A stretch of 29,812 nt of DNA from contig JBFXII010000001.1 of NCBI GenBank assembly GCA_050176095.1, positions 1 to 29,812 of the forward strand. Reading direction: 5' to 3'. Origin of the DNA: Desulfomonilaceae bacterium (GTDB taxonomy: Bacteria > Desulfobacterota > Desulfomonilia > Desulfomonilales > Desulfomonilaceae). Shown piece after piece: positions 1 through 29,812 of this stretch; within the stretch, counting starts at the first letter, position 1, and each line of letters starts with the position of its first letter. The notes below the pieces were generated by a model, which was not told the DNA's origin, ran no database searches, and saw only the letters and a program-made list of their open reading frames with translations. Made by a program: the position numbers and the translations under genes.

Positions 1-666
1 GACGGCCTTGGATTGATTATTCGTTTCGATTCGGGGGTCTATTTAATAATTTGGGTATCATTAAAGGTTTCTTTGATAGCCGTAATGTCTGCTGCAATGA
101 TAGGGATTCCCATTGGAGTACTGATCGCGCTGAAAGATTTTTGGCTCAAGAGAGTGTTGACGGTAGCGCTTAACACCGCGATGGCATTTCCCACTGTAGT
201 TCTGGGATTAATGTTTTACGCTTTTTTGAGTCGCAAAGGTCCGCTAGGAGATTATGGGCTTCTGTTCACACCATACGGGATGGAACTCGGATTGTTTTTT
301 CTAGCAACCCCGCTTGTCATTAATCTCACCCTGAGTGCTGTCCAGGCGCTAGACCCGAGATTATTTCTGACATGTCGTACGTTAGGGGCAAATGCTTGGC
401 AGGAATTCTGCATGATACTTAGAGAGGGGCGATTTGCAATAACTGCGGCGGTAGCTTTTGCGTTCGGAAGGGTCATTTCAGAAGTCGGAATTGCAATGAT
501 GCTTGGAGGCAACATCAAAGGTTTCACTAGAACCATGACCACTGCAATTGCTCTCGAAACCAGCAAGGGAGAATTCGAGCTTGGCATGGCATTGGGAATG
601 GCTTTGCTCTTTGTCGCTCTCTTGGTAAACCTTGCTCTTTACGCTCTGCAAAGGCAGTCAAGATGA
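1..666 (+). CDS. tupB: Tungstate ABC transporter permease, 5'-truncated by the window edge
   Basis: The frame is open from base 1 (DGLGLIIRF...), so the track's TTG at 13 is probably not the true start. Hydrophobic ABC permease with TupB-type segments MAFPTVVLGL and GGNIKGFTRTMTTAIALETSKGEF. Its stop overlaps the next ATG (ATGA at 663-666). Confidence 0.85.
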   Translation, partial: DGLGLIIRFDSGVYLIIWVSLKVSLIAVMSAAMIGIPIGVLIALKDFWLKRVLTVALNTAMAFPTVVLGLMFYAFLSRKGPLGDYGLLFTPYGMELGLFFLATPLVINLTLSAVQALDPRLFLTCRTLGANAWQEFCMILREGRFAITAAVAFAFGRVISEVGIAMMLGGNIKGFTRTMTTAIALETSKGEFELGMALGMALLFVALLVNLALYALQRQSR

Positions 667-1328
667 AGATCGCCTACAATCTTAACAAGGTGGACTTTGC
701 TTATGGGACAAAAAAGGTTCTATCAATTGATAAATTAGAAATCCCAGCTGGAATAGTAACGGCAATTCTTGGTCCGAATGGCTCCGGCAAGACCACACTG
801 TTACAAATATTATCTTTTGTAGAACAACCATCCAGCGGATTCGTTAAGTTTTTTGACGAGCCATGCACTAGGAGTAATCGGTTATCTTTTAGACGAAGGA
901 TTGGTTATCTTACCCAAAAGCCGTATCTTTTCAATACAGATGTTTTTGAGAATGTTGCCTGGGCATTGCGTTTGAGGGGCATCGGGAGAAAACTTATAAG
1001 AAAGACTTGCGAACAAGCGTTGGCTCAGGTTGACCTTGTAGGATTTGAAAAGCGCTTGGCACGTTCCCTTTCTGGCGGTGAGGCTCAGCGTGTGGCATTG
1101 GCCCGGGCGCTGGCTATAGATCCAGATGTTTTTCTGTTCGATGAACCAACTTCCCATTTGGACGTCAAAAGTCATGCTCTGATGAATGACATTATTAAGA
1201 GCCTAAAAAGATCTCAAGAAAAAACAATTGTAGTTATAACTCATGATTATTCTGACATTAAAGAGTATGTTCCAAATTTTGTGGAAATAATGGCTGGTAG
1301 GGTCGTCCGCACCAGTTTTGACGTGTGA
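663..1328 (+). CDS. tupC: ABC ATP-binding subunit of the tungstate transporter
   Basis: Walker A GPNGSGKT, signature LSGGEAQR, Walker B LFDEPT, H-loop ITHD. Translationally coupled to tupB. Confidence 0.8.
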   Translation: MKIAYNLNKVDFAYGTKKVLSIDKLEIPAGIVTAILGPNGSGKTTLLQILSFVEQPSSGFVKFFDEPCTRSNRLSFRRRIGYLTQKPYLFNTDVFENVAWALRLRGIGRKLIRKTCEQALAQVDLVGFEKRLARSLSGGEAQRVALARALAIDPDVFLFDEPTSHLDVKSHALMNDIIKSLKRSQEKTIVVITHDYSDIKEYVPNFVEIMAGRVVRTSFDV

Positions 1329-1390
1329 CATTTTCATGTTTCTGATTTGCTAATTTGCTGAGCTATATTTCATGGAGGTCGTTGAGGGAT

Positions 1391-1672
1391 ATGATGGCTG
1401 ATTGTGGAAAAGCCAAACAATCATACAACAAGATACTTGACCTATTGGATCGTAAAGGCCTTCTAAAGGAGCGTCTGCCGTATACACCAGGGCTGCTGGA
1501 AGAAGCAATTTTTTTTGCCTACAAAATGAGACTCATCACTCAAGGAGATGTGAAGACCCTACTTGACCTTGACCGGCAAGGACTCAAAAAAATAATCCGG
1601 GAATGGAATAACGGAGATGAGGGAAATTGCATCTGCAGAATGGCCAGAAATCCTTTCGTGGAGGAGCCTTGA
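1391..1672 (+). CDS. Small hypothetical protein (93 aa) with a possible helix-turn-helix-like segment and Cys residues
   Basis: Purine-rich SD-like sequence (GGAGG/GAGGG) precedes ATG at 1391; the track's TTG at 1355 lacks one. Same strand as tupBC. Confidence 0.65.
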   Translation: MMADCGKAKQSYNKILDLLDRKGLLKERLPYTPGLLEEAIFFAYKMRLITQGDVKTLLDLDRQGLKKIIREWNNGDEGNCICRMARNPFVEEP

Positions 1673-1744
1673 ACAGGTCCTCCATTTATATGGATTCCTG
1701 TGACAGTCTATCACGATCAGTGACCGGACAATGGTCTCAAAGAA

Positions 1745-2626
1745 TTACAAAACCTTGTTAAGTGGGTACTCAATAATTCCTGTAGCGCCAGCCTTGAGTA
1801 ATTTCGGTATCAGGCTTCGCACTATCTCTTCCGAAACCACAGACTCTACACTAAACCAATCAGATTTATAGAGACCGGAGACAGTTGGAGCATTCAGAGA
1901 AGGCAAGAGCCCAACCACTGTCTCAAGTTGTTCCTTCGGAACATTCATTTTGAGACCAACCATTTTTCTGGCCTCAAGCGCCGATTGCAACATCAAATGA
2001 ATTTGGTTAATTTTTTCGCGCTTAAAAGGATCGTCAAAGGCTTTTTTGTTTGCTATCAATTGGGTATTGGTGGTCAAAATATTGTGAATTATTCTCAGGC
2101 CATTTGCTTTCAGGGTGCTTCCGGTTTCGGTCACATCCACGATAGCATCAACTACACCTTCGTTAACTTTGGCCTCCGTGCTTCCCCAGGAAAACTCTAT
2201 TTCCACCTTGATATTACGTTCAGAGAAGAACTTCCTTGTTACTCCAACTAATTCTGTGGCAATTCGCTTGCCATTTAAATCTTCGGGAACATGATAGTTA
2301 GAGTCAGCATCGACTGCAAGCACCCAGCGAGCAGGGTTTTGTGAAACTTTTGAATAAACTAAGTCATCAATAACGCGAACATCGGATTCATTTTCAAGAA
2401 TCCAGTCCTTGCCGGTAAGACCAGCATCAAAAGTTCCTGATTCGACGTATCTTGAAATTTCCTGAGCTCTTAAACGAGCCATGATTATTTCATCGTCATC
2501 GACAGATGGGAAATAGCTCCTAGGCGACACGGTGATATTCCAACCCGCTCTACGAAAAAGCTCTATTGTAGCCTGCTCGAGACTGCCTTTGGGAATTACC
2601 AACCTTAATGGATCGTTTCTAATCAA
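1745..2626 (-). CDS. hisG: ATP phosphoribosyltransferase, long form
   Basis: [25 protein letters not shown] and [13 protein letters not shown] motifs, plus the C-terminal regulatory domain ([10 protein letters not shown]...GATGIIEYP). Confidence 0.95.
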
Positions 2627-2987
2627 TCTCTTCCAAGACTCCTTCCTTATTTATTCTCCTGAAAAAACAAGTCCACTTTTTGGTGTGGCAAGCGCCATCT
2701 CCTTGCTGGTCCACCAGCAATAGAATGGTATCCAGATCACAATCGACTAATACTTCCCTCACTATTTGGATGTCACCAGAGGTTGCCCCTTTACGCCAAA
2801 GCTCCTTACGAGAACGACTCCAGTAACATGCTCTGCCTTCCCTCAGTGTTGTCTGAAGAGCCTCCTCATTCATGTAAGCCATCATGAGCACCTTGCCTGA
2901 TCGCACGTCCTGAGCTATGGCAGGGATTAAGCCATTGCCTTTATCAAAATCCAAATCATAACCGTTAGCCACTACCGAGGTTATCAT
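2619..2987 (-). CDS. hisI: Phosphoribosyl-AMP cyclohydrolase (standalone, not fused to HisE)
   Basis: [29 protein letters not shown] and ACH...TCF motifs. ATG at 2987 follows GAGGA and lies clear of the upstream stop at 2992, so it is preferred over the track start at 3005. Confidence 0.93.
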
Positions 2988-2991
2988 TTTC

Positions 2992-3378
2992 TTATTCCTC
3001 TTCACCTTCTGTCAAGAAAGCAGCCTCCTGAGCTTTCAGAATTGCCATCACTATTTCTACGCTTACCCCTGCTTTAGGAGGCTCGACCGTACCATTCATT
3101 ACTCCAGATAAAAGGTTATTTAGAAAATTGATTGCGTCTGATGGGTTTCTGATGAAAAGACCTTCTTTGAAATGATCTTGGGGAGCTTGATTCATATCTG
3201 TATTCCCTGGAAACGCCATGAAATTTGATGGACCTTCCTCTCCACGTGATTCAAGAATGTCCTTGAAAATCTCGATGGCTTCAGACGTGTAATCATCATA
3301 TTCCTCCCTTAATATCCTCTTAATTTCAGACGTGCTATAAGACTCAAGCATTTCTCTATCAATAGAAAAATTTGACAT
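2992..3378 (-). CDS. Acidic hypothetical protein (128 aa)
   Basis: GGAGG SD upstream of ATG at 3378 ([10 protein letters not shown]...). Stop lies 4 nt before the hisI start. Confidence 0.7.
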
Positions 3379-3459
3379 CGTTCCTCCCGGAGAAAAAACA
3401 GCGCCGCTCCAAAATAGAAGCAGCGCTTTCGGCAAGCATCCAATATATTTACTAACCTT

Positions 3460-3600
3460 TTACTTTATAAACAACTCTATTATTTTTATAGTCTGATCGT
3501 CTCTTTCCCATTCCATTTCATCAAACCATTTCCAAGCTTTGCTCAAGGAGCAACCAGAAAACAGTAAACATATAAGGGCCACAAACGCCAATTTTTTCAT
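3460..3600 (-). CDS. Small predicted lipoprotein (46 aa)
   Basis: GAGGA SD before ATG at 3600. MKK, then a hydrophobic stretch, then lipobox LFSG-C17. Confidence 0.65.
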   Translation of the reverse strand: MKKLAFVALICLLFSGCSLSKAWKWFDEMEWERDDQTIKIIELFIK

Positions 3601-3787
3601 CGCAATCCTCTTTGACCAACCCACCTCAAATGACATGAAGCCCAACCATATCACAGACGATCCAAATAGCTCTAGCTTTGCAAAACCTAACTATAAAATA
3701 TTGTTAATGATAGCACAACTGTTTTCTCTTTCTATAAGCGGGATTTAAGGTTTCGAACCGCTTTTACATTACTCTAATTTCAAAAAT

Positions 3788-3820
3788 ATAAAAAGCCAGG
3801 AGGTCGTAGGCTTCCCGGCT
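3788..3820 (-). terminator. Intrinsic terminator downstream of trxB
   Basis: Minus-strand hairpin AGCCGGGAAG-CCUACGA-CCUCCUGGCU (one GU pair, one mismatch) followed by a U-rich tract, about 45 nt after the trxB stop. Confidence 0.7.
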
Positions 3821-3863
3821 CTTGGTTATAAAAAAAGTCAATGTCTTCTACGACTATTTATTC

Positions 3864-4784
3864 CTACGTGTTTCTTTCCAAATAGTGTTGAGCGCTGAAT
3901 GCGGCTATAGCTCCATCTCCAACCGCAGTCGAAACCTGACGAAGAATCTTTGATCTTATGTCACCTGCCGCAAATATTCCAGGAGCCGACGTAGCCATGG
4001 AATCATCCGTTATCACAAACCCTGCGGGATCAGCATTTACGAGGTGCTTAAAAGGCATATTATTCGGACTGATACCCACGTAAAAGAATATGCCCCCAAC
4101 TGGCAAGTCTATTACGCTACCATCTAGAGTAGATTTAATTTTCACAACTTTAACTTCAGTGTCCCCGACAATCTCTATTGGAACACTGTTCCAGTGAAAT
4201 ATAACGTTTGGATTCGCAAAAGCTTTTTCCTGTATTTCTTTGACAGCGCGTAATTTGTCGCGACGGTGTATCAAATGAACTTTGGTTGCAAACCTAGTAA
4301 GGTAAACAGCCTCTTCAACAGCCGAATCTCCGCCTCCAACTACGACAACCTCAATGTCTCTAAAAAAAGGACCATCACATACTGCGCAATAGCTAACACC
4401 TTTGCCTGCCAATTCCTTCTCACCTGGAATTCCCAATTTAACAGGAACAGCTCCTGTGCAAAGTATTACGGCCCTACACTCAACTTTCATTCCAGAGTCA
4501 TCGGTAAGCTCATAACCTTCTGAGAATTTGTCAACAGACACAATATCCTTGTTTGTGATCTCAAGTCCAAATTTTCGAGCCTGAGATTCCATCCTCTGAG
4601 CCAACTCATATCCATAAACAGGCTCAACGTTTCCTGGGTAATTATCAATCCATTCAGTGGCGGCCATTTGGCCACCGGTTGCGCCTTTTTCAATTAGAAG
4701 AGCCGGAACTCTGGCTCGCGCCGCATACATTCCTGCAGTCAGACCGGCAGGACCACCTCCTAGAATTACCAATCCCGTTTTCAT
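3864..4784 (-). CDS. trxB: Thioredoxin-disulfide reductase (NADPH-type)
   Basis: FAD motif GGGPAG, redox CAVC, NADPH motifs GGGDSA and HRRDKLR, C-terminal IFAAGD...QVSTAVGDG. Start overlaps the trxA stop (TAATG). Confidence 0.96.
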   Translation of the reverse strand: MKTGLVILGGGPAGLTAGMYAARARVPALLIEKGATGGQMAATEWIDNYPGNVEPVYGYELAQRMESQARKFGLEITNKDIVSVDKFSEGYELTDDSGMKVECRAVILCTGAVPVKLGIPGEKELAGKGVSYCAVCDGPFFRDIEVVVVGGGDSAVEEAVYLTRFATKVHLIHRRDKLRAVKEIQEKAFANPNVIFHWNSVPIEIVGDTEVKVVKIKSTLDGSVIDLPVGGIFFYVGISPNNMPFKHLVNADPAGFVITDDSMATSAPGIFAAGDIRSKILRQVSTAVGDGAIAAFSAQHYLERNT

Positions 4785-5116
4785 TAGCTAACCTTGTCGA
4801 GCAATTCCTTAATTTTACTCTTCGGCACAGCGCCAACTATTTGATCTACCACCTGCCCATTTTTGAACAGCATCAGCGTGGGAATACCCCTAACACCATA
4901 TTTGGAGGGCGTCTGTTTGTTGTCATCAACGTTAAGTTTGGCTATTTTTATTTTTTCCCCATATTCATTTGCCAATTCTTCGACAACCGGCCCTACGGTT
5001 CGACATGGACCGCACCACGCGGCCCAAAAATCCACAAGCGCGGGGGTGGATGATTTAAGTATTTCTTCTTCAAAATTTGCATCCGTCACGTGCAAAAGCT
5101 TTCCGCTGTCAGACAT
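4784..5116 (-). CDS. trxA: Thioredoxin
   Basis: [10 protein letters not shown] active site and GIPTL cis-Pro loop. GAGGAG SD upstream. Confidence 0.96.
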
Positions 5117-5134
5117 TTCATTACTCCTCTCAAC

Positions 5135-5383
5135 CTATTTATTAACATAATCATTACAACAACGATTTCTCAAAAAATTTATCAATCTTTGCTTCACCGC
5201 CGGCGGAACCTCATCTGATATTCCCTTGCCGCATAACGACACTGTCCGTTCAAGACCCTGAAAAATTATTGCGCAAGGAGGACATTGTCGAAGATGATCT
5301 TCTATAAGTTTACACTCAGCTTCTGACAATTCGCGATCCAGATAATCAGATAATTTCTTGCAGAAATCACTACATTTCTTCAT
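5135..5383 (-). CDS. Zinc-binding anti-sigma factor (ZAS/zf-HC2 type), soluble
   Basis: LSDYLDREL followed by H-x3-C-x2-C (HLRQCPPC). Starts 4 nt after the ECF sigma stop. No transmembrane segment. Confidence 0.85.
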   Translation of the reverse strand: MKKCSDFCKKLSDYLDRELSEAECKLIEDHLRQCPPCAIIFQGLERTVSLCGKGISDEVPPAVKQRLINFLRNRCCNDYVNK

Positions 5384-5387
5384 AGCT

Positions 5388-5987
5388 TTAACTAACTCTC
5401 TGAGTATCGGGCATTTCTTGTTCCATATAATAAGCAGTCAATGCCTCTCGGACAATGTTTCTAGCCCTATGCAATCTTGATTTTACCGCAGGAATTGTCA
5501 ACCCTAAAACATCGGCTGTCTCTTCAATAGTAAATCCATCTATATCCCTCAAAATCATGACCGTCCTGTATATTAACGGAAGTTCATCTATGGCCTGTTC
5601 CAAAATTTTTTTACCCTCCATTGATAAGAGCATTTCCAACGGAGTGCTTACAAATTCCGGCGATGCTGTCATCATTTCATGATATTGCGTTTCCAAGGCA
5701 TCATCGTACTCTACAAAATCATGAACATTCTTCCTTAAGAACATTAGGGCGGCATTTGTTGCTATTCTGAATAACCAGGTAGAAAATGATGAAGCCCCGG
5801 TAAATGAACCCAAGCCCTTATAGGCGCTAAGAAAGGTCTCTTGCAAAAGGTCTTCCGCCTGAGAATTATCGTGAACCATTTTTCTCAGGTGCCTATAAAT
5901 CCTGCCCTGATATTTATCAACCAGCTCTTCAAATGCAGAAAAATCCCCTTGAAGCGTCCTGTTTATGCAGATAGTGTCCTGATCCAT
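5388..5987 (-). CDS. ECF-family RNA polymerase sigma factor
   Basis: Region 2 (AEDLLQETFL, FSTWLFRIATN) and region 4 (EETADVLGLTIPAVKSRLHRAR) signatures in 199 aa. Confidence 0.93.
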   Translation of the reverse strand: MDQDTICINRTLQGDFSAFEELVDKYQGRIYRHLRKMVHDNSQAEDLLQETFLSAYKGLGSFTGASSFSTWLFRIATNAALMFLRKNVHDFVEYDDALETQYHEMMTASPEFVSTPLEMLLSMEGKKILEQAIDELPLIYRTVMILRDIDGFTIEETADVLGLTIPAVKSRLHRARNIVREALTAYYMEQEMPDTQRVS

Positions 5988-6075
5988 GAAGCCCTTCGAT
6001 TAAGAACCATTAGTTCCCGAGAAGCCTGTTTTACAAATAGTGTTTCATCACTTGATGTCAACGATCCAACTTCTT

Positions 6076-6105
6076 ATTATAAAACGCTTTAGATTGGCTG
6101 TTCAA
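6076..6105 (-). promoter_or_regulatory. Putative sigma70 promoter for the sigma-antisigma-trxA-trxB operon
   Basis: Minus strand TTGAAC (6105-6100), 18 nt spacer, TATAAT (6081-6076). Found by eye. Confidence 0.45.
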
Positions 6106-6187
6106 ATAAAAAATTGTTATCAGGCATAGATACCCCAGACTAGATCATTAGTTGAGAAACCTAGGAAAAATTTTCGCAATGCTCCTC

Positions 6188-6216
6188 TTTTAAGCAGCTT
6201 GTGAAATTGCTAGAAT
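6188..6216 (+). promoter_or_regulatory. Putative extended -10 promoter for the sirtuin gene
   Basis: TG-C-TAGAAT at 6208-6216 with a weak -35 (TTTTAA). Confidence 0.35.
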
Positions 6217-6264
6217 GGCGGTAGTTTTTGCCGCGTCTTAAGTAATATATCATTTATACACCAT

Positions 6265-7050
6265 ATGAGGGGTCTTATGAACAAAACTTTGGAAAAAGCA
6301 GCTAAAATTATAAGTAGCGCAAAAAACCTTGTTGCTCTCACAGGCGCCGGTATAAGCACCGAATCAGGCATACCCGATTTTAGAAGTCCTGGGGGTTTGT
6401 GGACCAAGGTCGACCCTGGTGAATTTTCTATAGATCGCTTTCTCCAAAATCCGGCGAGATTTTGGAAAATGAGTATTGATTTAAAAAAATCGGGAGACTT
6501 TGATCTTGCGTCCGCAGTTCCCAACGCGGCTCATTATTCGTTAGCAAAAATGGAAAGAAGCGGTTTGATGAAATGCGTCATAACTCAGAATGTCGATAAC
6601 CTGCACCAAAAAGCCGGTTCGATCGAAGTTGTTGAATTTCATGGCAACCTACTTCGAGCCATTTGCATGAAATGCAAATCCCTTGAGTCCATTGAGAAAG
6701 TGGAACAACGCATTTCCTCGGGTCAGCAAGAGACTCCAAGGTGCAATGACTGTGGGGGCCTTCTAAAACCGGATGCAGTTTTTTTTGGCGAACCCATACC
6801 ATCAAAAGCCATGATGATATCTCAGATTCAGTCTCAGAAATGTGATGTTCTACTTGTGATAGGGACATCTTTACAGGTTTTCCCTGCAGCGCAAATCCCT
6901 ATCGTGGCTAAAATGAAAACCCCTCCTGCTACCATAATTGAAATCAATAGGGAACCGTCCGCGCTTCATTCTCAGGTTACAGATCTACTCGTAATTGGTA
7001 GTGCAGGAGAAATTCTTACCAAGATTGACGCCCTACTCAATCAGGTCTAA
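6265..7050 (+). CDS. NAD-dependent protein deacylase (sirtuin/Sir2 family)
   Basis: GAGISTESGIPDFR, TQNVDNLH, catalytic HG, Zn tetrathiolate CMKC...CNDC, KPDAVFFGE, GTSLQVFPA. Alternative start is ATG 6277. Confidence 0.93.
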   Translation: MRGLMNKTLEKAAKIISSAKNLVALTGAGISTESGIPDFRSPGGLWTKVDPGEFSIDRFLQNPARFWKMSIDLKKSGDFDLASAVPNAAHYSLAKMERSGLMKCVITQNVDNLHQKAGSIEVVEFHGNLLRAICMKCKSLESIEKVEQRISSGQQETPRCNDCGGLLKPDAVFFGEPIPSKAMMISQIQSQKCDVLLVIGTSLQVFPAAQIPIVAKMKTPPATIIEINREPSALHSQVTDLLVIGSAGEILTKIDALLNQV

Positions 7051-7069
7051 ATCTGTTTCAAATCACAGC

Positions 7070-7819
7070 CTAAAAAAGAACGGAGGTTTCTAGGAAAAAA
7101 CCTGTGCGATTGATATCTTGAGTATCGGTATTACTCTTGAATTTAATGTGATCAGCTCTGTAGCCCCCACTGATGGTCCATGTCCAGAACATGTTCACTG
7201 GTATGTCTACTCCACTCATGACCTGCCAGCGCCATGTCTCAAGACTATTGTAATTCCACCAGTCAACCCGTCCCCCAATCTTGGGACGTAAAGCGATGTT
7301 CTCGAAGATCGGATAAAAGGTCCCGTGAAACCCTATTGTGGGAAATGTTAAAGATGTGCTTTCACTGTAGTTGTACAGCTTATCTCCTACAAGAGAGTTG
7401 CTAACTTTCGTATCGTATCCTGCAAAAACAAGGTCCACGTTGCCCCCAAAAAGGATTTGAGGGGTCATGTAAAAATCAAGATCATATCCCAAACGCCAGT
7501 CTCTAATCTTTTCGTAGGACCCATTTACAGACTGATCATAAAGAGTACCAGGTTCAGCGTTTAGCCTGAAAACATGAGCGTTATAAATCCTCAAATCAGC
7601 AAAAAACTCCCACGCAAGTTTGTCCTTTTTTAACCCCATGTTTTCTGATATGCCTATTTTTGTCCTGTCGCTCTGAATGAGGTCCCCTTCTAAAACTGTG
7701 AACCACATTCGGACCCCACCGTCTGCTCTGACATAATTAGGCACTTCCCATGCATACACATTGCCCATAATGAGAAAGCAGGCAATAATTAGCCAGCACA
7801 TAAATAGTATTTTTTTCAT
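7070..7819 (-). CDS. Predicted outer-membrane beta-barrel protein of unknown function
   Basis: Sec signal peptide ending VYA. Many aromatic, alternating strands and a C-terminal strand ending in Phe (GFFLETSVLF), a BAM-type signal. Confidence 0.7.
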   Translation of the reverse strand: MKKILFMCWLIIACFLIMGNVYAWEVPNYVRADGGVRMWFTVLEGDLIQSDRTKIGISENMGLKKDKLAWEFFADLRIYNAHVFRLNAEPGTLYDQSVNGSYEKIRDWRLGYDLDFYMTPQILFGGNVDLVFAGYDTKVSNSLVGDKLYNYSESTSLTFPTIGFHGTFYPIFENIALRPKIGGRVDWWNYNSLETWRWQVMSGVDIPVNMFWTWTISGGYRADHIKFKSNTDTQDINRTGFFLETSVLF

Positions 7820-7950
7820 GATATACAGGCCCTTGAGCTAACAAAAAGCTTTATTACTTTAAGTTTTATATTTAACTAATATAAAATAAAAGATAAATTG
7901 TCAAGCAAAAGCGCGAAATAGACTACCGTTTTTGAACATTAGAGACATTC

Positions 7951-7978
7951 TTGACGTATAGGTATTACATGGTATTAT
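7951..7978 (+). promoter_or_regulatory. sigma70 promoter of the RHH-znuACB operon, overlapped by a direct repeat
   Basis: TTGACG (7951-7956), 16 nt spacer, TATTAT (7973-7978), with an extended -10 TG at 7970-7971. GGTATTA is repeated at 7961-7967 and 7971-7977. Confidence 0.6.
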
Positions 7979-8018
7979 TTTAATTCAGCTCATTAATGAA
8001 TTTCCTAGACGAGGCCTT

Positions 8019-8336
8019 ATGAAAAATCAAAAGCAGGAAATTATCACGTTTAAAGTTCCAGAATCCCTTAGAAACGCAATGAAAGGCATACCTAATCGCT
8101 CAGAATTCATAAGACATGCTGTTCTTGCAGCTTTGGGAAGCATTTGTCCGCTTTGTCGTGGCACGGGGGTTCTTCTACCTCACCAAAAGAATCATTGGGA
8201 CCAGTTCTCCGTTGACCATCGACTAGAAGAATGTGACGCCTGTCATGCCATGCATTTGGTCTGCTCCAACAGGGCGCAAGCAACTCTTAACGATTCAGAA
8301 TTTGCGGATGTCAAAATAGTGAATTTTCAAGAATAA
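8019..8336 (+). CDS. Ribbon-helix-helix (CopG/MetJ/Arc-like) transcription factor with a Cys/His-rich C-terminal domain
   Basis: Alternating beta-strand IITFKV, helix A, and helix B NRSEFIRHAV. Then CPLCRGTG, CDACH and C82. First gene of the znu operon. Confidence 0.75.
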   Translation: MKNQKQEIITFKVPESLRNAMKGIPNRSEFIRHAVLAALGSICPLCRGTGVLLPHQKNHWDQFSVDHRLEECDACHAMHLVCSNRAQATLNDSEFADVKIVNFQE

Positions 8337-8349
8337 ATGTGGAGAATTC

Positions 8350-9324
8350 ATGTCATTGAAGAGGCCCAATTTTTTTGTGTTTTTAGTGGTGATGGGATAT
8401 TGTTTTAGCCAACTTGCTGCCCTTCCAGCTAGGGGGGAACAAATTACTGCGTTTACTGCAATTGAGCCATATGCTTTTTTTGTCGAACAAATCAGCGGAA
8501 ACGCTGTAAGAGTCGAAACTTTGGTTTCTAGTGGCAAGGATCCTCATACCTTTGAGCCCACACCATCCCGATTGTCCAAGCTGAGTTCAGGTAAGATTTA
8601 TTTCAAGACGGGGATGCCGTTTGAAGAAAGGTTGCTGGAAAAATTTCCATCGCTTTTTCCCCACCTCAAGGTGGTAGACACAAACAAGGGTATTATCTAT
8701 AGGAAAATGGAAAATGACAAACATGGATCTAAACCACACATTCACGACAACCACAAGAGACGGGGTGAACATAAATCCAAAGATACGAATGTAGCTCACA
8801 TCAATCAATCTGAATCAAGTCATGGGAACAATCATTCTAATTTGGATCCTCATGTTTGGCTCAGTCCTAAGAATGCAAAAATGATTTGTGAAAATATCGC
8901 AGAGACACTTTCAAGCTTTCTTCCTGAGTATGGCGATCTTTTTCGTAATAACACTCAACACTTGAAGCAAGCGCTCGATTTACTTGATTCTAATTTGAGC
9001 GATTCTTTATCAAAGTTCAAGGGCAAGAGTTTCTATGTTTATCATCCTGCATTCGGATACTTAGCTGATGATTACGGTCTTGTCCAAAGGGCTGTGGAGA
9101 TCGAAGGTAAAGAGCCAACGGCCAAGCAATTGGCAAGATTAATTGATTCTGCTAGGAGAGAAAATGTCAGTGTGGTCTTTGTTGCGCCCCAATTTTCCAA
9201 AAAAGGAGCGAATACCTTGGCACAAGGTATTAACGGTGTAGTGGTTGAAATTGATCCGCTTGAAAGAAATTACATAGCCAATCTGGAAAAGATAGTTCAA
9301 AAGATTCATTCGAGTTTGAAATAG
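8350..9324 (+). CDS. znuA: Zinc ABC transporter substrate-binding protein
   Basis: Cluster A-I ligand motifs DPHTFEP, DPHVWLSP and YHPAFGY, a long His-rich loop and a signal peptide. Confidence 0.88.
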   Translation: MSLKRPNFFVFLVVMGYCFSQLAALPARGEQITAFTAIEPYAFFVEQISGNAVRVETLVSSGKDPHTFEPTPSRLSKLSSGKIYFKTGMPFEERLLEKFPSLFPHLKVVDTNKGIIYRKMENDKHGSKPHIHDNHKRRGEHKSKDTNVAHINQSESSHGNNHSNLDPHVWLSPKNAKMICENIAETLSSFLPEYGDLFRNNTQHLKQALDLLDSNLSDSLSKFKGKSFYVYHPAFGYLADDYGLVQRAVEIEGKEPTAKQLARLIDSARRENVSVVFVAPQFSKKGANTLAQGINGVVVEIDPLERNYIANLEKIVQKIHSSLK

Positions 9325-9326
9325 GT

Positions 9327-10106
9327 GTGAATTTGCCATCAGAACAAGTTGAGATTATTAGAATTAAAGATGTTGACTTTTCCTACAATGGTAGTTTGAT
9401 CCTGGAAGCTGTTGACCTCAATATCCAGAATGGAGATTTTATTTCCATTGTGGGACCGAATGGAGGTGGAAAGACCACATTACTCAAGATCATACTGGGA
9501 CTTTTAAAACCTACCCATGGGACTGTTGAACTTTTTGGATCAAATCCTTCACAATCAAAGAAACGTGTGGGATACATGCCGCAGCACGCTAAATTTGATT
9601 TTCACTTTCCTGTTAGTGTGATGGATGTTGTTCTAATGGGACGTCTAGCCCAGTCGCGTGGAATCGGTCCTTACTCTCGATTGGACAAGCAGGTATGTCT
9701 TGAAAAGCTTAAATTAGTTAAACTTCGAAATGAAGCACGAAGTTCTTTCTCGTCCCTTTCCGGAGGTCAAAGGCAGAGAGTGTTGATTGCAAGAGCTTTG
9801 GCATGCGAACCCGCCCTGCTGTTACTTGATGAGCCAACGTCTAATCTTGACATGGGAATAGAAAACGAAATCTACGAGTTGCTTCGTCAGTTAAACAAAT
9901 CTATCACAATTGTAATGGTATCTCACGACTTGGGCTATGTATCACGGTATGTACAAAGGGTTGTGTGCGTAAAAAAGCGAGTAGTAACCCACCCAACCTC
10001 AGAGATAAATGGTGAAATAATAAACGCGATTTATGGAACACCCATGAAAATGGTGCGTCACGACCAGTGTGATTCGGGGAGGGCTGGAAGTTGCATCAAT
10101 TTTTAA
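9327..10106 (+). CDS. znuC: Metal (Zn) ABC transporter ATP-binding protein
   Basis: GPNGGGKT, GYMPQ, LSGGQRQR, LLDEPT, VSHDL, and a C-terminal His/Cys tail (RHDQC...SC). Confidence 0.88.
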   Translation: MNLPSEQVEIIRIKDVDFSYNGSLILEAVDLNIQNGDFISIVGPNGGGKTTLLKIILGLLKPTHGTVELFGSNPSQSKKRVGYMPQHAKFDFHFPVSVMDVVLMGRLAQSRGIGPYSRLDKQVCLEKLKLVKLRNEARSSFSSLSGGQRQRVLIARALACEPALLLLDEPTSNLDMGIENEIYELLRQLNKSITIVMVSHDLGYVSRYVQRVVCVKKRVVTHPTSEINGEIINAIYGTPMKMVRHDQCDSGRAGSCINF

Positions 10107-10951
10107 CAGACCTGAAATCCTATGAATTTCTTCAAAATGCGTTTCTGGCCTCTATACTAGTTAGCTCAGCGTCTGGAGTTATTGGCCCGATTGTTGTCGT
10201 AAGACGTATCTCATATTTGGCTGGCAGTATTTCGCATACGGTTCTCGGAGGTATCGGCGCAGTAATATTTTTCAATACCCTTTACCCTCAGAATAGTATT
10301 GATCCTCTTTGGGGAGCTGGTTTTGCTGCCCTATTTTCAGCCTTGATAATTGGACTGGTGAGCATTCATGCCAAACAAAGAGAGGACACGGTCATTGGCG
10401 CAATGTGGGCCATTGGTATGGCTTTAGGAATTGTTTTCATTGCCAAGACACCCGGTTATACATCAGATCTTATGGGTTATTTATTCGGTAATATTCTAAT
10501 GGTAACTGAACAGGACCTGTATTTGCTTGTTATTTTAGATATCTTGATTCTGAGCTCCGTCATGCTTTTTTATAATCAATTTCTAGCCGTGTGTTTCGAT
10601 GAGGAGTTCGCATCATTACGCGGATTAAATATAGATATTTATTATTTGTCGCTCCTTGCTATGACAGCTCTCACTGTAGTCGGTTTGGTCACTGTAGTGG
10701 GTATAGTGATGTGTATTGCTCTGCTCACCCTTCCGGCCGCGATTGCGAGCTTATTTTCTAACTCCCTTTGGAAGATAATGTTGATGTCAACACTTCTCAG
10801 CATTCTCTTCACGTCATCGGGTTTAATAATAAGTTATTCGCCGGACATTCCCCCTGGAGCAACGACGATTTTGTTGGCCGGAGGGGCTTATTTACTAGCA
10901 TTAGTTTTTAAGAAAATCTCCAGTCACGGATCTATTTTGACACGGTATTAA
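10091..10951 (+). CDS. znuB: Metal (Zn/Mn) ABC transporter permease
   Basis: ISHTVLGG, YLFGNIL, FDEEFA..RG and VGIVM..ALLTLPAA motifs of the ABC-3 family. TTG start overlaps the end of znuC. Confidence 0.88.
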   Translation: MHQFLTDLKSYEFLQNAFLASILVSSASGVIGPIVVVRRISYLAGSISHTVLGGIGAVIFFNTLYPQNSIDPLWGAGFAALFSALIIGLVSIHAKQREDTVIGAMWAIGMALGIVFIAKTPGYTSDLMGYLFGNILMVTEQDLYLLVILDILILSSVMLFYNQFLAVCFDEEFASLRGLNIDIYYLSLLAMTALTVVGLVTVVGIVMCIALLTLPAAIASLFSNSLWKIMLMSTLLSILFTSSGLIISYSPDIPPGATTILLAGGAYLLALVFKKISSHGSILTRY

Positions 10952-13900
10952 TCGACAAACTTTACTGAAACCACTTTTGAAGCCCCCGGTTCTTCCATGG
11001 TTACACCAAACAAAGCGTCAGCTTCCTCCATGCTCATCTTGTTGTGAGTCACCACGAGAAATTGCGTCTTCTGCGATAATTTTCTAAGCATATTGTTAAA
11101 ACGAGCCAGATTGGAATCATCGAGGGGGGCATCAACCTCATCCAGAAGACAAAAAGGAGACGGATTGATCAGGAAAATCGAAAAGATAAGGGCTACCGCA
11201 GTTAAGGCTTTTTCTCCTCCTGATAGTAGATCCATGTTCTGAAACCTTTTTCCCGGAGGCCTAACCAGTATTGAAACCCCGGTTTCCAGAGGGTTCTCGG
11301 TATCGCTAAGCTCGAGCCTTGCCTGACCACCACCAAACAGGAAGGGGAAAATCTCTCGAAACTGTTGATCTACTTTTTGGAATGTTTCTATAAATCTTTC
11401 ACGTGTCGTCTGGTTGATGGCGTCAATAGTTTCATGAAGTGTGGCTACAGCTTTTCTCAGGTCATTTTGTTGGTTTCTCAAGTATTCGAGACGCTCATCA
11501 ACTGATTTGCTCTCTTCTATAGCTGCTAGATTTACTGGTCCAAATAACGTAAGTTCTTCTCTAACTGAATTAATTTCTTGCTCTGAAATCTCCTCAGTAA
11601 ATGCTTCGGCTTCATTCAAATCAATATTATATTTCTCATGAATTTTATTTTTCGCGTTCAAGATGCTTTCTTCAAGTCTAGCATTCTCGACTTCCAGCTC
11701 GTGCAACTGTTGGGCGTTTTTTTTGACCGTCTTGTTGAGATCCTGAACTTCGTGTTCCAAACTTGAACAATTTTCTTGATAGCTATCAACGGCAGATTTG
11801 AAGGATTCTAGCGATATATTTATTTGCCTATGAGACATCATCAATTGCGTTTCTTGAGAACTGACAGCATGTAATTTCTCGAGAAGCTGTTTTTCCAACT
11901 CCAATCCCTTGATTCTCTCCTCGGACAACTTTTTTAGTTGCTGGTCTGAATAGAATATTTTCTCCTGAGCCGAATTAATTTCTCTTTCCAGGGATCGAAC
12001 TCTTTCACTAAATTTTGCTGATTGAATTTTTGTTTTTTCTATTTTCGCCTGTTGATCAGAATTTTCCTGGTGCAGAACATTACCCATCGACTGATATTTC
12101 TGCTTTTCTAACTCAATAGACTCAGATTTCTTAGTCATGGTTTCAATTAAAGAATCCGTTTGTTGAAGTTCATTGCATATTTGACTAATCTCCTTTGCAA
12201 ATCTTGTTTCAGCCATCTCAAAGGTCTGCATTTGGCTGACAGAAGTGGACAGAACATTCTTGAAGTTTTCATGCTGCGACTGCAGCCTAAGTTCCTCAAT
12301 CTTTAATCGACTGATTTCTTCGGACAAGGTTACGAGTTTGGATTTCAATTGATCAAGTTTTCTTTCCTTTTCATCTAGATCAGCTTTAGCTTGATTCAGA
12401 TCATCAATAAATTTAACCACTTTTTGCTTTAGGTCATTAATTTCATGCCTTTTTTTTAAAACTTGCTCTCCCAGAATTTCTTCTGATCCTCCAGAAACCT
12501 CTCCAAATCGGCTCAAATAGTCGCCTTCTTTTGTCACCAAGTTAATTTGGAGACTATTTTGATCCCATATTTCAGCAGCCTTTCTGAAGTCTTCCACAAC
12601 GAAAACATCTTGAAGTAGAAATCCAGCTAAACTTTCGTATCCTGGACGAACGGTAACCAGATCAATTAGGGGCGTAGCGTTTTCTAGACTTTTTGATGAG
12701 TTATCAATTTTCGAGAATCTAGGCTCAATAGGGAAAAAAGAAACCCTCCCTAAATTATCCTTCTTCAACTGATCGGTGAGGGAAACACTATCCATGACCG
12801 AAGACGAGACAATCATTTCAAACCTATTTTGAAGAACGGCTGCTAATGCTTTGTAGTAAGCCGCAGGAGCGTCAATTATCTCACCAACAGGCTCCAAGAT
12901 TTTCCCGCCTTTTAGTTGATTTTTTTGATTCATTATACGTTTTATAGAATCACGATAGCTATGGTAACCCACTTGGATCTCTTCCAAGGTTTGTAATCTC
13001 GAAAGACAGGCCGAATAATCTTTTTCCCTTTCCCGAATAGAGGTAACAAGTTCTTGTATTACTTTTTGGAGAGAGTTTTTTTCTTGGGACAGTTGTTCTT
13101 CTACGTAAGAGTGTTTTTTCAAGGATTCAGAGATGTGTGCTATTTTGTTGAGAAGAGTTTCTATATTTTTTTTTGCAGATTCTATCTGAGCTAGAATCTC
13201 ACCCCTCTCTACATTTCTTCTTTCGAGCCGAACTTCAAGCTCTTGTTTTCTTCTTAGAAGGCTCTCTTTCTTGTTTCTCGCCAGAGCCGATTCCTGCAAG
13301 GATCTAAAAAGATCATCTCGAAGTCTGTTCAGTAGTTTTCGATTTCGGGAAATTTTTTCAGCCAAGTTTGAATGAAGTTCTTGAGCCGTTTCAAGTTCTT
13401 TACGAAAGTTGATTAGCTTGCCTTTGGCTTCAGAGAGGGCCTGTTCAACAAGGGTGTATTCATCTGAAGCTTTGTTCTTGTTTTCATTCAAGGCGATTGT
13501 TTGGGAATCGACATTTTTCAAGAGTGTTCTGACATCACTGAGACGTTCACTGGTTCTCTCGATTCGGTCTCTATTGGAACGCAGATCCAACTCCAAAGAG
13601 TGTTTTTTTTCTAGGGTATCTCTGTAATCTCCCTCGGCCTTCATTTTGACAAATCTCTGCTTCTCCAAGACAGAGTTTTTTTCAATTAATTTGGCTTCAG
13701 CCTGACCTAGTTCGATCTTTAGTGTAAACATCTTTTGTCTGGCGCTATCAAACTCCTGATTCCATCTTGCAACCTTTTGGATAATCATTGAGATTTCCAT
13801 CGATTGTAGTTTCGATAATAGTTTCTGGTATCTTTGAGCCTTCTGCGATTGCCTGCGCAATGAGATGCTCTGTGACCTTACCTCCCCAATAATGTCCGAT

Positions 13901-14481
13901 AATCTCAAAAGATTCTGATTCGTGGTTTCTAATTTTTTTAAAGCAATTTCCTTTCTGAGCTTGTATTTGTTGACTCCAGCCGCTTCCTCAATTATCAGAC
14001 GACGATCTTCAGGTTTAGCAGCCACAATCTGTTCCACACGTCCTTGTTCAATTATTGCGTATGAATTTTTTCCTACACCTGTGTCCAAAAAGAAATCTGT
14101 TATATCCGATAACCTACAAGGTATATTATTAATTTCGTAATGAGACGACCCATCACGAAAAAGCCTCCGACACACCATTATTTCATCATAATCTGCAAAA
14201 ACGGAACTAAATGCCCGGCTTGAATTGACCAGAATTAAACGAACTTCAGCCAATCCAACTGGTTTAAGAGTTTCAGAGCCGTTAAAAATTACATCGTCCA
14301 TCTTACGGCTACGTAAGACCTTTACACGCTGTTCTCCCATGACCCATCGTAGTGCTTCCAGAATATTACTCTTACCCGATCCGTTGGGACCTACTACACA
14401 GGTCACTCCAGGCCCAAACTCTAATACAGTGCTATCTGGGAAACTCTTGAAACCTTTGATTTCAAGACGCTTAATGCGCAT
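10948..14481 (-). CDS. smc: Chromosome segregation protein SMC
   Basis: N-terminal GFKSF and Walker A GPNGSGKSN, two long coiled coils, hinge G-x6-G-x3-GG (GDYLSRFGEVSGG), C-terminal LSGGE and LLDEVDAPLD. Start placed at ATG 14481 (MRIKRL); the track's GTG at 14493 is an alternative. Confidence 0.95.
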   Translation of the reverse strand: MRIKRLEIKGFKSFPDSTVLEFGPGVTCVVGPNGSGKSNILEALRWVMGEQRVKVLRSRKMDDVIFNGSETLKPVGLAEVRLILVNSSRAFSSVFADYDEIMVCRRLFRDGSSHYEINNIPCRLSDITDFFLDTGVGKNSYAIIEQGRVEQIVAAKPEDRRLIIEEAAGVNKYKLRKEIALKKLETTNQNLLRLSDIIGEVRSQSISLRRQSQKAQRYQKLLSKLQSMEISMIIQKVARWNQEFDSARQKMFTLKIELGQAEAKLIEKNSVLEKQRFVKMKAEGDYRDTLEKKHSLELDLRSNRDRIERTSERLSDVRTLLKNVDSQTIALNENKNKASDEYTLVEQALSEAKGKLINFRKELETAQELHSNLAEKISRNRKLLNRLRDDLFRSLQESALARNKKESLLRRKQELEVRLERRNVERGEILAQIESAKKNIETLLNKIAHISESLKKHSYVEEQLSQEKNSLQKVIQELVTSIREREKDYSACLSRLQTLEEIQVGYHSYRDSIKRIMNQKNQLKGGKILEPVGEIIDAPAAYYKALAAVLQNRFEMIVSSSVMDSVSLTDQLKKDNLGRVSFFPIEPRFSKIDNSSKSLENATPLIDLVTVRPGYESLAGFLLQDVFVVEDFRKAAEIWDQNSLQINLVTKEGDYLSRFGEVSGGSEEILGEQVLKKRHEINDLKQKVVKFIDDLNQAKADLDEKERKLDQLKSKLVTLSEEISRLKIEELRLQSQHENFKNVLSTSVSQMQTFEMAETRFAKEISQICNELQQTDSLIETMTKKSESIELEKQKYQSMGNVLHQENSDQQAKIEKTKIQSAKFSERVRSLEREINSAQEKIFYSDQQLKKLSEERIKGLELEKQLLEKLHAVSSQETQLMMSHRQINISLESFKSAVDSYQENCSSLEHEVQDLNKTVKKNAQQLHELEVENARLEESILNAKNKIHEKYNIDLNEAEAFTEEISEQEINSVREELTLFGPVNLAAIEESKSVDERLEYLRNQQNDLRKAVATLHETIDAINQTTRERFIETFQKVDQQFREIFPFLFGGGQARLELSDTENPLETGVSILVRPPGKRFQNMDLLSGGEKALTAVALIFSIFLINPSPFCLLDEVDAPLDDSNLARFNNMLRKLSQKTQFLVVTHNKMSMEEADALFGVTMEEPGASKVVSVKFVD

Positions 14482-14599
14482 AAGCCAACTCACGATGCAA
14501 CTAAGAGATTTTTGGCGGATACTATTAGGAGAGTCAGTTGAAGTAAAGACAAAAGAGCATGGGGCAGTTCTTAAATCTGAACTTATGTAATTTGCCCAA

Positions 14600-15844
14600 T
14601 TATTCTTGGCTGGATGTATCTAAAGAACCTGACAGATTATAAACCTCTACAGCATTTTTTATATTTTTGAACGTCATTGGCCCAAGCTTCTCGAGTCGAA
14701 AAAGACCATTAATTCTCCTGGCTGTCTCTGGTCCAACCAGAATTTGGCCAGGCTCAGATACCGCTGCTAGCCGCGCAGCTAAATTCGTCAAGGGTCCGGT
14801 GGCAGTAAACGTTGTTCTGGCTCCGGCCCGACCCTGAAATCGACTGGTTCCAACAGAAGCTGCTCCAGAATTCATTCCCATATGAATGTTAACGGGCTGA
14901 AATCTACCTTTCAGCTCTATATTTATTGATTCAGTGCGTTTTCGTATTCCTAGTGCTGCTCTGGCCGAGTTGATGGCATTTTTGCCAGATGGACCCTGGA
15001 AAATTACCATCAAACCATCTCCCGCCGTTTCATTTATGTCACCATCGTATTGATATAAGATATCTAAATAACTGGAGAAATATTTTTCAATTACAAAATT
15101 TACCTGTTCTTGAGTCAATGACTCACTAATATGGCTGTAACCCGCGACGTCTATGAATAAAACCGTTACATCAACTTCTCTCTTTTCCAGAGAGGGAGCT
15201 AAAGGATCTTTTTCGACGATTTTCTGCACGGTCTGAGGCACAAATGGCCTAAGATGTCCTAGAATTTGGTCTAATGTAATTTTTTCCTGGGCAACCTTCC
15301 AATGTTTCCTGGCATTCATGATCACGTTCGAAGTAAGTTCAGCCAAATCTTTCAATAGGACAAGGTCCATCTGTGAGATTTTACATTCTTCTTTGGCTAT
15401 GACGTCTAGAACTGCAAGCGCTTGTCCACCATGATAAATCGGAAGAGCTACCTCGGAGAGCCCGTCAGTCGGCTCATCAGTCGTCACTAGCTCGCATCCG
15501 GTCGAATCCATTTCAAAGCATATGTATCCATTTTTTTTCTGAAGAGCGTTATCGACCGCAAAACGCCCCCGTTTGCACAACTGGCAGTTGATGTGGCTGG
15601 AATTCATAGCGCAGCGTAGAGGTCTGGTATAGTTAGCCGCTTCAGGATCTAAAAGCAGCAGACAGACTTCCTTGACATGAGGCAAAGTGGCTTTGGCTTC
15701 GTCTCTAATCACTTCAAGAATTGTGCTGATGTTAAGTGACGAAGTAATTTTCATGGCCACCCTGAACAAATTGTCAAAACGCCTCTGATACAGTTTTTCA
15801 GATGTCTCTAATCCTTCAGCGGAATCTCTTCCAGCATTGGTCAT
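14600..15844 (-). CDS. GAF domain plus class III nucleotidyl cyclase, with a guanylyl-cyclase-like specificity residue
   Basis: N-terminal GAF-like region (ALPIYHGGQALAVLDV), a helical linker, and a cyclase domain with D232 (LFIDVAG), D276 (ETAGDGLM) and N354/R358 (TNLAAR). Confidence 0.88.
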   Translation of the reverse strand: MTNAGRDSAEGLETSEKLYQRRFDNLFRVAMKITSSLNISTILEVIRDEAKATLPHVKEVCLLLLDPEAANYTRPLRCAMNSSHINCQLCKRGRFAVDNALQKKNGYICFEMDSTGCELVTTDEPTDGLSEVALPIYHGGQALAVLDVIAKEECKISQMDLVLLKDLAELTSNVIMNARKHWKVAQEKITLDQILGHLRPFVPQTVQKIVEKDPLAPSLEKREVDVTVLFIDVAGYSHISESLTQEQVNFVIEKYFSSYLDILYQYDGDINETAGDGLMVIFQGPSGKNAINSARAALGIRKRTESINIELKGRFQPVNIHMGMNSGAASVGTSRFQGRAGARTTFTATGPLTNLAARLAAVSEPGQILVGPETARRINGLFRLEKLGPMTFKNIKNAVEVYNLSGSLDTSSQE

Positions 15845-15982
15845 GTTGGCCTCATTTTACGGAAATTTATTCCAGGTCCGAATAATTCAGGTTATATATA
15901 GACCAGTAATTATAATAATCATTTTTTTCATTCAACACCATAGCCTATTACGCATACGGATTATTTGACTTAATATATTGTC

Positions 15983-16486
15983 ATGACGAACCAATCAAAA
16001 AGTGACCATATTCTCATTAGAGAAGGCTCAATCATAGTTAGGCTACTGCAGTCAGAATCTGAGGAACCGACATTGGAGTTTTACGATTTCAAAACGGGAG
16101 TTCGGCTCAAGAAAATTTATCCCCCTTTAAAACCTGTGGAACTCGAGAAAGGATGCAGGATTACTTTGGAAGCGGCTTGCGCTATCATAAAAAATCTTTG
16201 TTTTTCTGATGATCCTGAAACCTCAGAATCTGGAAAAGTAGTTACAATTCTAGAGGCACGTCAACGAAAACTTGATTCAGTGGTAGCTGATTCAATTTTG
16301 GATCAGGCACGCATTATAGCTAATATTTTAAGGGATTACGTTGAGCTAGCTGATCATTGCAACAAGGAAGAGCGATTTTGGTTGTCTCAACAGATCCTTA
16401 CTACGGTTCGAAAGATATCAGGAAGAGAATTGTCTGAGATTCAGGAAATCGTAGAGTGGTTCAATAACATTCAACCGAGGAAATAA
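15983..16486 (+). CDS. Hypothetical protein (167 aa)
   Basis: Open frame in an otherwise unoccupied interval, followed 2 nt later by the next ORF. No recognisable motif. Confidence 0.65.
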   Translation: MTNQSKSDHILIREGSIIVRLLQSESEEPTLEFYDFKTGVRLKKIYPPLKPVELEKGCRITLEAACAIIKNLCFSDDPETSESGKVVTILEARQRKLDSVVADSILDQARIIANILRDYVELADHCNKEERFWLSQQILTTVRKISGRELSEIQEIVEWFNNIQPRK

Positions 16487-16488
16487 AC

Positions 16489-16785
16489 ATGGACAATGAA
16501 CTCAGAAGTGGCGCCGAGACTAAACCGGCTGTTAATGACAATCAAACAAATTCCGAATATGACCCGAGAGACCTGCCAACTCCATTCAAATATAAGGCAT
16601 TGGCAGCCCTTATTTTGATCGTGCCATTTGGTTTTTTGATTGATGGAAGCCAGACTTTTTTTCTAGATTTGGAATGGGAATATATATCCAAAATGACTGT
16701 ATTGATTGGTCTGATTCTTTACATTGTCGCCGTCGGACAATTGGCCGCACGAATTCGAGACTGGAAGGAACGACGATCACTCTGA
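16489..16785 (+). CDS. Small membrane protein with two predicted TM helices
   Basis: GAGG SD. Hydrophobic segments ALAALILIVPFGFLI and MTVLIGLILYIVAVGQLA, and a basic C-terminus. Confidence 0.7.
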   Translation: MDNELRSGAETKPAVNDNQTNSEYDPRDLPTPFKYKALAALILIVPFGFLIDGSQTFFLDLEWEYISKMTVLIGLILYIVAVGQLAARIRDWKERRSL

Positions 16786-16909
16786 TTGATCGTAGATGTT
16801 GTGGACACTTTTTCGAAGATATGTTATTTACTACTTAAAAGAACTTTGTTTTTCATGACATCAATAGTTGAGTGACGAGTCTGAATAACAGGGCCGTTGG
16901 GGCAGCGAA

Positions 16910-18022
16910 ATGCTTAAACTGAACTGGCTTTCCAGGTGTTTTCTTCTGTTGCTAGTGTTTCTATTTTGTTTGGAATCTGGATGTGGTTTTTGTCATGCCC
17001 TTGACAATGCGACCACTTGCTTCGAACAGGGAAAGTCTTATCTAAAATCAGGAAACTATCAGACTGCCATTGAAAAGTTCTCAAAGACGTTGGATCTGCT
17101 CGACTCTAACAAGAAAAACTCCCATGTCGTCAAGTTGGCTCGAGCCCAGGCCTATTACCAAAAAGGAGACGTGAAGAATTCCTGGAGGGATCTTGTTTCA
17201 GTTCTAAAATCTGATGAATTAGAGGGGGAAACACTCGCATCAGGTCTTCATCTTCGAGGAATGTTGAACTTGAAGAAGGGAATCCAGAATGAGGCTATCA
17301 GTGATTTCAGCGCAGCCATAAAAACTCCCCATAGCAATGATTCCTTACGATCGGCCTCGTTTATAAATAGAGCTGTGACTCTCATAAATGTGGGATCAGT
17401 AAACCGCGCGCTGGGTGATCTGAATCGTGCAATCGAATTGGACCCCTCTTCTGCTTTCGCATACGCGGCGCGAGGTTTGGCTCATTTGAGACATGACAAT
17501 TTGTCTCACGCCAGAAAGGATGCTGAGCTAGCGCTACAACTAAAACCAGATTCCCAAACAAAGAAGATCGCCACGAGAATAATTGAAGAACTGACTGTTG
17601 TTACTTATGGCGCCAACGGAGTCGCAGTTTCCATGAGTGAAGAGGGCCAAGTTTTTGTACAGTTAAAATTTGGCAAGAATGGAGCTCCTCATAGGTTCCT
17701 TTTAGATACCGGAGCTACCCATAGTTTAGTCGATAAATCTCTGTTGAGGGAAATTTCAAAACAGGTTGAGGTCAGAGAAGTTGGAAAGGGAGTTGTGAGC
17801 ATAGCTGATGGGACATCATTGCCTGTGACCAAGTATTTGATAAAAGATGTTTATCTTTATAATGTGCCTCTTGGTGAGATTCAAGTTCAGACCTTTGACA
17901 AGAAAACCAGGAAAGTCACCAATCTTCTTGGAGCAGGAAGCTTATCAACTTTGGCCATTATTATAGACAGTTCAAAAAGGAAGGTAGAAATCCGCAATAA
18001 ACTGGTCCAAAATACCCACTGA
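16910..18022 (+). CDS. Exported TPR-repeat protein fused to a retropepsin-like (clan AA) aspartic protease
   Basis: Hydrophobic N-terminal signal and several TPR-like repeats (e.g. AYAARGLAHLRHDNLSHARKDAELALQL). Catalytic FLLDTGATHS and a C-terminal NLLG motif. Confidence 0.8.
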   Translation: MLKLNWLSRCFLLLLVFLFCLESGCGFCHALDNATTCFEQGKSYLKSGNYQTAIEKFSKTLDLLDSNKKNSHVVKLARAQAYYQKGDVKNSWRDLVSVLKSDELEGETLASGLHLRGMLNLKKGIQNEAISDFSAAIKTPHSNDSLRSASFINRAVTLINVGSVNRALGDLNRAIELDPSSAFAYAARGLAHLRHDNLSHARKDAELALQLKPDSQTKKIATRIIEELTVVTYGANGVAVSMSEEGQVFVQLKFGKNGAPHRFLLDTGATHSLVDKSLLREISKQVEVREVGKGVVSIADGTSLPVTKYLIKDVYLYNVPLGEIQVQTFDKKTRKVTNLLGAGSLSTLAIIIDSSKRKVEIRNKLVQNTH

Positions 18023-18027
18023 TTTCG

Positions 18028-18051
18028 GTGCCCATGTAAAAACATGAGCAC
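18028..18051 (-). terminator. Stem-loop between the convergent M16 peptidase and TPR-protease genes
   Basis: Minus strand GUGCUCAUGU-UUUU-ACAUGGGCAC forms 10 bp including one GU pair. There is no following U-tract, so it may be a stabilising hairpin instead. Confidence 0.4.
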
Positions 18052-18081
18052 TCATACTAACACACGAGCTATTCATATTAC

Positions 18082-19392
18082 CTAGAAATTATTGAACAAA
18101 TTGTTGACGTCAATGCCAGATGAGACGGGGCCAAGAACAGCTGTAGTGAAATGACCGGGTTGCAGGATTACGCCAGCGCATTCACGTAATTCTTCGAGTG
18201 TTACTCTGTCTATGTCTTGTAGGATCTCTTCGACTGAAACATGCCTTTCAAAATAGATTTCACTTTTGGCTAGTCGATTCATCCTGGCTTCGGAGGATTC
18301 CATGGCTAGAACAACACTTCCTTTGAGTTGATTCTTGGCCAGCCTCATGTCCTCGTTAGTCAGTGAACTAATCAGGCCGACGGTCTGCTCAGCAATCACT
18401 CCTACTAGCTCTTCGAAACGACCCGGTTCACAGGCAGAATAGATCCCAAACATCCCCGTGTCAGAAAAAGAAGAGACAAATGAATAAATGTTATATGCAA
18501 GACCACGTTTTTCCCTCACCTCCTGAAAAAGCCTGGAACTCATTCCACCACCTAAAATGGTATTTAAAATGTAGGCTGCATGACGTCTTTCATCGGTCTG
18601 ACCTGGCCCTTCCGATGCTATGCAGACATGGACCTGTTCTAGATCCTTTTCCTCCGAAATTTGCCCTGGAACGGGCTTGGGGATTGTGGTCTTCGATACA
18701 ATTGAGCCACCATTGAGTTGTTCAAATCTTGATTTTACTAGATCCAAAAAAGATTGGTGCTCAATTTGGCCGGCTGCACAAATTAGAGTCGCTTCCGGTT
18801 TATATTTGTCGCGCCTGAAGTCCATCAATGTCTCTCGGTCTATCTTCAGTATCGTCGGAATAAAACCGAGAATCGGCTGACCTAACGGATCCCCTTTCCA
18901 GAAATTCATACTCAATATCTCATGGATTAGCTCTTCAGGCGTATCGTCTTGCTGTCTTATCTCCTGACATATTACGTCTTTTTCTCGTTCAATTTCATCT
19001 TCTGGAAAACATGACTCCAAATAGATGTCGTTCAGAAGATCAGCTGCCAAATCAAGGTGTTCTGCCATGACCCTACAATAGAACGAAGTCAGCTCTTTGC
19101 TGGTAAAAGCATTTAGAACTCCACCGACAGAATCTATCTCCTGAGCAATCTGAAAGGCAGATCTTCTCGCAGTTCCCTTGAACAACATGTGCTCTATGAA
19201 ATGCGAAATTCCGTTGACTTTCTTGTTTTCAAGCCTAGAACCACACTTTACCCATATCCCTAGAGACACAGAGCGCATGTAGGGAATATTTTCCGTAACG
19301 ATACGGACCCCGTTATTCAAAGTAGTTTTTTGGTAATTTGAGGATTCGGGCGAATAGTGGTTGGCAGAGCAACAATCTTTAGATACGTTCAT
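18082..19392 (-). CDS. M16 (insulinase/pitrilysin) family zinc peptidase
   Basis: Inverted zinc motif HFIEH, NAFTSKE, and LGGGMSSRLFQEVREKRGLAY. Classic position downstream of pnp. Confidence 0.92.
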   Translation of the reverse strand: MNVSKDCCSANHYSPESSNYQKTTLNNGVRIVTENIPYMRSVSLGIWVKCGSRLENKKVNGISHFIEHMLFKGTARRSAFQIAQEIDSVGGVLNAFTSKELTSFYCRVMAEHLDLAADLLNDIYLESCFPEDEIEREKDVICQEIRQQDDTPEELIHEILSMNFWKGDPLGQPILGFIPTILKIDRETLMDFRRDKYKPEATLICAAGQIEHQSFLDLVKSRFEQLNGGSIVSKTTIPKPVPGQISEEKDLEQVHVCIASEGPGQTDERRHAAYILNTILGGGMSSRLFQEVREKRGLAYNIYSFVSSFSDTGMFGIYSACEPGRFEELVGVIAEQTVGLISSLTNEDMRLAKNQLKGSVVLAMESSEARMNRLAKSEIYFERHVSVEEILQDIDRVTLEELRECAGVILQPGHFTTAVLGPVSSGIDVNNLFNNF

Positions 19393-19422
19393 AAATTCGA
19401 GCCACCATCCATAATGGCTTCT

Positions 19423-19456
19423 AAAAACATCGCATGAATATCATGATCTCATGCGA
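19423..19456 (-). terminator. Intrinsic terminator-like hairpin between pnp and the M16 peptidase
   Basis: Perfect 8-bp inverted repeat TCGCATGA (19430-19437) / TCATGCGA (19449-19456), followed on the minus strand by UGUUUUU. Confidence 0.6.
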
Positions 19457-19500
19457 CGAATTATCAGCAATCAGTTGAGAAAAGGACTCAGACTATAGGA

Positions 19501-21588
19501 CTAATCCACGTTCTGACCATCCGCATCTTTCTTGGATAGCTTGATCTTTCCTTGAGCGTCGATTCCAATAACTTTAACCGGAAAACAATCGCCTTCTTTT
19601 ACGACGTCTGTTACTTTTCTCACTCGTTCATTGGCAAGTTGCGATATGTGAACCAAGCCGTCAGTTCCGGGAAATATTTCTACAAAGGCTCCGAAATCGG
19701 TGATTTTGCGAACCGTTCCCATATAAATTTTGCCAACTTCAGCTTCCTGAGTGATGCTCTTTATAGCGTTCTTGGCTTCCTCTGCGCCACCGGCATCCAC
19801 GGACGCGATTACCACTTTTCCAGTATCATCAACTTCAATTTTGGTACCGGTTTCTTCCTGTATAGCCCTAATTATTTTGCCTCCAGGGCCTATTATATCT
19901 CGAATTTTCTCGGGATTAATATACATTACATAGATCCGAGGAGCATATTGGGAAATTTCATCTCGAGCCTTGGAAATCGTTTCATTCATCTTGTCGAGAA
20001 TGTGTCGCCTACCTTCCCGGGCCTGATAAAGAGCGCTGGTCAAGATTTCTTTGGTTATCCCTTGGATTTTTATGTCCATCTGTAGCGCCGTTATACCATC
20101 ACGAGTTCCGGTAACCTTGAAATCCATGTCTCCGTGGTGATCCTCATCCCCAATAATGTCAGATACAACGACTGTCTTGTCAGAGCCTTTAAAAAGACCC
20201 ATAGCTATTCCCGATACCGGCTCTTTGATAGGAACACCAGCATCCATTAGGGAAAGAGAGGAACCACAAACAGTAGCCATCGAAGAAGACCCGTTCGATT
20301 CGAGAATTTCTGAAACAACTCTAATTGTGTACGGGAATTCTTCATCATCGGGGAGCAAAAATGCTATAGCGCGCTCCGCCAAAGCTCCATGTCCAACTTC
20401 TCTTCTAGAGGGACCTCTAAGGAATTTAACTTCTCCCACTGAAAATGGAGGAAACTTGTAATGAAGCATAAATGATTTAAAGCTGGCCCCCTCTAAGGCC
20501 TCAATTTTCTGTTCATCCGACGATGTGCCTAAAGTGACGATTACGAGCGCTTGAGTCTCGCCTCGTGTAAATAAGGCGCTTCCATGCGTTCTAGGTAGAA
20601 CACCAACTTCACATGTAATATCTCTAATCTGTTCGAAAGATCGGCCTCCTATTCGTATACCCTCATTGAGGATCATCGACCTGACGGCTTCACCTTCTAG
20701 TTTTTCCAAGTATCCTAGTATTTCACCCTTACGTTCCTTGCCTCCATCGTCCAAAGATTCCAAAATGGAGTCGTACAATTGATGCAGTTGAGCCCGGCGT
20801 TCAAGCTTTTCACCGATGTTAAGCTTTTCCCTTATCTTATGGCCCCAATCATTTCTAATTGTTCCAATAAGTTCAGCATCCTCTACAGGAGTTAGGGTCA
20901 CACGTTTGGGTTTACCAGATTGGGCGCGTAACTCCTCTTGAGCCGCTACTATCTTCAGAATTTCCTCATAACCAATGTAAATGGCGTCTAGTATGGCTTC
21001 TTCGGAAACCTGATCGAAGCCACCTTCAACCATTACTATACCATCTCTAGAACCGACAACTATCAGATTAAGGTCTGAATAGGCATCCTCCACCGATGAA
21101 GGATTAATGATCAGATTACCATCGACTCTGCCGATTCTTACAGCTCCAATTGGGCCTCCGAATGGGATGTCGGATATGTGTAGAGCGGCTGAAGCTCCAT
21201 TAATGGCCATCATATCTGGTTCATTTTCACCATCAGAAGATAAAACTGTAGCAATGATTTGGGTTTCAGCAGTAAAACCTTTCGGGAAAAGCGGTCTTAT
21301 CGGTCGATCAATAAACCTTGCAGTCAATATTTCCTTTTCTGTCGGTCGTCCCTCTCTTTTAAAAAACCCCCCAGGGATCTTTCCTGCAGCATAAGTCATT
21401 TCAAGGTAATCAACAGTTAGGGGGAAAAAATCTATTCCTTCCCTTCCCTGTTTTTCAGCAACTGCTGTAACTAAGACTACTGATTCGCCAGTTTGAACTA
21501 AGACGGAACCGGAAGCTTGTTTGGCTACACGACCGGTTTCAAAAGCGATCTTTTTGCTGGATACTTCGCAGCTAGATCTGTACACCAT
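19501..21588 (-). CDS. pnp: Polyribonucleotide nucleotidyltransferase (PNPase)
   Basis: FFPLTVDY, GKIPGGFFKREGRP, RTHGSALFTRGETQ, RREVGHG, SEILESNGSSSMA and DMDFKV motifs, plus KH and S1 domains. Confidence 0.97.
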   Translation of the reverse strand: MVYRSSCEVSSKKIAFETGRVAKQASGSVLVQTGESVVLVTAVAEKQGREGIDFFPLTVDYLEMTYAAGKIPGGFFKREGRPTEKEILTARFIDRPIRPLFPKGFTAETQIIATVLSSDGENEPDMMAINGASAALHISDIPFGGPIGAVRIGRVDGNLIINPSSVEDAYSDLNLIVVGSRDGIVMVEGGFDQVSEEAILDAIYIGYEEILKIVAAQEELRAQSGKPKRVTLTPVEDAELIGTIRNDWGHKIREKLNIGEKLERRAQLHQLYDSILESLDDGGKERKGEILGYLEKLEGEAVRSMILNEGIRIGGRSFEQIRDITCEVGVLPRTHGSALFTRGETQALVIVTLGTSSDEQKIEALEGASFKSFMLHYKFPPFSVGEVKFLRGPSRREVGHGALAERAIAFLLPDDEEFPYTIRVVSEILESNGSSSMATVCGSSLSLMDAGVPIKEPVSGIAMGLFKGSDKTVVVSDIIGDEDHHGDMDFKVTGTRDGITALQMDIKIQGITKEILTSALYQAREGRRHILDKMNETISKARDEISQYAPRIYVMYINPEKIRDIIGPGGKIIRAIQEETGTKIEVDDTGKVVIASVDAGGAEEAKNAIKSITQEAEVGKIYMGTVRKITDFGAFVEIFPGTDGLVHISQLANERVRKVTDVVKEGDCFPVKVIGIDAQGKIKLSKKDADGQNVD

Positions 21589-21659
21589 TTTTTAATTATT
21601 CCTCTTTCCCCGTAATTCAAAATCTCAGTAACTTTCCCCCACGCATAGGATAAAGCAAT

Positions 21660-21929
21660 TTATTTTCTTATGCCTAGCTCGCCAATAATTGTCTTGTAAC
21701 GATCCACACTCTTTGTTTTGAGGTAATCGAGAAGACGACGACGTTGACCAACCAGTTTCAGTAATCCTCTGCGTGAATGATGGTCCTTTTTGTGAATTTT
21801 GAAATGTTCCGTGAGATAACCTATCCTCTCGCTCAAAAGCGCTATTTGAACCTCAGGCGAGCCGGTGTCCTTCTCGTGAATCTTGAACTTTTCGATAATT
21901 GATTTTTTCTTTTCAGTGGGAAATGCCAA
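21660..21929 (-). CDS. rpsO: 30S ribosomal protein S15
   Basis: [12 protein letters not shown]...[28 protein letters not shown] start with an AGGAGG SD about 10 nt upstream. Confidence 0.97.
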
Positions 21930-21981
21930 CTCTCTTTTTCCTCCTGACAGTCATTGAGCTAATTTTTAGCTTAATCTGACA

Positions 21982-22010
21982 TTAATAGCACAAGCATTCT
22001 TCTAAGTAAA
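21982..22010 (-). promoter_or_regulatory. Putative sigma70 promoter of the rpsO-pnp operon
   Basis: Minus strand TTTACT, 17 nt spacer, TATTAA(T) preceded by TG-C. It lies just upstream of the leader hairpin. Confidence 0.4.
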
Positions 22011-22158
22011 CATGATCAGATGAAATTTTTATTTTTGAGCACATCTGAACCTTTATCAGGATTGGCCAAAGTCAAGAACAGGAATTTATCTAGGCACAAT
22101 AGTCTTTGTAGTAATTGCTAAAAAACTTTGGAATCAGCGCGTGATTTTCGTGGTCGAC

Positions 22159-22186
22159 TTGTATACTTAACCATATAGTCTATGAT
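22159..22186 (+). promoter_or_regulatory. Putative sigma70 promoter of the MacAB-like operon
   Basis: TTGTAT, 16 nt spacer, TATGAT, about 80 nt upstream of the start. Confidence 0.35.
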
Positions 22187-22266
22187 TCTGAACCTTAAGC
22201 TGAACAATTTTTTCATAAATATTCTAAAGGTCTTGAATAATAGCGCTCACTACTAAAGAGGTCAAA

Positions 22267-23406
22267 TTGTCAAGTACTCCAGTAAAAAAAACCAAGACCA
22301 GACTGATTATTAGGCTGAAGACTGCAATACTGGAAAACAGGAAAAGATTTTTCTTGTTCTTAGTGGCGTGCATAACAATTGTTTTCTTCGGATGCTATGT
22401 CGTTTACCAATCTGAATATTTCAACAAAAGCAAAACGAAACTAAAAACTAGCAAGGTGATTCGTAGAGACCTCGGGGCCACAGTTCAAGCCACCGGTACA
22501 GTTAAGCCCATGGTTGGTTCCGAGGTGAAAGTGGGAGCGAGAACTCCAGGCAAGGTTGTCGAGCTTCCCATCAATGTTGGCCAGACAGTCAGAGAAGGCC
22601 AGGTCATAGCAAAGCTTGAACAGGATGACCTTATTGCAAAAGTCAAATTTCAGGAAGCAATTCTATCCGAGTCCAAGGCTGATATGGACAGGGTATCAAA
22701 GGACATTGAGAGAGAAAAGCCATTGATTGAAAAAGGTGTGGTTTCTCATCAGCAATTCGATAAAACAACTTCAAATTTTCAAATGGCGTTGGCCCGTCAC
22801 GAGAAAGCCAAAGCTGAGCTTAACTATGCTCAGGCAATGCTTTCATACGCAACCATAACCGCTCCGATTAAAGGAGTGGTAGCTTCCGTCAACACCATTC
22901 AAGGAGAGACAGTAACCACAGGTTTGAATGCCCCCACTTTCATCAAAATCATCGATTTGGAACGGCTCGAGGTTCAGGCTTACGTAGACGAAAATGACAT
23001 CGGTAAGGTCAAACTTGGGCAAGAAGCAATTTTTACCGTCGCATCGCACCCTGGAGAGGATTTCAAGGGTTCCGTCACTTCCATTTATCCTTCAGCCACA
23101 ATTCAAGACAATGTCGTTTACTATATTACTACCGTTAGTGTTGATAATTCGGAAGGAAAGCTCAGGCCTGATATGACCGCAAATGTAATCATATTTCTAG
23201 ATCAGAGAAAAGGCGTGTTGACAGTTCCCAATCGTGCTATTCAGCGGGAGGGGTCCAGAAAATTTGTATACTTAATTGAAAATGGATCCATCGAGAGAAG
23301 ATATGTAAATACCGGCTGGAAAGACGCTTCATATACAGAAATTTTGGACGGCTTACGAGAAGGAAACCTTATAGTCACCGGTGATCTGCCGAAAAACATT
23401 CATTAA
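22267..23406 (+). CDS. Periplasmic adaptor / membrane fusion protein (MacA-like)
   Basis: Single N-terminal TM, lipoyl-like halves (VKVGARTPGKV...; ITAPIKGVV), short helical hairpin, VDENDIGKVKLGQ, LRPDMTANV. Confidence 0.88.
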   Translation: MSSTPVKKTKTRLIIRLKTAILENRKRFFLFLVACITIVFFGCYVVYQSEYFNKSKTKLKTSKVIRRDLGATVQATGTVKPMVGSEVKVGARTPGKVVELPINVGQTVREGQVIAKLEQDDLIAKVKFQEAILSESKADMDRVSKDIEREKPLIEKGVVSHQQFDKTTSNFQMALARHEKAKAELNYAQAMLSYATITAPIKGVVASVNTIQGETVTTGLNAPTFIKIIDLERLEVQAYVDENDIGKVKLGQEAIFTVASHPGEDFKGSVTSIYPSATIQDNVVYYITTVSVDNSEGKLRPDMTANVIIFLDQRKGVLTVPNRAIQREGSRKFVYLIENGSIERRYVNTGWKDASYTEILDGLREGNLIVTGDLPKNIH

Positions 23407-23435
23407 GCTTGCTGTATTTGTCCTGGGAGCTCTAC

Positions 23436-24119
23436 ATGATTAATATTCAGAATCTATCCAAGATTTTCTACAAAGATGGAATGGATGTCCAAATTTTAAA
23501 CAATATTACTCTAGATATCAAAGAGGGCGAATTTGTCTCTATAATGGCCCCTTCAGGCATGGGCAAAAGCACTTTGCTTAACATATTGGGATGCTTAGAT
23601 AAACCTAGCTCCGGAACTTATATTCTCGATGGTGAACCGGTTCAAGACCTCGATGATGATGAGCTTTCTCGAATCAGAAATAGCAAGATAGGGTATGTGT
23701 TTCAATCATTTCATCTGCTTCCTCGCATGAGCGCCTGGGAAAACGTTATTTTGCCCCTGATTTATAGTGATGATGACTCTGACATGAGGGAAAAGGCAAT
23801 TGAAGTTTTACAATCTGTCGGGCTGCAGGACCGAGTCAATCATTTACCTCGGGAACTTTCCGGTGGACAGCAACAACGGGTTGCCATAGCGAGGGCTCTG
23901 ATCAACAATCCGAAGATAATATTCGCTGACGAGCCCACAGGTAACCTCGATTCCAAATCTAGCGCTGAGGTCATGAACATTTTTAGGAATCTGCATGCAC
24001 AGGGAAGAACCCTCGTTGTAGTAACTCACGATCCCAATGTTGGGGCTCAGGCTGACCGCATCATTGAAATGAAAGACGGACAAATTTGTGATGATAGATC
24101 GACCAAATTGTCAAGCTAG
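23436..24119 (+). CDS. ABC ATP-binding protein (MacB/LolD family)
   Basis: Walker [44 protein letters not shown] 23436 with GGGAG SD is preferred over TTG 23409. Confidence 0.9.
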
Positions 24120-24130
24120 GAGAACTTCTA

Positions 24131-25339
24131 ATGAAAATTATTCGTATGTCGGCCCAAGCATTCCGATCTATGCGAGATAACAAGGTTCGATCGTTTTTGA
24201 TGATGCTAGGCGTAATCATAGGTGTAGCAACTTTAACAACCATAGTGTCTTCAGTGTTGGGGGCGCGCAGTCAGGTAATGTCACGCGTTGAGAGATTTGG
24301 ATTGGATCAGATCATGGTCATAGCTGGAGCAGGAAGAAAGCCAGGTGTGCCCCAACCAACTCCGACAACGCTCAGAATTGAAGATGCGAATTCAATCCTA
24401 TCTGAAATTTCCAACGTTAAAGATGTCTGTCCTCAGATTAACCGGCGGGACATTCCTATCAAGTACCAAAACAAGAACTCTTATGCCGTATTGATAGCCG
24501 CAAACCCGAATTGGGCTGAGACATGGAACACCCAAATACCAAACGGGCGTTTCTTCAATGACTCAGAGGTGTCGCTCTTGAATCGGGTCGCAGTTATTGG
24601 ACAGTCCGTGGTCAATGAGCTTTTTGATGGAGAAGATCCTGTTGGAAAACAGCTTATTTTAGCTAACAACCCGTTTGAAGTGATAGGCGTGCTTGAAAAG
24701 AAAGGGGCCTCACCCACCGGACTGGACCTCGACTCGCGAATCATCGTTCCTATTTCCACTGGAATGAAAAGAGTTTTCAATCAGGATTATATAACCAACA
24801 TCAAAATAGTTGTTAGCGATGTGAATCAAATGGCCGACACAGTTAACGACGTTAAAATGTTATTACGCGAAAGACACAATCTTGCTCCTGGAGTAGAAGA
24901 TGATTTCACTATTGTAACGCCCACTCTGATTATGGCTTTAGCTTCCAAAGTGTCTTCAACCTTTAACATTTTTTTGATTCTTATATCTCTAGTCTCTCTA
25001 TTTGTTGGCGCGGTTGTGATAGCTAACATAATGTTCATTTCGGTCAATGAAAGGAAGGCCGAAATTGGCATTCGAAGGGCCGTGGGCGCTACCAGAAACG
25101 ATATTCTGACCCAGTTTTTGATAGAATCAGTAACAGTTTCTTTTTTGGGGGGAATTCTAGGGGGACTCTCAGGAATTGTCACCGTGATATTGCTGTCCCA
25201 CTTAATGAAAATGCACTTTGGAGCCTTGGCGATTCCTTTAGCTATCTCCATCGCTTGTGCAATCCTGGTTGGCCTGGTAGCTGGAATACAGCCGGCCAGA
25301 AAGGCTTCCTACACAGATCCAATAGAAGCCCTCAAATGA
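24131..25339 (+). CDS. MacB/FtsX-family ABC permease, first copy
   Basis: N-terminal TM (LGVIIGVA), a large periplasmic domain, ERKAEIGIRRAVGA..DILTQFLIES, three C-terminal TMs, PIEALK end. Confidence 0.9.
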   Translation: MKIIRMSAQAFRSMRDNKVRSFLMMLGVIIGVATLTTIVSSVLGARSQVMSRVERFGLDQIMVIAGAGRKPGVPQPTPTTLRIEDANSILSEISNVKDVCPQINRRDIPIKYQNKNSYAVLIAANPNWAETWNTQIPNGRFFNDSEVSLLNRVAVIGQSVVNELFDGEDPVGKQLILANNPFEVIGVLEKKGASPTGLDLDSRIIVPISTGMKRVFNQDYITNIKIVVSDVNQMADTVNDVKMLLRERHNLAPGVEDDFTIVTPTLIMALASKVSSTFNIFLILISLVSLFVGAVVIANIMFISVNERKAEIGIRRAVGATRNDILTQFLIESVTVSFLGGILGGLSGIVTVILLSHLMKMHFGALAIPLAISIACAILVGLVAGIQPARKASYTDPIEALK

Positions 25340-25401
25340 ATAATTCCCTTATTTCCAACTACCAATTTAATTAATTTTTTACCTGAGGATGCTGAGGATC
25401 G

Positions 25402-26622
25402 ATGCGACCGTTCAGAGGAATCCGAATTGCTATCAAGTCCCTAACCGCACAGAAATTGCGCGTGGCTTTGGCTCTTTTAGCGATTATGATTGGAGTGGCC
25501 TCGGTAACTATAATGGTTGGGATTGGTAAAGGAGCTGAGGACGAAGTTCGTCGGAGGATACAGAGTATGGGAACAAATCTGGTAATGGTGAGCGCCGGTA
25601 TTTCTCGAAGCGTGAAAGGACAATTGGGCCAGATTGGCTTAATGACAACTCTGACTCTATCCGATGCCAAGGCCATTGGGGAAGAATGTCCAGACGTCTA
25701 CCGAATTGCTCCTGCTTTTTCAAAAAAAATGCTTGTTACGCATGACAACCTATCATATTCCACCAAAGTCATCGGAACTGTTCCGGATTTCATTCAGATC
25801 AAAAATGTTTTTGTTGATCAGGGATCATTTTTCGATGATGATGACGTCAGGCTTATGTCAACAGTAGCAGTAATCGGCCCCACGGTAGCCAAAAACCTTT
25901 TTCCCGATAAGTATCCCGTGGGCGAAAAAATCCGCATTGGTAAGGTCTTTTTTAGAGTCATCGGAGTAACTGTCTCGAAAGGAGATTTTGGGGGAGAGGA
26001 TGAGGATGATCTGATTTTTACACCGCTACGGACAGCAATGAACAAACTTTTTAACGTCACCTATCTCAGCCACATTTTTATTGAAGCAAGAAGCTTCGAA
26101 CATACCTCAAAAGTTCAGACGCAGGTCAAATCGCTGCTGAGAGAGCGACACAGACTAAAACCCGATACATTGGACGATTTTACTATTCAGAATCAGGCGG
26201 ATGTAGTGGAGGCTGAAAGCGCGGTTGTTAGAACATTTAGCCTACTTGTGATTGCAATTGCCTCAGTATCAATGATTATTGGTGGTGTCGGCATACTTGG
26301 AGTCATGCTCCTTTCAGTTAAAGAAAGGATTTCCGAAATTGGTGTCAGACGCGCTGTGGGCGCGAGGCGAAAAGACATACTAGCTCAGTTCATTGTAGAA
26401 GCCTCGTGTCTGGGGGTTATTGGCGGAATATCAGGAATCATATTCGGGCTAGCGGTATGTCAACTTTTGAGGTTTTTTTCCGGTATGCCCATAGTAGTTT
26501 CTTTACAGCACATGTTAGGGGCTCTTATATTCTCAGTACTCGTCGGAATGCTCTTTGGAATTTATCCCGCATGGAAAGCCGCCAATCTAGATCCCATAAC
26601 TGCATTGAGTTCCAAGAGTTAG
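25402..26622 (+). CDS. MacB/FtsX-family ABC permease, second copy
   Basis: Same architecture: IMIGVAS, ERISEIGVRRAVGA..DILAQFIVEA, DPITAL. Confidence 0.9.
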   Translation: MRPFRGIRIAIKSLTAQKLRVALALLAIMIGVASVTIMVGIGKGAEDEVRRRIQSMGTNLVMVSAGISRSVKGQLGQIGLMTTLTLSDAKAIGEECPDVYRIAPAFSKKMLVTHDNLSYSTKVIGTVPDFIQIKNVFVDQGSFFDDDDVRLMSTVAVIGPTVAKNLFPDKYPVGEKIRIGKVFFRVIGVTVSKGDFGGEDEDDLIFTPLRTAMNKLFNVTYLSHIFIEARSFEHTSKVQTQVKSLLRERHRLKPDTLDDFTIQNQADVVEAESAVVRTFSLLVIAIASVSMIIGGVGILGVMLLSVKERISEIGVRRAVGARRKDILAQFIVEASCLGVIGGISGIIFGLAVCQLLRFFSGMPIVVSLQHMLGALIFSVLVGMLFGIYPAWKAANLDPITALSSKS

Positions 26623-27362
26623 TTGATCATATCTAAAATATACAACCCAAGTTCCTTAAAATTAAACTCATACTCCCTCTTGAAATCTCTTGGTTCATTT
26701 TCAGAATAAATGACCCCAAAAAATTTGTTTATGGAAATCTTGTTTGTATCACAGTATCTAGATAGAGACGCTTTTGTCATACTACCTATCAAATATGCTC
26801 CATTGGACGAACCCCAGCTAAAATGGGGACCATCGCCACCGCTGTCACCAATCACAAACACTCTGGACGACGAAAGCCCATGCTTTCTCATGATTGTAGC
26901 TGTGTTTCTTCCTTTATCCGATATTTCTGACACCAAATAATCGAATCTGGGGTCTGCTTGGGCTCCAGGAAACTGTATGAATGGGTTTGACGCTATGATC
27001 GGAACATCGGGTATTAGCTTCTTAGTTATGATCCTCTGAAAAAAACCTAACGCTCCCGTAGTGTTGATCATGAACAGAATGTTTTTCGAAGCCAATAGAT
27101 CAATCATCTCTGACACCCCGTTGTATATCGCAAATGACCTTTCAAGATAGGCATCCATCTGATCGATTGAAAATGGTTTTGGAAGCAATCCAACGATTTG
27201 CGACACTGCTTTAGGGAGAGCAATCTTATTAGATGTGTAGTTTTTGAAAATTGTATCCAATTCTTTCTTGAGGTCAGGATAAATGAACGCCACAGGATCG
27301 AATGGACCGGTGGGAGCTAAACATTCATTCCAATCTGAAGAAACTAATCCTTTGTAAATCAT
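26619..27362 (-). CDS. HAD-superfamily-like hydrolase of unknown substrate
   Basis: Motif I-like SDWNECL, motif II INTTG, motif III Lys (DKG), motif IV GDSGGD. AGGGAG SD upstream. Confidence 0.65.
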   Translation of the reverse strand: MIYKGLVSSDWNECLAPTGPFDPVAFIYPDLKKELDTIFKNYTSNKIALPKAVSQIVGLLPKPFSIDQMDAYLERSFAIYNGVSEMIDLLASKNILFMINTTGALGFFQRIITKKLIPDVPIIASNPFIQFPGAQADPRFDYLVSEISDKGRNTATIMRKHGLSSSRVFVIGDSGGDGPHFSWGSSNGAYLIGSMTKASLSRYCDTNKISINKFFGVIYSENEPRDFKREYEFNFKELGLYILDMIN

Positions 27363-27736
27363 TTTAAACTCCCTATCTTTGGTCTCTTACCCCGCATAAG
27401 CCATCTGATCCATCAATAATTGCGAAGGTTGGTTTCGTTGGACTTCATATATCACTATCTTGGACTTATTTTAAGGAACAGTCTATGAGTATAGGCTAGA
27501 TTACACAGTGCCTATTTTTCATTTTCTGAATTTGGCGAATTAGAATGACTAACAATGACCTAATACTCTTACAGTTCTTTATAATGAAAATTTATGATTA
27601 GAAAATTTTTATACTTTTTTTGAACACCAGTAAATTGATAATGAAACTGATTGAATTTAAGAGCCTATTGTCGAAGCTGGATTGAACATATTTTTTGTGA
27701 GGCACATTCAAGTTTTTAAAAGTCACCGCTGATTTT

Positions 27737-27776
27737 ATCCAATTGGATTGATTTGTAATTCATCATGCTGTAAACT
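27737..27776 (+). promoter_or_regulatory. sigma70 promoter with an abutting 12-bp palindrome, upstream of the GlcD-GlcF fusion
   Basis: ATCCAATTGGAT (27737-27748), TTGATT (27748-27753), 17 nt spacer, TAAACT (27771-27776). Confidence 0.55.
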
Positions 27777-27890
27777 AGGCGTTGTATAGGGATGTACAGG
27801 TATTTGCTCTCTTAATTAGCCTCAGAACACAATTTTCCCGTGTTTTTCAAGAATTTGGTCAAACCCATTAAATCTCAGGAGCTAAAGACT

Positions 27891-29812
27891 ATGGATTTTA
27901 TCGAGCGGCTGAAAGAAATTGTAGGTCCCAAGAACATCACTGTTTCTCCGGTAGATTGTTTGGCTTATTCCCGCGACATGTCTATTCATGCAGGGGCCCC
28001 TCAAGCGGTAATCTTTGTTAGTAACACTGAACAAGTTAGCCAGATACTAAAACTGGCCAATGAGCAAAAGATCCCTGTAACAGCACGAGGTACAGGGTCT
28101 TCAGTTACTGGCGCGGTATTGCCAATTAAAGGGGGGTTGATCTTAGACTTTACGAGGATGAATTCTGTTCTGGAAATTAACAAAGCTGATTCCTACGCGG
28201 TGGTTGAACCCGGTGTGATCTGTAATGCCCTCAACACAAAGCTAGCGCCGACTCATTTTTTCCCTCCAGATCCTGGAAGCGCCGCAATTGCAACAATAGC
28301 AGGAATGATTGCTACTAATGCTAGTGGCGTTCGAGCCGCCAAATATGGTACCACGAAGAACTATGTCAAAGGCCTCGCTGTGGTAATGGCGGATGGAAGA
28401 ATCATTAAAACTGGCGATATTGCCCCCAAGAGCAGCGCCGGATACGATCTCACTCAGCTCTTTGCAAGTTCGGAGGGAACCTTAGGGATAATTACTCAGG
28501 CCACGGTTAAAATTTTGCCTATGCCTGAATATGAGGCTTTTGCCAAAGCGTCTTTCCCCGACGTTGATACAGCAGGAAAAGCAGTAGAAAAAATGTTTAC
28601 CTCGGGATTGGAACTGGCCACATGCGAAATACTTGATAATGCTTGTATCCAGGTGGCTCGGGACGCCCTGAAAATGGATATACCACCTGAAGTAAACTGT
28701 CAGTTGTTTATGGGGATTGATGGGCCCAAGGCCGCTGTTCAAGAACAAATGGAAAAAATAAACGAAATTTGCAAATCAGTGGGGGGAATAGAGAACGTTT
28801 GGTCTGATAATCCCGTAGAGAAAGCTCAATTGTTTGCTGCACGCGGCGGCCTAGTCCCAGCCATGAGTAGGCTTCAGCCTCACCACAGATTAGTTCCCCT
28901 TGTAGAGGATTTTGGAGTTCCAATAAGCCGAATTCCCGAGACCATAGCTGAAATTCAAAAGATCGGCAAGAAATACGGATTCCCAGTCGCTACTTTCGGA
29001 CACATTGGGGACGGCAACCTACACGCTACTTTCATTATGAATCCGACCCTCCCTGAACATTGGGAAAAGGTTAAAGGCATAGCGATGGAGTTTATCGACA
29101 TGACCCTCCGTCTTGAGGGAACCGTCTCCGCTGAACACGGCGTTGGGATGGCAAAAGCCCCTTATATCGGAAAACAACTCGGTGAATCTCTAAATGTCAT
29201 GAAGCAGATAAAGAAAGCGCTTGATCCGAACAACATTCTCAATCCAGGCAAAATGGGATTTGAAGATTCCATTAAGGATATCCTGGATGAAAATAGCTTC
29301 ATCAATTACATAAAATTCCCTGAAAAGATTCAGCATTTTAGTGAGGAAGTCGACAGTGAGATTCTAGCGTGCATTCAATGCGGTTTTTGCAGAGCAGGAT
29401 GTCCCACTTTTGGAGAGACCACGTTGGAATCCTTAAATGCCAAAGGGCGGGTAACATTGGCATTCAACATGCTGTCAGGAACACTCGAACCTTCTGAAGA
29501 TTTAGCCAAAAGACTCTATCAATGCATGTTGTGCCTTAACTGTAAGTTTGTATGTCCAGCCAAAGTCAATGTGTCCGACATAATCAGGAGCGCCCGCCAA
29601 AGGTTGGTGGAAAAAGGTTTTCTTCCTGAAGCTTTCAAACCAGCCCTTTCATCCATGCTGGATGCTGCAAATCCTCTCTTAGCTCCGCCTGAAAAAAGGG
29701 CTGATAGTTTTCCCACAAATTTCAATAAGGCCGTTCCGGGTGAGACAGAGGCTATACTCCACGTTGGATGTGTGACGGGGTTTCAGTATGTAAAGATAAT
29801 TCAATCAGTTAT
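27891..29812 (+). CDS. FAD-linked 2-hydroxyacid oxidoreductase (GlcD/D-lactate dehydrogenase-like) fused to a 2x[4Fe-4S]/CCG (GlcF-like) domain; 3'-truncated by the window end
   Basis: Translated by hand, since it has no stop and is absent from the track. AGGAG SD, MDFIERLKEIVG..., ARGTGSSVTG, PPDPGS, KYGTTKNYV, SEGTLGII, GHIGDGNLH, AEHGVG, NILNPGKMGF. It continues in frame to CIQCGFCRAGCP (29370-29402), CMLCLNCKFVCP (29523-29555) and HVGC. Confidence 0.9.
   Translation, partial: MDFIERLKEIVGPKNITVSPVDCLAYSRDMSIHAGAPQAVIFVSNTEQVSQILKLANEQKIPVTARGTGSSVTGAVLPIKGGLILDFTRMNSVLEINKADSYAVVEPGVICNALNTKLAPTHFFPPDPGSAAIATIAGMIATNASGVRAAKYGTTKNYVKGLAVVMADGRIIKTGDIAPKSSAGYDLTQLFASSEGTLGIITQATVKILPMPEYEAFAKASFPDVDTAGKAVEKMFTSGLELATCEILDNACIQVARDALKMDIPPEVNCQLFMGIDGPKAAVQEQMEKINEICKSVGGIENVWSDNPVEKAQLFAARGGLVPAMSRLQPHHRLVPLVEDFGVPISRIPETIAEIQKIGKKYGFPVATFGHIGDGNLHATFIMNPTLPEHWEKVKGIAMEFIDMTLRLEGTVSAEHGVGMAKAPYIGKQLGESLNVMKQIKKALDPNNILNPGKMGFEDSIKDILDENSFINYIKFPEKIQHFSEEVDSEILACIQCGFCRAGCPTFGETTLESLNAKGRVTLAFNMLSGTLEPSEDLAKRLYQCMLCLNCKFVCPAKVNVSDIIRSARQRLVEKGFLPEAFKPALSSMLDAANPLLAPPEKRADSFPTNFNKAVPGETEAILHVGCVTGFQYVKIIQSV

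What the first reader, a model, noticed from the sequence alone, without database searches (positions are those of the whole stretch)
8019..8336. RHH regulator with a Cys/His-rich domain leading znuACB: candidate new class of zinc metalloregulator
Seen: residues 8-39 form a ribbon-helix-helix, followed by C43-P-L-C46-R-G-T-G (the CxxCxGxG pattern of DnaJ-type zinc fingers), H55, H59, H67, C72-x2-C75-H76, H79 and C82. The gene ends 13 nt before znuA. Established: znuABC is normally controlled by Zur (Fur family) or AdcR (MarR family), and the known RHH metalloregulator NikR uses an ACT-like nickel domain rather than a Cys finger. Inference: this is a zinc (or other metal) co-repressed transcription factor of an architecture I do not know to have been characterised. 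With the phased repeat on its promoter it forms a complete, testable regulator-operator-transporter unit.
Basis: partly seen in the sequence, partly recalled or inferred. Interest (0 to 1): 0.8.

Follow-up and report, generated by a model that had tools for sequence, protein, structure and literature searches.

The report
Undescribed zinc-importer repressor family
The small first gene of this zinc-importer operon encodes a DNA-binding protein with a conserved cysteine/histidine tail; its family is widespread and unstudied, and it sits on one conserved DNA site in front of zinc-uptake genes in many bacterial phyla, so it is probably a new kind of zinc-sensing repressor.

Summary
ORF 8019-8336 (+) encodes a 105-aa protein with an N-terminal ribbon-helix-helix (RHH) and a Cys/His tail, 13 nt upstream of znuA-znuC-znuB. 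It matches no Pfam or NCBIfam model above cut-off, no solved structure and no paper I could find.

- **Spread:** relatives occur in 313 GTDB species genomes from at least seven phyla, one copy per genome where I counted copies (64 same-class genomes).
- **Linkage:** in 73 of 77 informative loci the gene lies directly upstream of znu genes on the same strand.
- **Operator:** two 7-bp palindromes (GTAWTAC-N3-GTAWTAW) lie 5 nt after a TTGACA -35, and the second box is the -10. A loose pattern finds this site in 65 of 80 upstream regions, about 195-fold enriched.
- **Trans evidence:** ten genomes have an operon that is only RHH-znuC-znuB. In eight of them the same operator also precedes the unlinked znuA.
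- **Transporter:** ZnuA keeps the three His ligands and His-rich loop of Synechocystis ZnuA.

Best reading: an autoregulated, zinc-co-repressed local repressor of zinc uptake. Regulation of znu is strongly supported. Zinc sensing is inferred, and replacement of Zur is not shown. H55 and H76 are not conserved. Earlier agents in this scan reached the same reading for this family on other genomes.

The parts
7951..7956 (+). -35 hexamer TTGACG of the operon promoter
   Evidence: It is part of the best promoter-like site of the region, 10 of 12 matches with a TG-extended -10. A TTGAC/TTGCC hexamer ends 3-7 nt (mode 5) before operator box 1 in 55 of 65 homologous loci.
7962..7978 (+). Operator. Box 1 is GTATTAC (7962-7968) and box 2 is GTATTAT (7972-7978), with centres 10 bp apart. 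Box 2 contains the -10 hexamer TATTAT (7973-7978).
   Evidence: The direct repeat was found. The motif GTAWTAC-N3-GTAWTAW is present in 65 of 80 upstream regions across phyla, at 5.5 per kb against 0.028 per kb elsewhere in the same loci. It is the only exact match in the 3.0-Mb genome.
8011..8014 (+). Shine-Dalgarno GAGG of the regulator gene
   Evidence: Read directly from the sequence.
8019..8336 (+). Regulator gene, 105 aa: RHH plus a Cys/His zinc-finger tail
8037..8138 (+). RHH DNA-binding domain (residues 7-40). The beta-strand is E7-V13 with invariant T10, F11 and K12. Helix A is 15-21. The G23-I-P-N-R-S28 turn follows, then helix B at 27-40.
   Evidence: Invariant columns. AF2 secondary structure. 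The strand forms in the natural tandem-fusion model. Structural matches to RHH proteins.
8139..8270 (+). Cys/His domain (residues 41-84): CxxCxGxG knuckle 43-50, helix 54-66 (H59), and beta-hairpin 67-71/78-82 with C72-x2-C75 in the turn. H67 lies across from C82, and H79 is in the second strand.
   Evidence: Conservation counts. AF2 model with pLDDT 89-94 over residues 41-80. The only weak sequence similarity is to anti-TRAP and DnaJ zinc fingers. No fold match in PDB.
8350..9324 (+). znuA, the periplasmic zinc-binding protein, with a His-rich loop
   Evidence: PF01297 2e-62. The closest solved relative is Synechocystis ZnuA 1PQ4 at E 1e-51; the DPH, DPH and HP ligand motifs and the His-rich loop are aligned.
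9327..10106 (+). znuC, the ABC ATPase (GTG start)
   Evidence: PF00005 6e-31; AztA/ZnuC-type NCBIfam hits.
10091..10951 (+). znuB, the ABC-3 permease; it overlaps the znuC end by 16 nt
   Evidence: PF00950 3e-68.

Best explanation
The gene encodes the local, autoregulated repressor of the zinc importer.

Proposed mechanism:
1. RHH dimers read the two GTAWTAC-type palindromes, which lie one helical turn apart between the -35 and -10 elements. The second palindrome is the -10. Occupancy therefore blocks RNA polymerase at the promoter of RHH-znuA-znuC-znuB. (The promoter-operator architecture is shown; binding is inferred.)
2. The C-terminal 45 residues fold into a small domain. It should hold one structural Cys4 zinc (C43, C46, C72, C75) and a second, exchangeable site made of H59, H67 and C82, plus H79 or E71. 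(Inferred from conservation and the model.)
3. When cytoplasmic zinc is sufficient, the second site fills. This stabilises the domain or the dimer-dimer contacts needed for cooperative binding of two dimers, and the operon is shut off. When zinc falls, the site empties, the repressor leaves, and both the transporter and the repressor are made. (Inferred by analogy with Zur, AdcR and NikR.)
For: The protein is a real, conserved family.
- It has 211 clusters at 90% identity and 282 at 50% identity.
- It occurs in 313 species genomes from Thermodesulfobacteriota, Planctomycetota, Zixibacteria, Spirochaetota, Ignavibacteria-type, Bacillota and Hydrogenedentes.
- It is present in exactly one copy in 64 of 81 genomes of the window's class.

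It is linked to znu genes.
- In 73 of 77 loci with enough downstream DNA, a znu gene follows within 600 nt on the same strand. In one further locus the two are separated by a transposase.
- Homologues at only 37-40% identity are still in znu operons, with varied gene order: znuA-RHH, RHH-x-fused znuCB, RHH-znuACB.

The operator is conserved.
- It is found in 65 of 80 upstream regions, about 195-fold enriched over the rest of the same loci.
- A -35 hexamer lies at a fixed 5-nt offset in 55 of 65 of these, and box 2 serves as the -10.
- The DNA-reading strand residues T10 and K12 are invariant, which matches an invariant operator.

The regulator appears to act in trans.
- In 8 of 10 genomes whose RHH operon lacks znuA, the operator also lies 45-200 nt upstream of the unlinked znuA.
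- In four of those eight it is the only other exact genome-wide match. Reversed-pattern controls gave 0-1 hits per genome.

The transporter is of the zinc type. The closest solved relative is Synechocystis ZnuA, and the three His ligands and the His-rich loop are kept.

The tail looks like a metal site.
- Eight conserved Cys/His positions fall into two groups.
- The AF2 model is confident (pLDDT 87.9). It places the two CxxC knuckles together and puts H67 across the hairpin from C82.
Against: - There is no experiment of any kind. Metal binding, stoichiometry and metal-dependent DNA binding are all untested.
- AlphaFold gives no metal positions, and I could not read coordinates. The two-site assignment rests on conservation and secondary structure only.
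- H79 is conserved in only 63% of homologues, so the fourth ligand of the putative sensing site is uncertain.
- Most hosts keep Fur-family paralogues, and their number does not drop in genomes that have the RHH gene. A Zur acting in parallel cannot be excluded.
- Three loci have the gene without nearby znu genes.
- A 36%-identity sister group (P0223) and a tandem fusion (P0121) sit in other contexts.
Confidence: 0.7

Rival explanations
1. Same repressor and operator, but the effector is another metal (Mn, Fe, Co, Ni or Cd) and the transporter is not zinc-specific.
For: Cluster A-I ABC importers include Mn and Fe systems, and NCBIfam gives sub-threshold hits to MntC/MntA models as well as ZnuA/AztC. 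A His/Cys site can bind several metals in vitro.
Against: The top solved relative of the binding protein is zinc-specific Synechocystis ZnuA at E 1e-51, far ahead of the Mn/Fe binders at about 1e-17. All three His ligands are kept, including the third position, which is Glu in Mn binders (from my own knowledge). The His-rich loop typical of zinc binders is present.
Confidence: 0.1
2. The protein is the znu operon's repressor, but its Cys/His domain is purely structural or is a thiol-redox switch. The signal is then not zinc occupancy. It could be oxidation or sulfide chemistry, a protein partner, or simple autoregulatory feedback.
For: The only sequence resemblance of the tail is to structural zinc fingers of the DnaJ and anti-TRAP type. 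The fourth ligand of the second site is not well conserved. Many hosts are anaerobes.
Against: H59, H67 and C82 are kept in about 88% of homologues beyond the four Cys that a structural site would need. An uptake operon for a toxic metal with no metal feedback would be unusual. The strict restriction of the regulon to znu genes points to zinc as the signal.
Confidence: 0.15
3. It is a generic small RHH protein, such as a type II antitoxin, a plasmid copy-control protein or a partition protein, that merely happens to lie beside znu genes.
For: The structural matches of the N-terminal domain include many antitoxins and the ParG/omega proteins.
Against: No toxin partner is present. The gene is chromosomal and single-copy, and it is linked to znu genes in 95% of loci across seven phyla. 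Its operator also precedes unlinked znuA genes.
Confidence: 0.02

Closest known systems
NikR (nickel-responsive RHH repressor of nikABCDE)
   Same: It has an N-terminal RHH DNA-binding domain (rmsd 1.7-1.9 A over 37-39 residues to NikR structures). It has a C-terminal metal-binding part with His/Cys ligands. It represses a metal ABC importer, and holo-repressor logic is proposed.
   Different: The C-terminal part is a 45-residue CxxCxGxG/CxxC finger, not the roughly 80-residue ACT-like tetramerisation domain. There is no NikR family hit in Pfam or NCBIfam. The operator is two adjacent 7-bp palindromes 10 bp apart, not NikR's widely spaced inverted half-sites (the NikR site is from my own knowledge). 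The target is a zinc importer, not a nickel importer.
Zur (Fur family) and AdcR (MarR family), the established zinc-uptake repressors
   Same: The proposed role is the same: a zinc-loaded repressor covering the promoter of znuABC-type genes, often encoded in the operon it controls. Zur also has a structural Cys4 site plus a sensing His/Cys site (from my own knowledge).
   Different: The fold is unrelated. There is no winged helix and no Fur or MarR profile match. The protein is half the size. The regulon appears limited to the transporter genes, whereas Zur regulons usually include ribosomal paralogues and COG0523 proteins (from my own knowledge).
MetJ, Arc, CopG and omega: RHH repressors that bind tandem sites cooperatively
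   Same: Short repeated boxes lie one helical turn apart over a promoter, each presumably read by one RHH dimer. MetJ also needs a small co-repressor (from my own knowledge).
   Different: None of these carries a zinc-finger tail, and none is known to be metal-controlled.
Anti-TRAP and the DnaJ cysteine-rich zinc finger
   Same: A CxxCxGxG knuckle followed by a helix. This is the best, though weak, PDB sequence hit: 3LCZ at E 0.004. Pfam DnaJ_CXXCXGXG scores 15 bits.
   Different: The score is below the family cut-off of 32.7 bits. The second knuckle is a plain CxxC. Extra conserved His/Cys residues are present. Neither known protein binds DNA.

Membership tests
Ribbon-helix-helix (CopG/Arc/MetJ) superfamily | An N-terminal beta-strand with alternating polar and hydrophobic residues, then two helices joined by a G-x-(S/T/N)-type turn | tested here: met
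   The I8-V13 strand has invariant T10, F11 and K12. Helices are at 15-21 and 27-40, and the G23-I-P-N-R-S28 turn is invariant. Nearly all of the top 30 or so VIA-align matches are RHH domains, at rmsd 1.5-2.2 A and Z about 3, which is low as expected for a 40-residue monomer.
Ribbon-helix-helix (CopG/Arc/MetJ) superfamily | Profile match above the curated threshold | tested here: not met
   RHH_1 scores 12.2 bits against a cut-off of 20.5, and aCcr1_fam scores 21.5 against 60. Sequence profiles therefore miss this family, and membership rests on structure.
Ribbon-helix-helix (CopG/Arc/MetJ) superfamily | Dimerisation through an antiparallel two-stranded ribbon | tested here: inconclusive
   In the model of the natural tandem fusion P0121, both N-terminal strands (14-20 and 107-113) form at pLDDT 81-89, whereas the monomer model shows none. 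I could not inspect coordinates to confirm that the strands pair.
NikR | C-terminal ACT-like tetramerisation domain carrying the high-affinity Ni site | tested here: not met
   No NikR family hit in Pfam or NCBIfam at E up to 1. The tail is 45 residues of knuckle, helix and hairpin. Only the RHH part aligns to NikR structures.
Zur / Fur family | Winged-helix DNA-binding domain plus dimerisation domain (PF01475) | tested here: not met
   No PF01475 hit for this protein. The genome's two Fur-family genes lie on other contigs.
DnaJ-type CR zinc finger (PF00684) | Paired CxxCxGxG motifs, with a score above 32.7 bits | tested here: not met
   Only one CxxCxGxG motif (43-50) is present; the second motif is CxxC only. 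The score is 15.1 bits.
Zinc-responsive transcriptional repressor (functional class) | The operator overlaps the promoter of zinc-uptake genes | tested here: met
   The operator fills the spacer and the -10 of the promoter. It is conserved across phyla. It is also present upstream of unlinked znuA genes.
Zinc-responsive transcriptional repressor (functional class) | DNA binding that depends on zinc occupancy of a sensing site | not testable with these tools
   Only conservation of H59, H67, C82 and H79 and the model topology bear on this. It needs biochemistry.

The most novel reading that the evidence does not exclude
This is a new structural class of bacterial metal sensor: an RHH dimer with a two-site zinc-finger tail. 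It takes the place of Zur as the zinc-uptake regulator in Desulfomonilia, many Planctomycetota, Zixibacteria, Spirochaetota and others. Its regulon is confined to the importer, and its allosteric mechanism (zinc-dependent folding or dimer-dimer bridging of a mini-domain) differs from those of all described sensor families.
Probability: 0.6. Interest if true: 0.8.

Novelty: new variant of a known kind. Interest (0 to 1): 0.72.

Why it matters
Bacterial metal sensing is thought to be covered by about ten structural families, and NikR is the only RHH member in a 2024 comprehensive review (PMC11672702). If this protein senses zinc, it adds a new and very small (about 95 aa) sensor architecture.

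It would also explain how zinc uptake is controlled in large, mostly uncultured lineages. The defined 17-bp operator would allow znu regulons to be annotated from sequence alone. It would offer a compact zinc-responsive switch for reporters as well. The regulator, operator and targets are all defined here, so the hypothesis can be tested directly with a gel shift and a reporter.

Tried and rejected
- **Wider regulon.** I scanned for exact operator matches in the window's genome (one hit, the operon itself) and in five large genomes of other phyla. The only extra hit lay beside parB/parS-like sequence in one Planctomycetota genome, and the reversed-pattern control count was as high, so I treat it as chance. 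I found no ribosomal paralogues, COG0523 or TonB receptors.
- **Complementary distribution with Zur.** Fur-family counts per genome are similar in RHH-positive genomes (about 2.4) and RHH-negative genomes (about 1.8) of the same class. In four RHH-negative genomes that have znuA, the znu genes (znuACB in three) have neither the operator nor an adjacent Fur gene. This test is uninformative because Pfam cannot separate Zur from Fur and PerR.
- **Fold searches for the C-terminal domain.** Foldseek against PDB gave nothing at E below 1. VIA-align wide matched only the RHH part. AFDB clusters returned only unnamed or 'CopG family' homologues.
- **Naming a cultured host.** A 6.5-Mb, 2-contig, 99%-complete genome of the same family (G055) carries the operon and the operator.
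- **Antitoxin or partition-protein reading.** Rejected on genomic context.

Full report
**Observation.** The window has an ATG-started ORF at 8019-8336 (+) of 105 codons, preceded by GAGG at 8011-8014. A 13-nt gap follows, then znuA (8350-9324), znuC (9327-10106) and znuB (10091-10951). The region upstream holds the best sigma-70-like promoter of the neighbourhood, TTGACG-16-TATTAT at 7951-7978 with a TG extension. An exact GGTATTA repeat lies at 7961-7967 and 7971-7977, spaced 10 bp.

**What the protein is.** No Pfam or NCBIfam model reaches its cut-off. The only hits are weak ones to RHH_1, aCcr1 (an RHH family), DnaJ_CXXCXGXG and Lar. The family is nevertheless large and tightly conserved:
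- 211 clusters at 90% identity, with 58-87% identity to the query.
- 282 clusters at 50% identity with E up to 1e-3.
- 313 GTDB species genomes.

Sources name the members only 'CopG family transcriptional regulator', 'ribbon-helix-helix domain-containing protein' or 'hypothetical protein'. Hosts include Desulfomonilaceae and Syntrophaceae-type Thermodesulfobacteriota, Planctomycetota (including Brocadiaceae, Thermoguttaceae and Phycisphaerales), Zixibacteria, Spirochaetota (including Treponema), Ignavibacteriaceae, Bacillota and Hydrogenedentes. The window itself is from an uncultured Desulfomonile MAG (L001, 99% identity).

In a sample of 81 genomes of the window's class, 64 have the gene, always as a single copy.

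**Conserved residues.** In the 20-sequence alignment the invariant residues are T10, F11, K12, L17, A20, G23-I-P-N-R-S28, F30, I31, R32, A34, L39, C43, P44, C46, G48, G50, P54, Q56, H59, H67, C72, C75, H79, V81 and C82. In 67 more diverse sequences the counts fall into tiers:

| Residues | Conserved in |
|---|---|
| C43, C46, C72, C75 | 94-100% |
| H59, H67 | 88% |
| C82 | 85% |
| H79 | 63% |
| H55 | 15% |
| H76 | 39% |

**Structure.** The AlphaFold2 model has mean pLDDT 87.9. It shows:
- helices at 15-21 and 27-40;
- a knuckle around C43/C46;
- a helix at 54-66 carrying H59;
- a hairpin at 67-71/78-82 with C72/C75 in its turn.

In an antiparallel hairpin with this register, H67 faces C82. VIA-align against 48,161 PDB chains matched residues 4-45 almost exclusively to RHH domains (TacA, CopA-SO, PutA, AmrZ, NikR, Arc, omega, ParG) at rmsd 1.5-2.2 A, but matched nothing to the tail. 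Foldseek found nothing in PDB. AFDB clusters returned only uncharacterised homologues. By sequence, the nearest solved proteins are the anti-TRAP zinc fingers, at E 0.004.

A natural tandem fusion of two copies (P0121) folds with both N-terminal strands formed. This is what an intramolecular RHH pseudo-dimer would give, though I could not inspect the coordinates.

**Genomic context.** I classified the 80 closest loci from species genomes.

| Arrangement downstream of the RHH gene | Loci |
|---|---|
| znuA-znuC-znuB | 52 |
| znuC-znuB only | 13 |
| Truncated versions of these at contig ends or with a broken gene | 8 |
| znuACB 2.5 kb downstream, behind an inserted transposase | 1 |
| No znu gene nearby | 3 |
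| Too little downstream DNA to judge | 3 |

That gives 73 of 77 informative loci. More distant homologues tell the same story with different gene orders: znuA-RHH-next gene (P0171, 40%), RHH-znuA (P0185, 39%), RHH-znuACB (P0195, 37%) and RHH-x-fused znuCB (P0178, 40%).

Two outliers exist. A 36%-identity sister group lies next to pilin-like genes, and the tandem fusion lies next to DUF3299, an ABC-2 exporter and MerC.

**Operator.** When the 160 nt upstream of each homologue are lined up, one site recurs across phyla: TTGACA, about 5 nt, G-GTAWTAC-NNN-GTAWTAW.
- A loose pattern finds it in 65 of 80 upstream regions. By eye, most of the rest carry one-mismatch variants.
- Its density is 5.5 per kb there against 0.028 per kb in the remaining 1.56 Mb of the same loci, both strands counted.
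- In 55 of 65 loci a TTGAC/TTGCC hexamer ends 3-7 nt (40 times exactly 5 nt) before box 1.
- Box 2 (GTAATAAT or GTATTAT) is the -10.
- Six loci carry two such operators in tandem.

Each box is a 7-bp palindrome (GTA-W-TAC), which suits a symmetric RHH dimer. Two boxes 10 bp apart suit two dimers on one face of the helix, as in MetJ, Arc or omega (from established knowledge of those systems). The invariance of T10 and K12 on the DNA-reading strand fits the invariance of the site.

**Regulon.** In the window's own 3.0-Mb assembly (80% complete) the exact pattern GTRWTAC-N3-GTAWTA occurs once, at 7962. Base composition alone would predict about 1.3 matches, so this count is not significant by itself. 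In five large genomes from other phyla it occurs only at the RHH promoter, plus one probable chance hit beside parB.

The most telling result comes from genomes whose RHH operon lacks znuA:
- In G086, G087, G088 and G090 the only other exact match in 4-5 Mb lies 45-200 nt upstream of an unlinked znuA, again preceded by TTGACA in three of them.
- I then located znuA in five more such genomes. Four of them (G091, G092, G094, G095) have the operator within one mismatch upstream of znuA, and G094 has two copies.

So 8 of 10 genomes show the same site at two separate transcription units that together encode one transporter. That is the signature of a trans-acting regulator whose regulon is the zinc importer. 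Three of the eight (G086-G088) are close relatives and are not independent.

**Which metal.** The binding protein's nearest solved relative is the zinc-specific Synechocystis ZnuA (1PQ4) at E 1e-51. Mn and Fe binders score about 1e-17. The DPH-T-x-EP, DPH-x-W-L-SP and x-H-P-x-x-x-Y ligand motifs align, as does the long His-rich loop. Zinc is therefore the most likely cargo and the most likely signal.

**Zur.** The window's genome has two Fur-family genes on other contigs. One sits beside rubrerythrin and desulfoferrodoxin and is PerR-like by context. A complete 4.3-Mb Planctomycetota chromosome with the RHH operon has no Fur-family gene, and three other genomes from other phyla (two of them complete chromosomes) have one each. 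Across the class sample, however, Fur-family counts do not differ between genomes with and without the RHH gene. RHH-negative genomes have znu genes (znuACB in three of the four examined) with neither the operator nor an adjacent regulator. I therefore cannot say that the RHH protein replaces Zur. I can only say that it is the regulator physically and cis-regulatorily tied to znu where it occurs.

**Mechanism, and what is shown versus inferred.**
- Shown by sequence comparison: a conserved small RHH protein, a conserved promoter-overlapping operator, linkage in cis and in trans to znu genes, and a zinc-type transporter.
- Inferred: the protein binds that operator as two dimers and represses. 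C43, C46, C72 and C75 hold a structural zinc. H59, H67 and C82 (with H79 or E71) form an exchangeable sensing site. Filling that site promotes DNA binding.

**Literature and earlier notes.** Full-text searches combining ribbon-helix-helix or CopG with znuA, znuABC, zinc uptake, zinc-responsive, zinc homeostasis or zinc sensor returned nothing on this family. The 2024 Chemical Reviews survey of bacterial metal sensors lists NikR as the only RHH sensor (PMC11672702).

Earlier agents in this scan noted the same family on other genomes and reached the same reading. Those are unchecked AI notes and are not independent evidence. Everything above was recomputed here.

**Verdict.** The protein is not a member of NikR, Fur or MarR. 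It works like a local Zur. It is best classed as a new variant, with a new sensor architecture, of the known kind 'metal-responsive repressor of a metal importer'.

Noticed in passing
window 7070-7819 (-) and 6265-7050 (+): A 249-aa predicted outer-membrane beta-barrel protein (weak TIGR04219 hit, no Pfam) is transcribed divergently from the RHH promoter. It is conserved next to a SIR2-family gene in the close relatives L001-L007, L009, L010, L013 and L015. It could be an envelope partner of the importer, but the operator does not overlap its likely promoter.
   Followed up: partly
L110:4999-5430 (-) (genome G055): A 143-aa secreted, extremely His-rich protein is encoded immediately upstream of the RHH-znuA operon, on the same strand, in a 6.5-Mb near-complete genome of the same family. 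It may be a periplasmic metal buffer or chaperone.
   Followed up: no
L053:6945-8704: A transposase (PF21804, in two frames) is inserted between the RHH gene and znuACB in a Desulfobacteraceae MAG. This separates the regulator from its target genes.
   Followed up: partly
L104:4001-4558 (protein P0121): This is a natural tandem fusion of two complete RHH-zinc-finger units in one 185-aa protein. It lies among DUF3299 genes, an ABC-2 exporter and MerC, so the family may also regulate other metal systems.
   Followed up: partly
L097:149-508 (protein P0223): A 36%-identity sister group keeps the RHH and the CxxCxGxG knuckle but lies upstream of unannotated genes and a pilin-like (N_methyl) gene, not znu. 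It probably has a different function.
   Followed up: no
L014, L047, L064, L069, L073 upstream regions; L128: Some promoters carry two complete operators about 22-29 bp apart, giving four boxes. This suggests higher-order cooperative binding in those lineages.
   Followed up: no
L081 (G000:C67) 1495-3212: A Fur-family gene is followed by rubrerythrin and desulfoferrodoxin genes. By context it is a PerR-type peroxide regulon in the window's genome.
   Followed up: partly
L086:1500-1620 (genome G001): A perfect operator-like palindrome lies beside parS-like TGTTTCAC-type repeats upstream of a parB-like gene in a Planctomycetota chromosome. I judged it a chance match because the reversed-pattern control count was equally high.
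   Followed up: partly
window 10948-14493 (-): A 1181-aa SMC chromosome-segregation gene converges on the end of znuB, overlapping it by 4 nt. No terminator-like hairpin was found between them in the scan.
   Followed up: no

Follow-up and report, generated by a model that had tools for sequence, protein, structure and literature searches.

A Glu/Thr-x-Thr clade of class III nucleotide cyclases and a candidate cGMP synthase in an uncultured Desulfomonile bacterium

In cyanobacterial adenylyl cyclases of the Anabaena CyaB1/CyaB2 type, a GAF domain is located N-terminal to the class III cyclase domain and joined to it via a helical linker. The GAF domain of this type binds cAMP through an NKFDE-type motif, and the catalytic pocket is of the Lys type. 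Bacterial cGMP signalling is documented for a handful of enzymes only, and sequence rules that separate guanylyl from adenylyl cyclases are unreliable in bacteria, because a verified guanylyl cyclase of Xanthomonas, XC_0250, lacks all canonical residues. By these rules, the pocket of adenylyl cyclases combines Lys with Asp/Thr, that of guanylyl cyclases Glu with a variable second residue, namely C, S, T, H, A or G (PMC4215837, PMC6005667). In the structure of RhGC with GTP, guanine is recognised mainly through the contact of this Glu with N1/N2, and a K-to-E change abolished or strongly reduced the adenylyl cyclase activity of several cyclases. The residues of Cya2 from Synechocystis sp. PCC 6803 (2W01; fusion 6FHT) are named Glu488, Gly562, Asn569, Arg573 and Lys608; in this enzyme a supporting Lys aids the Glu, and the Gly and a Tyr that precedes the catalytic Arg shape the selectivity (PMC6005667). 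CyaB of P. aeruginosa (3R5G) and CyaC of Spirulina (1WC0) are proven cAMP producers. The only assayed Glu/Thr enzyme found was engineered: Ma1120 K101E/D157T, a double mutant of an M. avium class III cyclase with a Lys/Asp pair. Its guanylyl cyclase activity was increased 2.4- to 4.3-fold (236-429 %) and its adenylyl cyclase activity decreased, the same directions as in the single mutant K101E, but ATP remained preferred by kcat/Km (3.16 for ATP vs 0.227 x10^6 per s per M for GTP, a ~14-fold advantage), and the scaffold, devoid of the catalytic Asn, is unrelated to that of the protein described here (PMC4215837).

The cyclase gene belongs to an uncultured Desulfomonile bacterium, represented by a 3.0-Mb MAG that is 80 % complete; the window, i.e., the whole stretch of DNA analysed, comprises 29,812 nucleotides. 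List of open reading frames and translation gave a 414-residue protein, P0001, with the features collected in Table 1. The match to PF00211 (residues 222-405, E 3e-15) scored 56.6 bits (cut-off 21.9), and a genome-wide search returned the same coordinates. The N-terminal match to GAF_2 (residues 38-175, E 1.5e-4) was weak, with 22.4 bits under a cut-off of 28.6. Most homologues have a precomputed PF13185 match there, GAF_2 stays below the threshold in P0001, and the model confidence in this region is moderate. The AF2 model, a monomer, had a mean pLDDT of 72, with values of mostly 80-96 in the cyclase domain and lower ones near the active-site loops. Its catalytic domain matched those of CyaB, CyaC and Cya2 with a TM of ~0.85, normalised by target (Foldseek). 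An earlier note on this DNA had marked the span 14771-15151 as a class III cyclase with intact catalytic residues; it extends from D232 to R358 of the reading frame at 14600-15844 on the minus strand, and all residues named there with their codons (D232, E272, D276, T347, N354 and R358) were correct in a script check of the letters.

Table 1. Features of the P0001 gene, in positions of the window
Feature	Position	Strand	Evidence
Whole gene, GAF + class III cyclase P0001, including stop codon	14600..15844	-	ORF list, Pfam, full-length homologues with 55-86 % identity
Putative GAF-type sensor domain, residues 38-175	15320..15733	-	Sub-threshold GAF_2, PF13185 in most homologues, helix/beta-sheet in AF2 model
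Conserved Cys cluster C61, C78, C87-x2-C90, C109	15518..15664	-	Alignment of 57 homologues
Helical linker and transducer-like segment, residues 176-221	15182..15319	-	AF2 helices, near-invariance in family
Class III cyclase catalytic domain, residues 222-405	14630..15181	-	PF00211, PDB sequence matches, Foldseek
D232, first metal-binding Asp (GAC)	15149..15151	-	Alignment, invariant
E272, first base-specificity position (GAA, in DINETAGDG)	15029..15031	-	Alignment, conservation
D276, second metal-binding Asp	15017..15019	-	Alignment, conservation
T345, position of the residue supporting the first specificity residue	14810..14812	-	PDB alignments, invariant 57/57
T347, second base-specificity position	14804..14806	-	Alignment, conservation
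N354-L-A-A-R358, transition-state Asn and Arg; A357 at the Tyr position of Cya2	14771..14785	-	Alignment, conservation
Codons of N354 and R358	14785-14783 (N354); 14773-14771 (R358)	-	Script check of the letters
K393, aligned with phosphate-binding Lys (Lys608 of Cya2)	14666..14668	-	Alignment and residue table (PMC6005667), invariant

All PDB chains were searched with phmmer, and residue pairs were read from ungapped stretches of the alignments. The top match was CyaB (3r5g, E 2e-21), followed by Cya2 (2w01, E 6e-16), 6fht and CyaC (1wc0/1wc1). Between the first metal Asp and the G-D motif no gaps occurred, and opposite E272 stand Lys in CyaB and CyaC, Glu488 in Cya2 and an engineered Lys in 6fht. 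The alignment to three solved cyclases thus bears out the earlier claim that E272, in a literal E-T-x-G-D motif, occupies the purine-specifying Lys/Glu position; the note itself had considered a location of E272 off this position, and in the sequence alignments to solved enzymes the residue matches the Lys/Glu site. T347 pairs with Thr of CyaB/CyaC and with Gly562 of Cya2; from T347 the alignment runs free of gaps to the conserved Gly, three residues further on, and to N354, seven residues further on. The position of T345 is Asp in CyaB/CyaC and Lys in Cya2. The counterparts of the Cya2 residues named above are E272, T347, N354, R358 and K393. P0001 has the full catalytic set of D232, D276, N354, R358 and K393, and these residues, like R343, do not vary in the family. 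A234 is found at the position of Arg450 of Cya2, and H321, which is His or Asn in the clade, at an Arg position of CyaB/CyaC. As judged from residues, profile and fold, P0001 is an intact class III cyclase, with catalytic competence predicted.

The pocket has the Glu of the guanylyl type at the first site, and T347 at the second site is within the list of C/S/T/A/G/H. CyaB (28-29 % identity) and CyaC are the best matches in sequence and fold and share the second-site Thr and the catalytic residues with P0001, but they have Lys in place of E272 and Asp in place of T345. From the Lys/Thr class IIIb pattern, Lys followed by Asp-x-Thr, the Thr alone is shared, and a membership in these adenylyl cyclases was ruled out by Glu for Lys and Thr for Asp. 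Cya2 is likewise of the bacterial class III homodimer type, with its first-site Glu at E272, the same D, D, N, R and K and a TM of ~0.85, but its identity to P0001 is ~22-23 %, it falls into a separate clade of the tree, and its supporting Lys, second-site Gly and Tyr correspond to T345, T347 and A357, all conserved among the relatives of P0001. The Glu is the one feature of the Cya2 pocket (Glu, supporting Lys, Gly, Tyr) found in P0001; three of the four pocket features and the distant sequence relationship ruled out a membership in the Cya2 family. The sensors also differ, a CHASE2 membrane sensor in Cya2 and a putative GAF domain in P0001 (PMC6005667). The triad of Glu and T-x-T had no counterpart among the characterised enzymes compared, and the Glu/Thr pairing is atypical among them, as the earlier note had stated.

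P0001 had more than 1,900 matches in a protein collection clustered at 90 %, with identities of 55-86 % for full-length relatives. In an alignment of 57 full-length homologues, E272 and T345 were present in 57/57, T347 was Thr in 53 and Ser in 4, and the segment D-I-N-E-T-A-G-D-G-L-M was essentially invariant. GTDB species genomes contained at least 575 loci. The best 80 of these, like the 57 homologues, all belong to the Thermodesulfobacteriota, with the MAG labels Desulfomonile, Desulfomonilaceae, Syntrophaceae, Desulfobacteraceae, Desulfarculaceae, Desulfatiglandales and Thermodesulfobacteriota; in several genomes the gene is present in two to four copies, and the nearest locus, from an uncultured Desulfomonile sp., has 98 % identity. 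The Glu is kept in 80/80 of these best loci and T-x-T/S in 79, the remaining locus being incomplete. Across families of the phylum an identity of ~60 % is maintained.

An exhaustive HMMER search with the catalytic domain alone against 1.84 billion representatives yielded 168 clusters at E <= 1e-30. Residue pairs were counted in 151 aligned domains from 150 listed proteins, representing the nearest clusters at 50 % identity: E/T was present in 127, E/A, E/S or E/G in 9 and Lys in none, and first-site Glu was observed in 137 of the 151. At least ~130 clusters, defined at 50 % identity, make up the clade, and their inputs are of the kinase-STAND, FHA, Cache-HAMP, receiver and GAF types; the architectures include Ser/Thr kinase-AAA_16-GAF-cyclase proteins of ~1,700 aa, FHA-GAF-cyclase, dCache-HAMP-cyclase, receiver-cyclase and PDZ...GAF-cyclase. 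In a maximum-likelihood tree of 75 catalytic domains, the E/T group formed one clade (support 100/99), apart from a Cya2-like E/G clade that also includes D/G (99/98) and from several Lys-type clades. From monophyly and conservation it follows that the Glu has long been fixed in a distinct lineage and derives neither from a recent mutation nor from an ancestry shared with Cya2. The monophyly of the clade points to a long-standing selection in favour of a pocket without Lys. Judged from these sequences, the Glu/Thr pocket is no single exception but characterises a large monophyletic clade, and Glu at the first site is common in genomes and not rare in sequence space.

Among the curated families, NCBIfam matches were far below threshold and no named family fits P0001; structure matches in Swiss-Prot had at most 25 % identity, with no reviewed protein near. 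The solved structures in the PDB include none from the Glu/Thr clade, and the literature searched contained neither an assay of a clade member nor a characterised natural bacterial Glu/Thr cyclase. P0001 is best described as a member of an uncharacterised Glu/Thr-x-Thr clade of class III cyclases.

The most likely output of P0001, with a probability of about 0.5, would be cGMP, either as main product or as co-product with cAMP, and the protein may be seen as a fair but unproven cGMP synthase candidate. The earlier note had expected an enzyme that does not favour ATP and makes cGMP or another non-cAMP nucleotide. From this view the role of the Glu as main guanine determinant stood, but Glu/Thr alone does not predict a preference for GTP, as seen for Ma1120 and XC_0250, and the accessory residues of Cya2 are absent. 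Further observations speak against cGMP: the solved structure that matches best by sequence is the adenylyl cyclase CyaB, ahead of Cya2, and no conserved neighbouring effector points to the messenger.

The closest competitor of the cGMP reading, rather unlikely in our view, is an adenylyl cyclase despite the Glu. The 6-amino group of adenine would donate a hydrogen bond to the Glu carboxylate, Thr347 would act as in the Lys/Thr class IIIb, and cAMP would be formed. The second-site Thr is the residue of class IIIb adenylyl cyclases, CyaB is the closest solved structure by sequence, and Ma1120 K101E/D157T still favours ATP over GTP by kcat/Km. K-to-E changes in other cyclases, however, abolish or strongly cut the adenylyl cyclase activity, Lys is present at the first site in 0/151 of the related clusters, and the Asp that accompanies the Lys in CyaB/CyaC is an invariant Thr here.

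The cyclase inventory of the genomes bears on the same question from both sides. The MAG encodes six class III cyclase domains with the site pairs E/T (P0001), E/G (two), D/G, Q/A and D/L. At 80 % completeness, neither a Lys-type class III cyclase nor a class I cyclase was found in it, yet cNMP-binding proteins are present, and a congeneric genome of 99 % completeness gave the same picture with seven cyclase domains and no Lys type detected. Because both genomes are without a detected Lys-type cyclase, any cAMP that the cell uses may have to come from a cyclase of a non-Lys type, which agrees with cAMP as product. Against this stand two other genomes of the genus, each of which holds in addition one separate K/T enzyme beside the Glu types; this coexistence of Lys-type and Glu-type cyclases suggests different outputs. 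A single CYTH protein in the MAG is uninformative.

One of the two E/G paralogues, a protein of 730 aa on contig C144, matched Cya2 with an E of 3.7e-59 and also has the supporting Lys. The match of P0001 to Cya2 was far weaker (E 5.9e-16), and the two proteins are placed in separate, well-supported clades. By sequence the C144 paralogue would be a much stronger cGMP synthase candidate than P0001. The earlier note knew of no cGMP signalling in this lineage; for Desulfomonile or deltaproteobacteria, nothing relevant on cyclic nucleotides was indeed present in the literature searched, but the picture changes with the two Glu/Gly cyclases of the Cya2 type in the same genome.

As possible receivers, the MAG encodes eight proteins with cNMP-binding domains: a CRP-like regulator, a Ser/Thr kinase, two cNMP-sigma54-AAA-ferredoxin proteins, two cNMP-CBS-DUF294 proteins and two HEAT-cNMP proteins. 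A search of the genome for such proteins had been proposed earlier; the sole canonical phosphate-binding cassette (F-G-E-L-A-L...R-S-A, in the cNMP-binding Ser/Thr kinase) does not discriminate between the nucleotides. R-S-A fits neither cAMP nor cGMP specifically, and the messenger is not identified by the cNMP-binding proteins of the MAG.

Less probable again is a promiscuous or non-purine cyclase, in which the uncompensated Glu and two Thr would form a loose pocket that gives rise to mixtures or mainly to cCMP, cUMP or another product. The Glu/T-x-T triad is without a characterised match, and according to the literature the specificity of class III cyclases is fixed during catalysis and not by binding. 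The PycC models of PADLOC matched with up to 56.6 bits, equal to the score of the Pfam cyclase model, but this match reflects generic class III homology. No effector of the Pycsar type adjoins the gene in the window or in the best 80 loci, GAF-linker-cyclase is an architecture of housekeeping signalling, and no solved pyrimidine cyclase was among the PDB matches at E <= 0.01. PycC of Pycsar systems was rejected as an identity for P0001 on the gene context, with smc and small ORFs as neighbours, and on the generic nature of the PycC HMM matches. A catalytically silent or regulatory pseudo-cyclase, to which the displaced phosphate-contact Arg of some relatives (A234 vs Arg450 of Cya2, H321 vs the Arg of CyaB/CyaC) would point, is highly improbable with the two metal-binding Asp, N354, R358, R343 and K393 invariant in the family and ~60 % identity retained across families of the phylum.

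The N-terminal domain of P0001 differs from the GAF domains of the Anabaena type by five conserved Cys, by a fusion to rubredoxin in relatives and by the lack of an NKFDE-type motif, for which a pattern search was negative. All 57 homologues have C61, C78, C87 and C90, and 56 of them have C109; at position 77, 56/57 carry His and P0001 carries Arg. The AF2 model shows the sensor with pLDDT values of 55-84 and a loop of residues 79-89 below 50, a low confidence as expected for a cofactor-dependent site. Of the 57 aligned homologues, 16 have in N-terminal position a rubredoxin whose two Cys knuckles are intact, and PF00301 was matched in 17 of the best 120 among the more than 1,900 matches. The Cys-rich GAF domain and the rubredoxin fusions of relatives suggest a redox or metal control of the activity. 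Between sensor and catalytic domain the AF2 model contains a long helix (158-196) and a second helix (204-211). The segment D-x-I-L-x-H-L-R-P-F-V-P-x-T-V-Q-K-I-V of this linker region (residues 176-221) is nearly invariant in the family and was used as a search pattern; we take it to be a cyclase transducer element.

For P0001 as a cGMP-forming enzyme, the following model may be proposed. The Cys-rich N-terminal GAF domain would respond to a bound metal, an Fe-S centre or the thiol redox state as signal, and its state would be passed through the long helix and the transducer segment to the catalytic domain. Since all catalytic residues sit in one chain, the soluble protein is probably a homodimer with two symmetric active sites. 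In each of these, Glu272 would accept hydrogen bonds from the guanine N1-H and 2-amino group, with Thr347 and Thr345 lining the opposite side, and GTP would be converted to cGMP, chiefly or beside cAMP, at a rate set by the state of the sensor. Homodimer formation, the use of GTP and the nature of the sensed signal are the parts of the model that we infer.

In a large and strictly conserved clade, the biochemistry of one member would classify thousands of sequences, and could show whether Glu without the accessory residues of Cya2 suffices for GTP selectivity. In sulfate-reducing and dehalogenating anaerobes, for which the literature searched describes no cyclic mononucleotide signalling, a cGMP-forming P0001 with a redox- or metal-sensing GAF domain would connect redox sensing with cGMP. 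An adenylyl cyclase activity would make the enzyme a natural counter-example to the Lys/Glu rule. More tentatively, and on balance doubtful, the Glu/Thr-x-Thr clade might represent a major, so far overlooked lineage of guanylyl cyclases in bacteria. Its subfamily in the Desulfobacterota, which includes P0001, would couple an Fe-S, metal or thiol redox sensor, built from a Cys-rich GAF domain and in some members a rubredoxin, to cGMP formation in a strictly anaerobic life. With the contribution of the Cya2-type paralogues, cGMP rather than cAMP would then be the main cyclic mononucleotide of these organisms.

The gene of P0001 is followed downstream by smc, and two small unknown ORFs are located divergently upstream. 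These neighbours are conserved, and synteny (smc, znu) is shared, among close relatives only. A recurrent effector or receptor gene was found neither across three homologue contigs nor by clustering of the flanking ORFs of the best 80 loci. In one of three other contexts of clade members, a gene with a cNMP-binding domain is nearby; it lacks the canonical cassette and is uninformative on the messenger. Hybrid histidine kinases flank 15 of the best 80 loci, probably a generic domain cluster.

Lysine at the base-specificity site was found in none of the six class III cyclase domains of the window's own genome (G000) and in none of the seven of a 99 % complete genome of the same genus (G003). The residue pairs at the first and second site were E/T, E/G, D/G, Q/A and D/L in these two genomes. 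A K/T enzyme was present once in each of two further genomes of the genus. In G008, a genome of the same class as the window's genome, two cyclases (L111 and L118, each longer than 1,100 aa) carried a Glu/Lys pair in the motifs T-V-N-E-M-T-G-D-G and E-F-K-A-V-G, another non-canonical pocket, in which the charges are apparently exchanged between the two sites. The Glu/Gly pair of the Synechocystis guanylyl cyclase Cya2 occurred in two cyclases of G000, and the supporting lysine was also present in both. The protein on contig C144 (~730 aa) matched Cya2 (PDB 2w01) with an E-value of 3.7e-59 and is thus the strongest candidate for a cGMP synthase in this genome. A possible receiver for the product of the genome's cyclases is L132, in which a cNMP-binding domain with the canonical cassette F-G-E-L-A-L...R-S-A precedes a Ser/Thr protein kinase domain, a PKA/PKG-like arrangement in a bacterial protein. 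Two further cNMP-binding proteins showed an unusual domain combination (L134 and L136 in the table).

The GAF sensor of the studied cyclase is rich in conserved cysteines. C61, C78 and the C87-x2-C90 pair were kept in all 57 aligned homologues and C109 in 56 of them, while residue 77, an arginine in the studied protein, was histidine in 56 of the 57. About one quarter of the relatives possessed an additional N-terminal rubredoxin with intact cysteine knuckles. Together, the conserved cysteines and the rubredoxin of the relatives suggest a metal-, Fe-S- or redox-sensing GAF domain.

Positions of the described features in the window and in the genome G000
Feature	Location	Strand	Basis
ORF, 167 aa, divergent upstream of cyclase gene	window 15983-16486	+	
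ORF, 98 aa, divergent upstream of cyclase gene	window 16489-16785	+	
TPR/aspartyl protease protein, 370 aa	window 16910-18022	+	PF13975/PF13650
Conserved-Cys stretch of GAF sensor, residues 61-109	window 15518-15664	-	homologue alignment
Glu/Gly cyclase L003	C144 1232-1774	-	
Glu/Gly cyclase L004	C13 1051-1518	+	
cNMP-binding, Ser/Thr kinase protein L132, 530 aa	C142 2914-4503	+	
cNMP-binding, sigma-54-interaction AAA+, 4Fe-4S ferredoxin-type protein L134, ~880 aa	C60 6151-8787	-	
cNMP-binding, sigma-54-interaction AAA+, 4Fe-4S ferredoxin-type protein L136, ~880 aa	C2 4166-6793	-	

The two small ORFs next to the cyclase gene had no Pfam match, and their conservation was limited to 5-8 loci of close relatives. 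The 370-aa protein contains TPR repeats; it has a hydrophobic leader at its N-terminus and a retropepsin-like aspartyl protease domain at its C-terminus. Members of the Glu/Thr-x-Thr clade with a kinase-AAA_16-GAF-cyclase architecture (~1,700 aa) were located on two unrelated metagenome contigs, L140:73-12011 and one from ENA sample ERZ25072999; on the ENA contig the protein is divided over two genes. On both contigs, a CMAS-type methyltransferase gene was situated upstream and an amine-oxidase/NAD_binding_8 gene nearby; this grouping may represent a recurrent cassette.
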